Source: a virus. Taken from it: a DNA stretch of 64,000 nt. Of the stretch, positions 1 to 64,000 are shown in pieces. A model generated the notes under the pieces. The model searched no databases. It saw only the letters and a program-made list of their open reading frames with translations, and was not told the DNA's origin. The stretch spans positions 1 through 64,000 of IMG/VR virus record IMGVR_UViG_3300045391_002864; one strand, written 5' to 3'. The position numbers and the translations under genes are program-made. Each line of letters starts with the position of its first letter. The first letter of the stretch is position 1.

Positions 1-92
1 GAAGATTCGCAGATCATGGTGGATAATTCTGCTGGAATCGCGATTACGTATGGCGACCTATGCCGTGCCAGCGCAGCCCTGGGAGAAACCAA

Positions 93-365
93 ATGAGCAA
101 AGCTGTGTTCACTGCCAAGAAGTCGGCTTCAGACGGAAGTGTTCGAATTTGCGCTGACTTGGCGACGGGCTGGTATGGCCCGCATGTGAAGATACAGGCT
201 TCGGCTACCATCTCAACGGCAGAAGCCCGCGCGCTCGCCGCCGAACTCATAGCTCTATCGGACGCCGCCGACGCCAAGATGGAGAAAAAGAAAGCGACGG
301 ATGCACGGCGGCAGAAGTGGCGAGAGCGTGAAATTGCGGCATGCCGGATGAGGTCATCTCAATGA
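93..365 (+). CDS. hypothetical protein
   Basis: ORF with ATG at 93 preceded by GGAG; convergent on the terminator at 421. Confidence 0.55.
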   Translation: MSKAVFTAKKSASDGSVRICADLATGWYGPHVKIQASATISTAEARALAAELIALSDAADAKMEKKKATDARRQKWREREIAACRMRSSQ

Positions 366-420
366 CTGGGGCGTTCAGGAGATGATTCAATGAACGATCG
401 ATGACGGCCTCTGCACAGTA

Positions 421-448
421 AAAAGCCCCGGATTGATCCGGGGCTTTT
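421..448. terminator. bidirectional intrinsic terminator
   Basis: AAAAGCCCCGGA-TTGA-TCCGGGGCTTTT between convergent ORFs. Confidence 0.85.
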
Positions 449-467
449 GCGTTTCAGGTTAAGCTGC

Positions 468-1556
468 TTAGAGGACCCTTCGGGCTACCCAAAGAAGCCT
501 ACGAATTACCGGGAACCGGATGATTCTCCTCGCCGCGAAGAACAGACTCGGATGCCTGGAGAGCGCCCAGGATGTGAATTTGATCCTACCTTTAGATATA
601 GAAGAGACGCTAGGGTGCCTCGCGACACAGTCCGCGAAGTTAGAAAGGATACTCAAAACCTCCTCGCGATCTTTCGAATCGCTCCTTGCCAGCCGCTGCG
701 CCTCGTCGATGAACATAGGGGCAAATCTCGGCACGAGGCAGTCGCGGAAATAGTAGGTTCCCGTAAAGTCATCATCAGGGAACGCCGCCGAGAGCTTCAT
801 GAAATATGCCCAGCGACTGCGCGACATTTTGATGGACCAGGACGTCGACCCACTGTGTTGGCACCATGCAGTGACGGAAACGGGAGTAAAATGATTCGTG
901 TATCCTGCCACGAACAGCCGGAGAAACAAATCGTCGTCCTCGTAACCCATGAATTGCTCGTCGAATCCGCCAACTGCAAGGAATGCAGAGCGCTTTATCA
1001 ACGATGCTGACGGCAGGATAAAAAGATCGTGCCGGAGCAGGGAAGAGATATGTCCCTGCTTCGGATTTCCTACGGGAACGTCGCGAATCATGTGTGACTG
1101 AAGGATGCGGCCCGGACCATCAGCGGCGCAAAGATCAGCGTAGACAAAACCCAGGCGCGAGTCGCTTTCGGGGAGGGCATTGACCAGATCGCGGATATGA
1201 TCCGGGAAATAGAAATCGTCTTGGTCGAGGAAGCTGATGTACTCTGAAGTTGATGCCTGAACTCCGGTGTTGCGTGCGGACCCTTGCCCACCGTTCAGCT
1301 TGTCAACGATACGAAACGGGTATTTCTCAGCGAGTTTTCCCAGCGCAAGACGTTCTTCCGGATTAGACCCATCGTTGACGATGATAAACTCATCAGGAGA
1401 GATAGTCTGCGCTACGACGCTCTTAATCGCCCGTTCCACCCATCCGGAACCGTTGTAAAACGGGATGATTACCACAACGGTTGGCCTCGCGGGGACCGGA
1501 ATCCTTGTCGCGATCAGTTCTTCTAACGCTAAGTCACTATTAGCCCTGATGTCCAC
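468..1556 (-). CDS. glycosyltransferase family 2
   Basis: VIIPFYN, IIVNDGS, ARNTG, FLDQDD and GGFDE..YEDDD motifs typical of GT2. Confidence 0.9.
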   Translation of the reverse strand: MDIRANSDLALEELIATRIPVPARPTVVVIIPFYNGSGWVERAIKSVVAQTISPDEFIIVNDGSNPEERLALGKLAEKYPFRIVDKLNGGQGSARNTGVQASTSEYISFLDQDDFYFPDHIRDLVNALPESDSRLGFVYADLCAADGPGRILQSHMIRDVPVGNPKQGHISSLLRHDLFILPSASLIKRSAFLAVGGFDEQFMGYEDDDLFLRLFVAGYTNHFTPVSVTAWCQHSGSTSWSIKMSRSRWAYFMKLSAAFPDDDFTGTYYFRDCLVPRFAPMFIDEAQRLARSDSKDREEVLSILSNFADCVARHPSVSSISKGRIKFTSWALSRHPSLFFAARRIIRFPVIRRLLWVARRVL

Positions 1557-1651
1557 TTTATAAAATTCCCTGTTGCCTCGATAGCGGCCTTAGCTTTTAA
1601 ATTACCAGTCGTCAATGAAGTTGTTTGACAAATGTAAGCTAGTGTCAGACA

Positions 1652-1846
1652 ATGATGACCATGAAAGAGCCAAAGCCTAAACGCGAAACAAAGCAGGCGT
1701 CGATCGCTATTCGTACGACTCAGTCCGTTAAGGATAAGGCCGAGGACGCGGCCCTTTCGGAAAACCGCTCGCTCTCACAATGGATCGAGTCGCTGATTCT
1801 TTCAGCTATCAAGAAGAAGCGCCAGACGGCCTTCAGGGAAGATTAG
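1652..1846 (+). CDS. small ribbon-helix-helix (Arc/CopG-like) DNA-binding protein
   Basis: IAIRTT strand followed by ENRSLSQWIESLI helix; TTGACA at 1625 upstream. Confidence 0.6.
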   Translation: MMTMKEPKPKRETKQASIAIRTTQSVKDKAEDAALSENRSLSQWIESLILSAIKKKRQTAFRED

Positions 1847-1923
1847 TGGTCAGGGCGGCCGGGGTCGAACCGGCGACCTCTTGATTCCAAATCAAGCGCG
1901 CTACCAGACTGCGCTACGCCCTG
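1847..1923 (-). tRNA. tRNA-Pro(TGG)
   Basis: Reverse complement folds as a cloverleaf: CAGGGCG/CGCCCTG acceptor stem, CTTGA-TTTGGAA-TCAAG anticodon arm, GTTCGA T-loop, encoded ACCA end. Confidence 0.95.
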
Positions 1924-2120
1924 ACAAACAAAAACAAGCGGCGAAAGCCGCTGTCAGGGTCGTACGGGTCGGGCGAAGTCCAGTTCCATGTCACGGTCAA
2001 TAGCGCTAACTCGGATCGGCCGCAAGAGCATCATCAGACGCCACATTTTTCCTTACTTTCTCTATTGGCTCTATAGACTGACTTTCCATAAAAAGGATTC
2101 TGCGATTTTGTGACGCGCCG

Positions 2121-2315
2121 TCAGGTCCGCTCCTGCTCGGCTAGAAACTCCCGGCAAGCCTGCTGGATCACATCATTTAGAGTTTTGTCCTGCTTGGCCG
2201 CGATCACGCGGAGGCCACGACGCTCCTCGGGCAGCAAATAGATCGTCACCGCACGCTTCCCCTCACGAGAAGGGTAGCGCCGGCCGGGCGTTTTCGGAGC
2301 TAAGGGCTCGACCAT
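2121..2315 (-). CDS. small RHH-type DNA-binding protein
   Basis: REGKRAVTIYL...LRVIAAKQDKTLNDVIQQA, RHH-like pattern. Confidence 0.55.
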   Translation of the reverse strand: MVEPLAPKTPGRRYPSREGKRAVTIYLLPEERRGLRVIAAKQDKTLNDVIQQACREFLAEQERT

Positions 2316-2447
2316 GCGTGCAAATTTCCTAACGAAAAAAGCAGATTCTTCGTTAGCCTAGCTTGCCAAAATGCTGGAAATCCTGCATAACCGTCTGGCG
2401 GTGGAGGGGGCGGATTGGCCGCCCCCGCCGCAGTAAGGGAGCAAAAA

Positions 2448-2516
2448 ATGATGACGTTGAAGATCATCATTTTCGTCCTCCAGGTTCTGGAAGCAGTCTT
2501 TGAACTGCTGAACTGA
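2448..2516 (+). CDS. 22-aa hydrophobic peptide MMTLKIIIFVLQVLEAVFELLN
   Basis: AAGGGAG RBS, flanked by two GC-rich hairpins; below the ORF-track cutoff. Confidence 0.45.
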   Translation: MMTLKIIIFVLQVLEAVFELLN

Positions 2517-2582
2517 CCCGTAGGACAACCCAGCGCCAGGAGCAAACTGGCGCTGGGGCTTCCCGAATATAGGACCGAAGAC

Positions 2583-2822
2583 ATGAAGGCACAAGACTTT
2601 TTGGATTGGACCGAGGCGGCGAGGGTTCGGTTTGCGGCGGATATCTGCCGCCTGATCGGCATAGAGCGAGAGACAGCGCAGCGGTGGCTCAATGCTGCCC
2701 GTGACGGCCAAGACGTCCCTGTGCGCCGTCCCTTCGCTCTAGCAATGGCAGCGGTTGCGGGCGGCCTTGCGCCGTGGGGCGAGCCCCCTGCCCTGCCCTC
2801 TGCTTTGGACGCGGAAAACTGA
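2583..2822 (+). CDS. HTH DNA-binding protein
   Basis: ADICRLIGIERETAQRW HTH pattern; AGGA RBS. Confidence 0.6.
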   Translation: MKAQDFLDWTEAARVRFAADICRLIGIERETAQRWLNAARDGQDVPVRRPFALAMAAVAGGLAPWGEPPALPSALDAEN

Positions 2823-2869
2823 TGGCCCGAGTCGTGTTTTCGTTGCGCGACTCGCTTCTGAGTTATCCA

Positions 2870-3070
2870 CTGTACTTTTGTGTCCGACACATCGTTGCAG
2901 ATGCGGCTATCCACAGAGTCGCCGAGTTATACCGTGTACTTTTGAGACCTCTTTTGTGTACTCTTGTACCCTGAATCGTCTGAAAACCGGGTTATACCGT
3001 GTACTTTTGTATCCCAATCTAATAGAATCTATCTAATACTTTCAAATAGCTTCCGGCTACAAAAGTACAG
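2870..3070. repeat. iteron-like repeats upstream of repA (consensus GTGTACTTTTGTATCC)
   Basis: Direct copies at about 2871, 2934, 2956 and 2999, inverted copy at about 3058, with an AT-rich tract at 3015-3050. Confidence 0.75.
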
Positions 3071-3091
3071 TCTTCCAAAACTCAACTAACC

Positions 3092-4084
3092 ATGCTTGAA
3101 CCGTTTGCGTCATTGGCGCAACGCCAAGATGGTCGGAGCTTGAAGCGCGTGAGCAGAATTCACCAACTGATCTTAGACATCGGCGTTGACGCAGCCAGAA
3201 AGGATGCAGAGAGCAAAGAGGAGCGGAAATGCATCGACATTGCCTCTCACGTCATGGGCGACGAGAGGCAAACGTTTGCCTTCATCCACTCTGGATTTGC
3301 CGTCACTTCCTTGCCGCACCGCGAATTCGTCGATCCCGTGTACGAGAGAGCCGGTGGCCCGAACGGTGAGTTCATTCTGCACGTAGAATCCGGCAAGGGT
3401 CTCGACAAGCTGCCAATTGGCATCCCTTTTGGAGCCCCTGCCCGGCTCCTTCTCATCCACATGGCCTCCGAGGCCAAAAAGAATAACTCGCCCATCATCG
3501 ATATGGGCGCTGGCGTCACCGCGTTTATGCGGCGCATTGGCGTTACTGTAGGCGGCCGGAACGCCGAGTTGTATCGCGAGCAGTTTAAGCGCATCGCGCT
3601 CTGCCGACTGACCTTTTTTGAGAAGTCCGAACGGCACACGACGATCCAGAACGGGTCGTTCATCAAGCGTGCCCGCGTGCTCAATGAGGATTGCGGCGGG
3701 GGTGTGGAGTGGCAGGATACCGTCGAACTGGACGATTCGTTCTACCAGAGCTTCCAGAAGCACCCCCTGCCCTTGCTTGAATCGGCGCTTCACCAGCTTT
3801 CTGGTAGCTCGCTCGCCTTGGATATCTACGTTTTCCTTGCCTACCGGCTCCGCAGCCTGGAGAAACCGACGTTGGTCCCGTGGCCGAGGCTGCACGAGCA
3901 GTTCGGCGCCGGCTACAGCACCTTGAAGGCGTTCAAGGCCCGCTTTGGGGCTCCTCTGTCCCAGGCAATGGCCGCGTATCCGGAGGCAAACGCGGTTCTC
4001 GATACGCGGGGCCTCATGATGCACCCCTCCGATAGCCCCGTCCGCTCGCTGGTCGGCCGGACTGGGCGGCTCCGCATCGCCTAA
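3092..4084 (+). CDS. repA: plasmid replication initiator RepA (RepA_C-like)
   Basis: FIHSGF..SLPH, GIPFGAPARLLL, LALDIYVFLAYRL and W..LHEQFGAGY motifs; flanked by iterons. Confidence 0.85.
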   Translation: MLEPFASLAQRQDGRSLKRVSRIHQLILDIGVDAARKDAESKEERKCIDIASHVMGDERQTFAFIHSGFAVTSLPHREFVDPVYERAGGPNGEFILHVESGKGLDKLPIGIPFGAPARLLLIHMASEAKKNNSPIIDMGAGVTAFMRRIGVTVGGRNAELYREQFKRIALCRLTFFEKSERHTTIQNGSFIKRARVLNEDCGGGVEWQDTVELDDSFYQSFQKHPLPLLESALHQLSGSSLALDIYVFLAYRLRSLEKPTLVPWPRLHEQFGAGYSTLKAFKARFGAPLSQAMAAYPEANAVLDTRGLMMHPSDSPVRSLVGRTGRLRIA

Positions 4085-4087
4085 AAA

Positions 4088-4297
4088 GGATACAAAAGTA
4101 CACAGCCCGTCAGGCTTCGGACGGGCTGTGCTTGATTTTATTTCTTAAGGTTTCTTCGTAACCCATTGATATTACGCTAATGGCTATTGGCCAGAGAGTG
4201 TACTTTTGTATCCGAGTCGGTCTCGGGAGGGTTCGGAGCGTGTATTTTTGTGTCCGAGTCGGGCTAGGGAGGGGCGCGGTGTGTACTTTTGTATCCC
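4088..4297. repeat. iteron-like repeats downstream of repA
   Basis: Inverted GGATACAAAAGTACAC at 4088; direct copies at about 4198, 4239 and 4281, spaced about 41 bp. Confidence 0.75.
4101..4140 (+). terminator. terminator after repA
   Basis: CACAGCCCGTC/GACGGGCTGTG stem followed by a T-rich tract. Confidence 0.65.
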
Positions 4298-4322
4298 TTC
4301 CCTGACCCTAGCTTAGAGCCGG

Positions 4323-4541
4323 CTAGATGTTTTCAGTTCTGTAGGCGCCCACGCCGAAAAATCGGCATGCCTCCTGGCAGCACAGATAGGCTCGGCTCGC
4401 TTTGAAGGTGTGCATGGCCACGCCGGTTTCAGTTTCCAAGACGGTCAGCGTCCAGGCGCGCCCTTCCTGGCGGATTTCCACGGTATCCTGGGCTGGGCTG
4501 TAGGCCCGAATGTAGCCGCGCTCGATACGCTTGAAGTTCAC
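4323..4541 (-). CDS. hypothetical protein
   Basis: ORF downstream in the par operon orientation. Confidence 0.4.
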   Translation of the reverse strand: MNFKRIERGYIRAYSPAQDTVEIRQEGRAWTLTVLETETGVAMHTFKASRAYLCCQEACRFFGVGAYRTENI

Positions 4542-4575
4542 TGCTCGATCTCCGGTACAAAAGAAAAAGGTGGCA

Positions 4576-4827
4576 CTAGGCCCCTCCCCTGTTTAGCGTC
4601 TGCATCTGGAAGCGTTCTCCGGTTGGCTCGAACAAGCGCTCGAATACCGCCGTTTTTATCGTGCCAGCAGCCCGCGCCGCAATCATCGGCATCGGATCAA
4701 GGCACCATGAAACGGTCCCGTCAGTCCAGTCCGCGCAGTGGACTCTAAAGCCATCGCTCTTGCGACGGTAATAGACGGGTCGGTATATGAAATCGACGCC
4801 AGGGACCGGATGTCTCATCGTAGTCAT
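4576..4827 (-). CDS. hypothetical protein
   Basis: ATG overlaps the upstream stop, with a GGAAGGGG RBS. Confidence 0.45.
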   Translation of the reverse strand: MTTMRHPVPGVDFIYRPVYYRRKSDGFRVHCADWTDGTVSWCLDPMPMIAARAAGTIKTAVFERLFEPTGERFQMQTLNRGGA

Positions 4828-5021
4828 GCCCCTTCCCTCCACCTGTGGAACAAGGAGAGGATCGTGTGCGAGAGTGATCGAAGTCGTGCTGAAATGGAGC
4901 GCTGGCGGTCCCACTCAGTGGCCTCTTCGTCACGCTCCTTTATCAAGCGTTTGATATCGTCAGCACTGTCGCCGGGGTGCCAATCATCAGGGCCGTACCA
5001 AGGCTGTGGTCGGCTACTCAT
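4824..5021 (-). CDS. hypothetical protein
   Basis: Start overlaps the stop of the ParA partner gene. Confidence 0.4.
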   Translation of the reverse strand: MSSRPQPWYGPDDWHPGDSADDIKRLIKERDEEATEWDRQRSISARLRSLSHTILSLFHRWREGA

Positions 5022-5418
5022 TGGTTTCACGCCCCTTCTTCCTGATCGCTGCTTCCAGGGCCTCGACCGCTTTTTCAAAGGTCTCTGCTGATTTCCAGCC
5101 ATTGGCCTCGGCTAGCTGGTAGAAGCGCTCCACCATTTGCGGCGTAGTTTTGACGCTCAGAACTTGGTTTCGCCCGGTACGGTAGACCATCGGTCTACGC
5201 TTAGTCTCCGGTTGGCTTTCCGAAGACCTACTGTCAGTCTCCGGTTTACTTTCTGTTGCCAGGGCATCTCCCCGGCTGAACTTGCTCCCAGCCGTCGCCC
5301 GGTCAATGTCCTGGGGCGTCGGAAGGTCTCCGGCGGGCTGGGGCTTAGGCCGGAACGAGGATAGGTCCGGAGTAGCGAACACGCTGGTCCGGGCGGGCTC
5401 TGGCTTTTTACCGTTCAT
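5014..5418 (-). CDS. partition partner protein (type Ib ParB/ParG-like, C-terminal RHH)
   Basis: Directly downstream of parA; YRTGRNQVLSVK...FYQLAEANGW..AETFEKAVEAL C-terminus. Confidence 0.7.
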   Translation of the reverse strand: MNGKKPEPARTSVFATPDLSSFRPKPQPAGDLPTPQDIDRATAGSKFSRGDALATESKPETDSRSSESQPETKRRPMVYRTGRNQVLSVKTTPQMVERFYQLAEANGWKSAETFEKAVEALEAAIRKKGRETNE

Positions 5419-5419
5419 G

Positions 5420-6088
5420 TCAGGCCCCTTCCCTGCCCTTCAGCATCTCGACGACCTCGGAGACGTACGAGCGCGCATTCTGAATGGACGCATCGATGGC
5501 TTTGCTACGCCCGAGTCCTGTCAAAGAGCCGCCGATCGAGAACAGCGAGCGGTACGCTTCTCGATCATGAAGCGCCGTGCTGAAGACAGGGACGCCGTTC
5601 TGAACAAACTCGGCCTCGATGCTTTTCAGCGTGCCGCCGCGCACAGCGGGGCTCGTACGAGTGAAGAGGATTGCCGCCGGAATGGAGATGCGGAACGCCC
5701 GCTCCTGCTGTTTGATCTCTTGCAGCGCGGCGACGGCCTCCACGGCGTCGAGGGCTGACCCTTGCGTGGGGATGATGACGAGGTCGGCCCGGCTCATGGC
5801 GTACGTCACGATGCGCGACGCAGTGCCCTCCAAGTCGACTAGAACGAAGGGGGTCTGTGACGCCTCCTCTTCGATGATGCCGACGATGTTACGCTCTGTT
5901 GCGTCGCCGACGACCTTCACGGCGTCAGGCTTGTTGGGAAGCGCTGCCCAGCGAACAACGTGTTTGTTAGGGTCGGCGTCTAATACGGTGACGCTCGTTC
6001 CCATGGCCGCGAGTTCCGTCGCTAGAATGACGGCAGCAGTCGTTTTTCCGGCGCCGCCCTTCGGGGAGGCAAACACGATAGTTGGCAT
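5420..6088 (-). CDS. parA: ParA partition ATPase (short type Ib)
   Basis: Deviant Walker A KGGAGKTT, DADPN, VLVDLEG. Confidence 0.92.
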   Translation of the reverse strand: MPTIVFASPKGGAGKTTAAVILATELAAMGTSVTVLDADPNKHVVRWAALPNKPDAVKVVGDATERNIVGIIEEEASQTPFVLVDLEGTASRIVTYAMSRADLVIIPTQGSALDAVEAVAALQEIKQQERAFRISIPAAILFTRTSPAVRGGTLKSIEAEFVQNGVPVFSTALHDREAYRSLFSIGGSLTGLGRSKAIDASIQNARSYVSEVVEMLKGREGA

Positions 6089-6128
6089 AGTTCCATCCTT
6101 TTCAACTGTCTCGTCTGATAGACGGTTT

Positions 6129-6260
6129 ACAGAAGACTAGCGGAAGGTCAACAGAAGATTGACAGAAAATCAACCGTAGACTTACGGACGACTGACTGAA
6201 GACCTACGGTAGACCTACAGTCGACTAACTGAAGGTCAACCGGAAACTGACAGAAGACCT
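6129..6260. repeat. 12 tandem degenerate 11-bp repeats (ACnGAAGACyn), putative centromere/par operator
   Basis: Exact 11-bp periodicity immediately upstream of parA. Confidence 0.75.
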
Positions 6261-6286
6261 ACTAATAGTAGACTGTCGGCCTTCCG

Positions 6287-7912
6287 TCAGTTGGTTCCGG
6301 TGGCAGTGAAGCCTGAACTGATCTGGCCGAGCAGTGCCTGAATATTCGAGCTTGGCCCGAAGAACTGAACTCCGGTCCTCGTATTGTCGACGGCATAATA
6401 GGACGGCTGCGAGGCGTCGCGGACGAGCTTGCCTGATAGCGCCGCTTGCAGGAGGGCCGGGCTCTCATAGACAGCGGTCGGCAGGCCGCGCGTCAGCGTC
6501 AGGACTGTCGTGGAGTCCCCGCCGAAATCGTAGTTGTGCTGCACGCCCTGGATATAGAAGTCCCACGTCTGCCCAGCCTTCTCAGGTGTAAAGCGGAACC
6601 TGAAGCCCGGTAGGATGTCGGGCCGCAGGGGCATAGTTACGGTCGTGCTCGCCATAATCGCCAGCGGGCCGTACGTGCTGACAATGCGGGCGGCCAGCGT
6701 CGGCGCCAGCTGGCTAAAGTCGGTGTTCGCGTTCTGCGCGTTCTGCCCGGTCGAGTCGCCTATCCATAGCGTCGGTAGGATCGCCGGCCGGTAGCCGTAC
6801 TCGTTGATCGAGGTGACATCGAGCGCCGAGTTCGCGGTGAACAGGTACGAGTTGATGAGGCTGTTCGAGGAGCCGAATAGCGTCCCGAACATCGTTGGAT
6901 TCGCAGCGAAATAGTTCGCGGTCTCGCCTATGCCGAACGAGAGGGCAGTCTGGCGCGGCGACATCTCGATCGGTGTGTAGATCGTGAGCGCGTTCCAGGC
7001 TGTCGAGTTGACGCCGGTAATGGTCGTGCCGCTCACGGTCAGGACAGGCGTCGGGTTGACGCGGGCAACCGCCATCGGGCCGGAGCCGGGCGCCGTCTGT
7101 AAGGTCCGCATCAGGAACTCGTAGCCGCCAGTCTGCGGCCCGTACGAGCCGCCGGGCGCGGTCGTCACGAAAAACTCATACCAAGGGGAGGGGAAAATGT
7201 TCTCGAATTTTCCCATCCAGTTACCCTCGGTCGTCACGTAGTCGGAGTCGAACTGGATATAGGCATCGGTGTACTCGGCGAACGAATAGCCAATCGTGCT
7301 TCCGAGCTTCATTTTCTGCCCGTTGCCGTAGACGATATTGACGTTTTGCAGGAGCCCGTTGGTGCCGAACATGACGCCCGTGAAAAAGTTCGTCCCGATC
7401 TGCTGCGGCGTGCCCGACAGATAGCCGCTCTGGAGGTACGTGATCGATGCCGCCGGGCCGAGACCTATGCTCTCGCCGATTACACTACCGGCCGTCTGCC
7501 CGAGGAAGCCTAGCGTGAAATAGTTGAACGTGGTGAAGAAGTAGCTGAAATCGGTCCCCTGGACGACGGTCTGACGCACGACGCGATCGGCCTGCCACAC
7601 CTCCACCTCGTCGATCTGCGTCACGAGCCCGGCCATCACAATGTCGCTGTTAGTCAGGCGCTGCATACCAATCAGAACAAGCGACATCGGCTTGAAGACC
7701 TGCGCCCACGTCGGCAGCAGGTTTGGCCCATTCGGGCCGCCCGGCGGGAGAGTGATCTGGAACGTGCCGCTGTTCGGGTCCGAGATATCCTTCGCTGTCG
7801 TCGCGGAGACGATCTGCGCGCCGCTGAAACTGAAGAACGCCGGATTCGATGCGATGTTCGAGTAGATTTCGACGGTGCAGCGCGGCATCGCCGTAAACAG
7901 ACTGCCGCTCAT
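6287..7912 (-). CDS. baseplate hub-like tail protein
   Basis: Follows the tape measure; C-terminal FYIQGVQHNYDFGG..TVLTLTRG typical of hub/gpD-like proteins. Confidence 0.65.
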   Translation of the reverse strand: MSGSLFTAMPRCTVEIYSNIASNPAFFSFSGAQIVSATTAKDISDPNSGTFQITLPPGGPNGPNLLPTWAQVFKPMSLVLIGMQRLTNSDIVMAGLVTQIDEVEVWQADRVVRQTVVQGTDFSYFFTTFNYFTLGFLGQTAGSVIGESIGLGPAASITYLQSGYLSGTPQQIGTNFFTGVMFGTNGLLQNVNIVYGNGQKMKLGSTIGYSFAEYTDAYIQFDSDYVTTEGNWMGKFENIFPSPWYEFFVTTAPGGSYGPQTGGYEFLMRTLQTAPGSGPMAVARVNPTPVLTVSGTTITGVNSTAWNALTIYTPIEMSPRQTALSFGIGETANYFAANPTMFGTLFGSSNSLINSYLFTANSALDVTSINEYGYRPAILPTLWIGDSTGQNAQNANTDFSQLAPTLAARIVSTYGPLAIMASTTVTMPLRPDILPGFRFRFTPEKAGQTWDFYIQGVQHNYDFGGDSTTVLTLTRGLPTAVYESPALLQAALSGKLVRDASQPSYYAVDNTRTGVQFFGPSSNIQALLGQISSGFTATGTN

Positions 7913-10812
7913 ACCTTAAAGCCCATGAACGTTGCGGAGTGGGGAGTTCCATTGCCCCTGGTCGCAATAGGCTGCGATAGCCACTTTCCGAGGGACTTCA
8001 TGGCCGTCGAGAACTCGTCGACTGCGGTGCTGAAGGTACTCACGGCCCCGTTGAACTCGTAGAACGAGTCCTCCGAGCCCTGGATGCCGGAGTACCCAGC
8101 GCGGCTCTGCGCGTTTAGGATTTTCTGCTGGTCGGCCGATACGGGCACGACCTGATTGGCGCCGCCGGGCATATTACCGAAGATCGTCTGCGCGTACTGG
8201 CCGCTCGTGTCGCCGCCATAGGTGTTTAGCGCCCGGCTGAGATTTCCGCCGTACCTGTCCAGCAGCGCGCGATCGTAGCGTGCAGCGGCGTTGATCGAGT
8301 CCGTGTTGTTGTTGATATTGCCGCCACCGTACTGCTTCCATGTCGAGGGGAGGAACTGCATCTCGCCGCGCGCGCCAGACGCAGCGTTGTAGTTGTTCTT
8401 CCCGAACGCGGACTCGGTCTTTGCCTGAGACGCCAGGACGACAGGGTTGACGTTGTTCTTCTTCCCAGCGGCTAAGAACGTCGCGATTTGGCTTGCCGGA
8501 ACGCCCATCTGGCGCATCTGTGCGGTGTATTGGTCGTCCTGATTCGCCATATAGCCGCTTTGAGCTTGCTGACCGCCGCGATAGTCGTAGACGGCGCCGA
8601 GCGTCGTCCCAGTCTGCGAGGCTACGAATGACTGAACTTCGGCGCCGCGCAGGCCCAGCGTGTTCGTCGCGAAGTTCGTCATCATGTTAATTGAGGCGTC
8701 GGGGCTGGCCGCCATGATGTTGCCGAGCAGCTGCGCTTTGATCGCCGGAGGTGCCGAAAGCATCTGCTGGATTTCCATTTGTCCAGCCGGCGAGTGCGAT
8801 AGCTGCTGATACGCGTCCGGGCCGATGACGTTCGCAAGGTCAGAGGCATTGCGAATGCGCCCGGCGGCCTGCATCATCATAGCCGCGCGTGCCGGCGAGC
8901 CGAACACGTTGTTCATGGCGCTCGTCGTGCCACCGGCAAGTGCCGCAGCTGACGCGCCCGTGCGGCCGGACGCGGTGCCCGAATAAGTGAACTGCTTGAC
9001 GAAGTCGCTCTCTGTGTTGGCGTTCGCGCCGAGCGCGCCGCCTTGGATTGCGGTCGATAGCGACGACGTCATGGACTGAATCAGAGTCGATTTATCGATG
9101 CCGAGACGCATCGCGTCACTCAAAAGATTCGTCAGGTTCTGAGTGTTGTACGCCAGATTACCGCCCGCGCCGCTGCTGCGCATGAATCCGAGCGTCGACA
9201 TCAACTGGCCCTGGCTCACGTTGCCGAGCGTTGGGTTCAGCTGCGTGGCCTGGAGTTGAACGGCCGTACTCAAAAAGTCGTTCTGGCTCTGCGGCGTGAT
9301 CCCGTACTGCTGCACGAGGCGCACGGCCGACTGAGGGTCGAGGCCGACTTGGCTGAACGCGCTACGAACGCCCCGGTTGAAGTGGCTTCCGGATGGATTC
9401 GTGAATGAGTCCATCATCGCATCGCCGTTCCAGCCGCCCGCGCGCGAGAGGGCGTACATGCCCGTCGCCGTGTTCCGGTAGTCGGATGTTGCGCCCATGA
9501 AGCCGCTGTTCAGGCCGGCGCTAAGCTGCGGCAGGAACGCCACCGTGGAGGCGACGGCCAAGCCGGCAGTGACCGGGTTGTCGAGCATCATACCGGCAAG
9601 GCCGCCGATCTCGCCCAGCGCGCCCATGCCGGCAAAGCGCCCAGCATGGTTCAGGAAGCGCGCGGCGCCGCCACGAATGCCGTTGGTGATGCGGGACCGC
9701 CGCCGATCGTACATGCGGTTTTCGTGGTCTGCATTCTGCCGCATGTAGCGGTACATGGCCGCGTCTTGGGAACTCTGCGCCCTGGCGCGATCCCTGACCC
9801 CACGATCGAAGGCCCGGTTATCCTCGTGCGCGTCCCGCCAAGTGTTTGCCCACGCCCTGGCATCGTCCCGCTGTTGCTGCTTCTGCTGCGCTTTGTCGGC
9901 GACGGCCTGACGCTTCTGATCTGCGGCGGAATCCCTGGCGGTCTGGCGCTCGTGCGCCGCGATCGACGAGGTCTCGCCCCGGCCACCAGCCGGGCGGAAC
10001 ATGCCGCGCTGGCGCTGAAATGGCTCCAGCTGCGAGAAATATTCGTCCAGGCTCTGCGCTGGCCGCTGACGCACCGCGCTTGCAGCATCGAACGCTGGGC
10101 TGGATGGCCCGCGCACACCGCCTAGCGTGCCCAGCAGGTTCGGCGGGTTGGCGCTCTGCTGCGCGAAGTATTCATCCAGGCTCTGCGGCGCCCGGCGGAA
10201 AGAGATAATCCGGCTCGATGCGCCCGCGACTGCAGGCCGGAACGAGCCCTGTCCACCTCTCGCAAGCGCGGAAGCGTCGAGCCTCTGCTGGAACGCGCTT
10301 GGTGCGCCGCTCATCAGCTGCTGGCGCATGGCGGCAGACGGCGCGCTGCTGTTCCCGTTCAGCATGCCCTCGACAGACAGGCGCGCTAAAACTTGGTCGG
10401 GCGAATTGGACGAGCGGCGCGAGCCGGTGCCAGCGCTGGCCGTTGCGGAGACGCTTTCCAGCGTGCGCATATTTGCGGCCATGGCACGCTGCCGCGCAAC
10501 CGCGCCTTCGACGTGCCGATCGGCGAGGGGAGGGGCGTAGCCGGAATCCGACGTCCTGATCGGACTACCTACGCCGGATGAACGACCGCTCGACAAGGCG
10601 CCGGTAGCGCTGCCTAGCGCGGCGGTAAAGCGCTCCAGAGCCTGTGCAGCGCTGCGCGCCGCCGTGCCGAGCGTGCGGACGCTATCGGAAGCGGAGTTCG
10701 ACGAGGAGCCGGCCGCAGAGGCGTCTACGCCCGCGCGGCCTGCTGCCTGATTGAAGCCGTTGCCGCCCGCCGCAGCGCTACTTGGCTTTGTGGAGATCGT
10801 TACTTTGGGCAT
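7909..10812 (-). CDS. tape measure protein with C-terminal lytic transglycosylase (SLT) domain
   Basis: Ala/Gly-rich 967 aa; TESAF...SGARGEMQFLPSTW...AAARY SLT motifs; follows the chaperone genes. Confidence 0.85.
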   Translation of the reverse strand: MPKVTISTKPSSAAAGGNGFNQAAGRAGVDASAAGSSSNSASDSVRTLGTAARSAAQALERFTAALGSATGALSSGRSSGVGSPIRTSDSGYAPPLADRHVEGAVARQRAMAANMRTLESVSATASAGTGSRRSSNSPDQVLARLSVEGMLNGNSSAPSAAMRQQLMSGAPSAFQQRLDASALARGGQGSFRPAVAGASSRIISFRRAPQSLDEYFAQQSANPPNLLGTLGGVRGPSSPAFDAASAVRQRPAQSLDEYFSQLEPFQRQRGMFRPAGGRGETSSIAAHERQTARDSAADQKRQAVADKAQQKQQQRDDARAWANTWRDAHEDNRAFDRGVRDRARAQSSQDAAMYRYMRQNADHENRMYDRRRSRITNGIRGGAARFLNHAGRFAGMGALGEIGGLAGMMLDNPVTAGLAVASTVAFLPQLSAGLNSGFMGATSDYRNTATGMYALSRAGGWNGDAMMDSFTNPSGSHFNRGVRSAFSQVGLDPQSAVRLVQQYGITPQSQNDFLSTAVQLQATQLNPTLGNVSQGQLMSTLGFMRSSGAGGNLAYNTQNLTNLLSDAMRLGIDKSTLIQSMTSSLSTAIQGGALGANANTESDFVKQFTYSGTASGRTGASAAALAGGTTSAMNNVFGSPARAAMMMQAAGRIRNASDLANVIGPDAYQQLSHSPAGQMEIQQMLSAPPAIKAQLLGNIMAASPDASINMMTNFATNTLGLRGAEVQSFVASQTGTTLGAVYDYRGGQQAQSGYMANQDDQYTAQMRQMGVPASQIATFLAAGKKNNVNPVVLASQAKTESAFGKNNYNAASGARGEMQFLPSTWKQYGGGNINNNTDSINAAARYDRALLDRYGGNLSRALNTYGGDTSGQYAQTIFGNMPGGANQVVPVSADQQKILNAQSRAGYSGIQGSEDSFYEFNGAVSTFSTAVDEFSTAMKSLGKWLSQPIATRGNGTPHSATFMGFKV

Positions 10813-11165
10813 CAGCCGGCGGTCCTTTGATTACGCCAAGGCGCGGCCTGGAGGACGCAAGCCGCCTCCGCCACTCGATCGCTTTGGTGTTGAGCATCGG
10901 CATAATGTACTCGGTGAGCGCGTTTCCGCGCAGAACACGGGTCCATGCCGCGCTGATCTCAGACTGAGGTGACTTGCTGTCCTTACGCGTGAAGGAAAAC
11001 TCTTTCGGGTGATCCTGCGCGTACATCTCCAAAATGAAGTCCAGCTGCGCCTCGTTCAGCGCGAGCAGTTCGTCGCGAAAGGGGTTATGGTGCCCCTGGA
11101 TGACTGCTACGCGCCAAAGTTTTTCACCGAGGCGTGTTCCAGTTGGCAGTCCGTTCCGCGCGAAA
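10778..11165 (-). CDS. tail assembly chaperone, frameshifted C-terminal segment
   Basis: Overlaps the upstream chaperone ORF in the +1 frame and lacks a convincing start of its own. Confidence 0.55.
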
Positions 11166-11543
11166 TCGGGCGAGTTCCGCGTCAAGCTGGATACCGACCA
11201 TCAGGACGGTGTCGAGCTTGTCCACAGGAAACTTGGTGTGATCGACAGCGGGCTTGCCGTCCTGGCCCGCCGTGTACGGCCACTTGACGCCGGCAGAAAC
11301 GAGGAGGGTTTCGAAGGCAGCGCAGGACCACGCGAGCATCAGCGTCTCTTGATCGATGCCGACCAGATCGCCTGACCCGGTCGGGTCATACCGGCGTCGG
11401 ACGGCTTTCGCCGCCATGCCGAGCCGGATGTTCTCGGCCACGCCCGGAATCGTGAACTCGTATTTGATGGCCGGGTTCGCCGGGTCGTCAATCTCGACGG
11501 TGCTTTTCAGGACGCTTTCCGCCGGGGCTGCTGTATCTGCCAA
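11124..11543 (-). CDS. tail assembly chaperone
   Basis: Position between tube and tape measure genes. Confidence 0.65.
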   Translation of the reverse strand: MADTAAPAESVLKSTVEIDDPANPAIKYEFTIPGVAENIRLGMAAKAVRRRYDPTGSGDLVGIDQETLMLAWSCAAFETLLVSAGVKWPYTAGQDGKPAVDHTKFPVDKLDTVLMVGIQLDAELARFRAERTANWNTPR

Positions 11544-11628
11544 TGTCTGCGACTTTCGATTGAGGGGTAGGGAAGGGCGGCGGGACGTTAAATCTCCGTC
11601 CCGCCGTCAGCGGCAATGCCGCTAATCA

Positions 11629-12144
11629 TTAGACGCCGCCGATCGCGCCGGCCGCCGATGCAGCAGCCGTGGAGACGGTGATCGCCGAGTTCGAGTTGAG
11701 GACGCTGTTGCCGTTGGCATCGAGCACGTCCATCGCCAGGAACGGGATGTCCTGCGTCACCGGCTGGTTCGCGGCGATCGTCTCGGCATAGCTCTGCGCG
11801 ACGCATCCAACATACGTGAAGATCGGCTGGTTCGTCTGCCCGTCGACGACGTGCAGATCGAATTGGTTATTGCCGAGCAGGTACGCGATGTTGTTCCCGC
11901 CGGCCAGCGCCGTCATGCCGGCCTGAGTGAGCGCGAACGCACTCAGGGTAATCGACGGGCTGATCCGCAGCTGCTGGATTTCTTGCGGTAGCGCATTGCC
12001 GACGCCGTACAGCCCTTCAGTGCCAAAAGAGAACTGATGCGAAGCGGTCTGCGCGAATGCCATGACCTGATCGCCCACGAGGACAGCGACTTGGTTCGCG
12101 TTCCTCGCTTTGTAGTTAAGGGTCGTCTGAGAAAAACCGGGCAT
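11629..12144 (-). CDS. tail tube protein
   Basis: 171 aa directly after the sheath; FGTEGLYGVG..PQE motif. Confidence 0.8.
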   Translation of the reverse strand: MPGFSQTTLNYKARNANQVAVLVGDQVMAFAQTASHQFSFGTEGLYGVGNALPQEIQQLRISPSITLSAFALTQAGMTALAGGNNIAYLLGNNQFDLHVVDGQTNQPIFTYVGCVAQSYAETIAANQPVTQDIPFLAMDVLDANGNSVLNSNSAITVSTAAASAAGAIGGV

Positions 12145-12153
12145 CTTGTCCTC

Positions 12154-13944
12154 TTAGTTCGACGACAGCGTGGTCGTGGCGGAGTAGGTCTGAACAGGAA
12201 CGAAGATCGTGATGAACCGATTCTGACCAACGATAGTGACATTGACGCTAATGGCAGCGGTCTGATTGGCGCCCGTGTAGACCAGTTGAAGCGACGTGGC
12301 GTCCCAGGAGGCCAGGACCGCGTTGTTCGTGTTGGCGCTCGTCTGCACCAGCCCGTTCAGCGCCTTCTTGGCCGCGTTCAGGATTTTCACCTCATCGAGC
12401 GGCGCGGCGATCGTGCCAACGTATGGCTGTGCTGCGCTGACCAGCGTGTAGGCAACCCAGTAACGGCACGCGATCTGCTGCGTGAACACGTTCAGCGGGT
12501 CGGCGTCGGCCTGCCAAGTCGTGTAGTCGCTGATGATGCGCGGGATGTTCGTGCTGTCAGGCATGACAGGCATGACGCCGCCCTGCTGGAGCGTGTCGAG
12601 ATCGGTGTCAGAGATCGCGACCTCGACGTCGACGGCCTGAAGCTGCTGGTTCGTGAGCGGCTGCGCGACGTTATTACCGCAGGCAATGGCGGCAGCAGCC
12701 GCGCCGGCCATATAGCCGCCGTACATGGTGGTGACGCCGGTCGTCGGGTTGGTGACACTGATGCCCGGATACGCGTAGCAGACCGACTTGTTGTTGATCG
12801 CCTGTGCCTCGGAGACGGCGCCCGACACGGTCTCACCCAGCGGGGAGCCCGTGAAGAACCGGCGCCACCGGCCCATGACCGTCGAGGATGCTTGTGTGGT
12901 GTTCTCGGACGCAAGGGCAATGACATCGGTGTCGTCGGTGTCCAGCACGAGAACCCAGCCCGGCACCATCAGCGAGGCGTTCAGGCAGTTCGCATAGTCC
13001 TGCGTGGTCGGCGGTACGCTGACGGCACCGCTGAAGTGCTGGCTCGTGACTGTCTCGAATACGATGCCGCCGACAGCCGGATAATGCGTGTTACCGCGAA
13101 CCGCCGTCACGAGATCAGATGCATACTGGTTTGCCCAGTACACCGGCCCGTTCCACGACGCAGTCAGAGTCACGTACTGGACTGCACCAGCGACAGGTGC
13201 CGGAAGCATGTAGCTGCCGATATCGAAGTCAGCCAACGGCACTGTGCCGTCGCCGATGATATTTCCGGTGAAGTCGAGCGAGCCGATCAGATACTCGTAA
13301 AGCTCGCTGGCAGTCGTGTATCCGGAAGGACCGATCTGGAGAGTCGCAACAGTCGCGCCAGCATCAGTCAGGATGATCTCGGTCGGCGCGCCGGTCATCT
13401 CCGGGTCAGCGAACTCGATCATGCCGTAGGTGCCCATGCCGATGTAGCCGGCCTGGAGCGGAACGCCGACGTTGTCCTGCGATTCGATTTCGCCGGAGTA
13501 GCCGTCGTACAGCGTGATATTGATGCCGGCGCCGTTATAGACAGGCGTTGCACTCAGCTGAAGTTGGTTCGAGGGCGAGCCGTAGTTGACGCTCGTAAAG
13601 ACGGTGTTCGAGATCATGCCCGACGCGATCAGCCCGGTCATGGACTGTGTGTTTTCAGACGCGTTGAAATACGTGATCTGCTGCGCACCGTTCAGAGCCG
13701 GCGACGGGTCGTCGAGCACAGGCGCGAACATGCCGCACGGGCCGCCGCGCAGGAATGCTTGCCATGCCGCGACGGAGTCAAAGGTGTAGGGCGTGGCCGG
13801 CTTACCGCCGTATCCGTAGCCAATGAAGACCAGGGGCGGAACCGGAAGTGCGGGATTCGGGTTTACGCCGGTCGGCTGATCGGCCTCATACGCGCCCGGT
13901 TTCGACAGGGTCGCGCCCTGGAACGAGATATTCATGTTGGGCAT
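12154..13944 (-). CDS. tail sheath protein
   Basis: 596 aa; N-terminal KPGAYE, C-terminal PLTN..L, RII.DYTTW. Confidence 0.85.
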   Translation of the reverse strand: MPNMNISFQGATLSKPGAYEADQPTGVNPNPALPVPPLVFIGYGYGGKPATPYTFDSVAAWQAFLRGGPCGMFAPVLDDPSPALNGAQQITYFNASENTQSMTGLIASGMISNTVFTSVNYGSPSNQLQLSATPVYNGAGINITLYDGYSGEIESQDNVGVPLQAGYIGMGTYGMIEFADPEMTGAPTEIILTDAGATVATLQIGPSGYTTASELYEYLIGSLDFTGNIIGDGTVPLADFDIGSYMLPAPVAGAVQYVTLTASWNGPVYWANQYASDLVTAVRGNTHYPAVGGIVFETVTSQHFSGAVSVPPTTQDYANCLNASLMVPGWVLVLDTDDTDVIALASENTTQASSTVMGRWRRFFTGSPLGETVSGAVSEAQAINNKSVCYAYPGISVTNPTTGVTTMYGGYMAGAAAAAIACGNNVAQPLTNQQLQAVDVEVAISDTDLDTLQQGGVMPVMPDSTNIPRIISDYTTWQADADPLNVFTQQIACRYWVAYTLVSAAQPYVGTIAAPLDEVKILNAAKKALNGLVQTSANTNNAVLASWDATSLQLVYTGANQTAAISVNVTIVGQNRFITIFVPVQTYSATTTLSSN

Positions 13945-13950
13945 TGGAAA

Positions 13951-14205
13951 TTACCTCGCGCGGGTGCGGACGCGGATGACGCGGCTGGTTTTGGGGCGAG
14001 CAACGGTCTTGCCTCGGTAGGTGTCCACGAGGGACTTCCAGGCCGCGACCGTGCGGACCTCATTGATGTGGTTCTTCCTGACAATCGCGGCGTACACGGA
14101 GTCAGGAGAGCCGGACAAAGACGCGGCAAACCGAACTGCCGTGACACGGGTCGCGGGATCAATGGTCGCCGGAATCGGCAGATGCGGAGCGGGCTTCATG
14201 GGCAA
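13951..14205 (-). CDS. small basic hypothetical protein
   Basis: Fills the gap upstream of the sheath gene. Confidence 0.5.
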   Translation of the reverse strand: MPMKPAPHLPIPATIDPATRVTAVRFAASLSGSPDSVYAAIVRKNHINEVRTVAAWKSLVDTYRGKTVARPKTSRVIRVRTRAR

Positions 14206-14241
14206 CTATATACGGGACGAAAAATCTATCCCGCAGAGCAC

Positions 14242-15138
14242 TCACGCAGAAGAAAGCGGAACCTGAACTTCGATCGCTGCACTTGGATTGGCGTCAGGCA
14301 TGACGTCAAAGGTGATCGTCTCGATTGTGCCGTAGTTAACCGCGATTCCGGTGTTCATGTTGCCTTCAAAGACGAACATGATGTCGGCGAGATAGAAGCC
14401 CGGAGTATCGTCGGCCTGTGCGACAGTCTGCGATTCTGCCTGCCACCGATGCCGGATGTTTCGGCCGAGCGGCGCGAATAGATCGATCGCCAGTGTCTGG
14501 AAAACGCCGATCAGGAAGTCGCGGATGAAATCGCGCTCCGGCGAGTTGCGGGCCATGATGTTCATTCGCCACACGCGCCGGCCATAGCCTGCGACCGTGA
14601 CCATGCCATCGTTGTCCGGGTCGAGCACGTCCTGGCCGATCGGCACGTCTGTCTGCTGGAGCAGTTCTTCGTTCACCATCACGAAGGGTAGGGGCGGAAA
14701 GCCAACGATTGGCATCGTCGACTGGACTTCAGGCTTCTGCATGCCGGCAGGCATTTTTAGCGACTGAAATGCGCCCTGGAGCACGCGGATAACGGTGTCA
14801 TTCATGCCGTCCGGTATGATCGACAGCAGCTGGCCTACCGTGACGGTTTCCGTCGCCGCGTACGGTGCGCCGTCGATAACAGCCGACACGTTATAGGTGT
14901 ATGCGCCCGGCGGGATCGGACCTGTGATCGTGTTTCCGTTCGCATCTAGGCCGTCGCCGAGATCGAGGAACAAGGGGTTTATCGGGTCGTCCGCGACGAC
15001 GGTCACAGGGATGCCGCCGGTCGGCGTGCGCGTGATCGTGTACGTCCCTGACGGCGCGACGCCGGTCGACGGGTCGCGGAAGTCGAGGAAGCAGGAGCCC
15101 CCGATCATGAATGGATTAACGGTGAGATTTAAGCTCAT
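14242..15138 (-). CDS. neck/tail completion protein
   Basis: Position upstream of the sheath; start ATG at 15138 coupled to the upstream stop. Confidence 0.55.
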   Translation of the reverse strand: MSLNLTVNPFMIGGSCFLDFRDPSTGVAPSGTYTITRTPTGGIPVTVVADDPINPLFLDLGDGLDANGNTITGPIPPGAYTYNVSAVIDGAPYAATETVTVGQLLSIIPDGMNDTVIRVLQGAFQSLKMPAGMQKPEVQSTMPIVGFPPLPFVMVNEELLQQTDVPIGQDVLDPDNDGMVTVAGYGRRVWRMNIMARNSPERDFIRDFLIGVFQTLAIDLFAPLGRNIRHRWQAESQTVAQADDTPGFYLADIMFVFEGNMNTGIAVNYGTIETITFDVMPDANPSAAIEVQVPLSSA

Positions 15139-15635
15139 GATGCCTGGAGCGCCATTGTCTTTGCGAGTTGAGCGAGATGTCGGGCCGGCGAGTAGGCGCG
15201 CATTGCAGGAAGCCACCAGCTGTCAGGCCGGGCATTCACGCTTAGGAACGCGCCGCCGGTATCCTGATATTCCCGCGCCTCTGCCCACATCTGCGGGCCT
15301 AGCCCCTTCGGCTGGCCGTACGAGCCCCGGTGCATGGGATACCATCCGGGCTTAAATTTGGTCTTCAAGTCGAAGCGTCCGTGGCCTTTTTCGATAATGC
15401 CGCCTTCTGGCGCGATCTCCTCATCAGCGAGGATCGAGTACGCGTAGGCGCTCTCCTTCACGAGCTTGATCGATGCGGCATATTTCCCGGTCGGATGCGC
15501 AAGCGAGCGCCCGCCCAGTGTCCGCTCGCCAAGTGCGAACTGGAGCCACATTTTGTAGATTTCGCCCGCGATCTGGCCGATTTGCTCCGGCGGCAGGCTC
15601 GTCTTGACTTCGTAGTAAACGCCGGACTGGGTCAT
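15135..15635 (-). CDS. neck/tail completion protein
   Basis: TGKYAASI, IIEKGHGRFDLK; neck-cluster position. Confidence 0.55.
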   Translation of the reverse strand: MTQSGVYYEVKTSLPPEQIGQIAGEIYKMWLQFALGERTLGGRSLAHPTGKYAASIKLVKESAYAYSILADEEIAPEGGIIEKGHGRFDLKTKFKPGWYPMHRGSYGQPKGLGPQMWAEAREYQDTGGAFLSVNARPDSWWLPAMRAYSPARHLAQLAKTMALQAS

Positions 15636-16453
15636 AGCTTCCCGACCGTCGCGCGCGGCAGCTGCGGCGCCGACATCGGGGCGCCTGGTTTCGTGTCATC
15701 CGCATGCTCGAACCGGGCGCGCAGCCAAATGTCGATCTGGCGCGCCTGGAAGCGGCGAGGGAGGCTCTGCCCTTGCGCCATGCCGAAGGGACGGACGTGC
15801 GGCTGGCCGCCGGGCTTGCGGTTGATGAGGTAGACGGGGGACGCGGTGAACTCGACCACGTATGGCGTGCCCTGCGGCAAATTCGTCAAAACCTGATTTT
15901 CGTAGACCGTGTACGAGGTAATGCCGGAGACTTCGTACGTCTGCGAGTTCCAGACTGTGACCGCGCCACCGGATGCAATGGACAGGTTCTCGAAAAAGGG
16001 AACGACTTCGCGCACGCCCGCGATCAGCACTGCGTTGTAGCGAGCGGTCGCGTCCACCTCGATAAATTGGTCGTCGACGGACGCCTCTGCCCAGGCGATC
16101 GGATTCACGGACTCTGCGAGCGTGATGCTCGGCGAGCCGGTCAGTTCCTGGCCCCAGGTCGCGTCGAGCCGCGCGCCGGGCTCGTCCGGAGAACGGTTCA
16201 TATTCATAAGTGTCAACAAAACCGGGAAGGGATCACTCGGCGCGTCCCAGTAGACGCCCGTGCCGTGGCATGTCCTGCAATTCGGTTTAGCGGTCCCGGT
16301 GACGCCGGGAATGCCGCTCATGCCGCCGCCGGTCGCCGTGCAGGGGCACGCGTGCGACTTCCGCCAAACGACATTCACGCTGTTGGCGGTGATGAGGTTG
16401 TCGAAGTTCTGCTGAAACAGGCCGTACGCGGCCTGCGGGGTAGGGGCGGGCAT
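15632..16453 (-). CDS. head-tail joining protein with CPC...CxxCxG zinc motif
   Basis: WRKSHACPC...CRTCHGTG motif; neck-cluster position. Confidence 0.6.
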   Translation of the reverse strand: MPAPTPQAAYGLFQQNFDNLITANSVNVVWRKSHACPCTATGGGMSGIPGVTGTAKPNCRTCHGTGVYWDAPSDPFPVLLTLMNMNRSPDEPGARLDATWGQELTGSPSITLAESVNPIAWAEASVDDQFIEVDATARYNAVLIAGVREVVPFFENLSIASGGAVTVWNSQTYEVSGITSYTVYENQVLTNLPQGTPYVVEFTASPVYLINRKPGGQPHVRPFGMAQGQSLPRRFQARQIDIWLRARFEHADDTKPGAPMSAPQLPRATVGKL

Positions 16454-16504
16454 AAGGCAGTTCTAACGCCTGCGCCGCCCCGGCTGTCAGACCACGCTAT
16501 TCGG

Positions 16505-17062
16505 TCAGGTCATTCTCGGCAGCGTGACGCCAAGCTGGCCCATGTATTTCCCGGCCTTGTCGGCATAGGAGGTTTCGCACGGTGCATGGCCCTTGAGGAA
16601 CAGGAACTGGCAGATGCCCTCGCCAGCATATATTTTTGCCGGCAGCGGCGTGGTATTGGAAATCTCGATCGTCACTTGGCCTTCCCATTCCGGCTCCAGC
16701 GGCGTGACATTCACGATGATGCCGCAGCGCGCGTAGGTCGACTTGCCCATGCAGACGACGAGCACATCGCGCGGGATGCGGAAATACTCGACGGTGTGCG
16801 TGAGGGCGAAGCTGTTCGGCGGGATGATGCAGACCGGGCCTGTGCGGTCGACGAAGCCCGCCGGGTCAAACGACTTTGGGTCGACGATGGCACTGTCGAC
16901 ATTGGTAAAGACCTTGAACTGGTCGGAGCACCGGGCATCGTAGCCGTAGGACGATAGGCCGTAGGAGATCACGCCGTCGCGCTTCTGCGTCTCGACGAAC
17001 GGTGCAATCATCCCTGATCTGAGGGCATGCTTGCGAATCCAACGGTCTGACATCACTGGCAT
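16505..17062 (-). CDS. dcd: dCTP deaminase
   Basis: [42 protein letters not shown]. Confidence 0.95.
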
Positions 17063-17318
17063 GGGCCTAAGTCTCCTGTGTTTTGGCGGGAGACGTAGAC
17101 TCGCTGTCAGCGACAATGTCAATGCCGTTGTTTTGACAGATGCGCGAGCACGTGCGATAAAGGTGCCACGCCAGCTTATCCGTCAGGGCGCAAACAAGAC
17201 GCGAGGCTCCCGAGACCGCAAGGCGTAGGGACAGATTCCATCCGGCTGTAGGATGGGGAGCGCTGTCAACTGCTGTAGCGCGGAGCGGGTGCAAGCCCCG
17301 GCCTTCCCGGCGCTATCC

Positions 17319-18314
17319 TTACAAGCCGATAAACGAAGGCCCCGACACTTTATTTCTCGCGGTGGATAGCAGTTCGTCGCGCTGACGCGTGAACATTTCA
17401 ATCAGCCCCGAGTAGGCACCGTTCGGGTTGTAGCTTAGACGCTGCTGCAAGCCGTCAACCGTCGTCTGGCTGTCTTTCACGCCAAAGTTTACGCTGCCCT
17501 GGAGGATTGCAAGCGCCCGAATGGCGACGGTCGCCAGGACGAGGTTCAACATGAACGCGTACTTCATGTTGTAATCGCTAGGAGTCAAACCTGCACAATA
17601 TTGAAGCCAGATTCCGCCAGGAACAGATTGCGCGAAGCCCTGGAAAGTAAGTTGCAAGGCAAACAAAGGCAACATTTGAATGTTCGTAGACGGAACGAGG
17701 CGGATCAAACCAAAATCCTGATCTTCAACAAACCACGAAGCATCGACGCGAAAATAGTCGTTCAGAAGTGGATAGATGTACGCCCAGTTTTTGACTGCGG
17801 TCGGATCATTCGGATGCGAGCCCCGAATGGGCCGGTAGCGCAGCTGCTGGTACATCCATCCGCTGTCCTGCGCACGACTGAAATCGAAATCGTACGGCTG
17901 GTCATCGAGGTCATAATCGATGCCCATCTGCTGAATCTGGCCGTTCGTCGTCGACAGGCCGGTATTCATGGTCGCCTGCGGCGTCTTGGTTGGCGGAGCG
18001 GCAACCCATGTCTGCGTCAGCAGGAGGTTCGTCTGCTGCTCGATGTCATCCTCCGCCCAGCGAATCCACGAGATGACTGTGGCATCCGGAATCGGAATCG
18101 GCGCACCGCCGTTGGGCGGGTAGATGACCAGGGGCACGCCGAGGAAGTTGGCGACGTCGGCCGGCAGCAGGCCGGTCTTCGTCGGCGCGCCGTTCGCATA
18201 GGAGGTGACGGTCGGCCAGTTGGTCGACGTGTCCCATGTCCACAGCGCCCGCGTGACGGTCGGGGCCGGGAGGCCGTTCTGGTCGATCCCGTTGGAGTTG
18301 ATGGAATCAGCCAC
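17319..18314 (-). CDS. head-tail connector/neck protein
   Basis: Downstream of the capsid; C-terminal SQTTVDGLQQRLSY...AYSGLI pattern of adaptor proteins. Confidence 0.6.
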   Translation of the reverse strand: MADSINSNGIDQNGLPAPTVTRALWTWDTSTNWPTVTSYANGAPTKTGLLPADVANFLGVPLVIYPPNGGAPIPIPDATVISWIRWAEDDIEQQTNLLLTQTWVAAPPTKTPQATMNTGLSTTNGQIQQMGIDYDLDDQPYDFDFSRAQDSGWMYQQLRYRPIRGSHPNDPTAVKNWAYIYPLLNDYFRVDASWFVEDQDFGLIRLVPSTNIQMLPLFALQLTFQGFAQSVPGGIWLQYCAGLTPSDYNMKYAFMLNLVLATVAIRALAILQGSVNFGVKDSQTTVDGLQQRLSYNPNGAYSGLIEMFTRQRDELLSTARNKVSGPSFIGL

Positions 18315-18316
18315 GC

Positions 18317-18739
18317 TTAGCGGCCCCGGCTATTCCGGCCGCGAGGGCGCCGGGAGAAGCCGGACTCAGCCTCGGTGGCCTTCGGTGCTTCGGGCTCCTC
18401 GACAGGGATAGGGGCTTCATCTGCGGGCGGCTCAACGGGCACCTCGGCGGGCGCCTCGACGGGCACCTCCACGGGTGCCACGACGGGGATTCCATCGGCG
18501 TCCGCCGAGTTCACCACGGCGTCGTCCACAGGCTCGATCACGCGCACTTGCGTCGCCTCGATCTTCACAGCGACGTGCTTCCGCAGGAGCGCCATCTGGT
18601 CGGGCGTAACACGGTCGGCGATGTAGTCGCGTCCGCGATAGGCAAAGCCGACGCCGTCAAGCACGCCGCACGTCAGCCGGCGCGAGCGCCAGCGCAGATA
18701 GAGGGTCGAGGTTGGCTTGATCGTGGCGACGAAATACAC
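18317..18739 (-). CDS. hypothetical virion-cluster protein with acidic Pro/Glu/Val-rich tail
   Basis: AGGAG RBS before GTG at 18739. Confidence 0.5.
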   Translation of the reverse strand: MYFVATIKPTSTLYLRWRSRRLTCGVLDGVGFAYRGRDYIADRVTPDQMALLRKHVAVKIEATQVRVIEPVDDAVVNSADADGIPVVAPVEVPVEAPAEVPVEPPADEAPIPVEEPEAPKATEAESGFSRRPRGRNSRGR

Positions 18740-18878
18740 GGCGTTTGCTCCTAGCAAAGCGGAGGGAGTGATCGACGTTTATATGCCGGGTCGTCGATTG
18801 GCCTCAGAGCTACGGGTATTGACAATGACGTTAACGGCGTCCTATCGGCATATGACTTTACAAAGAAAGGTTGCGATT

Positions 18879-19733
18879 TTGACAATCCGTATTGAGTCAA
18901 GTGACGGGCAGGAGATTCCGTTCTCCGCCATGACGTTTTCTGGCGGCGAGCGGCACGTCCAGCTGTTGAAGGAAGACGACTTCGTGTCCCCGCCCAGCTT
19001 CGTTATGCGGGCTCTCCTGCACTCGAACGACGATATCTTTGATCTGCTTCTCCTGCGCAACGCGCTATCGAAGCGGTTCCCTGGCGCCCCGGTCGACGTC
19101 GAGATTCCGTATATGCCGTACGGCCGTCAGGACCGCGTCGCCGCGCCGGGGCAGGCGTTCTCGCTTAACGTAATGTCGGACATCCTGAAGACGGCCGACT
19201 TCCGCCACATGACGACCTGGGATTGCCACTCCTGGCGGACGCTGGCGCTGACCAAGGCGCGCAATATCGAGCCGCAGGAGATTATCCGGCGGTGCCCGGA
19301 GCTTGTGGCGCTGATCGAGGGCGAGGAATCCGTCCTCGTTAGCCCGGATGCCGGCGCTGCTTTGCGCACCAGGGCAGTATCTGATGCGTTCGGATGCAAG
19401 CGCTTCGTGCGCTGCGAGAAGCACCGCAATCCGTCCACCGGCCAGATCACTCACACATCGATCGAGGAATGCGACCTGACCGGGAAGACCGCGATCATCG
19501 TCGACGATATTTGCGACGGCGGATTCACGTTTTTAGAGGTCGCGAAACTGCTGAAGGGCAGGGGCGCCGAGCGTGTCATCCTCTACGTGACACACGGCAT
19601 TTTCTCGCGCGGCCTGAAAGTATTCACGGGCCTCGTCGACCGCGTATTCGCGAGCACGAGCTTTTGGCCGCTCGACCCGGCCGTGACCTCGATCGACTTC
19701 AAATACGACTTCAAAGGAGAGCTTCCGCTATGA
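18879..19733 (+). CDS. prs: PRPP-synthetase-like pyrophosphokinase; probable NARP1 Adps
   Basis: FSGGE, PYMPYGRQDR, DCHS, VSPDAGA, IIVDDICDGGFTF, VTHGIFS; TTG start after GAAAGG. Symbol is family-level only. Confidence 0.85.
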   Translation: MTIRIESSDGQEIPFSAMTFSGGERHVQLLKEDDFVSPPSFVMRALLHSNDDIFDLLLLRNALSKRFPGAPVDVEIPYMPYGRQDRVAAPGQAFSLNVMSDILKTADFRHMTTWDCHSWRTLALTKARNIEPQEIIRRCPELVALIEGEESVLVSPDAGAALRTRAVSDAFGCKRFVRCEKHRNPSTGQITHTSIEECDLTGKTAIIVDDICDGGFTFLEVAKLLKGRGAERVILYVTHGIFSRGLKVFTGLVDRVFASTSFWPLDPAVTSIDFKYDFKGELPL

Positions 19734-21292
19734 GAATCCGCCCCGCGCACGCGATCGACTTCTATAAGGCCGACCATCGCCGCCAGTATCCCGCCGGCAC
19801 CGAGTTCGTGTACTCAAACCTGACGCCCCGGTCATGCCGGCTCGCCCCTGTCCTCGATACCCACGATGGAAAGGTCGTCGTCCTCGGCCTGCAAGGGATT
19901 CTGAAGGACTTCTTCATTGAGACGTGGAACGAGAATTTTTTCCTCAAGTCGCGCCATATCGTCGTCACCGAGTACAAGCAGCTAGTCGATGATGCTCTCG
20001 GCGTCGACGCGGTTCCAGTGGAGCATATCGGAGCGCTGCATGATCTTGGGTACTTGCCCCTGCTCATCAAAGCGCTTCCCGAGGGCTCGCGGATCAAGAC
20101 GAAGATTCCGTTCCTGACGATCCGGAACACCCATCCAGACTTCTTCTGGCTGGTGAACTACGTCGAGACCGTCCTGAGTTCTGAAGGGTGGAAGACGCCG
20201 ACAGCGGCGACGATCGCCTACGAGTTCAACCGCATGCTCCGCGCGTTCGCCAAGCTGACCGGCGCCGATCCTGCCTTTGTTCCGGTGCAGGGCCATGACT
20301 TCTCGTTCCGAGGGATGTCTGGCCTGCACGATGCGGCGCGGACTGGCCTGGGCCATCTGTCGAGCTTCATCGGCACGGACACCGCGCCCGCGATCGACTA
20401 TGCCCGCGACTATTACGCCGCAGAGGGCGTGATCGGCATCTCAGTTCCTGCGACCGAGCACAGTGTCATGTGCATGGGCACGAAGGAGGGCGAGATCGAG
20501 ACATTCCGCCGGCTGATCTGCGACCTGTACCCGGCTGGCATCGTCAGCATCGTGTCGGACACATGGGATTTCTGGAAGGTCGTTACCGAGTACACGGTGC
20601 ATCTGAAGGACGAGATTTTGGCCCGGAAGCCGAACGCCCTCGGTCTGGCGAAAGTTGTTCTACGCCCCGACAGCGGCGACCCGGTCAAAATCATCTGCGG
20701 TGATCCGGATGCGCCGGCCGGGAGCCCGCAGCGCAAAGGCGCCGTCGAGTGCCTTTGGGACGTCTTTGGTGGCACCACGACCGACCAGGGCTATCAGGTT
20801 CTGCATGAGCGTATCGGGCTGATCTACGGTGACTCCATCACGCTTCAGCGGGCGTACGCCATCCTTGTCGGTCTGGCGGCGAAGGGGTTCGCTTCGTCGA
20901 ACATCGTATTCGGCATCGGCAGCTTCACTTACCAGATGATCAGCCGCGACTCCTTTGGCACAGCGATGAAGGCGACCTGGGGCGTCGTCAACGGCGAGAA
21001 GCGCGCGATCTTCAAAGACCCGATCACGGATGACGGGCAGAAGAAGTCGGCGAAGGGCCTGCTGCGCGTGGAGAAGGTCGGCGGTGATTTCGTCCTGCAC
21101 GATGATCAGCCCGTGTGGCAGGAGGAGCGCGGCGAACTCCGAACTGTGTTCAAGGATAGCCGCATGGTCGGCCCGGAGGAGACGCTGGACGGCATCAGAG
21201 ACAGGATCGCCGCATCGCTTGCAGAGGATGACTTCAAGGACATCCTCGATAAAGCGCTCGGAGACATCGTTCGGACGCTGACTGTTCTTTAA
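19730..21292 (+). CDS. nadV: nicotinamide phosphoribosyltransferase-like; probable NARP1 Namat
   Basis: DFYKADH..QYP, HDFSFRG, SVPATEHSVM, SIVSDTWD, RPDSGDP, LIYGD, KKSAKG; ATGA-coupled to the upstream gene. Symbol is family-level only. Confidence 0.9.
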   Translation: MRIRPAHAIDFYKADHRRQYPAGTEFVYSNLTPRSCRLAPVLDTHDGKVVVLGLQGILKDFFIETWNENFFLKSRHIVVTEYKQLVDDALGVDAVPVEHIGALHDLGYLPLLIKALPEGSRIKTKIPFLTIRNTHPDFFWLVNYVETVLSSEGWKTPTAATIAYEFNRMLRAFAKLTGADPAFVPVQGHDFSFRGMSGLHDAARTGLGHLSSFIGTDTAPAIDYARDYYAAEGVIGISVPATEHSVMCMGTKEGEIETFRRLICDLYPAGIVSIVSDTWDFWKVVTEYTVHLKDEILARKPNALGLAKVVLRPDSGDPVKIICGDPDAPAGSPQRKGAVECLWDVFGGTTTDQGYQVLHERIGLIYGDSITLQRAYAILVGLAAKGFASSNIVFGIGSFTYQMISRDSFGTAMKATWGVVNGEKRAIFKDPITDDGQKKSAKGLLRVEKVGGDFVLHDDQPVWQEERGELRTVFKDSRMVGPEETLDGIRDRIAASLAEDDFKDILDKALGDIVRTLTVL

Positions 21293-21293
21293 C

Positions 21294-21324
21294 AAAAAAG
21301 CCCCGGAGTGATCCGGGGCTTTTC
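21294..21324. terminator. bidirectional intrinsic terminator
   Basis: AAAAGCCCCGGA-GTGA-TCCGGGGCTTTT between the convergent NAMPT-like and capsid genes. Confidence 0.85.
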
Positions 21325-21343
21325 TTCGTCAAGGGCATTGCCC

Positions 21344-23131
21344 TTAGTTGTTTGCCGAGAGCGGGTTGAAGCTCGGGTTGTCGGCCACGTAGCCCTGGAT
21401 CATGGCGTGGAAGCGCGGGATACGGACGCGCGGGGCGCCGATCATCGCAACTGCCCAAGGCATATACAGGTTCTGCGCGAAGAGTTCGATCTTCGTCAGC
21501 GGCAGCAGGTAGCGGAAATCGAGCGCGTTGTCCTCGTCGGACAAGTCGAGCAAGAAGATGTTCTCGCTGCCGGGGATGTACGTGTTGAAGTCGGTGAACG
21601 TCACCGCGTACGAACCATTCGCCAGCACGGTCCCGATGTACCGGAACGAGTACGGGGTATTGGCGGCGCCGGTCTTGGCGTACCCATTGCCCGAGCGATA
21701 CACGCGGTAGGCGTAGGCCGTGTTGTCGGTGGGCGGGGTGATGGTCAGCTGCACGGCGCCATCGACGGCGATCGTGGTCACGGGCGCGGTGTAGGACAGA
21801 ACGGACTCGTTCATGTACTCATCGCAAGACGCCACGGCGTAGACGTACGACGGGGTGGTGGTGTAGGCGGTGGTCCAGGCGCTGCCGGAGGCGCCTGCCA
21901 GGACGGCCGCAGTCACCGTGTAAGGCGGCGTCGGGTCCGTCATGGTGGCATTGTTGGTGCCATTGCCGTTAAGGATCGCCTGCGCAGGCATGTCACGGGC
22001 GCTGATGAACAGATCGAGGACGAACTGGATCAGGCCGAACCGGGTCTGCATGCCCTGGAGATCGCCGTTCACGGTGATGCCGCGCCGATCAGCGCTGCCG
22101 CGACCGATGTCGATCGAGACGATGTTGTTCAGGTTGGTGGTCACAAGGCTCTGGAGCGAGGCGTTCGCGTCCGGAGTCATGAAGGCGTGGGTGATGCGAC
22201 CGAAGTTGCCGTAGCTGGTGATCTGCGCGGCGGCTTCGTAGATCAGGTTGAACAGACCCTGCGCGGCCGACCAGCCTTGCGTGGCGCCGTAGGACGTGTA
22301 CCATTCCTGATAGTTGAAGACGTTCTGCGTCGGGATCATCGAGGCCAGACCGGCGAACTGCATCGGGTACAGCGCCTGATTACCCCAGTACATCGCCCAG
22401 TCGACGGTCGACAGAATGGACAGTGCACTGTTCGTCGATTCCTGAACGGCGATGTCGACGAAGGAGTTCTGCGCCGCGAGGGCGGTCGTCATCGCGCGGC
22501 CATTGACCATGAGCGCGAGATTGACTTCCTTCAGCATGTAGTCGCCCGTGGTCGTCGACAGCGTGCCGCTCTGCACGTTGCCGAAGCCCTGGAAGGCCGT
22601 GCCCGGCAGGCCGGCGCCGAGGTTGTCGATATACGCCCAGTAGTCGGTGATCTGATTCGCACGGCTCTTGTTCAGCGCCTGATACAGCGTGAAGCTGTTC
22701 GGCCGCACGGTGGCGCGGGCCAGCTGGGTATCCAGCGACACGTAGCCGAGAGACTGACCGCCCGTTACGGTCGTCAGGTTCGTCATGCCGCCGACGTCGA
22801 GGACGGACTTGGCGATGGCGCCGGACTTGACCATGTCCTCGTGGTTCCACTGGCGCCCGTCAGGGCCGGTGCGCTGGTAGAAGCCCGGATTGGTGCGGAA
22901 CGCCTTGGACATCGCGTTCGCTTGGTGCATGTGCATCTCGCCCTTCGCGAGCATTTCCTGCGCCCCGGCGCTGTGCGCACCGGGATTCAGAAGCTCGTGG
23001 AAGACGGACGCCATCTGGTCGCCGACCGGGGCGCGTGCCAGGACGCTCAGAGCCTGCGCCTGGGCCTTCGCCACCGCCATGCGCTGGACGTTCGCCGGAA
23101 CGTAGGGATTATCGTGTGCGAATTGAGACAT
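21344..23131 (-). CDS. major capsid protein
   Basis: Follows protease and scaffold; SLDTQL, VDWAMYWGN..QFAGL; strong codon bias; N-terminal KS/KA-rich leader. Confidence 0.8.
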   Translation of the reverse strand: MSQFAHDNPYVPANVQRMAVAKAQAQALSVLARAPVGDQMASVFHELLNPGAHSAGAQEMLAKGEMHMHQANAMSKAFRTNPGFYQRTGPDGRQWNHEDMVKSGAIAKSVLDVGGMTNLTTVTGGQSLGYVSLDTQLARATVRPNSFTLYQALNKSRANQITDYWAYIDNLGAGLPGTAFQGFGNVQSGTLSTTTGDYMLKEVNLALMVNGRAMTTALAAQNSFVDIAVQESTNSALSILSTVDWAMYWGNQALYPMQFAGLASMIPTQNVFNYQEWYTSYGATQGWSAAQGLFNLIYEAAAQITSYGNFGRITHAFMTPDANASLQSLVTTNLNNIVSIDIGRGSADRRGITVNGDLQGMQTRFGLIQFVLDLFISARDMPAQAILNGNGTNNATMTDPTPPYTVTAAVLAGASGSAWTTAYTTTPSYVYAVASCDEYMNESVLSYTAPVTTIAVDGAVQLTITPPTDNTAYAYRVYRSGNGYAKTGAANTPYSFRYIGTVLANGSYAVTFTDFNTYIPGSENIFLLDLSDEDNALDFRYLLPLTKIELFAQNLYMPWAVAMIGAPRVRIPRFHAMIQGYVADNPSFNPLSANN

Positions 23132-23155
23132 TGATTGAGCCTGTGTTCCTGTTTG

Positions 23156-24358
23156 TTACGCGAACGACTTCACGATTTCGCGGACGCGATCGGTGGTGAC
23201 GCGCAGTTTTGCTTCCACGACGCCGTGCGGAACGATGCCGTCGCGGGCGCCCTTGGCGATGGTGATGAGGTCGAGAGCGGCAGCGCACTCGTTCTCGGTG
23301 ATCTCGCCGCTATCGCGCTTGGCGAAAATGACGGCTTCCGGGTTCGCGGACTTCGCCACGGCCTCGGCCACGTTCGGGACCGACTTGGCGATGGACGCCA
23401 GCGGCTTGCTGCCCTGGAGGATGTCGATGATGTCGCTCATCTTGCCCTTCAGGATGTCATGACCGGCGACGGCGGCCTCGATCTTCGACAGCACATCCGG
23501 CGGAACGATCGACTTCGCGGTCTCCCCGGTGTTCTCCGGCTTGTCCTCTTCCGGGGTATCGTCGGCTTTTGCGACCTTGGACTTGGCGGCTTCGCCCTCG
23601 TCCTTGTCCTCGCAATCTTCCTTCATATCCTCGATGGACTTGGCGACGGCCTGAATGCCGGCATGGGCCGGCGCGAGGGCCAGCGCGGCGCCGATCAGGG
23701 TGCTCGCCTTCACCAGCGCTTCGGCGGCCTGGAAGCGGGCCATGTCAGCGGACTTGCCCATCTTGGCGGCCTGCATGGACTTGGCGGTTTCGAGCTTGGA
23801 CTTGGCGGTGGCGACCAGGGGCTTCACTTCGGCCATGATCGGAGCGACAGACTTGGCGCAGCCGGGGAAGGTGTCCGGCTCCTCCATGGTGTCCTCGGTC
23901 TTGCCGACCTCTTTGTCCTTCTCCTCGTCATCCGCTTTCGCGAGACTGATGACGGCGGCCTTGATGACGTCCATCTCCGCGCGATGCAGGTTGAGCGACT
24001 TCGCGACGTTGCGGATGGTGGTGATCAGTTCGCCGAGTTTTTCGGCGTCCAACTGACTGCCCTTCTGCCGGGCGAAATCGGAATGCGCAGCGGCGCGCTC
24101 GGGCTCAACGCCCCCGGAGGCTTCCTGCGAGGGGCCGACGAGGATTTCGCCCCGGTTTTGGGTGCCGCTGGTGTCGGCCGACCACAAATCCTTGATCGCA
24201 TCGGCCAACAGGCCATCGGATTCGGGAAGCTCGGACTTCACGGTGGCATCGCCCAGGATATCGGCAAAGTCCTGCGGCTTGCCGGACTTGGCGAGGAAAG
24301 TGACGAGACGGTTGAACACGCTATTGCGGTCGGCCGCCGGGGAGGTTTTGACAGTCAT
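23156..24358 (-). CDS. capsid scaffold-like protein
   Basis: Charged helical protein between protease and capsid with more than 15 xAKS/xxKA motifs. Confidence 0.65.
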   Translation of the reverse strand: MTVKTSPAADRNSVFNRLVTFLAKSGKPQDFADILGDATVKSELPESDGLLADAIKDLWSADTSGTQNRGEILVGPSQEASGGVEPERAAAHSDFARQKGSQLDAEKLGELITTIRNVAKSLNLHRAEMDVIKAAVISLAKADDEEKDKEVGKTEDTMEEPDTFPGCAKSVAPIMAEVKPLVATAKSKLETAKSMQAAKMGKSADMARFQAAEALVKASTLIGAALALAPAHAGIQAVAKSIEDMKEDCEDKDEGEAAKSKVAKADDTPEEDKPENTGETAKSIVPPDVLSKIEAAVAGHDILKGKMSDIIDILQGSKPLASIAKSVPNVAEAVAKSANPEAVIFAKRDSGEITENECAAALDLITIAKGARDGIVPHGVVEAKLRVTTDRVREIVKSFA

Positions 24359-24443
24359 ACTAGCGCCTGTATTCCTTCGAAAAGCGGCGCTGACGGCCGC
24401 AGGAGCAATTGGCGACAAACTATGGGGCAGGACCGGGTTATCC

Positions 24444-25241
24444 CTAGACCATCCTCAAAGATTTCCGCATGAGCGCGTTGGCAATGATGCCGGCCTGACC
24501 TTCATCAACGCCGAGACACTTTACAAAGTGATTTCGGTACGCTGAAGTTGAAGGAAATTGATGGCACTTACACGTTTCACATACAGAATGTGATTTCGCA
24601 GTTTCCATGTCCGTGATCTGGACTGGATACGACTTTACAAGCTCCGCCATATACGATTTCGCCGTCACGACTTTTGCAGCGTGAATAATGCTGTCGTTCA
24701 CCGGCCGGCGAGTGAACGCCAGGGACCGCCATTCGAAGCCTCTGATGAGGTAGCGAGTAGCGCCGTACGGGCCGGGCTGTCCGTCGAATACATCGATACC
24801 GCCTTCGGTCGGAAAGCCGTACACGGACGCGCGCCAGACGACCGGCGGATTGCACGTCAGCGATTCCCAAAATTCATCGTACTTGTGATCCTGCGGCCGG
24901 CTAACACCGTCTGCGGAGCGGCTGATCTCGCCGACAACGCCCGTCCGGCCGCCGCCCAAGTCTTTGACTTCCGTGGGGCGGCCGATGATGTAGGACGCGG
25001 GATTGCGGATGCCCATGCGCTCGCCGAACTCAGACAAGTGATCGATGTCGAGTGCGCCTGTTGCGATGAACTCAGGCGCGGCCTTCATAAGCGCGGACTG
25101 AAGGATGACGTCGCCCTGCGAGTCGACTTGCTCGTTACTGGCCTCGACTTCCACGAGGCGGCGATCTCCGTCAGTGCGGGCCTTAATGATGACGGGTACG
25201 TTGACGACGAGGGCGTCGTGTTTCACTTGCGGCGGCTCCAT
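24444..25241 (-). CDS. prohead protease
   Basis: ASNEQVDSQGDVI, DIDH, ASVYG, SLAFTRRPVN (HK97-type protease pattern). Confidence 0.75.
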   Translation of the reverse strand: MEPPQVKHDALVVNVPVIIKARTDGDRRLVEVEASNEQVDSQGDVILQSALMKAAPEFIATGALDIDHLSEFGERMGIRNPASYIIGRPTEVKDLGGGRTGVVGEISRSADGVSRPQDHKYDEFWESLTCNPPVVWRASVYGFPTEGGIDVFDGQPGPYGATRYLIRGFEWRSLAFTRRPVNDSIIHAAKVVTAKSYMAELVKSYPVQITDMETAKSHSVCETCKCHQFPSTSAYRNHFVKCLGVDEGQAGIIANALMRKSLRMV

Positions 25242-25894
25242 CTTGCGACCGCTTTCTCGACGAAGCTCTTATCCAGATCGATGTCCTCGAACCGTTCCGG
25301 CCCTAAGAGCAGCCGATCGGCATAAGGACTGATCGTCCGTAAATCGCGGTCTTGCTTGGAATAAGATAACGTGATGTGAGGCGCGTACTCAGACCAATCC
25401 CAGGACGCGCCCAGGCGCCGGAATTGCTGGTGACGCTGTTGAAGCTCCGGGGAGCGGATTTTCAAAACGGTGGCAGACTTGTCCTGCCCGAAAGCATCGA
25501 GGGAGCGAGTGTGGTCAGGCGCAATGTGGACTTCCTGCGCGCCCTTGCCCATGGCCTGCCAGTTCACCGGCTCTCGGGAGTACGCGATGGTGACGTGCAT
25601 GTCCTCGGGTCCGATCATCGGACTGAGTCCCTGCCGGCGGAAATGCCGGATTACCTCGTCAGCGTTTAGAACGGGCCGGCTGACATAGAGAGGCGCAACG
25701 TCGGCTTTTGCGAGGGCCAGCATGTCGAGCGCGATGTCGCGCGTTTTCGCTGATATGATATGTGCCACGCCTGCGCCTTTAGGAAACGACTTCAGAATCT
25801 CTCGTTTGCCGATGCGGAGACGGACGAGGGCGGGCGCGCCCTCGTGGACATGCAACCTGTATCCTGTGGAAGTCTCAAAAAGTGACGCCGGCAT
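25223..25894 (-). CDS. 2H phosphodiesterase, Acb1 (anti-CBASS)-like
   Basis: Two HxT motifs: MHVTIAYS and YAPHITLSY, with LQQRH...GASWDW between them. Confidence 0.8.
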   Translation of the reverse strand: MPASLFETSTGYRLHVHEGAPALVRLRIGKREILKSFPKGAGVAHIISAKTRDIALDMLALAKADVAPLYVSRPVLNADEVIRHFRRQGLSPMIGPEDMHVTIAYSREPVNWQAMGKGAQEVHIAPDHTRSLDAFGQDKSATVLKIRSPELQQRHQQFRRLGASWDWSEYAPHITLSYSKQDRDLRTISPYADRLLLGPERFEDIDLDKSFVEKAVARWSRRK

Positions 25895-25939
25895 AGGAGA
25901 CCCTATACCGGCGTGACGATCTATTCCTGAGAGTATTGC

Positions 25940-26401
25940 TTAATTTGGGGAGACGGATTCGCATCTAAGGATGGAGCGCGATTTGTTTCTAGCGAATCGG
26001 TCAAACTTTACAAACCAGTCATCCATTGTCAGGCGTTCGGCGTGAAGCGCCCACCAGCCGTCGCCCTTCTTACTGTTGCGGACCTCGCCGTCGACCCACT
26101 CCATTAGCTCCTCGCCGTCTTGCTCATCACCGAAAGTCGCGTGGTACGACATTTCGATAATGAGTTCGCGCCGGTTAGCTGCGGCAAGAAGCTCGTACTT
26201 CGCCTTCTGGTAATTCAGGCAAAGCCAGATCGTGTTCTCGGGATTGGCGGTGCAGTTTTTGCACTTGCACCGCCGGGCCTCGAAAAGCATCCTCTTCCGC
26301 TCGAAAATATCCCTCTGGCGATTCCAGCTTCCGCAATAGTGGCAGTCGCAGGAATCGTCATCGGTGATATCGTAGTGGTCGATTAGCCTACGCGCCGTCA
26401 T
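25940..26401 (-). CDS. Cys-rich hypothetical protein
   Basis: CDCHYC and CKCKNC motifs. Confidence 0.5.
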   Translation of the reverse strand: MTARRLIDHYDITDDDSCDCHYCGSWNRQRDIFERKRMLFEARRCKCKNCTANPENTIWLCLNYQKAKYELLAAANRRELIIEMSYHATFGDEQDGEELMEWVDGEVRNSKKGDGWWALHAERLTMDDWFVKFDRFARNKSRSILRCESVSPN

Positions 26402-29400
26402 TTTTCAGGCTTTCGGTGTAGCCGTGCCAGGAGTTGAGCCATGCTGACACGTCGATGTAGCCGAACGGGCTACCGTGGCGATCGATGCACGCCTGACAGT
26501 GCGACGGGCCTTTCTCGTAGCCCTTGTTGCAGCTGACGCCGTCGACGGACATCGTCAGGCGTGGACAAAGCATGTGCTCGATCGGGCCGATGTAGTGGAA
26601 ATCCACGCCGGTCTTCATCAGCGCCCGCACCGTCTCCACGATAGCCGGCGGCGGCGCAGCGCCGACCAGCTGCGGTAGGACGACGCGCTTGATGCCGAGG
26701 GCGGATAGGACGCGGTTCAGATGCGCCGGGTCGCGGATGTCGATCGGCCGGACGTTGCTGAACACCGGGGCCACGGAGTTCAGCGAGAAGCCGGACAGAA
26801 CGGCGCGGTAAGTGATCGAGCGGTTCCGGGCTTCGTACTGAAGAACCGGAGAAACCTCGGAAAGAGCAGATGCATCGTTGATGATGAGAACCGCATCTCC
26901 TTCCGGGTTGCGCTCGACACCTTTGAGCGTGCTGAAGTCGAACGTGAGCCCGTTTATGGCGAAGTTCGGATTCACGTAGGGGTCGACGAAGGCCTTCCAG
27001 CGCTCGCGGAACGCCGCGAAATCGGCCTGATCCAGCGGGATATTGCCGCCGACGAAGACCATGTTCGACACGCAGTTGACGACGTTTCGGTAGCCCTCGC
27101 CGTGGAGCTTCAGGCAGAGATCGAAGTCCGCGAACTCGCTCTTGAATAGGTCGTCGAACTCGAACAGCGTGAAGAGGTCGCGCCGGATCGCGAGCAACAT
27201 GCGGCTGACGGCGCTTGCCTCGTGTGAGAGCGCGGAATAGCCGAAATAGCCCGCATTGTTGACCGGCAGGTTGACGTGCGGGGCGGATGGTATGCCATTC
27301 TGCACCATCATGCCGACGTTCGCGACCACGCCGGAGCCGTGTGCGATACGGGCGCTGACGGCGCCGTAGGCGGGCCGCTCCGCAAAGCCGACGATGCCAT
27401 TCAGCCACTTGTATTCGGCCGGGCGAATGAGGTCGGACGTGAAGACGAGGATGTCTTCCTCGCATAGCGATGCCGCATGGTTCAGGACTTCAACAGCCGG
27501 ACCTCCCTGCACCAGCGCAATTTCGACACCAGATTCGGCGCACTCGGCGACGCCGCTCGATGCCACGACGATGCGGGAGATCGGATAGTCGGTTGTCTGC
27601 CGGAACGCACGCACACACGCGGCGAGCACTTCAGGGTCGCCGGACTGCGCGTGAATGATAAGTGCGACCGTCGCGTCACCGCGCGGCACCGGGTTATAGA
27701 ACGCGTAGCCGAGTTCGGGAATGTTGGTGTTAACCTTGGCCTCGTCGCCGGGCCAGAAAGCCTCCACGACCCGCTTCTGCACCTCGGAGGCCGCGATACC
27801 CTCCTCCTTCGTCATGCGCTTCACGCTGGCGAGAATATGCGGGATACGGACGGATGGGCCGTTTCCATACGCGCGCACATTCCGGGCGACTACGGGACCG
27901 TAGTAGTCATAGGATAGGCGCAGCGTGTCATCGCGCTCGGGCTTGAAGAACGGCACCACGGCCCCGTTCGTATCGATCTCCTCGTGGTCGCCAAACACGT
28001 AAGCATGCCCGGCATCGAGGGCGTCTTGAATCAGCGCGAGCGCGTACGGGGTAAGCTCGGCATCGCGCGAGACTTCGACAACATACTCGGCGTCTTCCGG
28101 CGCCGGGTCATCGCCGCGCACGATGACACACTTGCTGCCATCGGACACGGTCTTGGGGAACGGCTTCAGCGCCGCCCAGGTGGCATAGTCGCTGGCGAGG
28201 CCGCCAGTGCCCTGCCGGACGCCCGGCCATGTCGCGGCGACACAGCGCAGTTCCGCCAGTTCGCGGATTTCCGGCGCCATCGGCGTCGCCTTCGCCTGGA
28301 TCAGCTTGGCCGTGCCGACTGCAGTCAGGCGCTTCACCGCGTCATCGTCCAGCTGCGGGCTCGGCGTCGTCGTGCCGGCGAACACGTCGAAAAGCTGGAT
28401 ATTGCGCAGGCCACGCTCTGTTGCGCGTGCCGTCCACTCCATCAGCGCGATTTCCGGGTCCGCGTACTTGTCGAACTGCGGCATGCCGAGGGTTTTGATG
28501 CCTTGGGCGCGGATGAGCAGGCACGGGCCACTGAACACGGGGATAATCGCCTTCTGCCCCTTGGCGACGTCTGCCAGAACGGCATCGATGCCCTCCGCCT
28601 CTTCGGCGCCGACCGGCTGGATGCGGTCCTGGCGCGGGAATGCGTTCACACCATCGGACGCCACGGGCGCGATCGACGCGGTGAACTTGTCTTCCAGAAT
28701 GGCGGTACGCAGGCGGGCGAGGCCGCGCGGCGTAATGGTCGTGCCGGGCCGCAGGTATAGGATATCGGTGTTATCCTCCAGCGCGGCGCGGCAAGCGGTT
28801 TCGAAGTCGACCGACTTGCGAGTGGGGATGGAGCCGACGACGGCCAGTTTGCGGGCGCCGGGAGTCTCACCCTTGGCCTGCCATAGCTGAAGGTGCGACG
28901 GGAACCACGCAGCATTGCGGGCCGCAGCATTCGCCTCATAAGTCCGGCTGCGGACCCACGTCAGCATCTGCTTGCTGATGTTGATCTTCTGGCTGATCGA
29001 GATATCCGCATACTTCTGAATGGCCGCTGTCCATTCCTCCGGATGGATCGGGAAGGCATAGACCGGCGCGCCACAAGCGCGGTACGCGGCGGCCGGGCTC
29101 GCGATGACAGCCGCGCCGACCGCTGCCGCCTCCAAAACCTTCAGTTCAGACTTGGCATCGTTGAAGCGGTTCAACTCGACCGGCGCCAGCATGACGTCGA
29201 GGTTCAACGAGGCCAGCTTGCTCATATACTGATCGAGCGGCACGAAGTCATGGAACTCGGTGTTCGCCGGCATCGGAAACTTAGGCGCCATGCCGAAGAA
29301 GACCCATTGGACGCCTTCGACGTTCTCGATGGCATGGCGCAGAAGTTCCAGATCGGCCGCATGGCTGATTCCGCCGCACCAGCCGACGCGTGTCGTTTTC

Positions 29401-29891
29401 GCGGCGGGCTTCTGTTCGCGCTCTTTGATCGAGTACCCGGACATCAGGTTCGGGACGATGCGGATATCCTTCGCGCCCATCTCGTCCCGTGCCCAGTCGG
29501 CCAGCGTCGGGGTTGTGACGGTCACGATGTCGGCGATCGACATCGCCGCTCTGACGCGCTCGGCCATGTCGGGAGGCATGCCGGCCGAGTGGATGTTACC
29601 CTGCGGGACTTCGGTCAGCAGATCATCGATTTCGTAGACGAACGTCGTCGTCGGCGATGCAGCCTTGCATTCCTGAAGATGCGCGATCTGGCGCCAGTCC
29701 TCGACGCGCTGCACGACGACGATGTCGGGCTGCACGGAACGGAACCATTCGGCAGTGTGGATGTTCTTCTCGAACGTGACTTCCGCAGAGCCCTGGCTTG
29801 CCAGGAAATGACCGGGAAGAATCATGCGGTGCCAGGAGCAGGCATTCTCGGCCGACACGTAGACCACGACAGAAGCAGGACGAAGCTGCAT
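26388..29891 (-). CDS. multidomain glycosyltransferase (GT-B/GT4-like N-terminus, GT2-like domains)
   Basis: YEIDDLL, VGWCGG.SH..DL, FNDAKSELKVLE; later GT2-like FADFDLCLKL..GYRNV. Confidence 0.8.
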   Translation of the reverse strand: MQLRPASVVVYVSAENACSWHRMILPGHFLASQGSAEVTFEKNIHTAEWFRSVQPDIVVVQRVEDWRQIAHLQECKAASPTTTFVYEIDDLLTEVPQGNIHSAGMPPDMAERVRAAMSIADIVTVTTPTLADWARDEMGAKDIRIVPNLMSGYSIKEREQKPAAKTTRVGWCGGISHAADLELLRHAIENVEGVQWVFFGMAPKFPMPANTEFHDFVPLDQYMSKLASLNLDVMLAPVELNRFNDAKSELKVLEAAAVGAAVIASPAAAYRACGAPVYAFPIHPEEWTAAIQKYADISISQKINISKQMLTWVRSRTYEANAAARNAAWFPSHLQLWQAKGETPGARKLAVVGSIPTRKSVDFETACRAALEDNTDILYLRPGTTITPRGLARLRTAILEDKFTASIAPVASDGVNAFPRQDRIQPVGAEEAEGIDAVLADVAKGQKAIIPVFSGPCLLIRAQGIKTLGMPQFDKYADPEIALMEWTARATERGLRNIQLFDVFAGTTTPSPQLDDDAVKRLTAVGTAKLIQAKATPMAPEIRELAELRCVAATWPGVRQGTGGLASDYATWAALKPFPKTVSDGSKCVIVRGDDPAPEDAEYVVEVSRDAELTPYALALIQDALDAGHAYVFGDHEEIDTNGAVVPFFKPERDDTLRLSYDYYGPVVARNVRAYGNGPSVRIPHILASVKRMTKEEGIAASEVQKRVVEAFWPGDEAKVNTNIPELGYAFYNPVPRGDATVALIIHAQSGDPEVLAACVRAFRQTTDYPISRIVVASSGVAECAESGVEIALVQGGPAVEVLNHAASLCEEDILVFTSDLIRPAEYKWLNGIVGFAERPAYGAVSARIAHGSGVVANVGMMVQNGIPSAPHVNLPVNNAGYFGYSALSHEASAVSRMLLAIRRDLFTLFEFDDLFKSEFADFDLCLKLHGEGYRNVVNCVSNMVFVGGNIPLDQADFAAFRERWKAFVDPYVNPNFAINGLTFDFSTLKGVERNPEGDAVLIINDASALSEVSPVLQYEARNRSITYRAVLSGFSLNSVAPVFSNVRPIDIRDPAHLNRVLSALGIKRVVLPQLVGAAPPPAIVETVRALMKTGVDFHYIGPIEHMLCPRLTMSVDGVSCNKGYEKGPSHCQACIDRHGSPFGYIDVSAWLNSWHGYTESLKNDGA

Positions 29892-29974
29892 TAGTACCCC
29901 TTACGGTTAATGTCACTAATGCGGCTACGCCCGGTTCTCTATCTCGTCAACTCATTGATATTCTTTACTTTTCT

Positions 29975-30262
29975 TTACACGCGGCCGAGGCGCCAAATGC
30001 AAAACGCCACGAAGACGAAAATGCCGGCCAGTGCGATGTCGTACGGGATCGGGTTGCTTGAGGGCGAGTTCGCCTGGGGCGCGACAGAGCCCGGCACGAG
30101 CACGACGGAGTGCGCGTTTACGGCCGGATGCGCGATCACGGGCGGGGTATAATCAGGGTGATCCTCATCGATCGTAGGGACATCGATGTGCGGAACTTCA
30201 ACGAAGACGTCGACCATCTTGCTAGCTCTTTCCTTTTTCAGATGCAGAATCACGCCGGACAC
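29975..30262 (-). CDS. small membrane-anchored protein
   Basis: C-terminal hydrophobic helix IALAGIFVFVAFCIW. Confidence 0.4.
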   Translation of the reverse strand: MSGVILHLKKERASKMVDVFVEVPHIDVPTIDEDHPDYTPPVIAHPAVNAHSVVLVPGSVAPQANSPSSNPIPYDIALAGIFVFVAFCIWRLGRV

Positions 30263-31895
30263 CGCTCACGGCACCGTGCGCCTCTGACTTCGCGGGATCG
30301 CGCTTCTCGCCCGTTTTGGCTCCACGGTCCTTCTCGTCATCGGCATTGCCGCTATCGTCTACGCCGAGCGCGGCCTTCAGTACAATGCTTGCAAGGGTGG
30401 TGAAGGCGCCGGTCTGATTGGAGTCGGTCGGGCATAGGCCCATCAGCTTGCCGAGCAGCTTGAACTCTTTCGGGTACAGGCTTTCGGTGGGCGGAAGATC
30501 GGCCATGGCGCGGCGCTCGTCCTGCGTCTGCGCCTGGGAGCGGGCTTCGTATTCTCGCGCATCTTCTTTGGGGTTTTTGCCGCAGAAGGTGAAGCGAAAC
30601 TCCGGCCACCGGCTCCACAAGATGGGGTTGATGTGGTTTTCAAGCGAGATCAGCAGAGGAGACAGGCCGGGATCGTCGTCGCCGATCATAGCTGTGCTCT
30701 GGTCCGGCGGCGGAGCGGAATCAGTCGTGCCGCCGGACGGATGATAGCCGAGGCGCTGTGGCGGGAAGTTCCAAGTCGCGCAGAACACGCCGGCGACGAG
30801 GTTCATATGATCTTTGTAGAAAATATCGGTCCCTTTGAGGTCTTTCAGCGACATGATCTCCATGTTGCCGTCCTTCGGGACATTGATCGCAGGGAAGGTC
30901 CAGGCTTTGGAAATCCCCTTCTTCATGTTGTTCCAGGCGCGCGTCAGAAGATCGACTTGGCGCTGCGTCCAGTAATCCCCCTTCAACAGCAGAATGCCTT
31001 GCGGCAGCGTGGATTTATCGAACGTGTCGCTGTTGAAGTTCAGGGCGTTCTCGAACGCGCCAATCATCTTGATTGACTGCCCGGCCTCGGGGTAGCCGTA
31101 GCCGGCGACTTCCGGGTCGGTGCGCGGGTTGCGGACGCTCCAGTTCAGTTCGCCGCGCGTGAAGGACTCGCGAGGGTTGTTCGTGTCGTCGATCAGCACC
31201 GCGAATTTTGATGGGTCGCCGTTGAAGCCCTCGCGCGTGCAGAGGCGGATCAGGTAGGAGGGCAGGGCGGCAAATGCGACGACGCGGCCGGCGTTGTCGC
31301 GCTGTGTCCATGTCGCCATGCCATCGAAGCGCATGCTGTCGCGGACCAGCATGCGCAGATAAGTGTCGAACGACGAGAGATGCATTTCATCGCGCTCGAC
31401 CGTCTGCGTCATCCCGGTCTCGATGTTGCAGTTCAGAAGAAACGCTTCGGCTTTCCGCATCTCGCGCCGCTGCGACTCCGTCATGTGCGCGCTGCCGTCG
31501 ATCATCTCCAGGCGCCAGCCGGGTTTCCAGGGCTGAGCCGAGATACGGCTATAGCGCACCACGTCATTGACGCGCATCTGCACGATCATCTTCGGCGCGA
31601 AATTCTCGTCGCAAACTTTCTTCAGGGAGCGTGGATCAATGCCGGGCCACTCGACGATGTTCTTGCCGGAAATCGTCGGCATGTACGAAATGGTGCCGTA
31701 GGACTGCGCACTCGGAACTGCCTCGACGGCTTTGGAAAGCGCATCGGCGTGTCGGAAGAATGAATCCTCGTCGAAAATCGTGCTGCCCATCAGGGACGAC
31801 TTGAACGTCGGGAGTTTTGCCGAGGTATGGACGACGCCAGACATCGCGTCGACATCCCATCCGTTCGGATCGTATGGTTCCCGGTATTCGCTCAT
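30222..31895 (-). CDS. portal protein
   Basis: Directly after TerL (TGATG overlap); RNPR...YGY, FDK..LPQGIL portal-like motifs. Confidence 0.8.
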   Translation of the reverse strand: MSEYREPYDPNGWDVDAMSGVVHTSAKLPTFKSSLMGSTIFDEDSFFRHADALSKAVEAVPSAQSYGTISYMPTISGKNIVEWPGIDPRSLKKVCDENFAPKMIVQMRVNDVVRYSRISAQPWKPGWRLEMIDGSAHMTESQRREMRKAEAFLLNCNIETGMTQTVERDEMHLSSFDTYLRMLVRDSMRFDGMATWTQRDNAGRVVAFAALPSYLIRLCTREGFNGDPSKFAVLIDDTNNPRESFTRGELNWSVRNPRTDPEVAGYGYPEAGQSIKMIGAFENALNFNSDTFDKSTLPQGILLLKGDYWTQRQVDLLTRAWNNMKKGISKAWTFPAINVPKDGNMEIMSLKDLKGTDIFYKDHMNLVAGVFCATWNFPPQRLGYHPSGGTTDSAPPPDQSTAMIGDDDPGLSPLLISLENHINPILWSRWPEFRFTFCGKNPKEDAREYEARSQAQTQDERRAMADLPPTESLYPKEFKLLGKLMGLCPTDSNQTGAFTTLASIVLKAALGVDDSGNADDEKDRGAKTGEKRDPAKSEAHGAVSGVRRDSASEKGKS

Positions 31896-33784
31896 CAAAA
31901 ACCACGTCCTAGCATCTGGAGTGCGCCCCGCTCGCGATAATCCCAACAGGAGTCGAACGGGATGGCCGCGCGCTTGTGAAGGCCACACCAGTTCCTTACA
32001 CCGGGTTGCCCAGGTTTCCCGTGACCATGCCACATCTCACATGTGCCGCAGGCGTTATAGAGCGGATGTTCGGATAGATCGGAGCCGAGCTTCGCGATCT
32101 CCTCCAGCACATTCACCGGCCTGCCCTCTTCAATCTCGTCCGGCGATGCAGCTGCCAGAGCATCGCTGCTGGGTAGTCGAGCCATGCCGACACCGGCCTC
32201 GATCGCGTGTGCGATCAGGTAGACGGTGGCGTCGACTTGGTCTTTCCTGCCGGCACGTGTGCCGGAGAACTCCAAAAACTCTGTCGTGTACGCCTTGCCC
32301 CAGGCAGCGCCGTCCAGAAGCACGACGCGGTGCTGACGGAACCAGCCTTGCACAGAGGCGTGGGAGCCGCCCACGGCGTCGACAGCGCGGTCCATTTTGC
32401 CGTCCTTGGCTGTCACACCACGGATCGGGATGCCGCTGCTGATGAAGGACTGTAGCAGCTGAATGCCGGACGATCTGTTCTCGACAAGGACCAGCTGCGG
32501 TTGCCATAGCCCGTTCTGCTTTCGGAAGGCATTCGATAGCTCGCCGAAGTCGAGCTTTTCGCGCAGTACGTCGACGACGTACACGCGGTTATGGCGCTCG
32601 CATTGGCCGACGACCTTTTCATCCTCGCCGCGCCACCATTGATCAGACGGGACGAGAATGCCTGTCACACAGACCGAATAGGCGCTGTCGGACGACTTAC
32701 CGGCCGCCGTATCCCATACTTGGATCACTGTGCCCTGCGTGCGCTCGATAAAGCCGCGCACGGCCGGCGAGTGGATGCCGAGGGCTGCATCCGCTGGGCT
32801 GACGTCGCGGAACGTGATAAAGTCGGCGTCCTCGAAAACCGGATTCTCTCTGACGTTCGGGTTGCACTGATACACGGCTTCAGCGAGGGCGGGTGTCGCA
32901 CGCTTGATGCTCTCGAACTCGCTCCGCTTTGACTTAGACCCAGGCCAGTAGAAGCCCTTCCCAGTGTGGTCGACGCCGTAATACGCCTTGTATTTGACGT
33001 ACGGTTTGTCCGGGTCTTGGCCGGGAAGTGGTGTCAGATTCTCGCTGAACCAACACGGCATCGGCGAGCCATCTTCCAGCTTCGGCACTTTGACGTCATG
33101 CCATAGCTCATGCGAGCCCTTGCGCTCCGCCGGGCACTCCAGCACGACCCAGTCGCCAGATTCGATCAGCGCACCGTACACGTCCGCGCGGTTGAAGCGC
33201 CGACCGGACAGGACGTACCGGGCGCCTCGCGGATCGGCGCGGCCGAGGATGGTGTTATAGAACGTGTCGACGACCTTCTGGCACTGCTCCGCTGACGCCG
33301 AGTTGTCCTTGTTGTGCAAGTCATCCATGATGATCTCGCGACCATGGAGACCCGTGAGCGTTCGGCTATCGATGCCGACGCCGATAAAACTGGCGTCCGG
33401 GTCGCCCGCCGCATGCCCGGTGACGTAGAGGCCCTTTTCGGTCGACCAGCCGCGCTTCTTGTCTGGCGTGACTTCTGGATAGAGCTTACGGAATGCTTTG
33501 TCCGTCTCGATGATTTCGCCGATGGCCTCTTGGAAGCCCTTAACGAGTCCTTCGCCCGCGCTAATGGCGATGATCGTGGTATCGGGCTGCTCGCCCAGGC
33601 GCCACGCCGGATATACCTGAGAGGTTATGGTGGACTTACCCGTGCCCGGCGGGCCAATCAGGATCAGCTTGTTGATGCGGAAATCTTCAAGCGCGAGGCA
33701 GACATGGATGTGATGCGGCGCGATCGAGAAGCCGCGATCCTTGTAAATCGCATTGTAGAAGCCGGACAAGCTGTTTTTGAGCAT
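31895..33784 (-). CDS. terL: terminase large subunit
   Basis: PPGTGKST Walker A, IIMDD Walker B, YQCNP, QVWDTA, KDQVDA nuclease motifs. Confidence 0.9.
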   Translation of the reverse strand: MLKNSLSGFYNAIYKDRGFSIAPHHIHVCLALEDFRINKLILIGPPGTGKSTITSQVYPAWRLGEQPDTTIIAISAGEGLVKGFQEAIGEIIETDKAFRKLYPEVTPDKKRGWSTEKGLYVTGHAAGDPDASFIGVGIDSRTLTGLHGREIIMDDLHNKDNSASAEQCQKVVDTFYNTILGRADPRGARYVLSGRRFNRADVYGALIESGDWVVLECPAERKGSHELWHDVKVPKLEDGSPMPCWFSENLTPLPGQDPDKPYVKYKAYYGVDHTGKGFYWPGSKSKRSEFESIKRATPALAEAVYQCNPNVRENPVFEDADFITFRDVSPADAALGIHSPAVRGFIERTQGTVIQVWDTAAGKSSDSAYSVCVTGILVPSDQWWRGEDEKVVGQCERHNRVYVVDVLREKLDFGELSNAFRKQNGLWQPQLVLVENRSSGIQLLQSFISSGIPIRGVTAKDGKMDRAVDAVGGSHASVQGWFRQHRVVLLDGAAWGKAYTTEFLEFSGTRAGRKDQVDATVYLIAHAIEAGVGMARLPSSDALAAASPDEIEEGRPVNVLEEIAKLGSDLSEHPLYNACGTCEMWHGHGKPGQPGVRNWCGLHKRAAIPFDSCWDYRERGALQMLGRGF

Positions 33785-33817
33785 GCCCGGCTATTACGGC
33801 CGGTCTGTGAAGTGCCC

Positions 33818-34630
33818 CTAGACCACGGATGAGAATCGCGTCGTCGCCGTCGCACCGAATTTCAGGAGCTTCTTCATCGCGGCTTGGTGGAGTTGGGCGA
33901 CACCCTGCTTCGTGCCGCCGAGCGCTGCCGCGATGACCGAAAATGGCTCCTCTCTGAAATCGTGCCGGATGACGATGTGGCGCTGGCGCTCGGTTAGTGT
34001 GCCGAGGGCTTCCTGCACTAGCCGGCGTTGATCTTCCGCATAGACGGCGTCCTCTGCGGACTCATCCTCTGATGGAATCTCGTCGCAGACGGTCGTGTCG
34101 CCATCTGCAGCTACCATTTCGCTCGCGGATGTCTCATTTTGCGCGTTAAGCGCACTGCGCAGATCGCTTTCTGCGACCCCCAGCACTGCAGCGATCTCGG
34201 CGTCTGTCGCGGCATCGCCGAGTTTCTCCCGTGCCTTGCTGATGTTTTTGAGCGTACGCTGATAGGCGCTGGCCAGCTTCACAGAAAGAGCGGATGAGTT
34301 CTGTATCGCGTATTCATGGATCGATGTTAACGCCCATCCGATGGCATACGTGCCAAACCCCGAGGCATGCTCTTTGGTGTGTGTATCGAGAGCGCGCAGT
34401 ATCCCGGCGATCCCGGCCTGCACGAAGTCCTGCACCTCATCATGGCGCCCGTAGCGCTTGTGCTGGAGTCGTGCAATCCTCACGACGGCGGGCGTATAAG
34501 CCTTCACGATTTCGCCTTGCGCTCGCTTGTCACCGCTCGTTTGCCACTTCTCGACGAGGGCTGATATCTCGTATGCTTTGTAGTTTCGGGTTCGCTTCGA
34601 AATCGATCGGATGTAGGTGTCATCAGACAT
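33818..34630 (-). CDS. phage sigma-70 family RNA polymerase sigma factor
   Basis: DFVQAGIAGILRA..FGTYA (region 2); LTERQRHIV...VAQLHQAAMKKL (region 4). Confidence 0.85.
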   Translation of the reverse strand: MSDDTYIRSISKRTRNYKAYEISALVEKWQTSGDKRAQGEIVKAYTPAVVRIARLQHKRYGRHDEVQDFVQAGIAGILRALDTHTKEHASGFGTYAIGWALTSIHEYAIQNSSALSVKLASAYQRTLKNISKAREKLGDAATDAEIAAVLGVAESDLRSALNAQNETSASEMVAADGDTTVCDEIPSEDESAEDAVYAEDQRRLVQEALGTLTERQRHIVIRHDFREEPFSVIAAALGGTKQGVAQLHQAAMKKLLKFGATATTRFSSVV

Positions 34631-34880
34631 GTTGCAACTTCATCAAAGTAAAAGGGCCGGGCGCGTGATAGCGACCGGCCCTTGTTAACGTCAATAGCGC
34701 TAGCAGAAGTTTTTTAAGCCACCTCGACGCTAACCCCATAGATGTCACGCAATGTCGCGACGATCTCGGGCTCGCGCGCCCGAAGCCGCTCCAGTTCGAG
34801 GCGCAACGCATCGATTTTCTGCTCGCGCGTCATCTCGGGCACTTCGGGGACGGTGTATGCAGTGCGTCGGCGCCGCATAG

Positions 34881-35345
34881 TCACATGCCCAGCGCGCGGC
34901 GATAGACGTCCAGAAGCGTCTCCTGTTCCTCGATCTCGGCCGGGTCTTTCCCGCGCAACCGCAGGAGAGCGCGAAGCACCTTCACATCGAAGCCGGCAGA
35001 CTTCGCTTCCGAGAAAATATCCTTGATATCCGAGCCGAGGGCCTTGCGCTCCTCTTCCAAGCGTTCGATGCGCTCGACGATGCTGCGCAGGCGGTTGGCC
35101 GCAACATTGGTTGGCTTCTCGTCGGTGGTGGTGTCGATCATGGGCTTCGTGTCTCCAGAGTTATCGCCGATCGCGGCGGCGGGTACGCCCAGTTCTTCCA
35201 TTGTCACGGCGCCTTTCAGCGGCTTCATGGTCGAGGTCTGGATGAGGTAGTAATAGGCGTCGTACTCGGAATCCGCCGGGCGATACTCGATGTGAGTATC
35301 CTCCTCGCGGTTGACGAACCGGCCATTGATGCGTTGCCAAGCCAT
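34881..35345 (-). CDS. gapR: GapR (DUF2312) nucleoid-associated protein with N-terminal extension
   Basis: LRSIVERIERLEEERKALGSDIKDIFSEAKSAGFDVKV...LLDVYRRALGM; start position uncertain. Confidence 0.85.
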   Translation of the reverse strand: MAWQRINGRFVNREEDTHIEYRPADSEYDAYYYLIQTSTMKPLKGAVTMEELGVPAAAIGDNSGDTKPMIDTTTDEKPTNVAANRLRSIVERIERLEEERKALGSDIKDIFSEAKSAGFDVKVLRALLRLRGKDPAEIEEQETLLDVYRRALGM

Positions 35346-35602
35346 TATGCTGCCATCCTCATTGCAATGGGTGTTCCGCCTGTCGGCGGGGGCGGGGCGA
35401 CCGGGCTCGCCGGCTCCATGGCGAGGACGCGCGCGGCGAGGCCGTTGATCTCCGCCAGCCGGCCGAGAGTCAGGTCCGGGTACTCCCGGCAGAACGCGGA
35501 CAGGCGCGCCACGTCGCGGGCGTTGACGTGCCCGTGGGGCTGGGTCGGGGCCTTGGCGACTATGTCAGCAAGGGCCACGTCCCCGTTTTCCCGTGCATCC
35601 AT
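35345..35602 (-). CDS. hypothetical protein
   Basis: Translationally coupled ORF. Confidence 0.5.
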   Translation of the reverse strand: MDARENGDVALADIVAKAPTQPHGHVNARDVARLSAFCREYPDLTLGRLAEINGLAARVLAMEPASPVAPPPPTGGTPIAMRMAA

Positions 35603-35872
35603 TTACCGGCCGACGCCCAGGTGGATCAGCAGCCACGTAATGAAGAGCAAGATTGTCCAGGTGAATGCCTTCTGGCCTTCACTGAGCTTCGAATCAGCCT
35701 TGGGGTGCTGAACGACGATCCCCAGCAGGCCGATAATCATGAATAGGCGCCAGAAGCCGAAGTGGAGCCCCAGGTAGTCGAACAAGCCCAGCTGGAGGAT
35801 ATACACGCGGAAGAACGAGTTGAAGACCTGCAACGCGAACGCGGTCAGGCAGGCGACGAAGCGGATAAACAC
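35603..35872 (-). CDS. small membrane protein
   Basis: About three hydrophobic segments. Confidence 0.5.
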   Translation of the reverse strand: MFIRFVACLTAFALQVFNSFFRVYILQLGLFDYLGLHFGFWRLFMIIGLLGIVVQHPKADSKLSEGQKAFTWTILLFITWLLIHLGVGR

Positions 35873-36639
35873 TATGCGAATTCCTTTTGGTGGATGGAGT
35901 TGACGGCGGCCAGGACCGCGTCGACGCTGATCTCGCGCATTGTCGGGCCGCGCACATGGACGCCATGGCGGGTCTCCGCGAACATCGGCGGCACGGTGCC
36001 CGGATAAAGCAGGACGTGCTCGCGCTTCTGTAGAAGCTGAGCGAGATGGCTGATCCCGGTATCGATCGTGATGAGCGCGGCAGCATTGACGACGATATCG
36101 GTAACGTGCCCCATGTTGAAACCCACGATCGCAGTCGCGCCGGCTTCCTCGTACGGCGTGGTGTCGTCCTCGTGCGCACCGAGTACGAGCACGCTGCCGT
36201 CCAGCCGCGAGATCAGTTGCTGCCAGTGCTCGACGGGCCAGACCTTATTGCCGGCGATGTCTGTGCGGCTGAACGGCGCAACCGCGTAGTCGAATAAGTA
36301 CGCAAATTCCGAGTGCTTGGCAGGGAAAGGGAGATCGACGGGCATTTCGAGCCCGTTGTAGGTGAAATGTGCTTCAGACATGTGCAGGCGCCAATCGGAA
36401 TCCTGAGCAGCCCCCCATGCGCGCGTCGGGCTCACTTCGACGGTGCGGGCGCAGAAGGGCGCACCATCCTGATCGAATTGGAACTTTTCAGGCCACCAGA
36501 CGCCCTCGCGCACCCAGGCGTTGAAGCCTGGGCCGACGAATGCGTACTCGCCGTCCTGCTCCTGCGCATGAATCATGAACGGAACTGCAGCGAGGGCGTC
36601 GCCGATCAGGCCGCAGCTTTTAGCATCGAAATAGATCAT
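35872..36639 (-). CDS. glycosyltransferase family 9 (heptosyltransferase-like)
   Basis: LIGDAL...P, KVWP.EHW..L, ITIDTGISHLA. Confidence 0.8.
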   Translation of the reverse strand: MIYFDAKSCGLIGDALAAVPFMIHAQEQDGEYAFVGPGFNAWVREGVWWPEKFQFDQDGAPFCARTVEVSPTRAWGAAQDSDWRLHMSEAHFTYNGLEMPVDLPFPAKHSEFAYLFDYAVAPFSRTDIAGNKVWPVEHWQQLISRLDGSVLVLGAHEDDTTPYEEAGATAIVGFNMGHVTDIVVNAAALITIDTGISHLAQLLQKREHVLLYPGTVPPMFAETRHGVHVRGPTMREISVDAVLAAVNSIHQKEFA

Positions 36640-36645
36640 AGGTGC

Positions 36646-36894
36646 TCAGTGCAGCGCTGGATCGACGTCTTGATCGGCGTCATTTCCGGTGTCGATCACG
36701 TAGCGGAGAACCTTGCACATGTCCTCGGCCTTTTGCTTGCCGATGATGAATGTCCCATGCACCTCGAAATTCCCCGGACTGATGACTTCGGTTAAGACGA
36801 TCTTCACCTCGCCATCGGGCATACGGAGCAGCAGGAATCCGTTTACGAAAATGGCCGGCTCTGCCAGCAAATCACTCGGGTCCATCTCAGGCAT
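36646..36894 (-). CDS. hypothetical protein
   Basis: ORF with AAAGG RBS. Confidence 0.5.
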   Translation of the reverse strand: MPEMDPSDLLAEPAIFVNGFLLLRMPDGEVKIVLTEVISPGNFEVHGTFIIGKQKAEDMCKVLRYVIDTGNDADQDVDPALH

Positions 36895-36982
36895 GCCTTT
36901 CAGTTACTGACAATGCCCTTAACGCTAGCCGGCAGGTGACGTCAAGGCGTTGCTTCCCGCAGCGCCTCGACCGTCATCGCGC

Positions 36983-37210
36983 TCATTGCGAAGCGCGACC
37001 TACACTCAGGTTGTCGTCGGCATCGCCGATCAGGGCGGCATCGAGCACGTCCAGAAGATCACAGGCTTTGGTGTGAATCGCCTTGACGTCCGCCCCTTCA
37101 GAAAGGGCCTCAAACGACCCTTGGATATGACCGGCCGATTCCGCGTCTTGAACCGCCGAAAGGAATCCAGCTGTGGCTTTCGCAACCGTCTTAATCTGAT
37201 TGATATTCAT
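36983..37210 (-). CDS. hypothetical protein
   Basis: AAAAGGA RBS before MNINQIK. Confidence 0.5.
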   Translation of the reverse strand: MNINQIKTVAKATAGFLSAVQDAESAGHIQGSFEALSEGADVKAIHTKACDLLDVLDAALIGDADDNLSVGRASQ

Positions 37211-37345
37211 AGAACGTAGTGATCCTTTTAGTGACAATAGCAGTATTGAGGTCGCATGCCTGTGCACAATAGTCAACGCAGTGTGGAGACCTGCTCACAT
37301 AATTTTATAGGTTGTGCCTGTGAAAAAGAAATTATTCCGGCTCCC

Positions 37346-37620
37346 TTGACGGAGCGCGGAAGGAGTCTTATGGCAGCGACATTGTCGCTAATGGTGCTGT
37401 CAGGTTGGCGTAAGGATTACTAGGCTTGGATACGGGTTACTCCGCCGCCTGCACGTCCGCAGGCGGTGCCTTGTTACTTCAAGACTGGGCTTTTGCTGCA
37501 CTGCAAGCAAAAGAGGCCGGAGTGAATGAGAAAATATACTGACCCTCACGTTTTGGGCCGAATGCCGCGCTAGATTGCGACGAGAGGAACAGACTCTCGT
37601 ACTAGCGTCGGCCCATTTTT
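37346..37620 (+). ncRNA. putative structured non-coding RNA with sigma70-like promoter
   Basis: TTGACG-17-TATGGC, three hairpins, a final long stem followed by TTTTT; no long ORF. Confidence 0.4.
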
Positions 37621-37677
37621 CGGTGGCGGACCCCGATAATCTCTATCTACAGTGCCGCCGCGTTAGTGTCAATGTCG

Positions 37678-38046
37678 CTAAAACTCCCATACAGGAACGC
37701 CGGCCGCCCTAGCTTTTGACACCATATCGGCCGTGCCACGCCCGCCAGCGAATGCAGCAACTGCGTCCGGCCGCTCCTGGCGTAGCATGAGACTGTTCCT
37801 GATAGGGCCGGCGGCATTGCCGTGTGTACTCCAGTCAGCAGTATATGGCCGCACGGATATACCGTTCAGCCGTGCCCAGGTATCCGCAATGATATCGGCA
37901 CTCACCGTTCCGTCATCACCGAAGCGCGGCCGTGCATCTCCGTGAATGATGATACTGATCGGAAACAGCGAATGCGTGAAGTCGAGCGCCCGGTGGAGGT
38001 ATCCCCAGTCGGCATACGCCCGGCCGCCGCAGACGAGGAGCTTCAT
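37678..38046 (-). CDS. SLOG superfamily (YspA/DUF2493-like) protein
   Basis: LLVCGGR.Y, IIHGDA, AGPIRN..M, AFAGGRGTADMV. Confidence 0.8.
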   Translation of the reverse strand: MKLLVCGGRAYADWGYLHRALDFTHSLFPISIIIHGDARPRFGDDGTVSADIIADTWARLNGISVRPYTADWSTHGNAAGPIRNSLMLRQERPDAVAAFAGGRGTADMVSKARAAGVPVWEF

Positions 38047-38330
38047 GGCGACCGCCATAGCTCCGGCCACTCCACCAAATCAGCCCTGGCAACGATCGTG
38101 GCGCGGTCCCGATCAGCGAAAGCGAGTGCTGTCAGTTCGCCGTGCCCTGCCACGTGGCCCATAGGTCCGCACAGCTGCGCTAGCAGAGATGCCTCGATCT
38201 CCCGCTCGCATGTCTTGAATGCGGCATAAGTTACTCGATAAACGACGTCGTCCGTGACCGGCATGCCGACGAACGGCTCCAGAGCGGCCTCCAGCCGCCC
38301 GACGATACCGAAGATATCATCCATCCTCAT
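38043..38330 (-). CDS. hypothetical protein
   Basis: ATGA-coupled between the NTase and SLOG genes. Confidence 0.55.
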   Translation of the reverse strand: MRMDDIFGIVGRLEAALEPFVGMPVTDDVVYRVTYAAFKTCEREIEASLLAQLCGPMGHVAGHGELTALAFADRDRATIVARADLVEWPELWRSP

Positions 38331-39217
38331 GCCGCGTGCCGCGCTAGGACGTCCTGCATGTCGCGGATCAGGCGTTCGACGGATGGCTCACGCCGCACCG
38401 CGTCCTGAATCGACCCGAAGTGCATCTCCAGACAGTTCATCAGGATTTCCTTCAGCGCGGCCTCATCTGGCGAGTGCGGCAGCGTCGAGGAGGCGTACGT
38501 GTTCTCCAGATGACGCTCTTTCTCCTCGAAATGCCGCTCGATCTGCTCCATCGTCCATTCGCCGCGCCGGACGCTTTTCAGCTGCTCCCGATTACGCTCC
38601 AGATCTAGGTTGCCTTCGACCATGATCTGTTCGATTTCGTCGAGAAGCCGGACGACGTGATAGGCGAACTTGACGTCATAGCCGTACTTCGCGATGGACT
38701 CCGCGCGCGCAGGGTTCGTCGAGTTCGTCTTCGCCTTGATCTTATGCATCTGCGAGTAGGCATAGCCCCGGAACTTGTGCCACGCGCCTTTGTGTAGGAA
38801 CTTGCGCCGGCTCTCGCGCACGATCTCCCCGACTGCCGTCGAGTGCATGACGCAGCGGCGCGGCGTGAACAGGCTGTCGATCATGTTCGGGTTGCATTCC
38901 ATGCACAGTTGGAAATACCGAACGATGCTGAAGACCTGAATGTCGTACGTGATGTCGCGACCGTCCGGCGCCGGGATATGGTGTTGCTGCCACTGATTGA
39001 AGCGCTCCGGCTGGCGACCAAATCCGAAGATTTCGCCGGCCAGATGCGGGAACACGACGTCCTTCGGCGGGATGCAAAAGCCGTACAGATCGACGTCGGA
39101 GCTATCGCCGGATACGCCGTACGAGACCGATCCCATGACCGTCAGATACTGACAGCTGTCGACGAGCCAGCGCGGCGTCTGGATAGCATTTGCGGAGCGC
39201 AGCTTCTGTAGGATCAT
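38327..39217 (-). CDS. Pol-beta superfamily nucleotidyltransferase (RlaP/YcgL-like)
   Basis: GSVSYG...SDVDLYG, CNPNMIDSLF, GYDVKFAYHVVRLL. Confidence 0.8.
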   Translation of the reverse strand: MILQKLRSANAIQTPRWLVDSCQYLTVMGSVSYGVSGDSSDVDLYGFCIPPKDVVFPHLAGEIFGFGRQPERFNQWQQHHIPAPDGRDITYDIQVFSIVRYFQLCMECNPNMIDSLFTPRRCVMHSTAVGEIVRESRRKFLHKGAWHKFRGYAYSQMHKIKAKTNSTNPARAESIAKYGYDVKFAYHVVRLLDEIEQIMVEGNLDLERNREQLKSVRRGEWTMEQIERHFEEKERHLENTYASSTLPHSPDEAALKEILMNCLEMHFGSIQDAVRREPSVERLIRDMQDVLARHAA

Positions 39218-39384
39218 TTGCACACCTCTCTGACGACGGTTGCGATGTCGTCCGGGTCCATGTCCGGCCAGCGCTCCAGGGCCTGCGCCATCGCAAGCGG
39301 CCATGTCGCGGCCTTTCCATTGGCCTCGCGCCGGGCTTTCCAGCCCCGGAGCGTGTTGATGGCGCTTTTGACCTCCGGGCTCAT
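39214..39384 (-). CDS. 56-aa hypothetical protein
   Basis: MSPEVKSAINTLRGWK...; coupled at both ends by ATGA overlaps. Confidence 0.5.
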   Translation of the reverse strand: MSPEVKSAINTLRGWKARREANGKAATWPLAMAQALERWPDMDPDDIATVVREVCK

Positions 39385-40130
39385 AGCTTCTTCTCGATAT
39401 CGCTGAATACATCTTCGGCGACGAACGTGAAGGAGTCACCAACCGGCGTACTCTGGGCACGGGAGTCTTTCATGCGGAAGGGGCCGTTGCTGAGGAGCAG
39501 CGACACATCGGCGTTCAGGTACATCTCCCTGGCGCACGGATGCAATGGCTTCAACTCATGAATGGGATATATGATCTCGCGGAGTGGCCGGCGCGATGCG
39601 AGCGCGACCTGGGCCATGGAGCGGTTGATCTGTTCATCGGCGATCGCCCATAGCTGCGGGTCGCCCTCGCGCAGCACCTCCAGCAGCAGTGCCTTCTCGC
39701 GCAGGTACGTGCGGGCGAACTCAGGGTCGTGCGCGACGATCGACCGCGTGTTGTCGATCAGGTCGGCGAGTTTGATGGTCTTCGCTGCCGCGCATGCTAG
39801 GGCAGTGTGCGCGCGGTCGATCGCTTTGCGCTCCGCACGGTTGCCGTCTTCCAGCTTCGACACATCCGTCAGCTGGCGCACGAGCGCGGCCACGTGCCAT
39901 CCGAACTCGGCCTTGATTGCGTATTCGTCGACTTCCGTGTCCTCGACGACGTCGTGCAGCCACGCGGCGGCAAGCATTTCCTGCGTGTGATCGACTGAAG
40001 CGACGATCCTCGCGACCGCTTCGGGATGCACGATGTAGGGATCGTTCGTGTATTTTCGGGTCTGGCCGATCGCGGCGTGTGCTACTGTCGCGAACAGGCG
40101 GGCTTTTTCAACGAGGTCTATCATGGTCAT
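39381..40130 (-). CDS. HD-domain hydrolase, Mesh1/SpoT small alarmone hydrolase-like
   Basis: H..QTRKY..DPYIVHP, AAWLHDVVED, IKLADLIDN. Confidence 0.85.
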   Translation of the reverse strand: MTMIDLVEKARLFATVAHAAIGQTRKYTNDPYIVHPEAVARIVASVDHTQEMLAAAWLHDVVEDTEVDEYAIKAEFGWHVAALVRQLTDVSKLEDGNRAERKAIDRAHTALACAAAKTIKLADLIDNTRSIVAHDPEFARTYLREKALLLEVLREGDPQLWAIADEQINRSMAQVALASRRPLREIIYPIHELKPLHPCAREMYLNADVSLLLSNGPFRMKDSRAQSTPVGDSFTFVAEDVFSDIEKKL

Positions 40131-40454
40131 TGACGCTAAGGCGCGCCGTGGCGGCCGTCAACGCGCCTCATGGCTTGTAAAGACGTTTTCGTTTTAGAAT
40201 CAAAAATTTTTTGGAAGGGGCAGGGCGATACGAGACGCAAAATGCGGAGTAGTAAGGAGTTGTAAAGGGAAATAGCATTTTGGCTAAAAACCTCGCGTGG
40301 GTAAGCCGTTATAGCGGAGGGTCATTGAGCCGCCGCCCTCACCTGCGCCGGGGTCAAAGATGCAGAATAAACCTACAACAAAGCAAAAATACGATAGTAC
40401 GCGCTTCACGTATACGTAAAGCGCGTATTTTCGTCTGATTTGCTATCTGTGGTG

Positions 40455-40484
40455 CTTGACGTACATACGTCAAGTGCGTATAAG
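40455..40484 (+). promoter_or_regulatory. sigma70-like promoter overlapped by a palindromic operator
   Basis: TTGACG-17-TATAAG; CTTGACGTA-CA-TACGTCAAG inverted repeat. Confidence 0.6.
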
Positions 40485-40517
40485 AATGACAGTGCAAACG
40501 AACATAGGTTTAGGCAG

Positions 40518-40901
40518 ATGGCTAAGGCGATAAAATACGACGCGGTTGCGACTCTTCAGAAGCTTGGAATCACGTATGACGACGCGGTAGCATTGCGCCG
40601 CGTGTCTATGACGCTGCATCGCTGGCATGAACATGAGTGCAACGGCGCGATTCAGCGCGACGAGGAGTCGGGCGTTGCTTTCTGGTATTCAACGAATAGC
40701 GGCAAGAAACTGAGCAAGGCACCTGACCGCGAGAAAGGCGCATTGAAGCGCTTGGCGGAGATTATCGCGCGCTATCCAGGGCTTTCCTCTTACGTCCAGG
40801 GCGACCCGCGCGGCGCTGCTCTGTACGTTTTGCGCCCTGGCGACGTTCCGGACGGTTGCGACGCGGGCGCGTATTATTCACGCGGAATCGTCGTTTACTA
40901 A
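40518..40901 (+). CDS. hypothetical protein
   Basis: First ORF after the promoter; YVQGDPRGAALY motif. Confidence 0.6.
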   Translation: MAKAIKYDAVATLQKLGITYDDAVALRRVSMTLHRWHEHECNGAIQRDEESGVAFWYSTNSGKKLSKAPDREKGALKRLAEIIARYPGLSSYVQGDPRGAALYVLRPGDVPDGCDAGAYYSRGIVVY

Positions 40902-40926
40902 CTCACGAAATACAGCGGAAAGGTTA

Positions 40927-41169
40927 ATGATTATGGCTAAGAAACCGTACAACGGACACGAGTCGCATGCGGCTTGGAATGTTTCCCTGTGGATCGGTAA
41001 CGATGAGGGGCTTTATCGCATGGCGCGGGAACATATCCGGCGCGCCAGCAATCGCGACGAGGCTGCACGCGCCATGTTCGACGATCTGGCCGGCATGGGA
41101 ATCCATGCCACGCCAGACGGGACGAAATACAGCCAGCACACGATCCGCCTTGCCATGCGGGGCTTATAA
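40927..41169 (+). CDS. hypothetical phage protein
   Basis: YNG...WNVSLWIGNDEGLY motif; GAAAGG RBS. Confidence 0.6.
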   Translation: MIMAKKPYNGHESHAAWNVSLWIGNDEGLYRMAREHIRRASNRDEAARAMFDDLAGMGIHATPDGTKYSQHTIRLAMRGL

Positions 41170-41414
41170 TGTCGGCGGACTGGTTCAAATTACGCCTTGT
41201 TGCATGGCGCGCCCGCATGGGATTCACGCAGAAAGCTGGCGCGCAAGCGCTGAAAGTGTCATTGCGTACGTTGCAAGGCTGGGAAGCGGCCGGACGCGTC
41301 CCACATCAATCAAATCTGGTACTTCTAGAAATGGACCGGATAGAGAATCCTGTAAAAGAGCCGGACATGTCGCCGCCAAGAAGGCGCAACAAAGGCCCCT
41401 TTGGGCCTCTCTAG
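41169..41414 (+). CDS. XRE-family HTH protein
   Basis: WRARMGFTQK.GAQALKVSLRTLQGWE. Confidence 0.75.
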   Translation: MSADWFKLRLVAWRARMGFTQKAGAQALKVSLRTLQGWEAAGRVPHQSNLVLLEMDRIENPVKEPDMSPPRRRNKGPFGPL

Positions 41415-41420
41415 ACGATA

Positions 41421-41453
41421 GAAGGGCGGCCCCGATATGTGGCCGCCCTTTTT
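41421..41453. terminator. intrinsic terminator
   Basis: AAGGGCGGCC/GGCCGCCCTT stem followed by Ts. Confidence 0.7.
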
Positions 41454-41495
41454 GTATGTCCGCCCTGTAGCGGCTTCTGAAGGGATTAGGCGCCC

Positions 41496-42167
41496 TTACG
41501 GGCGCGCTAGTACCTTTCTCACCGCTTCATGTGACAGTTTATGCCCTTGCGCGCTGATATGCGCCGCAATGTCGCGCAATGATGAACCAGCCGCGCGCAT
41601 TGCCTTCATTTGGATGATTGCGGATTGTTGCTCTGGAATCTCCTCTAGTCGCCTATTGTCTGCTACTTTCCAGCCATACGGCACGGCGCCCCCTAGATAC
41701 ATTCCGCGCTCTTTTTGGTCTGCCTTAACTGTCGCGATTCTTTCGCGGATTCTGTCGCGTTCTGCCTCTGCTACAGCTGACAGAATCGTAAAAACTAGCT
41801 TGCTAATCCCGTTCCCTGTCACGTCTCCGCCTAAATCGATCATGTGCAGCGCCACACCGCGCGCTTGCAGATGCCCGAGCACGTCTAGGGCGTTCAAAGC
41901 ACTGCGAAACATGCGGTCTAGTTTGGCAGTAATGACGATATCACCGGGCTTTAGAACTGACAGCAGCGCCGCGCCCTCTGGCCTATCGGCGAGCGGCTTA
42001 GACCCGCTAATGCCACGCTCCACGAAGATACGGCTAATGAGTAGGCCATTCATCATTGCGTAGCCTTTGATAGCGCGCTGCTGTACCTCTAGACTTTCGC
42101 CCTCGTCCGCCTGTCGCGGTGTCGACACGCGTGCGTAGCCATAAACTGCCATCTTATCCTCTGTCAT
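41496..42167 (-). CDS. serine recombinase (resolvase/invertase family)
   Basis: YGYARVST, ERGISGS...RPEG, KLDRMFRS, AEAERDRIRER. Confidence 0.9.
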   Translation of the reverse strand: MTEDKMAVYGYARVSTPRQADEGESLEVQQRAIKGYAMMNGLLISRIFVERGISGSKPLADRPEGAALLSVLKPGDIVITAKLDRMFRSALNALDVLGHLQARGVALHMIDLGGDVTGNGISKLVFTILSAVAEAERDRIRERIATVKADQKERGMYLGGAVPYGWKVADNRRLEEIPEQQSAIIQMKAMRAAGSSLRDIAAHISAQGHKLSHEAVRKVLARP

Positions 42168-42582
42168 GTTGTCACTGTGCTTAACGGGTTAGACAGTGGC
42201 ATTGTCGCTGTCAATGTTCACATGCACTGTGACAAAAACAAGCCAAAAATAAAGGTAGAATCAGCAGAAACGGGGATTGACTCGTGCCGCTGTATGTGAC
42301 TCGCGTTCGATTCGGCAGAACATTTCGGTATCGTAAACGTACGGATTCGGCAATAACGAGGCTGTCAACGAGTGTTTGCATGTCGCAATAACCGCGCGAT
42401 GTGCGAATCATTTTTGAAAAGTTTTTCGAAAAAATTTCTGAAATTCCGCGCGCGGGTTAGCAGAATCAAGGGAATTCCGCGTTTTCAGGTCGACCGGCGC
42501 CCTTTCGGCAGGCTTTACAAGCTACGCAAAGCGCGTATAACAGTGACATAGACATTAATGCTAACGACGAAGGGCTAGACCG

Positions 42583-42990
42583 ATGACAAAGCCTCTTACC
42601 ATGCTCAAATCTGTCGACGACAAGGCAGACTGCCCGGCCAAGCGCGGGGACTTGTATCTTCTGGCGTGCGGCACGCGCAAAAACACGAAATTGAAATTTT
42701 GCCTTGTGTCGTCCGTTGCGCGTGACGGATATGCCCGTGAATTGCGTACGCCTAATACCGCGAACACATGCGAGACGATCAAGCGCGAACCTAGCGAGGT
42801 TTTCGCGGGATATATCATCTCGCAAGACCGCTTTCCGGCCGGCACGGGTGCCGAGCAAATTTTGCGCGCTTTGCCGCGTGAGTTCGAGCAGCACGAATGG
42901 CTGAAGGAATACGACTCGGCGGAGCAGGCAAAGCGTGACCTTGTAGCTGTCATTGAAGCGCAAGCGGTGCCGACCGCGAGGGCCGCATAA
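42583..42990 (+). CDS. hypothetical protein
   Basis: Downstream of a TTTACA-16-TATAAC promoter. Confidence 0.55.
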   Translation: MTKPLTMLKSVDDKADCPAKRGDLYLLACGTRKNTKLKFCLVSSVARDGYARELRTPNTANTCETIKREPSEVFAGYIISQDRFPAGTGAEQILRALPREFEQHEWLKEYDSAEQAKRDLVAVIEAQAVPTARAA

Positions 42991-43178
42991 TGGTCGACAC
43001 TTTCGCATTCAGTGTTCGCGGTTGCCTCGGAGTCATGGAATCCTACGAGTTCAGCGACGGCGACATGATTAAGGTCATGAAGGGCTTGAAAGCGGCCGAT
43101 AAAATCCGCTCCGATGGCTACGTGATTCAGACGGACCTAGACGCAGCCATCCGCGCGCACCGCGAGGAAGGAAAATAG
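42990..43178 (+). CDS. hypothetical protein
   Basis: Coupled ORF. Confidence 0.5.
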   Translation: MVDTFAFSVRGCLGVMESYEFSDGDMIKVMKGLKAADKIRSDGYVIQTDLDAAIRAHREEGK

Positions 43179-43187
43179 GAGTCGATC

Positions 43188-43421
43188 ATGGCGGATTTTT
43201 CTTACACGACGGATGGACTCTTTGTGCGGTTGCTGCCGAATGACAATGGGCAGGCCGCCGACGCGTGGCGCAAGGTTGCGGAACATTTCCCCAGCTGCGT
43301 CATTCCGGTTAGCGCATGGGACGGGACGAGGCGCCAGCTGAAGGCCGCCGGCTTTACCGTCCAGAAGCACCGACCGGAACGCGTCGACGATGACGATCTA
43401 CTAGCAGCACTCACCGCCTAG
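43188..43421 (+). CDS. hypothetical protein
   Basis: AGGAG RBS. Confidence 0.55.
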   Translation: MADFSYTTDGLFVRLLPNDNGQAADAWRKVAEHFPSCVIPVSAWDGTRRQLKAAGFTVQKHRPERVDDDDLLAALTA

Positions 43422-43974
43422 CCGTTACCAGATGATACAGCGTCGCGCGCGGCGCTGCGTCACCTAGCAACGAATCAATGGACAATAGAACCATGACCAT
43501 CTCGCTTACGAATTGCCTGTTTTACGGCGCCGCCGCGTTTGCCACGCTGTCGGTCGTCACCGGCCTTGCGGTGCATGCCGCACTCTTCGCCCTCGTCGCT
43601 GCCACCTACGGCATGCTTGTCGACAGCTATCATAAGGGAGAATTGCGCTAGCTCCTACGGCGCTAGGCGTAGCTCTAAAATTCTTCTCTTCGGCACGTTG
43701 ACTCTATACGTGCTTTGCGTAGAACAGTGACATTGTCACTAGAGTAAGTTGAAAAGGTTGCACATGACCATCCAAGAATACGGCGCCTACCGGCGCGGAC
43801 AGACGGCTTTCAAGCGGGGCAAGGCCGCTCCAGACTGCAACACGCGCGACGCGCTGCAATGGGCGTTTTATCTCGGCTATCAGGCTGAAAAGCTGAAGGC
43901 ACGTGATGCCGAGCAGCGCGCCGCTAGCACTACCGCCGCTAGCGCTTAACTCTCTTTTGAAAAGGTTGCCTATT

Positions 43975-44601
43975 ATGTTCACCGCTAAAATGTTCTCCGC
44001 CAATGTCTATGACCGCCAGCGCGCCGAGTTTGCCGTGACGCTGGACAATGGCGCCGAATTGCGCGCCGTCGCGACTATCTTCCATGACGACGACAGCGAG
44101 GCGCCCTGGGAACGGTGCGACGGCCACGGACCAGTGTCCGACTGGACGACGCGCGACAAGCGTCCGGGGGAGCTTGTGCTAAGCCGCGACGGGCACAGCA
44201 AGCGCTTCTATGACTATGCGGAGGCGTGCCGCATTGCGCGCGCTGAAGGCTGGGGGCACGGGCCGGATATCGAAGGCGAGAGCGCCCGCCAGAAGGCCGC
44301 GCGCGCCGCGCTGGCGGACTATGAGAATTTGCGCGCGTGGTGCAATGACCAGTGGAGCTATGTCGGCGTCGCGGTTCGTATCTGGCTCGACGATATGCCG
44401 CTGACAGGTGAATACGACGCGGCTTTGTGGGGAATCGAGTCAAACTCCGGAGAGGACTATATCGCCCAGGTTGCGGGCGAGCGGCTGCACGGGGCTATTT
44501 TCCTCGCGAAAGCCAAACTCAGAAAGCTCGCAGCGCTCGCTAACGAACAGACGCTCGAAGCGCTGGACTCGCTCGCAGCTGAAGAGAAAGTGACCGCGTG
44601 A
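43975..44601 (+). CDS. hypothetical phage protein
   Basis: PWERCDGHGPVS, WCNDQWSYVGV, ALWGIES motifs; GAAAAGG RBS. Confidence 0.6.
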   Translation: MFTAKMFSANVYDRQRAEFAVTLDNGAELRAVATIFHDDDSEAPWERCDGHGPVSDWTTRDKRPGELVLSRDGHSKRFYDYAEACRIARAEGWGHGPDIEGESARQKAARAALADYENLRAWCNDQWSYVGVAVRIWLDDMPLTGEYDAALWGIESNSGEDYIAQVAGERLHGAIFLAKAKLRKLAALANEQTLEALDSLAAEEKVTA

Positions 44602-44734
44602 CCGATCGTTAAGGGCAATGCCACTAAGATTGCTTTACTTTACATGGCGCGCCCGCTCGCCGGAGGCGAGACAGGCTAAGCCTGTCCGCAAGGGCGCCCC
44701 GTGCGAAGCAACGCAATTTACTGGAGCTAGATCG

Positions 44735-45058
44735 ATGCTGAAGTTTAACGTTTACTACGAGATCGTCACGCCCGAGTCTGCCGAGCAAGGGGACGTCGAC
44801 GAACGGGGCGAGATTGCGACCGGACTGTCGCTTCGTGAAGCGATTGCAGCGGTAAACGAGACGCGCACCAGCCTTGTCGGGGGCGTGGAGTGCATCGAAG
44901 CGAGCGACAGCCGGGTAGGGGACGCGCGCTGGTTCACCGTCACGAACGGGATGGAGTTCGAGACGGGCGCGGTTGAGTCCCGCTCGCTACACATTCCGGA
45001 CCATGTCACGCCCGCATCGCGCCGCCGCATTGCCCGCCTGCTGGGAGTCCGCGTCTAG
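44735..45058 (+). CDS. hypothetical phage protein
   Basis: YEIVTPESAEQGD motif; GGAG RBS. Confidence 0.6.
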   Translation: MLKFNVYYEIVTPESAEQGDVDERGEIATGLSLREAIAAVNETRTSLVGGVECIEASDSRVGDARWFTVTNGMEFETGAVESRSLHIPDHVTPASRRRIARLLGVRV

Positions 45059-45361
45059 CCATGCCCGGACCTAACGCCACTGCTAAGACTTGGTTTTGTG
45101 ACGGGTGCAACAAGACACACCCTATCAGCCGGGACATTGAAGGAGCCTGGGAAGCGCGCTGCTGGTGCGCCGCATCGATCGTGAGAGGGATTAGGGCGGG
45201 CGCAAATTTTCTTCCTCCTCAAGCCGAGCACTTTCGCCGCCACCTCCCCGATTATGCCCACATTAAATAGCCTTGACCGGGACAGGCGGGTCCTGTCTCT
45301 AGCCGAGGTTGACCGGGCTACGCGATACACGCACTAGATTGTATTCAAAATTTACAGAAAG

Positions 45362-45772
45362 ATGACAACTATGGAAAACAAAACGCTCGCTGACTTTATC
45401 GCCGCGCACCGTATCCGGATGACTGCCGAACGGACGGACTCGAATCCAAACATGGAAAGCGAGCAACCGATGAACCATTGGCGTGTTACGTTCCGCATGG
45501 GGCGCAAGCGCATGACGACTTACTTCAGCATGGGTCTTGGTCGCGAGGGGCGTGAGCCGCGCGCCGACGAGGTTCTGGACTCTCTCGCTAGCGACGCTGC
45601 TGGAGTTCAGAACGCGGCCGACTTCACGGATTGGTGTGCGGAGTATGGATTCGACACGGACAGCCGCAAGGCGGAGACTGTATTCAAAGCCTGCTGTGCC
45701 GGCGCCCGGAGGTTGCGCGCCTTTATAGGGGAAGATTACGAAAAGCTACTGTTCGAAACTGACCGGCTCTAG
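45362..45772 (+). CDS. hypothetical phage protein
   Basis: FTDWCAEYGFDTDSRKA motif; terminator at 45803. Confidence 0.6.
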   Translation: MTTMENKTLADFIAAHRIRMTAERTDSNPNMESEQPMNHWRVTFRMGRKRMTTYFSMGLGREGREPRADEVLDSLASDAAGVQNAADFTDWCAEYGFDTDSRKAETVFKACCAGARRLRAFIGEDYEKLLFETDRL

Positions 45773-46090
45773 CTATCGCCTCTCATCCGAGTCCACTGAA
45801 CAAAAAGGGCTTTGTGCCCTTTTTTCGTTCCCGCCCTCTGGAGCACAGTTAGAGGGCCTATCAGGCTGGAGTCTCACTGGCTGGAGCCCGCCATAAAGCA
45901 GCGCTGCCCTGTGGTTAGAAGCGCTGTCGTGCCGCCCCTATTTACCAATAGGTTACTAAAGATTTTATTATCGCTATTGTCGCAGGCGGGTTTACAATCT
46001 CTGTTGAATTATATAGACATTGTCGCTATCACGTACCGCGTGGTTACTTTGAACTAATGTCAACTAATTTGAGAAAGGTCGATCTTAAAT

Positions 46091-46519
46091 ATGCCCCGCA
46101 CTTCTTCCGCTATACCTGCTAAGCGCACCGCGCAGCCTTCGAAGTCGGCTCCGGCGTTGCGCTCGCTCCAAGAGTTCGAGAAGTCGCCACGCGCTGTAAA
46201 GACGACTGACACTGACGAGGGCGAGACGACAATCCTAGTCCGCCTGTACGCTTCTGCCCCGGACGAAGCGCCGCGCCCCTTGATCGTCTTCCCCTTCGCG
46301 CCCTGGGGCGACTCTCCCGCCGAGTGCATGGCATACTATGACGGCGCCTTTATCGGCATTGACCCTGCCATGATCCGCATCACGACGGCGGGCAATCCGC
46401 TGGCGGAGGACGTCGCTAAGGTTCTAAACAAGCTGCAGCGCGCGCCCCATAACTATAAATTCGAAGTGGGCGTCCGCATGCCGCGCTCGGCCTACGCGCG
46501 CCGTAAGGCCGCCTTCTGA
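46091..46519 (+). CDS. hypothetical protein
   Basis: GAAAGG RBS, own promoter and terminator. Confidence 0.55.
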   Translation: MPRTSSAIPAKRTAQPSKSAPALRSLQEFEKSPRAVKTTDTDEGETTILVRLYASAPDEAPRPLIVFPFAPWGDSPAECMAYYDGAFIGIDPAMIRITTAGNPLAEDVAKVLNKLQRAPHNYKFEVGVRMPRSAYARRKAAF

Positions 46520-46751
46520 GCCCCTTGCGCGCGATAAAGCGCGCGGCTGGGACTTGGCTCTTAGGCCAGTCGCACAATCGCGCAAGAGGGGGCTCCGGCC
46601 CCCTTTTTTGTTGTCTTTTTTCTGTCTCGGCTATTGCCATTAATTCAGCGATAGGTATTAATGGCAATGTCGTTGGCCCTTTGGGGTCAGACGCCGCGCC
46701 TCGGGGCTTGTCGGGGCTTGAGCCTTCTGTGGCTTACACAAGGGAAAAAAC

Positions 46752-47120
46752 ATGGTGAACCATCCGAATAGACGCAACACGCGCGACCGCGTGAAGTCTG
46801 TCTTCGTGGCGCCTCACATTCTGAACCTCTGCTTCGTCAAAGCAGCGCGCGCCGACGAACTGACGCGGGACGAGGTCGCTGGGCTCATGCGCTGGTGCGA
46901 CTGCCAGCGCGAAGACCTTTGGGACGGCATGTCCCTTCAGGAGATTCTGAACGTCTACCGGCGCTCGGCCGAGTTCGAGACATGGGAGTCCTGGGAGCAG
47001 GAGGAGCCGGGCGCCGCGCGCGACGCCTGGAACGAGGTTGTGAAGCTTGAGAATCAGCTGGTGCGCGCGTACACGCTCGCCGGGCAGGAGACGGCCGACC
47101 GCGCAGTGCAGGGGGGCTAA
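46752..47120 (+). CDS. hypothetical protein
   Basis: Starts MVNHPNR, a frequent phage N-terminus; RBS present. Confidence 0.55.
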   Translation: MVNHPNRRNTRDRVKSVFVAPHILNLCFVKAARADELTRDEVAGLMRWCDCQREDLWDGMSLQEILNVYRRSAEFETWESWEQEEPGAARDAWNEVVKLENQLVRAYTLAGQETADRAVQGG

Positions 47121-47599
47121 GGACATGACCGAGCAGTTTCTTCTCAACTGGCTATCGAAAGAGGAAAGCTCCGCTTACGGCGAGTGCAGAGGTGCGGTTC
47201 TGGACGGCTTGATAGCCAAAGGGTTTGCCGAGGTCGCGGCGCCGCCGCCAGGGCGCGACAAGGATTATGCGCGTGTACGGCTTACAGATGCCGGGCGCGC
47301 TGCGCTCGCTGACCGCGATGACGGCGCGGCGGCCGGCTGACGCCTTGGGAACGAGTGTCACGGATGGAGATGCGTTTTAAGCGTGCTGGTCGATCATCCG
47401 TTGCTCGTGACCCGTTTTAAGCACTCTGAGTCATTCTTTCTCCCGTCTGTGTGAATCATGCGGGAGCGGTGCGGACGGCGCAAGGCGCCCTAGCGCCGCC
47501 GCGCAGGGAGCAGCGCGTTCATAAGCCAGTTTGCGACTCATGTGTGGTCGCACGGGTATGTATGTATTAAACGCTATTCTTGCTTCGTAAGAAGCATAG

Positions 47600-47840
47600 G
47601 GGGTTTTTGGTAATGACAAACGTCCTTTTTAACCTGCCAAAAACCGACTTTTACCCTGTAATTCGTGGTTTCTACCCTAAAAACGAGAAACCAAAAACCG
47701 CCTATATATGGTTGGTTTTTGGCGCGGTAGAAACCAAAAACCACCTATATGTAGGCCGTTTTTGGTTTCTACCGGAACAGTGGATGGATTACCACATTAG
47801 CGTCCCCAGGTAAGTTAACGGCATTGACCGTAACCAAAAA
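47600..47840. repeat. cluster of (GGTAGAAA)CCAAAAACC direct and inverted repeats in an AT-rich intergenic region
   Basis: Perfect 17-bp inverted repeat at 47725-47741/47758-47774; second inverted repeat at 47691-47722. Confidence 0.75.
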
Positions 47841-47903
47841 TATACTTACCAAGCGACTATATACTGGCAATGACGCTAGAAGCTCGGCTTGAAAGAATCA
47901 TGA

Positions 47904-48803
47904 ATGCGCCCTGGAGACAGTTTTACCCTTCCGTCAGAAGTAGACTTTGGATGCGAAGGCAGCTTAGCGTCCGGCACGGTCTGGCGACGCTATGAGTGCA
48001 CGGGCACTGAGATCGTGAAGGACAAGAAATACCGTAAAAACGAACTGGCGGTCGTAGAGGGCCGCTGTCTCGCGTCCGGGTGCGAGACAGCGATCCGCGT
48101 GCTCGTGCCGGCGGTATGGCCCTCGTCCTATGCGCCCGGATTTGTCTTCGACGGTAAGAGAAAGGTATTCCGGCCGAGCCGAACGTATGCCTTCCTGCCG
48201 TTCTGCGCCGCGCACAGCCGAAACATGATTGATTCGAAGAGGGAACCGACCGGCATGTCTCCGGGGCGGCCGGGCTTCAAGCTGGAGCGCCTGGAGCTTG
48301 CCATCCTCTTGCGGGCCGCGCTGGTCCCTCAGACCTACGCTGACGTCCTGGCGTGGCTTCCGCAGTTGCCGCCTGACGTGCTCGATGAGAGCGGCTATGT
48401 GGCGGAGCGGGACAACTCGCGCTGGCTGCAGCGCATCGCCGTGGATATGGGGGAGACGATGCGCGCCGGGAAGAAAGTCGGAAAGGGTCTGCTCTGCGAT
48501 ATCGCGCAGTCTCGGATGCGCACGTTTTACACGCGGCCGGGCTCTGCCGTGTACGACGTGCCGCTGGCGAACCGCCTTACGCAGCGGATGTATATGGAGG
48601 AACTTGCCGACGCGCCCGGCGCCGACGAGGTCATGTTCGCGATGGAGGGCCTATCTGACAATCCGACCGACGACGAGATTGCAGCGTCCACTCCGCTTAT
48701 CGAGCAGGCGCGCGGCATCAACATGATCCGCGTAGCCGAAGGTCTGGCGCCCCTACCATTCTGGAGCGACGAGCGCTACGCTGCTCTCGCCCCTGGCGCT
48801 TGA
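47904..48803 (+). CDS. hypothetical protein
   Basis: 299-aa ORF downstream of the repeat cluster and a promoter. Confidence 0.6.
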   Translation: MRPGDSFTLPSEVDFGCEGSLASGTVWRRYECTGTEIVKDKKYRKNELAVVEGRCLASGCETAIRVLVPAVWPSSYAPGFVFDGKRKVFRPSRTYAFLPFCAAHSRNMIDSKREPTGMSPGRPGFKLERLELAILLRAALVPQTYADVLAWLPQLPPDVLDESGYVAERDNSRWLQRIAVDMGETMRAGKKVGKGLLCDIAQSRMRTFYTRPGSAVYDVPLANRLTQRMYMEELADAPGADEVMFAMEGLSDNPTDDEIAASTPLIEQARGINMIRVAEGLAPLPFWSDERYAALAPGA

Positions 48804-49560
48804 ACATGAGTGCTGACGGTATGATCGCCTTCAAATGCGGTACACGCGAGCAGCTTGTCGCCTGGCTCAACGCTGGCGAGATGCGCCCGGACGTCATTGA
48901 CAAGGACGACGTGCAGGAAGAAAAAAACGTCCATATTCGTGCTGTCGGCTGAACAGCAACTATACCCCGGAGCCTGAATGTAGATGCCCCGTTCTCGTGC
49001 GGAAATGGAAGATGTCTTGGCGCTGTCTTTTGTCCGGTTTGTCGCCTTCCGCGACAACGCGCCAGGGCCGGCCCAGCGAAAGATTGCAACCGAGGCGGCG
49101 GGGCATTGCCTTTGGGCGCTTGGGGTCGAGGAACACAGTGGGATTGTAGCTGTGGAACCGGAGCCTCTCGGCAAAACCATCGACGGCATAGCTTCGCCGC
49201 TACTCGATTCAAGCGAGGTCTCGCCGCGCGCAGTTCTCGCGGTAACTGCCACGCCAACCTAATCCCGATTTTTGAGTCTCGCATGACGCGCACAGCCAGA
49301 ACCCGCGAAGAAAGAATGGTTGAAGCGGAGGTGCGCAGCACCCGCGCACTGGCCGATGCCAACGAGGCTTCGGAAAAAGGGCAGAAGGAGAAAGCGGAGC
49401 GTCTTTATGATCGGGCTCAATACTGGCTCGATGTTTATAACAAACTCGCCGGTAATGCGTAATCTTAACCTCCGTATCCGCCACGAGGTCGGCGGCAGGA
49501 GCTTGACCGGCCGCTCGATCCTGGGATGTTAGAGCTACCTAACGTCTCAGGATTGAAAGA

Positions 49561-49887
49561 ATGCGCATAGCCTTACTCGCCGCCGCTCTCGTCTGCCTGC
49601 CCTTAATGGCCCGCGCGGAGCCTGCCCCTATCAGCTGCACTTCCGCCGTGGAGATGGCGACGGCGCATCAGGATCAGGCCCTGGTGAACTATGCCACGGA
49701 CCTGTACTCGACGTGGGACGCGCAGGCAGAGGCGAACGGCCAGCCTCCCGTGGGAATCCCTCTCGGCGGCTTCGGCGACGCACAGATTAACTTCTGGCTG
49801 AACAGTTGCTTAGGAGACATGAGCCTGCCGCTGGCAGCCGTGATTCACACTGAATACAACGTCGCGCGCGCCATGGAAGGCGGATGA
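49561..49887 (+). CDS. secreted/periplasmic protein
   Basis: Signal peptide MRIALLAAALVCLPLMARA. Confidence 0.6.
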   Translation: MRIALLAAALVCLPLMARAEPAPISCTSAVEMATAHQDQALVNYATDLYSTWDAQAEANGQPPVGIPLGGFGDAQINFWLNSCLGDMSLPLAAVIHTEYNVARAMEGG

Positions 49888-49902
49888 CCTGAAGGAAGAA
49901 GC

Positions 49903-50181
49903 ATGAAAACGATTTGGAAGTTCGTTCTCGATCCCGAGGACTTAGAAGTATCGATGCCAGCTGGTGCACAAATACTGACTGTGCGCGAGCAGGGGGTCGA
50001 CCGCATTTGCGCCTGGGCACTCGTCGATCCGAACGAGGGTAAAAAGGAGCTACGGTCTTTCAATGTGTACGGCACCGGGCACGTAGTCGAAGGGTGTCCT
50101 GGCCGGTATCTTGGAGCGGCGATGCTCAATGGCGGCTCGCTTGTGCTCCATGTCTTTGAGGCAAGCGAAGGCGCGACCTAG
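49903..50181 (+). CDS. conserved phage hypothetical protein
   Basis: IWKF.L...MP.GAQIL...WALVD...YGTGH motif. Confidence 0.6.
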   Translation: MKTIWKFVLDPEDLEVSMPAGAQILTVREQGVDRICAWALVDPNEGKKELRSFNVYGTGHVVEGCPGRYLGAAMLNGGSLVLHVFEASEGAT

Positions 50182-50379
50182 CGCTGCATCACGCAGTTTT
50201 GAGCTTTTGAAAGGGCAGGGGGTCTTCTCCTGCCCTTTTTCGTGCTCCGGAGGGGATCAGACTCCTTCAGCACCCATGAAATTCTCGTAAAGCTCTTTTA
50301 TCCTCGCTAGCGTCATTGACCTTGTAAAGTGCTAAGGGCATTAACAGTGACAATGACGCTAACTTGGAAGGGTGACTAA

Positions 50380-50718
50380 GTGACTGAGAAGTGGACTCCT
50401 GGCCCGTGGAAGAGGTTCGAGGGCTTGTTTGACGACCGCCCCGGCATCGAGCCGCTTGGCGGCGACCTGACGATTGTCGTTTGGGGCACGAACAGCGCGG
50501 ATGACGACGGCGGCGAATGCGCAGCTGATCGCGGCGGCGCCGGACTTGGCGGCGGCCCTGGCACCGTTCGCGGCATTCTGCGACGCCATGGAGGCCCGTT
50601 GAAGGAAGGCGATGCCTTCTACACGCTCATGGTCAGCGGCGGCCCGGTAGCGATCACGAACGACGACTTCAAGCGCGCTCGCCACGCCCTACTCTTTGCG
50701 CGCGGAGAGGTCGCATGA
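50380..50718 (+). CDS. TPGPW-family phage protein with an internal frame-shifted segment
   Basis: WTPGPW N-terminus; the family motif ANAQLIAAAPDL lies in the +1 frame. Confidence 0.5.
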   Translation: MTEKWTPGPWKRFEGLFDDRPGIEPLGGDLTIVVWGTNSADDDGGECAADRGGAGLGGGPGTVRGILRRHGGPLKEGDAFYTLMVSGGPVAITNDDFKRARHALLFARGEVA

Positions 50719-51182
50719 GCGTCATCGTGAAAAGCGAGTGCCGGGAACTCGATCTGCCGGGCAATCCGGATGTCTACTACAGCCCCGAGATGGATAACTT
50801 CTACAGCCGCAAGGATAAGCGCGGTATGGGGAGCAAGTTCTATGTCGAGAACATCGCAGCCATGGGCGAGGCGGGGAGGCGTTGGCGCCCTGTCGCTCCG
50901 CTAGCCGGCGGCACCGACTCACTGCCTGCGGTTCTGCCCGGACACTGGGCTACCGAAGAGGGCCGTGAAAAGGCGCTGGCTTATGCCGGAAAGGCGCGCG
51001 CCGATCTGGCACATGGCCAGATGTCGGACCTTGCACTTGCCAATAGGGTTTTCATGGCAAGCCGCAACGATCTTGACCTCATCGTGTGGCAAACGGCGGC
51101 GAAGGACCGCATCCGGTGGCTGTCGGTCCAGCTGGCAATCGCGAATGCTGCCCTGGCCGCCGCGCGCGGAGAAGGCGCATGA
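50715..51182 (+). CDS. hypothetical protein
   Basis: ATGA-coupled ORF. Confidence 0.6.
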   Translation: MSVIVKSECRELDLPGNPDVYYSPEMDNFYSRKDKRGMGSKFYVENIAAMGEAGRRWRPVAPLAGGTDSLPAVLPGHWATEEGREKALAYAGKARADLAHGQMSDLALANRVFMASRNDLDLIVWQTAAKDRIRWLSVQLAIANAALAAARGEGA

Positions 51183-51394
51183 GCGTGAAATCCTTCAAAA
51201 TGCTGGCGGACAGCAAGATCAGGCCCGAGGTCAAAGCCGGCACGACCGTCTACGACTGCCACATGTACGACTACGGTTGCGCGAACGACGACACGCGTTT
51301 TACCGGAATCGAGCACACGTCGGTCACGCTGGACCCGGCCGGAGGCTATCCGTTCTTCACCGTCCCGGTGACTGATCTGGAGGAAATCAAGTGA
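51179..51394 (+). CDS. hypothetical protein
   Basis: ATGA-coupled; YDYGCANDD...YPFFTVP. Confidence 0.6.
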   Translation: MSVKSFKMLADSKIRPEVKAGTTVYDCHMYDYGCANDDTRFTGIEHTSVTLDPAGGYPFFTVPVTDLEEIK

Positions 51395-51687
51395 GCACGC
51401 CCTGGAGCAAAGGCCCGTGGCGCCGCCGCGACAGCAGCGACGTTGTCGACGCGACTGGCGAGCGCGTTCATTTTGCCGGGCTTCGGCTCCTCATGAACGC
51501 CGGCCCCGAGGACAACGCACAAGCCGAGGCGAACACGCGCCTTGCCCTGGCGGCACCGAGGCTGGTCGACGCGCTTGAAGCTGCGTTGGCCGTCATCCGC
51601 ATGACAGCCAACGAATCATCCATTCCCAAAGTGGTGCTGGAGTTCGGCGAATTGGCGCTGGCCGAGGCACGAGGAGAAGTGAAGTGA
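51391..51687 (+). CDS. TPGPW-family phage protein
   Basis: WSKGPW...ANTRLALAAPRLVDALE. Confidence 0.6.
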   Translation: MSTPWSKGPWRRRDSSDVVDATGERVHFAGLRLLMNAGPEDNAQAEANTRLALAAPRLVDALEAALAVIRMTANESSIPKVVLEFGELALAEARGEVK

Positions 51688-52043
51688 AGAAGTTCGATCC
51701 CACGAAACCTGTCCAGACCCGCGAAGGACAGCCGGCGCGCATCGTCGCTAGCGATATGAAAAACGACGTCTATCCCATCGTGGCGATCGTCACAATGCTG
51801 GACGGCGAAGAGTGCGTCAGTACGCACACGTCGGAAGGGAAGTTCGAAGCTACATGCGGTATCAGCATGGGCGATCTGGTGAACATTCCGGAGCGACGGA
51901 AGGTCTGGCTTGATATTTGGGCGGACGGCTTTGCTTCCGGCTTCCCGACAGAGGAGTTGGCGCGCCAGTACGCGTCCCGCACCAGCGGACGTATTATCGC
52001 CGTCGCTGTGCCCTTCGAATACGAGGAGCCGAACCATGACTAA
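51684..52043 (+). CDS. paralog array copy 1 (KFDPTKPVQTRxG family)
   Basis: Shares motifs with five neighbouring genes. Confidence 0.8.
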   Translation: MKKFDPTKPVQTREGQPARIVASDMKNDVYPIVAIVTMLDGEECVSTHTSEGKFEATCGISMGDLVNIPERRKVWLDIWADGFASGFPTEELARQYASRTSGRIIAVAVPFEYEEPNHD

Positions 52044-52392
52044 GTTCGATCCCACGAAGCCGGTTCAGACGCGCGGCGGCTTGCCCGTCCGCATTATCTG
52101 CTCTGACCGAAAGGATAGCGAGATTCCGATCGTCGCGCTGATCGACAAAGGGGATGGCGGCGAAGCGGTCGAGTGCTACCGGGCGGACGGCACTGCGTTC
52201 AGCAGGTGCAATTCTGACAGAGACCTTGTCAATCTTCCCGAGCGGAAGCGACTCTGGCTGAACATCACCAAGGGCGGCGCCTCAGTTTACCGACACAAGA
52301 CCGAGGAGGAGGCCCGGCGCAACGCGTCTCTCTCCATCGTCTATGACCATATTGCATTTATGATCGAGTACGAGGTGCCGAACCATGGCTAA
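52036..52392 (+). CDS. paralog array copy 2
   Basis: MTKFDPTKPVQTRGG...DLVNLPE..LWLNI...EYEV. Confidence 0.8.
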   Translation: MTKFDPTKPVQTRGGLPVRIICSDRKDSEIPIVALIDKGDGGEAVECYRADGTAFSRCNSDRDLVNLPERKRLWLNITKGGASVYRHKTEEEARRNASLSIVYDHIAFMIEYEVPNHG

Positions 52393-52735
52393 GCTGAAGC
52401 TCGACTGGCCGGTGAAAACTCGCGCCGGCCGCGACGCGATTATCATTGCGACGGACCTGAAAAACCCGACGCATCCGGTTGCGGCGCGCGTCATGACTGC
52501 CAGCGGCGATGAGATCGTTCATCACTTCACGGTCGACGGCCAGTTCAACGCATACAGGGAGAGCGACGATGACCTCGTCAATGTCCCGAAGCGCAAGCAA
52601 GTCTGGCTGAACGTCCATAAGAACTGTGCGGTCTATCACTTCGGCTCTGAGGCAGACGCACGCGATGCAGTTTTCGAGATGGAAGATCAATATGACGTGA
52701 TCGCGCGCCTCGTCGAGTACGAGGTGCAGCCGTGA
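52385..52735 (+). CDS. paralog array copy 3
   Basis: PVKTRAG...DLVNVPK..VWLNV...EYEV. Confidence 0.8.
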   Translation: MAKLKLDWPVKTRAGRDAIIIATDLKNPTHPVAARVMTASGDEIVHHFTVDGQFNAYRESDDDLVNVPKRKQVWLNVHKNCAVYHFGSEADARDAVFEMEDQYDVIARLVEYEVQP

Positions 52736-53085
52736 AGAAGTTCAATCCGGCGCTGCCGGTGACGACTCGCGACGGGCACCCCGCGCGCATCCTGGCAACG
52801 GACCTGAAAAACCCTGCTTTCCCGATCGCGGCTGTCATGACTGACGAGGACGGCGTCGAGAAGGAGGTTTGCACCTTCACGGCCGAAGGGCGTTTTGCTC
52901 ACGACGGGCACGAGCGCGACGCCGACCTTGTCAATCCGCCGGCCATCAAGAATCTCTGGCTGAACATCACGGACGCCGGCCGGGTCTACGCCTATTCCGA
53001 TAAGGACAATGCCCTTAGCGTTGCAAAATCCGGCCCGCTCGTATATGACGCGGTCGCAATTCTTTTTGAATACGAGGCACAATGA
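52732..53085 (+). CDS. paralog array copy 4
   Basis: KKFNPALPVTTRDG...DLVNPP..LWLNI...EYEA. Confidence 0.8.
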   Translation: MKKFNPALPVTTRDGHPARILATDLKNPAFPIAAVMTDEDGVEKEVCTFTAEGRFAHDGHERDADLVNPPAIKNLWLNITDAGRVYAYSDKDNALSVAKSGPLVYDAVAILFEYEAQ

Positions 53086-53450
53086 TGCAGATTAAGAAGT
53101 TTGATCCGACCAAGCCCGTGCAGACCCGCGCCGGCCAGCCTGCGACGATTCTCGCGACTGATATCGACAATCCGAGCTATCCGATTGCTGCGCGCGTTCG
53201 GCGCGAAGACAACAGCCTCGAAGTCATCATGGGATACCGCGCGAACGGGCAGCGTTTTCCGTTCGCCCATAACGACCACGATCTCGTCAATATGCCGGAA
53301 AAGCGGACGCTTTTCATGAATGTCCCGAAACCAGGCGCTGGGTCCATTCGCCACTATTCCACGGCGGAGAATGCGAAGGCGGCGGCATCTATCCGCCCCG
53401 ACTTGTTCGAGGCCATCGCGGCGCCGTTCGTGTACGAGGTGCACGAGTGA
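53082..53450 (+). CDS. paralog array copy 5
   Basis: KKFDPTKPVQTRAG...DLVNMPE...YEV. Confidence 0.8.
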   Translation: MMQIKKFDPTKPVQTRAGQPATILATDIDNPSYPIAARVRREDNSLEVIMGYRANGQRFPFAHNDHDLVNMPEKRTLFMNVPKPGAGSIRHYSTAENAKAAASIRPDLFEAIAAPFVYEVHE

Positions 53451-53665
53451 GCCCGCTCGCCGAGCCCCGCGCTGAAGTCCAGTTCCAAGTCTATGCCGCC
53501 GCCGTGGTACTGTCGCGCGCGCATGGAACGCCGGCCGGTACGCTAAGGGCAATGCCGCAAACTGACCTCCAGCGCATCGTGGCAGCCGCGAAGAAGTGTC
53601 CCTGGCACAATGGCGCGGCGACGTGCCGGAAGGCGGCGGAGCGGCTTCTGGCGGGCCGGGCGTAG
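53447..53665 (+). CDS. hypothetical protein
   Basis: GTGA-coupled ORF. Confidence 0.5.
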   Translation: MSPLAEPRAEVQFQVYAAAVVLSRAHGTPAGTLRAMPQTDLQRIVAAAKKCPWHNGAATCRKAAERLLAGRA

Positions 53666-53668
53666 GCT

Positions 53669-54016
53669 CTGAGACCGTCCGAATGTCTGACAAGGGCTAA
53701 GGCCCTTGTCACGGCTCCGGAGCGCCTAACGAAAGGCGTGCTAGCGCGGGATGCCTCCGGCGAGCGAGTGTTCCCGCTCGATAAGAGCGCGGTGTGCTTC
53801 TGCGCCCTCGGCGCCATTTTCCGCACGCAAGGGAGCCACGATCAGTCCGATGCAGTCCGCTTTTTGGAGTCGGTAGTCGATGACATGGACGTAGGCGAGT
53901 TTAACGACAGCCACACGCACAAAGAGATTTTAGCTCTGTTCGACAGGGCCATCAAAATAGCGAGGAGTTTTGAGGATGAGCAGAATGCCTTCCGAGGTTT
54001 TGCAGGCGGCGAGTGA
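53669..54016 (+). CDS. DUF6197-like protein, copy 1 (start uncertain)
   Basis: ARDASG...AVCFCALGAI...FND..TH.EILALFDRAI; similarity to the next gene begins at CTG 53669. Confidence 0.55.
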   Translation: MRPSECLTRAKALVTAPERLTKGVLARDASGERVFPLDKSAVCFCALGAIFRTQGSHDQSDAVRFLESVVDDMDVGEFNDSHTHKEILALFDRAIKIARSFEDEQNAFRGFAGGE

Positions 54017-54302
54017 TCTGATCCCGACGCCGGAGAAATGGACGCAGGGCGCGTACGCGCGCGACGCAGATGGAGAAAGCGTGTCCTGGGATGATCCTGC
54101 GGCGGTGTGCTTCTGCTCACAGGGAGCGATACGCAAGGCGAGCGGTGCATCCTTCAACGGAGCCGTATTCTTAGCAGAGCGGTATCTGTCGCGAGCGTTC
54201 GGCGACGCCGGAATCATCACGTCAAACGATACCAGCAGCCATGCGCGCGTGCGCCGGGCGTTCAGCGAAGCAATCGAAATGGCGCAAGCCGCAGGAGAGT
54301 GA
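53976..54302 (+). CDS. DUF6197-like protein, copy 2
   Basis: WTQGAYARDADG...AVCFCSQGAI...ND..SH..V..AF.EAI. Confidence 0.65.
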   Translation: MSRMPSEVLQAASDLIPTPEKWTQGAYARDADGESVSWDDPAAVCFCSQGAIRKASGASFNGAVFLAERYLSRAFGDAGIITSNDTSSHARVRRAFSEAIEMAQAAGE

Positions 54303-54304
54303 CC

Positions 54305-54664
54305 ATGAAGTTCGACCCCACGAAGCCTGTCCAGACGCGTGACGGGCGCCCGGCGCGCATCATCATGACTGATGCGCAAAACGAAAGCTACCCGATCGTC
54401 GCCCTGGTGCTGGATGGCGATCAGGAATCGCCAAATTCCTTCACTGCCGAAGGGCGTTTCTATGTCGAAGAGGACGAAGACGATCTCGACCTCATCAATG
54501 TGTCCGAGAAGCGGCGCTTTTGGGTGAACATTCCTCCCGACGGCAGATTCAGCAAGGGACACGACAGCGAGGACGCCGCTCGCGCCGCAGTGAAGGGGAT
54601 TGAGTATCGTTTCGAAGCCATCGCGCACCTCGTCGAATACGAAGTGCCGGCGAAGGGAGAGTGA
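54305..54664 (+). CDS. paralog array copy 6
   Basis: MKFDPTKPVQTRDGRPARII...DLINV..FWVNI...EYEV. Confidence 0.8.
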   Translation: MKFDPTKPVQTRDGRPARIIMTDAQNESYPIVALVLDGDQESPNSFTAEGRFYVEEDEDDLDLINVSEKRRFWVNIPPDGRFSKGHDSEDAARAAVKGIEYRFEAIAHLVEYEVPAKGE

Positions 54665-54813
54665 GCATGGAGGACATGGTCACGATTCCGAAGAAGGAAT
54701 ACGACGAGTTGCAGGCCACCAGCCGCAAGCTGGCAGCGCTTGAAGCTGGCGGCGTCGATAACTGGGAGGGATACGACTTCTCCATGGAAAGCCTCCGTGG
54801 AGAGGACGAATAG
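54661..54813 (+). CDS. small phage protein (LEAGGVDNWEGY motif)
   Basis: 50-aa coupled ORF, absent from the ORF track. Confidence 0.55.
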   Translation: MSMEDMVTIPKKEYDELQATSRKLAALEAGGVDNWEGYDFSMESLRGEDE

Positions 54814-54815
54814 CC

Positions 54816-55196
54816 ATGGCGATGAACAAAAAGGAGCAGGCGGAGTTCGCGCAGATGGCGCGCGACCTTCGTGCCGCCAAGGCCCTACGCTACTCGACTG
54901 AGCCGGCGCCGAAGTTGATACCGCCTCCCAGCGACGGCAGCTACGTTCAAGGCTGGGTAATCAACAGCTACTCGGTGACGGTCGATAAATGCACGACGTC
55001 GAGTGCTTACCACTTGCGCGGTTATCACGTCGAGGGGCGGGAGCAAGGCATAAGGAGCATTGCGTGGTCGCAGAATGGTATCTCTATGTACGCGACCGAG
55101 CATGACGCCTGGGCAGCGCTTCGCAAGGCGAAAGAGGCGGAGTTCGCCCTGAAGCTGGCGGAGATCGACGCCAAGATCGAGGAGCTTCGCGAATGA
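54816..55196 (+). CDS. hypothetical protein
   Basis: Operon ORF. Confidence 0.55.
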   Translation: MAMNKKEQAEFAQMARDLRAAKALRYSTEPAPKLIPPPSDGSYVQGWVINSYSVTVDKCTTSSAYHLRGYHVEGREQGIRSIAWSQNGISMYATEHDAWAALRKAKEAEFALKLAEIDAKIEELRE

Positions 55197-55699
55197 CGGC
55201 ACGGCAAAGAGTCTGTACCGTTCACGGGCTGCTGGCTGAAGGTGAGTTCTACGCGTCGGTTCGCGGCTCCGGGTGCATCCGGTGCATCCGGCAGAAGGCC
55301 AGGGAGTATAATGCGAGCCGGCCCGAGGAGCGGCAAGCCTACAACAAGCGCAGGCAAGAGGAGCGCCGGGCGCGCGCAGCGGCCGAGCAGGGCAGGGCGC
55401 AAGAGGAAACCCGCGTCTGCGAGGTCCATGGCGTTCTGGCCGCAGGGCAGTTCTTCCCGTCGTACAAAAGAAGCACGGGCTGCATTGCGTGCCACATGGC
55501 GCGCATGAAGGAAATTCAGGTGCGCCGCAGGGCTGCGCAGGCCGCAGTCCGGGCAAAGAAGAAAGCGGACGAGCAGCAGGCCGTGCGGCCGAAGGTGGCG
55601 GAGCACGCGCCGAAGCCCGAGGACGGGCACGGGCCGATCTACGCGGCCACGGCCGACAAGAGCGCGCTCTGGTTCCGCTCGATGAGGCCGCAGCCGTGA
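55193..55699 (+). CDS. protein with two CxxH...CxxC zinc-finger-like repeats
   Basis: RVCTVHGLLAEGEF..GCIRC and RVCEVHGVLAAGQF..GCIAC. Confidence 0.6.
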   Translation: MTARQRVCTVHGLLAEGEFYASVRGSGCIRCIRQKAREYNASRPEERQAYNKRRQEERRARAAAEQGRAQEETRVCEVHGVLAAGQFFPSYKRSTGCIACHMARMKEIQVRRRAAQAAVRAKKKADEQQAVRPKVAEHAPKPEDGHGPIYAATADKSALWFRSMRPQP

Positions 55700-55943
55700 T
55701 CTGCGGTCTGACCGTCCTGGGCATGCTCGCCCTTCAGGCAGCATCGAACATGATCCCGGCCCTGCAGCTGGCCGACGTGCGGGTCGAGCAAGTGGCTGCG
55801 CCGCGCCCGGCCGGCGCATTCTGCGCGGCGCCTGTCCGCCTTAGCGATGGGCAGACGGGAATCCTGCGCTTCAGCGTCGACGGCAACCGCAATGACGTCG
55901 ATTACGTATATCTGACGGGTATCAGAGATTAACTGGAGACGAA

Positions 55944-56123
55944 ATGAAAGTATGGACCGTTGTTCGCTTCCCAAACGGGAGTTGGAGTTACGGAGGGCGC
56001 CCCGACAGTCCTGATTACGCGGAATGCGAGGTATGGGAAATCGAGGCTGAGACAGCCGCTAAAGCGGTGAGAAAGGCCCAAGGGAAGCGCCGCCGCGAAC
56101 AGAAATCCATTTGGTCTGCTTAG
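55944..56123 (+). CDS. 59-aa hypothetical protein
   Basis: GGAG RBS; MKVWTVVRFPNGSWSYGG... Confidence 0.5.
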   Translation: MKVWTVVRFPNGSWSYGGRPDSPDYAECEVWEIEAETAAKAVRKAQGKRRREQKSIWSA

Positions 56124-56181
56124 CCCCGAAGAAGTAGGGTCGTTCTCTAAGAGCCGGCGGCGCGGAAGGGTAGGATGAGGC

Positions 56182-56976
56182 ATGCCAGCCTCGTTCAACC
56201 CGACCATGCCGCCGTTTCCGTTGGAAGCGGTAGTTATCAGTGCGCAGCCGCCGGGCCAGCTGATCGTCTACCTCCCGATGCATGGCACCGGCATGCGCGT
56301 TCCTGTACGCGTGATGACGTCGGGGCCGGACGATGCCCTCCGCACGAACCAGAAGCCCTTGCCGCAGCAGGGCACGCACGGGCTTGTCGTGTTCGCCAAC
56401 GGCGATAGCCGGAACGGGTTTTGGCTAGGATCGTATCCGCCTGGGCTCCTGTCCGCCAGGACGACCGTGCAGAACGAGCCCGACATCACGTACGAGGCGG
56501 CGGACTCCGGGTACTGGCACTACCGAGATTTTACCGGCGCCACGACCACGGCATATCCGGACGGCACGACGATCGTCGTCTCGCCGACTGGCGCCCCAGG
56601 CGCTCCGAACCGGACGATCGTCGAGAACAATAAGCCGGTGCAGCAGACGGTCGAGCAGACGCAGCGCGCGCCCTTGGCAGCGCCGTTCGTCATCAATGTC
56701 AAGACTGCCGGCGGCGTGACGATCGCCATCAACGGCGACACGGTCACTGTCGACGCGTCTCAGGTCATGCTCGACTGCACTCAGGCCACCGTCACGGGCA
56801 ACTTGCAAGTCGACGGCAATATCATGTGTGACGGCAATATCGACGCGGCCGGGTCCATGGTCCAGGGCTACGGCACGGACAACGAGATCAATCTGGCCGA
56901 ACACTACCACGAGGTCGATGGAGTCCAGGGCGGCAGCAGCACGCTCGACACGACTCCGCCGGTCGCGAACACTTGA
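56182..56976 (+). CDS. baseplate central spike (gpV/gp45-like)
   Basis: OB-fold-like N-terminus (LPQQG..GLVVF.NGD), beta-helix repeats (VTGNLQVDGNI.CDGNI), C-terminal HYH apex motif. Confidence 0.8.
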   Translation: MPASFNPTMPPFPLEAVVISAQPPGQLIVYLPMHGTGMRVPVRVMTSGPDDALRTNQKPLPQQGTHGLVVFANGDSRNGFWLGSYPPGLLSARTTVQNEPDITYEAADSGYWHYRDFTGATTTAYPDGTTIVVSPTGAPGAPNRTIVENNKPVQQTVEQTQRAPLAAPFVINVKTAGGVTIAINGDTVTVDASQVMLDCTQATVTGNLQVDGNIMCDGNIDAAGSMVQGYGTDNEINLAEHYHEVDGVQGGSSTLDTTPPVANT

Positions 56977-57026
56977 AGCAGTTGTAAAGTTCGGTTAGTG
57001 ACATTGTCGCAAAGGAGTTTACGACA

Positions 57027-57212
57027 ATGTCACTAACGAAAGATACCGCGCGCGATCAGGAGATCGAACGCCTGAAGGGGCTAGTAAAGGAAGGCCGCGA
57101 GCTTCTGCTTTCGGTGCTTGAGCCGGAATCAAAGGGTAACGCAGCACTCGGGCGCCGCGTCCTGGCGTTCGATCAAGAGGCCCGTGCCGTGCTTGAAGGA
57201 GAACAGGCATGA
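57027..57212 (+). CDS. hypothetical protein
   Basis: AAGGAG RBS between two palindrome copies. Confidence 0.55.
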   Translation: MSLTKDTARDQEIERLKGLVKEGRELLLSVLEPESKGNAALGRRVLAFDQEARAVLEGEQA

Positions 57213-57895
57213 GCCCGCGCGCTGCCTGGGAAACCGCGAAAGAGTCGGCCGCCGCCATCTGTGAGCAGCTGAAGAGGTGGGGCGATAACACCCCTGGAAC
57301 TGGCAACACGAAAGCATGGGCACGCGCGGCCGAAAGCCTCGCACATCAAATTCGCTCTATGAGGCCGCCCGAAGATTTGCCGGCTGACCCGCGCGACGAG
57401 GAGATCACAAAGCTGCGCGGGCTCCTTCAGGAGTTTTGCGACCGCGTCGAGCGCGGCGAGGTTCGCAGCGTGCGGACGTACGCCAAGGTCAAAGAAGCGC
57501 TCGCAAGCAGCACGTCGCCGGACGCTACCGCCCCTGCACACAATCAGGAGATCAATCGCCTGACGCACCACCGCGATCTGCTGGCGAAAGCCCTCGGCGA
57601 TCTCCTCCAGGCGGCTGGCTTGGTCCGTTCCGACGAGCCCGTGTTCCTTACCGGCCCGGAGCTTATCGCGATCGCCGAAGCCGCTACGGAACATTTCAAG
57701 AAGCAGCCCCCGGCCGCGCCCGCAGCGCAAAAGCGCGTGCCGGTGAAGGTCGTCGACAGTGGCACCGATGAATATGCCTACGCGTGGGTTCTGTGCAACG
57801 ACGGCACGATGTTCTTTTACGATCACGAGGACAAAGAATACAACGAGTTGCCGCCGATTCCGCAGCCCGGCGTGGCGAAGGAGTGCGCAGCATGA
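57209..57895 (+). CDS. hypothetical protein
   Basis: ATGA-coupled ORF. Confidence 0.55.
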   Translation: MSPRAAWETAKESAAAICEQLKRWGDNTPGTGNTKAWARAAESLAHQIRSMRPPEDLPADPRDEEITKLRGLLQEFCDRVERGEVRSVRTYAKVKEALASSTSPDATAPAHNQEINRLTHHRDLLAKALGDLLQAAGLVRSDEPVFLTGPELIAIAEAATEHFKKQPPAAPAAQKRVPVKVVDSGTDEYAYAWVLCNDGTMFFYDHEDKEYNELPPIPQPGVAKECAA

Positions 57896-58356
57896 AGCTC
57901 GAAGCGACAATCCGCCGGCTGAAGCTCGGCATCGCGACCCTGGAGAGAGCCATCGCCGAGGAACGGCCGTTCAGCATCCGCTGGTGGAGGCTGGACCGGG
58001 CGAACGTATTTGACACATCAGTTGTCTCCGGAAGGGAAGATCACCCCTGCGGCACCGTATGCTGCGCAGTCGGCCTTATGATGGAAGACCCCGCACATCA
58101 TAGGCAGGGCCTTCGTGAGCGCGATAACTGGCCGGCTTTTGGAAGGCGCGGAGTCGGATTCGAGTCGGTCGCGGCATATTTCGGAATCACTCATGACGAG
58201 GCGATGAACCTGTTCCATTCGGAGAGATATCGCGACGATGACAAAGTCAAGCTCCCGACCGTGCTGAACAAGCTGAAGCGGTTCACGCGCGCCAAGGAGA
58301 AGGCGCTGAAGCAGATGCGGCAACAACAGGCCGACGCGGCGGAGAGTGCACAATGA
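57892..58356 (+). CDS. hypothetical phage protein (CGTxxCxxG motif)
   Basis: HPCGTVCCAVG...YFGIT..EA..LF. Confidence 0.6.
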   Translation: MKLEATIRRLKLGIATLERAIAEERPFSIRWWRLDRANVFDTSVVSGREDHPCGTVCCAVGLMMEDPAHHRQGLRERDNWPAFGRRGVGFESVAAYFGITHDEAMNLFHSERYRDDDKVKLPTVLNKLKRFTRAKEKALKQMRQQQADAAESAQ

Positions 58357-58715
58357 TGCCGATCACGACCAGCCCTGGCGCGCTGCTGATCCTGCTGCTG
58401 GCCGGGCATTTCCTGGCGGACTTCCCTTTGCAGGGAGAGTTTCTAGCCCTTGGAAAAAACCGGAATACGGATATCGGCCGGCAGTGGTGGCCGTGGGCGC
58501 TCCCAGGCCACGCCATGATTCATGCCGGCTTCGTCCTCGTCATCACGGGCTCCGCATTGTTCGCCCTCCTTGAGTTCGTCCTGCACACCCTGATCGACTG
58601 GGCCAAGTGCGAGGACGTAATCGGCATGCATGCCGATCAGGCGTTCCATGTCCTGTGCAAGTTCGGTTGGTGGATCGGCGTGCTTGCCGCCATCGCTCTC
58701 GGAGCGCAGGCATGA
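58353..58715 (+). CDS. DUF3307-like membrane protein
   Basis: GHFLADFPLQ...HAMIH...H..ID..K...DQ..H. Confidence 0.75.
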   Translation: MMPITTSPGALLILLLAGHFLADFPLQGEFLALGKNRNTDIGRQWWPWALPGHAMIHAGFVLVITGSALFALLEFVLHTLIDWAKCEDVIGMHADQAFHVLCKFGWWIGVLAAIALGAQA

Positions 58716-58909
58716 GCCAAAACCCATTGACCGAGATGCTTCGTCCGCATGTGGCTGAACTGAAAAGGCAGTCAGACGCGGGGGACGAGAGTGCGAGACA
58801 GGTTATTACCCTCTACCAGATGTATGTTAGATGCCCAGGCGACCCAGGCGCACCGGCCTTGTGTGAGGAGGCGTTTAACGCTTGGCGCGCAAGGGAAGCC
58901 AGCAGATGA
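58712..58909 (+). CDS. hypothetical protein
   Basis: ATGA-coupled ORF. Confidence 0.5.
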   Translation: MSQNPLTEMLRPHVAELKRQSDAGDESARQVITLYQMYVRCPGDPGAPALCEEAFNAWRAREASR

Positions 58910-59103
58910 GCGAAGAGAAACCGAGCGCGCCGTTCCTCGACGGATGGCACGCGCACCGGACGGGCCTGAAGGGCAACTCCAACCCGCACCATGAGGAGAG
59001 ACAGCCATACTCTCATAATCAATGGCAGGCGGGTTTCAGCGCGCGGCACAGTGCAGTCAAGCACGAACTCAAACCCGAATGGGACCATGAGTTCGGGCTA
59101 TGA
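58906..59103 (+). CDS. Rmf/CrpP-like small protein
   Basis: F.DGW.A...G...NPH...WQAGF pattern. Confidence 0.45.
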   Translation: MSEEKPSAPFLDGWHAHRTGLKGNSNPHHEERQPYSHNQWQAGFSARHSAVKHELKPEWDHEFGL

Positions 59104-59540
59104 CCGGAGCATGTGAAACCATCCTGTGCAACAGCTGCTCGATGCCGGGCCGTTGCTGCTCCGGCTTCAATCTAGGCCGGAAGGACGGGACGTTCCTCGA
59201 ACAGCTTGTGTGGCTTGCGACGATTCAAACTTCCTTGGACGAGAGAGGTGTGTCTCGCAGCGGAGAGCCAGGAGAGAGCGACACCCACGCCATGGTCGGC
59301 CTGCCGTTTCTTCCTCTCTTTCAGCATTCTTGCGGGGACTGGATGTTCTGGTGCCCGCTCCTCGATATCAAGACAGGGCGCTGTTCTGACTATGAGAATC
59401 GCCCGGCCTTATGCCGGTCGTATAAGGCCGGGTCGGACTACCTGTGCATTATGAAGTGGCGCCAGGACCGCGAGAGCGGCAGCTACGTTGTTCGCGACTT
59501 CGACGGGAACGAGAGGGCGCGTATTCCAAGCCCGGACTAG
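59100..59540 (+). CDS. YkgJ-family (CxxC..CC) Fe-S/zinc protein
   Basis: CNSCSMPGRCC, CPLL..GRCSDYENRPALCRSY. Confidence 0.75.
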   Translation: MTGACETILCNSCSMPGRCCSGFNLGRKDGTFLEQLVWLATIQTSLDERGVSRSGEPGESDTHAMVGLPFLPLFQHSCGDWMFWCPLLDIKTGRCSDYENRPALCRSYKAGSDYLCIMKWRQDRESGSYVVRDFDGNERARIPSPD

Positions 59541-60178
59541 ACCGCGCCCTCGACCTGATACCGGCGGCGGACGGGGCGGCGCCGCACCGCGCTTGCCCCG
59601 GCCACCTCCTGCCAGACGTCGAGATAATGGTTCCCATGCACCGCACCGCCGGCACCGCTCTTGAGCCCGACCACCGAGACGCGGCGCACCAGGGCGTACG
59701 GGAAGCCCTCCGCCCCGCTTAGCGCGCCAAACACCGCGTCCAGAACGCCGGAGCGGCCCCAGGCGGCCAGTGTGCGGGAAGCCGATGGCTTCACTCCGTA
59801 CTCGGCCGGCACCTGGGAGAGCGGCACGTTGAAGCGCGCCATGTAGAGGACTGCGTCGAGGAAGCGGCGGTTCCTGATCGCGTCGGTAGGGCGCGGGAAC
59901 AGATCGCGCACCAGGGCGAACTCCTCGTCCGTCAGATCGCGGGCTTCGCGCTTGTATGCGACCCGCGTCGTGCGCGCATGCGGGAAGCGTGGTGTAAGCT
60001 CGCGCTCGCGCGCCCACTCCTCCAGATCGTCGACCGCGTAGTGGTAGCGGTTGCGACCGTCGTGCAGCTTGCAGAACGGCGGCCCTTTTCCGGCCCGGCG
60101 CCAGCGGTTCAGAGTCTCGACCGTCGTCCCAAGAAACGTTGCTGCTCCCGTGGTGTTAAGAAACTTGCGCAGAGCCAC
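59537..60178 (-). CDS. excisionase-like HTH fused to an IS5-type transposase N-terminal (DUF4096-like) domain
   Basis: AATFLG..VETL.RWR..GKGP.F then DLTDEEF..V..LFP...RRFLDAVLY..R...P..YG; no DDE domain or terminal repeats seen. Confidence 0.6.
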   Translation of the reverse strand: MALRKFLNTTGAATFLGTTVETLNRWRRAGKGPPFCKLHDGRNRYHYAVDDLEEWARERELTPRFPHARTTRVAYKREARDLTDEEFALVRDLFPRPTDAIRNRRFLDAVLYMARFNVPLSQVPAEYGVKPSASRTLAAWGRSGVLDAVFGALSGAEGFPYALVRRVSVVGLKSGAGGAVHGNHYLDVWQEVAGASAVRRRPVRRRYQVEGAV

Positions 60179-60190
60179 TATAATTCCTTC

Positions 60191-60397
60191 ATGTCAATTG
60201 AAAAATCCCTCGTCCCTGACGCGGACGAAGCCAAACTAATCGAAGCTGCCGCGCTCGTTGTAGAGCGGATAGCGTCGATCGCAAACAACACCGATGCGCC
60301 CGCGTACATGCGCGCGAAGGCGGCGAACCATCTGCTATCCCTTGGCTTCGGCCCGGTGGCTTCCGATGAAGCGGACGAAAACGAGGGAGATGAATAA
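60191..60397 (+). CDS. small protein resembling its downstream neighbour
   Basis: RAKAANHLLSLGFGP resembles RVAAATAILDRGYGKP. Confidence 0.45.
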   Translation: MSIEKSLVPDADEAKLIEAAALVVERIASIANNTDAPAYMRAKAANHLLSLGFGPVASDEADENEGDE

Positions 60398-60780
60398 TGG
60401 CGAACGCTGAAAAATTTCTGGCCGGCATGCCCAAGCGTAGTACCGCCCTGGCTGATCCCTTGGAGCTAGCCTGCCGCGAACGCATGCTCTCGATGGTGGC
60501 TGTCCTGGAGACCATCGCCCTCGATACGGCTAACGACGTCAAGGCGAGGGTAGCGGCGGCGACGGCAATCCTCGACCGGGGCTACGGCAAGCCGGCCATC
60601 CGCGCGCAGATCGAGGTCAACGGCGGCGGCAACGACAGCGATATCGAGGGGACCATCATCGACGCCAACGAAGCGGCCGACAAGATGATGCTTATTGCTC
60701 AGTACGCAGGAAAAATTCCGTTCGATTTGTGGCCGGACGAGATCAAGGAGATCTCTAAAATGATCGCGCCTCCGGTATAA
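60397..60780 (+). CDS. possible terminase small subunit-like protein
   Basis: RVAAATAILDRGYGKP motif often seen in genes preceding TerL. Confidence 0.45.
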   Translation: MANAEKFLAGMPKRSTALADPLELACRERMLSMVAVLETIALDTANDVKARVAAATAILDRGYGKPAIRAQIEVNGGGNDSDIEGTIIDANEAADKMMLIAQYAGKIPFDLWPDEIKEISKMIAPPV

Positions 60781-60891
60781 ATCAAAGGCTTAGAAGAATA
60801 GGCGAGTACCTTATGGACAATGTCGCAGACGGTTGACAGTTCGACGGCCGCCTGCTTAGAAATGCTACCGTCATTAACATTGTCGATAAGG

Positions 60892-61137
60892 ATGAGTTTT
60901 TTGAGTAACGCCGAGAAAAGGAAGCCGTTCACTTACAGAGTCCCGAATATCGGTGAACTCGCGGCTTATATCGACGAACTGGCGAGTGACCAGCGCAAAT
61001 TCGCTGAGCAGGCGAATACCGTGTCCCATAAGAAAGAGTGCTTGGCCCGTGCCGGTGCGTATGACGACACGGCGAAGATTCTGCGCAACACCGTCATCGA
61101 TGTCCTGCCGACTGCGCGACTCGGAGACGCGGCGTGA
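60892..61137 (+). CDS. hypothetical protein
   Basis: Downstream of a TTGACA promoter and palindrome copies. Confidence 0.5.
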   Translation: MSFLSNAEKRKPFTYRVPNIGELAAYIDELASDQRKFAEQANTVSHKKECLARAGAYDDTAKILRNTVIDVLPTARLGDAA

Positions 61138-61272
61138 CGCCCTTGCTCGTCGTCTGCGGGACGATGGTGGCCGTCTCTTTCTTTGCGGCCATGATCGCTG
61201 AGGAAGCCTGTTCCGCCTGGAAGGATGTTCAGTTGGCGAAGATCAACGCAGGCTACGTGAAGGACGAGACGA

Positions 61273-61503
61273 ATGAACCTCAATGAGTTGGCCCAGCGTC
61301 TGTACGAGGCGCACCAGCATCGCGGCGAGGAGGTCGACCGTGATATCACGGGCGACTGGCTTGCTGTTGCGCATGCCGCGCAGGCAATCCTCCAACCGAC
61401 CGTGATCTTCGCATGCAAGGCCGAATCCGGCATCGAAGTCTGGTACAGCGACGGCCGGGTCGAAATCATGAAGGCACCTGCAAATGCCCCCGTTCCCGCG
61501 TAA
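61273..61503 (+). CDS. hypothetical protein
   Basis: AAGGA RBS. Confidence 0.5.
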   Translation: MNLNELAQRLYEAHQHRGEEVDRDITGDWLAVAHAAQAILQPTVIFACKAESGIEVWYSDGRVEIMKAPANAPVPA

Positions 61504-61825
61504 GAAGGCCGCGCAGGCGGCTCTTTATATTCTGCTCTCGTTTATTGCAGCGAGCACAGTGATCTCCCTCCCGTGGTGGGCGGCTCTGCCGTTCCTGACC
61601 ATCGTGTTTTCGGGAACCTTGGCTGCGTGCTTACAGTAGGTGAAAGCGCATGGCTAAGTTCGTAAGGCACTTGAAAGTTGCCGCTGCGGCGGGCGCCGCA
61701 GTCGTAATTTCTCTAACGGTTGCTTTCGTGGTCGATCACTTTCGCGAACTTGAGTTCGCGACGATTGCCGGAGCGGCCGTTTTTCTCTTCGCAATTCTCT
61801 ATGCAACATTGAAAGATTTTTTCTA

Positions 61826-62395
61826 ATGGCCCAGATCATGTTGGACCTCGAAACGTTCGGGACGCGCCCCGGCGCTGCCATCTGGCAGATCGGCGCATGC
61901 GAGTTCGACCTTCAGAGCGGGCGTCTCGGCCGGGCTATCCAGATCGACGTTGATCCGGGTACATGCCAGCTGATCGGCCTCGGCATCGACGCGGAGACGG
62001 TCAAATGGTGGATGCAGCAGAGCCAGTCGGCTCGTGCCCGCATGGCGAATGCGACGAAGCACGTCAGCGTCGCGCTTAACGAGTTCAGCGAGTGGGTTAA
62101 GGAAGACTCCCAGGTTTGGGGAAACGGCGCCGGTTTCGATCAGGTGCTCCTGCGCGAAGCCTATTTGCGCGCCGGGCGGCCGACGCCGTGGCAGTTCTGG
62201 AACGATCGCTGCTTCAGGACCATCAAAAACCTCTACGGCGTCGAAGCACCGAAGCCGCTGACTCTGGATCAGTACCGGGCACATGGCCTCGTCCTCGACG
62301 GCGATATCGCCTGCGAGTTACATGTCGCGGCATGGGATTCGATCGTCCAGGCGCATTGGCTCCTGAAGATTTTTGGCAAGGATTTGACAGGCTAG
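61826..62395 (+). CDS. 3'-5' exonuclease, DEDDh (Rv2179c/RecE-like)
   Basis: IMLDLET, VWGNGAGFD, RCFRT, LHVAAWD. Confidence 0.85.
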   Translation: MAQIMLDLETFGTRPGAAIWQIGACEFDLQSGRLGRAIQIDVDPGTCQLIGLGIDAETVKWWMQQSQSARARMANATKHVSVALNEFSEWVKEDSQVWGNGAGFDQVLLREAYLRAGRPTPWQFWNDRCFRTIKNLYGVEAPKPLTLDQYRAHGLVLDGDIACELHVAAWDSIVQAHWLLKIFGKDLTG

Positions 62396-62651
62396 TTTCC
62401 CGCTGGGCAGAGGGGTTTTACGGCTCCTCTGCGTCATGTTATTAGTGACAATGCCACTAACGTTTTTCGGGAGGGGATATCCTCCAGACTTGCCGGGAGC
62501 GCTGGTCTTCAACACTTTTCCTCTCTAACCGCGAGCGATCCCAAAAGGCGTTCGTTACGTTCGCGGCATGGGTAAAAACGATCCCCTTAAAAGGTATAGC
62601 GTTTAAGGAAAAGACGCTCCCGCCGTTGGCTCAACTGAAAGTTTAGATGCC

Positions 62652-62930
62652 ATGACTGAATACTTTCCCGAGGGCTGGACGGAAGCGCAATTCCATCTTG
62701 CCCAAAAGCTGTATCAAGAGGGGCTGTCGCTCCGGCTGATCGGTATTCAGGTCGGAAAAACCGGCGACATCGTCAAAGGAGTTGCACATAGGGCGGGATG
62801 GCCGCGCCGCGTGCCGCCGGTCTGCCCCGCCGGTAAGGCACGCGGCTATGACGCGCTTCCGCCCGGACATCCTCTTACCTGGGGCGTGATCTCGAATGAA
62901 TCCTTTCCAACAAGGCGCATTTTCGCATGA
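62652..62930 (+). CDS. GcrA-like transcription regulator (N-terminal HTH only)
   Basis: WTE....A.KLY.EGLS...IG..VG.T...VKG.AHR.G. Confidence 0.65.
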   Translation: MTEYFPEGWTEAQFHLAQKLYQEGLSLRLIGIQVGKTGDIVKGVAHRAGWPRRVPPVCPAGKARGYDALPPGHPLTWGVISNESFPTRRIFA

Positions 62931-63469
62931 CCCGCATCGTTTTTCTTAACGGACCGCCGAGGAGCGGGAAAGACACTGCTGCCCGGCTCATCATGAACGC
63001 CTTCCACGGCGTACAGCGGCTCGGTTTCGCCGATCATCTGAAGCGTGCCACACACGCTGCGTACGGGATGTTCGACATCCCGTTCGATCACTTCGAAGCC
63101 GTCAAGGACGATCCCCGCGAGGAGTTCTTCGGGCTTGCGCCCCGGCGTGCCTACATCGAGCACTCCGAGACCTATATGAAGCCGCTACACGGCCCTCTCG
63201 TGTTCGGTCATCTTTGGCTGCGCGATGCACGCCAGCGCAATGCATCTGCGATCTGCGTACCGGATAGCGGCTTCGCTCCCGAGGCTGGGCCGGGCATCGA
63301 GCACTTCGGCGCCGAGAACTGTACGCTTATCCGTCTGCACCGGCCGGGGCATGACTTCGGCAATGACAGCCGAAGCTATGTCGAGCTTCCAGTGCGCACG
63401 TTCGATATCGCCAATGACGATGACACGGGGCGCTTGCGCGCGCGGCTGATGGAAGTGCTAGCAGCATGA
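62927..63469 (+). CDS. deoxynucleoside monophosphate kinase
   Basis: GPPRSGKDT P-loop, FADHLK, D.GF.PE, F.NDSR. Confidence 0.8.
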   Translation: MTRIVFLNGPPRSGKDTAARLIMNAFHGVQRLGFADHLKRATHAAYGMFDIPFDHFEAVKDDPREEFFGLAPRRAYIEHSETYMKPLHGPLVFGHLWLRDARQRNASAICVPDSGFAPEAGPGIEHFGAENCTLIRLHRPGHDFGNDSRSYVELPVRTFDIANDDDTGRLRARLMEVLAA

Positions 63470-63807
63470 AGCTCGTCATTCTGGAGAGCCCATTCGCGGC
63501 GCCGACTGACGAGCTGATCGAGCGCAATATCGCATTCGGACGGGCCTGCGTACGCGATAGCCTTCTTCACGGTGAGGCCCCGATCGCATCGCACCTTCTC
63601 TACACGCAGCCGGGCATCCTCGATGACCGCGTGCCGGCCGAACGGAAGCGTGGAATCGAAGCCGGGCTCGCGTGGCGGAAGGTGGCCGAGGCCAGCGTCG
63701 TCTACACGAACCTTGGCATCTCGGAAGGCATGCGCCTCGGCATTGCGTACGCAGAGGCGAGCGACATACCCGTCATCTACCGGACACTGCCCGAGGGCAG
63801 CTGGTGA
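63466..63807 (+). CDS. nucleoside deoxyribosyltransferase-like Rossmannoid protein
   Basis: VILESPFA, GEAPIASHLLY, GISEGM..GI. Confidence 0.55.
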   Translation: MKLVILESPFAAPTDELIERNIAFGRACVRDSLLHGEAPIASHLLYTQPGILDDRVPAERKRGIEAGLAWRKVAEASVVYTNLGISEGMRLGIAYAEASDIPVIYRTLPEGSW

Positions 63808-64000
63808 GTGATCCTGCGGCCCGAGAGATACCCGACGAGGAGCTTCTTCGCCGGGCCGTTCTGAATAGTCGCTGTCGGAATTACCGGCGCGGCTTCCGCC
63901 ACCCCCGATGGGCCGCAGTCATGCGCACCTTCGGGCTTGGCTCCTCCTATGCGCGGGAGATGTGCGAGCGCTTCGGGATCGATCCCGACGAGATGGTGTG

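Follow-up and report, generated by a model that had tools for sequence, protein, structure and literature searches.

The acb1-like gene at 25223..25894 encodes, as judged from its sequence, a true Acb1-family 2H phosphodiesterase of 223 aa with intact catalytic motifs, which is predicted to be active. It lies on the minus strand, as do all features given below, of the window (the 64,000-nucleotide stretch analysed here, from the 94-kb genome of an uncultured phage). The gene belongs to the portal-terminase module for head morphogenesis, where it comes after the portal gene and before that of the prohead protease; from gene comparisons we infer that an Acb1-protease polyprotein is widespread in this phage lineage and that the window has its split form. 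Is the enzyme packaged into the head, clipped there and injected with the DNA? This is plausible as a candidate mechanism only, and we consider its chances to be about evenly balanced.

The product consists of an Ig-like N-domain, a linker, the Acb1 2H phosphodiesterase core and a basic C-tail. The core (residues 66-209, 25268..25699) contains two motifs read from the DNA, HVT (H100-V-T102, 25589-25597) and HIT (H173-I-T175, 25370-25378). Pfam PF23474 (Acb1), with a curated cut-off of 27 bits, matches residues 68-209 over profile positions 2-141 of 144 (E 4.9e-37, 127.3 bits). In an alignment of 43 family members H173 is invariant and H100 and T102 are nearly so. Sequence matches were also found to PDB 7T26, the FBB1 Acb1 (E 8e-10), and to the C-terminus of the Pam3 portal (E 1e-31, 40% identity). 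The AF2 model of the product has a mean pLDDT of 83 and its best Foldseek matches are 7T26 and 7T27; VIA-align superposes it on 7T27 (FBB1 Acb1) with Z 16.6 and rmsd 2.1 Å over 134 residues at 32% identity, while the next unrelated 2H enzymes, LigT and CPDase, have Z of about 10-11. The Acb1 identity is assigned because of the Pfam score, the Z score to 7T27 and the conserved catalytic His and Thr. The first-pass annotation had described an Acb1-like 2H domain with two HxT motifs, and this description is borne out by PF23474, by H100/T102 and H173/T175 and by the FBB1 fold match. In T4 Acb1, H44 and H113 are needed for activity.

The window protein has the Pfam family, the 2H fold and both HxT motifs in common with T4 gp57B and FBB1 Acb1 (7T26/7T27; PMC9117128), and its C-terminal tail is at the position of their lid. 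Its expected chemistry is like theirs, hydrolysis of 3'-5' cyclic di- and trinucleotides. The known enzymes differ in being free-standing proteins of about 150 aa encoded outside the head module, whereas the window protein, about 30% identical to them, has an extra Ig-like N-domain and its gene lies between those of portal and protease, overlapping the latter. Might it be a 2H phosphoesterase with another substrate, packaged or not, acting on RNA ends (2',3'-cyclic phosphate, LigT-like), as a Usb1-like RNase, or on 2'-5' oligoadenylate-type signals? The RNA-ligase-type families 2_5_RNA_ligase2 and LigT_PEase of Pfam do match the ORF, phrog_755, which it also matches, is annotated as RNA ligase, Iyer et al. 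2017 weighed RNase activity for the 2H domains on portal and MuF proteins (PMC5512222), and our literature search gave no assay of any portal- or protease-fused member of the clade. However, the two Pfam matches are weaker (37 and 31 bits) than that of the Acb1 profile, the similarity to FBB1 Acb1 is well above that to LigT and CPDase, no RNA ligase gene adjoins, and 10/10 diverse Acb1 homologues assayed by Hobbs et al. cut both cGAMP and cAAA (PMC9117128). Another substrate is therefore improbable.

The gene order along the minus strand is sigma factor, TerL, portal, a 1167-aa glycosyltransferase, orf153, Acb1, protease, scaffold and MCP. The end of acb1 overlaps the start of the protease gene by 19 nt (25223..25241), with the protease in the +1 frame, and this arrangement of the sequence suggests translational coupling of the two genes. 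The earlier claim that the gene belongs to a late head operon and overlaps the protease gene agrees with both gene order and overlap. Acb1 is a separate ORF in the window, with no covalent link to portal, MuF, protease or any other protein inside the head. Frameshifting that would join the two products was considered and rejected, the protease being in the +1 frame with no recognisable slippery site and with a TAA in its frame 10 codons upstream of its ATG; this TAA also makes a simple read-through fusion impossible.

The gene caller's start for acb1 (P0001) is a TTG 13 codons downstream of the ATG used here; the ATG is supported because four homologues align from residue 1. This ATG is buried in a 13-bp GC-rich hairpin followed by a U-run (25885..25914), which was detected by scan match and RNA folding. 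The fold of 25865-25945 on the minus strand has -32.1 kcal/mol and z -5.7, and 0/200 shuffles were equally stable. The hairpin may be terminator-like or a translational brake, and no such hairpin was found at the acb1 start of the homologous locus in L085. It may keep acb1 expression low, which counts against a delivered enzyme. A nucleotide search of cultured phages gave no near relative of this phage.

What is the protease next to it? The gene at 24444..25241 probably encodes a prohead (capsid maturation) protease, as judged by AF2, Foldseek and position. Its Pfam and PHROG matches are weak and a PDB sequence search gave no match. For the AF2 model (pLDDT 88) the top Foldseek matches are all herpesvirus assemblins and T4 gp21 (5JBL; TMt 0.58, rmsd 3.5 Å), at weak E of 1e-3 to 1e-2. 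The protein begins with a disordered N-leader that contains IIK/AR (18-22), followed by the core, then TAKS/LVKS and a Cys/His C-domain. H68, S70, S139 and S173 are invariant across 70 protease homologues; in 70 unfused homologues K195 never varies and K20 and A194 hardly do, and K20-A21 is invariant in a 14-row alignment. The model, together with a place before scaffold and MCP that fits, supports the assignment of this neighbour as a probable prohead protease of the assemblin/T4 gp21 fold.

The specificity of this protease family can be read from its presumptive substrates. The scaffold protein (23156..24418) holds 17 K[SA] by motif count, 10 of them AKS, out of 189 in the 27,496 aa of the whole genome, and this enrichment in the translated sequence exceeds chance. 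The scaffold sites served to train a weight matrix, with which 187 K[SA] sites of the genome were ranked. The top rank went to the predicted capsid maturation site K108/S109 within AIAKS (MCP residues 105-109, 22805..22819), and the PHROG MCP profile begins at MCP residue 104. For specificity and synteny the comparison set was 17 related phages; a scaffold ORF could be scored for 15 related loci, and each of these scaffolds has 15-26 xxK[SA]. The N-terminal 140 residues of 16 MCP homologues were compared, and in 10/10 that extend to the conserved block xLDVG..TGGQSLGYVSLDT an invariant K-[AS] directly precedes it. In related phages, IVK-A and (T/S)AK(S/A) bracket the protease core. Thus a family specificity of phi-x-K/(A/S), with the cut before A/S, is well supported by comparison of sequences.

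Matches to this motif in the Acb1 ORF are ILKS (33-36), LAKA (61-64), LDKS (207-210) and VEKA (212-215), which places ILKS and LAKA before the domain and LDKS and VEKA after it, just as the first-pass annotation had them; a fifth match that it did not have, QDKS (137-140), is inside the catalytic domain. Its claim that the flanking tetrapeptides match the motif of scaffold and capsid is upheld by the scaffold enrichment and the conservation of the MCP site. The matrix ranks among the 187 sites are 4 for LALAKADV, 11 for ILKS, 21 for LDKS, 38 for VEKA and 126 for QDKS.

The best candidate cut site is K63/A64 in LAKA (25703..25714), which has the rank of 4 and is located in the interdomain linker, between AF2 strands 56-61 and 66-75. 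LA(L/M)AKAD is invariant in 4/5 split forms, L085 having VEVKS nearby instead. Cleavage at LAK/A is predicted to give a new N-terminus ADVAPLYV. Of the two sites that had been proposed on the N-terminal side, LAKA keeps its standing by linker position, rank and conservation, whereas ILKS (25787..25798) is weakened. The latter is kept as I[LMIV]KS or VVKS in 5/5 split forms, but its accessibility is doubtful because it is within predicted strand 31-37, and burial in a modelled strand counts against its use as a cut site.

On the C-terminal side, the tail (residues 207-223, 25226..25276) contains LDKS and VEKA and, by alignment with FBB1 Acb1, is a probable substrate lid with a basic end. It runs 14 residues past the position aligned to FBB1 W140, and model pLDDT is below 50 there. 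W219 and R221 are conserved in split forms, and the portal-fused forms have a homologous tail, DWK..I.EE, so its conservation is family-wide. In FBB1 Acb1, residues 145-152 form a lid that closes over cGAMP (PMC9117128). Judged from the alignment, LDKS and VEKA are probably part of the substrate lid and not cut sites, and cleavage there would probably harm the enzyme. C-terminal cuts are doubtful because the tail is conserved and aligned with the lid; the earlier proposal of protease sites after the domain loses ground on both counts.

The N-terminal extension that cleavage at LAK/A would remove (residues 1-61, 25712..25894) is predicted by AF2 to be a six-strand beta domain, Ig/FN3-like, with strands at 3-7, 11-16, 22-28, 31-37, 43-48 and 56-61 and pLDDT of 62-80; this segment ends in the phage's own protease motif. 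That it is a short disordered propeptide was rejected, given the folded six-strand Ig-like domain of the AF2 model. A fold search gave generic FN3/Ig matches (Z 5-6.4), the matches in a protein atlas were all small beta proteins without a name, and phmmer against 1.8 billion proteins returned only the domain itself, the fragment P0130 and a bacterial Ig-repeat protein (E 1e-6). On the model, the domain is classed as Ig-like and nothing narrower. It is homologous in P0002, P0003, P0130 and L085 and is confined to split forms. Could it be a targeting domain shared across cargo proteins? An HMM of the domain found no second protein carrying it in the 94-kb genome, and among the fetched related loci none has it besides the L085 orthologue. 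A shared targeting domain was thus rejected, for in the phage the domain is on Acb1 alone; nothing marks it as a targeting module because no other phage protein shares it.

How does the split gene relate to fused ones? The search for protease homologues gave 325, and among the best 119 there are about 15 with an N-terminal Acb1; these are 50-55% identical to the window protease, and other homologues carry InPase or Acb1+Nudix. In 13/15 fused forms examined, the Acb1-protease linker contains xxK[AS]. Five split forms are known (window, P0002, P0003, P0130, L085). P0013 is presumably the protease that adjoins P0002, as their contigs have the same length (8400 nt). Head-module synteny is kept in the 17 related phages, and the Acb1 gene is present in L085 only. 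A scan of IMG/VR with a single sequence gave no match and an alignment query was needed; the Acb1 clade there comprises 79 loci, of which about 66 are C-terminal portal fusions, and the remaining fusions are to XkdF-type protease, MuF and ART-PolyVal. A metagenome scan returned two loci, both without the N-domain. On the tree the window Acb1 is among protease-fused forms, apart from the portal clade, with P0017 as sister (support 84); its best identity is 51%, to P0016. The closest cultured-phage relatives of the domain are the portal fusions of phiPSA1, Pam3 and RHEph04. The window protease shows no direct similarity to the protease of P0004, which is of the XkdF type, and Acb1 has therefore become fused to proteases of no fewer than two different families. 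A single evolutionary event probably lies behind all five split forms, which makes the association of split gene and N-domain one observation only. What is new here is Acb1 fused N-terminally to this protease family, and the split form with an Ig-like N-domain and LAK/A linker. The protease family probably carries, as cargo, small enzymes that degrade nucleotides (Acb1, InPase, Nudix).

Encapsidation is a reasonable inference because relatives fuse the enzyme to head-internal portal, MuF, ART-PolyVal and this protease family. In the proposed mechanism, Acb1 would enter the prohead, with the Ig-like N-domain and/or the basic C-tail replacing the former covalent link to the protease as attachment. 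The protease would then cut the linker at LAK/ADVAPLYV with the same phi-x-K/(A/S) specificity as for scaffold, capsid and itself, leaving a core of roughly 17 kDa inside the head. The core would exit with the DNA and hydrolyse 3'-5' cyclic di-/trinucleotide alarm signals in the next host, that is, CBASS signals and possibly the cA3 of type III CRISPR; it may also act in the producing cell before assembly. Against this stands that no covalent bond joins the window enzyme to a head protein. The structural matches of the window model do not include the portal-fused Acb1 domain of the Pam3 virion map 8HDS, and the Pam3 paper does not mention the portal's Acb1 domain; that it is not resolved in 8HDS fits flexibility or removal alike.

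There is a second reading of the same locus, in which Acb1 is a late antidote that acts in the producing cell only, coupled to a CBASS-triggering protease, and none is injected. The K[SA] motifs would then be unused, or would serve only for the cytoplasmic release of Acb1 from its polyprotein, and overlap or fusion would ensure that the trigger is never made without the enzyme. Prohead proteases have been reported to cleave and activate CD-NTases, T4 gp21 alone being enough (PMC12991175), and because CBASS is now reported to be activated by them directly, the late-timing alternative that the first-pass annotation had mentioned is stronger than before. CBASS escape mutations fall in prohead protease and scaffold genes (bioRxiv 2023.05.21.541620), and T4 Acb1 activity begins about 15 min after infection (PMC9117128), i.e. 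T4 Acb1 is made late and not injected, which also speaks against delivery. The 19-nt overlap and the fusions in about 15 homologues are in line with such coupling as well. The trigger work (Hobbs and Kranzusch 2026 preprint, PMC12991175) connects the two overlapping window genes in function, the downstream product being of the trigger class and the upstream one a destroyer of the signal; the preprint covers T4 gp21 and E. coli CD-NTases and reports no Acb1-protease fusions or gene overlap. However, action in the producing cell leaves unexplained why the Acb1 clade is mostly on the inward-facing portal C-terminus, and also on MuF and ART-PolyVal, which are head-internal and none of them a known CBASS trigger. 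Nor does it explain why this protease carries InPase and Nudix too, or the split forms' gain of an N-domain with a top-ranked cleavage motif. We hold it to be a serious but somewhat less likely alternative; it and delivery are not mutually exclusive.

In T4, the capsid-targeting sequence of IPI-III and Alt is removed by gp21, and these proteins, which PMC5512222 also cites, are injected with the DNA. The window protein is like them in being a small, presumably late-made counter-defence or takeover protein whose N-segment ends in a prohead-protease motif. What targets the T4 cargos is a short peptide that several of them share, whereas the window N-segment is a folded 61-aa orphan on one protein; cleavage and packaging are demonstrated for IPI-III and Alt and are a prediction for the window protein. 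Head-packaged 2H enzymes are not new as an idea. Papers of 2017 and 2022 already predicted that the 2H domains on portal and MuF proteins travel in the head and are injected against nucleotide signalling (PMC5512222, PMC9503650). The window gene shares with those polyvalent, head-packaged effectors the 2H superfamily, the head-morphogenesis context and the same logic of packaged, injected, degrading enzymes. The effectors are covalent fusions, whereas the window gene is free-standing and from the protease-fused branch, not the portal branch; in the parts of these papers accessible to us, protease is named as fusion partner for Nudix, not for 2H. Our literature search found no paper in which Acb1 is named in connection with virions or with a fusion to portal, MuF or protease, no virion proteomics, and no paper for the BCSR5 phosphodiesterase (PDB 9Q2Y).

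A fuller scenario would have the Ig-like N-domain arise at the Acb1-protease split as a dedicated prohead-targeting module, which the protease removes at LAK/A before the core is injected, giving the phage activity against cyclic oligonucleotides from the very start of infection; the repeated joining would also reflect that the protease is a CBASS trigger, and the lineage would be a modular cargo-loading system (Acb1, InPase, Nudix) with a readable release code. Taken as a whole this scenario is speculative and rather unlikely to hold in every part.

What would the finding mean for these phages? If the enzyme is loaded and injected, it would provide counter-defence against CBASS and type III CRISPR before any phage gene is expressed. 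Delivery of anti-signalling enzymes has been predicted from genomes since 2017, as prediction only, and this lineage offers a test bed for it, with one protease family whose cleavage code, phi-x-K/(A/S), can be read, one cargo that occurs both fused and split, and InPase or Nudix as alternative cargos at the same attachment points. The antidote Acb1 adjoins, or rides on, the very protein class that was named as CBASS trigger in a 2026 preprint (PMC12991175), and this proximity allows a direct test of delivery against a trigger-coupled antidote. The family also accounts for annotations in which Acb1-like genes are mislabelled as prohead protease or portal.

The ORF at 25223-25894 (minus strand) encodes a protein of 223 aa. 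Is it really an Acb1? Pfam Acb1 (PF23474) matches residues 68-209 with an E-value of 4.9e-37 and 127 bits against a cut-off of 27, far above the scores of generic 2H families. The two HxT motifs proposed in the first-pass annotation are read directly from the DNA as H100-V-T102 and H173-I-T175; over a 43-sequence family alignment H173 is invariant, and H100 and T102 are nearly so. With the AlphaFold2 model (mean pLDDT 83), Foldseek ranks 7T26 and 7T27 first. The latter, FBB1 Acb1, superposes over 134 residues at Z 16.6 and rmsd 2.1 A, compared with Z of about 10-11 for the next 2H enzymes, CPDase and LigT-like, and the 2H domain thus holds. The protein is securely an Acb1-family enzyme and presumably acts on CBASS nucleotides; it is improbable that it acts on a different substrate.

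The genomic setting described earlier, a head module with an overlapping protease gene, was also confirmed. On the minus strand the order is sigma factor (33818-34630), TerL (31895-33784), portal (30222-32033), a glycosyltransferase (GT) protein of 1167 aa (26388-29891), Cys-rich orf153 (25940-26401), acb1, a 265-aa protein (24444-25241), Lys-rich scaffold (23156-24418) and major capsid protein, MCP (21344-23131). The ATG of the 265-aa protein gene, which lies in the +1 frame, overlaps the acb1 stop by 19 nt. This protein has only weak protease matches in Pfam and PHROG. Its model, built with 70 homologues, has a confident fold (pLDDT 88), and the top structural matches are all herpesvirus assemblins or T4 gp21 (5JBL, TMt 0.58), with weak E-values. 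Given these matches, its position and the His and Ser conserved in its homologues, we treat it as the prohead protease. At the protein level, at least 17 IMG/VR contigs (the longest 116 kb) share the head module, with 36-59% identity in the protease, 45-58% in the capsid protein and a common gene order of portal, large GT, orf153, protease, scaffold and MCP. The order from portal to protease is kept in most of them (L085-L101), so GT and orf153 are part of this lineage's head module and did not arrive by recent insertion. The GT protein is 27-32% identical to its counterparts over about 1200 aa; L029, a phage locus with another protease type, likewise has GT/methyltransferase genes inside its head module. 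The window portal has no Pfam match and differs from the Phage_portal_3 portals to which Acb1 is attached elsewhere; with AKS at residues 581-583, near its C-terminus, it too may undergo trimming.

Immediately past orf153 is a GC-rich 13-bp hairpin with a U-run behind it (25885-25914, minus strand), which sequesters the acb1 ATG; the wider fold (25865-25945, minus strand) is very stable, at -32.1 kcal/mol and z -5.7. It may be an intrinsic terminator between the portal-GT-orf153 and protease-scaffold-MCP genes, or a brake on acb1 translation. A hairpin was sought at the L085 orthologue and is absent there. A gene caller placed the start at a TTG 13 codons downstream of the ATG (P0001), but four homologues align with the protein from residue 1, in favour of the ATG.

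Where does this stand-alone Acb1 come from? Its closest relatives in cultured phages form the C-termini of portal proteins (phiPSA1, Pam3, RHEph04-type and others), and about 66 of the 79 loci of the Acb1 clade in IMG/VR are Phage_portal_3 plus Acb1. In other loci Acb1 forms the N-terminal part of a fusion with an XkdF-type protease, MuF or ART-PolyVal. Among the best 119 homologues of the window protease, about 15 carry Acb1 at the N-terminus; these fusions (372-449 aa, 50-55% identical to the window protease) begin directly at M..LYVxRPVLNA, without an N-extension. In a tree of 86 Acb1 domains, the window joins the metagenomic homologue P0002 (support 91) and next the protease-fused P0017 (84); this lineage falls in a group of 27 rows that comprises protease-fused and other N-terminal forms (95), and the 59 portal fusions cluster apart (95). 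Thus the window gene is a split version of an Acb1-protease polyprotein. In Edwardsiella phage vB_EpM_ZHS, the gene between terminase and portal that bears the label prohead protease (ZHS_4, L002:2116-2715) encodes an Acb1-family protein of 199 aa (Pfam E 2.8e-22, N-extension 55 aa); the label was probably inherited from relatives in which the two are fused.

The split arrangement is known in five cases, namely the window, P0002, P0003, the fragment P0130 and L085:5337-5996, the last of which ends 2 nt ahead of its protease gene. All five share a homologous extension, about 60-70 aa long, with I/V-x-K-S at its middle and ending in LA(L/M)AKAD in four and in VEVKS in L085. The extension is modelled with six strands and matches generic FN3/Ig folds at Z 5-6.4; exhaustive phmmer gave a single match outside the family, a bacterial Ig-repeat protein (E 1e-6), and the domain is absent from all other proteins of the phage. 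These results point to an orphan Ig-like domain that arose together with the split. Split and domain are probably a single evolutionary event, so their correlation counts once. P0003 lacks the first HxT segment entirely (about 16 residues deleted) and keeps the N-domain, LALAKAD linker and tail; the copy may be inactive, or the deletion may stem from an assembly error.

Is Acb1 a substrate of the protease? The motif said to be common to scaffold, capsid and Acb1 recurs. There are 189 K[SA] in 27,496 aa across the whole 94-kb genome of 94,058 nt, and 17 in the scaffold alone, ten of them AKS; each of 15 related phages with a scorable scaffold ORF has 15-26 xxK[SA] in it, and an acidic P2 (VEKA, IDKS) is common at scaffold sites. 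The window MCP has AIAKS exactly at the start of the conserved capsid fold. Of 16 MCP homologues the printed N-terminus reaches the conserved block in 10, and in all 10 K-[AS] is invariant immediately before xLDVG(S/T)LTN..TGGQSLGYVSLDT, after 100-170 variable residues. In the protease, IVK-A near residue 20 is kept in most of the 17 related phages, K20-A21 is invariant in a 14-row alignment, and the leader (residues 1-22) is modelled as disordered (pLDDT 40-53). TAKS, LVKS and TAKS follow the core, and most related proteases retain (T/S)AK(S/A) after the catalytic domain. At the sequence level, the motif is more than chance and is the pattern expected of a maturation protease with phi-x-K|(A/S) specificity. 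Past the TAK|S site, proteases of this family close with a conserved module rich in Cys and His (C221, C224, H238, C242; residues about 212-265, window 24444-24600), which resembles a small zinc-binding domain and may be what targets the protease to the capsid; the homologues P0132 and P0139 have InPase or Nudix in its place, and P0082 has an unknown N-terminal passenger of 130 aa.

All four sites flanking the Acb1 domain had been put forward as cuts, and only one fares well. By a weight matrix built from the window scaffold sites and applied to 187 K[SA] sites, the capsid site ranks first, LALAKADV 4th, ILKS 11th, LDKS 21st, VEKA 38th and QDKS, inside the domain, 126th; false positives exist, as three unrelated proteins score above 5. 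The model places LAKA (61-64) in the short linker that joins the N-terminal beta domain to the first strand of the Acb1 core, and ILKS within strand 31-37. LDKS and VEKA stand in a C-terminal tail that is disordered in the model and conserved across the Acb1 clade, with DWK..I.EE in portal fusions; W219 and R221 are kept among split forms. The tail begins past the position aligned to FBB1 W140, and FBB1 residues 145-152 are a lid closing over cGAMP (PMC9117128). A lid role thus accounts for the conservation of VEK, with no need to invoke cleavage. LDKS and VEKA are doubtful as cut sites, being probably part of the lid, which a cut would probably remove.

Would the enzyme then travel in the virion? 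The fusion partners of Acb1 (portal C-terminus, MuF, ART-PolyVal and prohead protease) all reside inside the prohead, in line with the proposal in earlier papers that 2H domains of this kind enter the head and, once injected, destroy defence nucleotides (PMC5512222; PMC9503650). In 13 of 15 fused proteins examined, the Acb1-protease linker has xxK[AS] besides the conserved IVK|A. The fused Acb1 sequence is present in the Pam3 virion portal structure 8HDS, which is not among the structural matches of our model; that structure therefore does not resolve the domain, and flexibility or removal could each be the cause. We give an even chance to Acb1 being packaged and then clipped at K63|A64. A serious rival, possible though less probable, is that Acb1 is purely cytoplasmic, an antidote coupled to its CBASS trigger: prohead proteases are reported to activate CD-NTases through cleavage (PMC12991175), CBASS escape maps to prohead proteases, and T4 Acb1 activity arises late in infection (PMC9117128). 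However, longer relatives of the window protease carry InPase at the N- or C-terminus, or combine Acb1, protease and Nudix (among P0131, P0132 and P0139), and such passengers speak more for a cargo system than for a pairing specific to CBASS. Packaging and a cytoplasmic antidote are mutually compatible.

The class of head-module 2H/Acb1 cargo is already in print as a prediction (PMC5512222; PMC9503650), and our literature search found no experimental test of such cargo or its processing. To this class the window adds a split version bearing an Ig-like N-domain, a protease code that is comparatively well founded and marks one good cut site, a probable reassignment of the C-terminal "sites" to the lid, and, as far as sequences can demonstrate it, a protease lineage that is a multi-cargo carrier.
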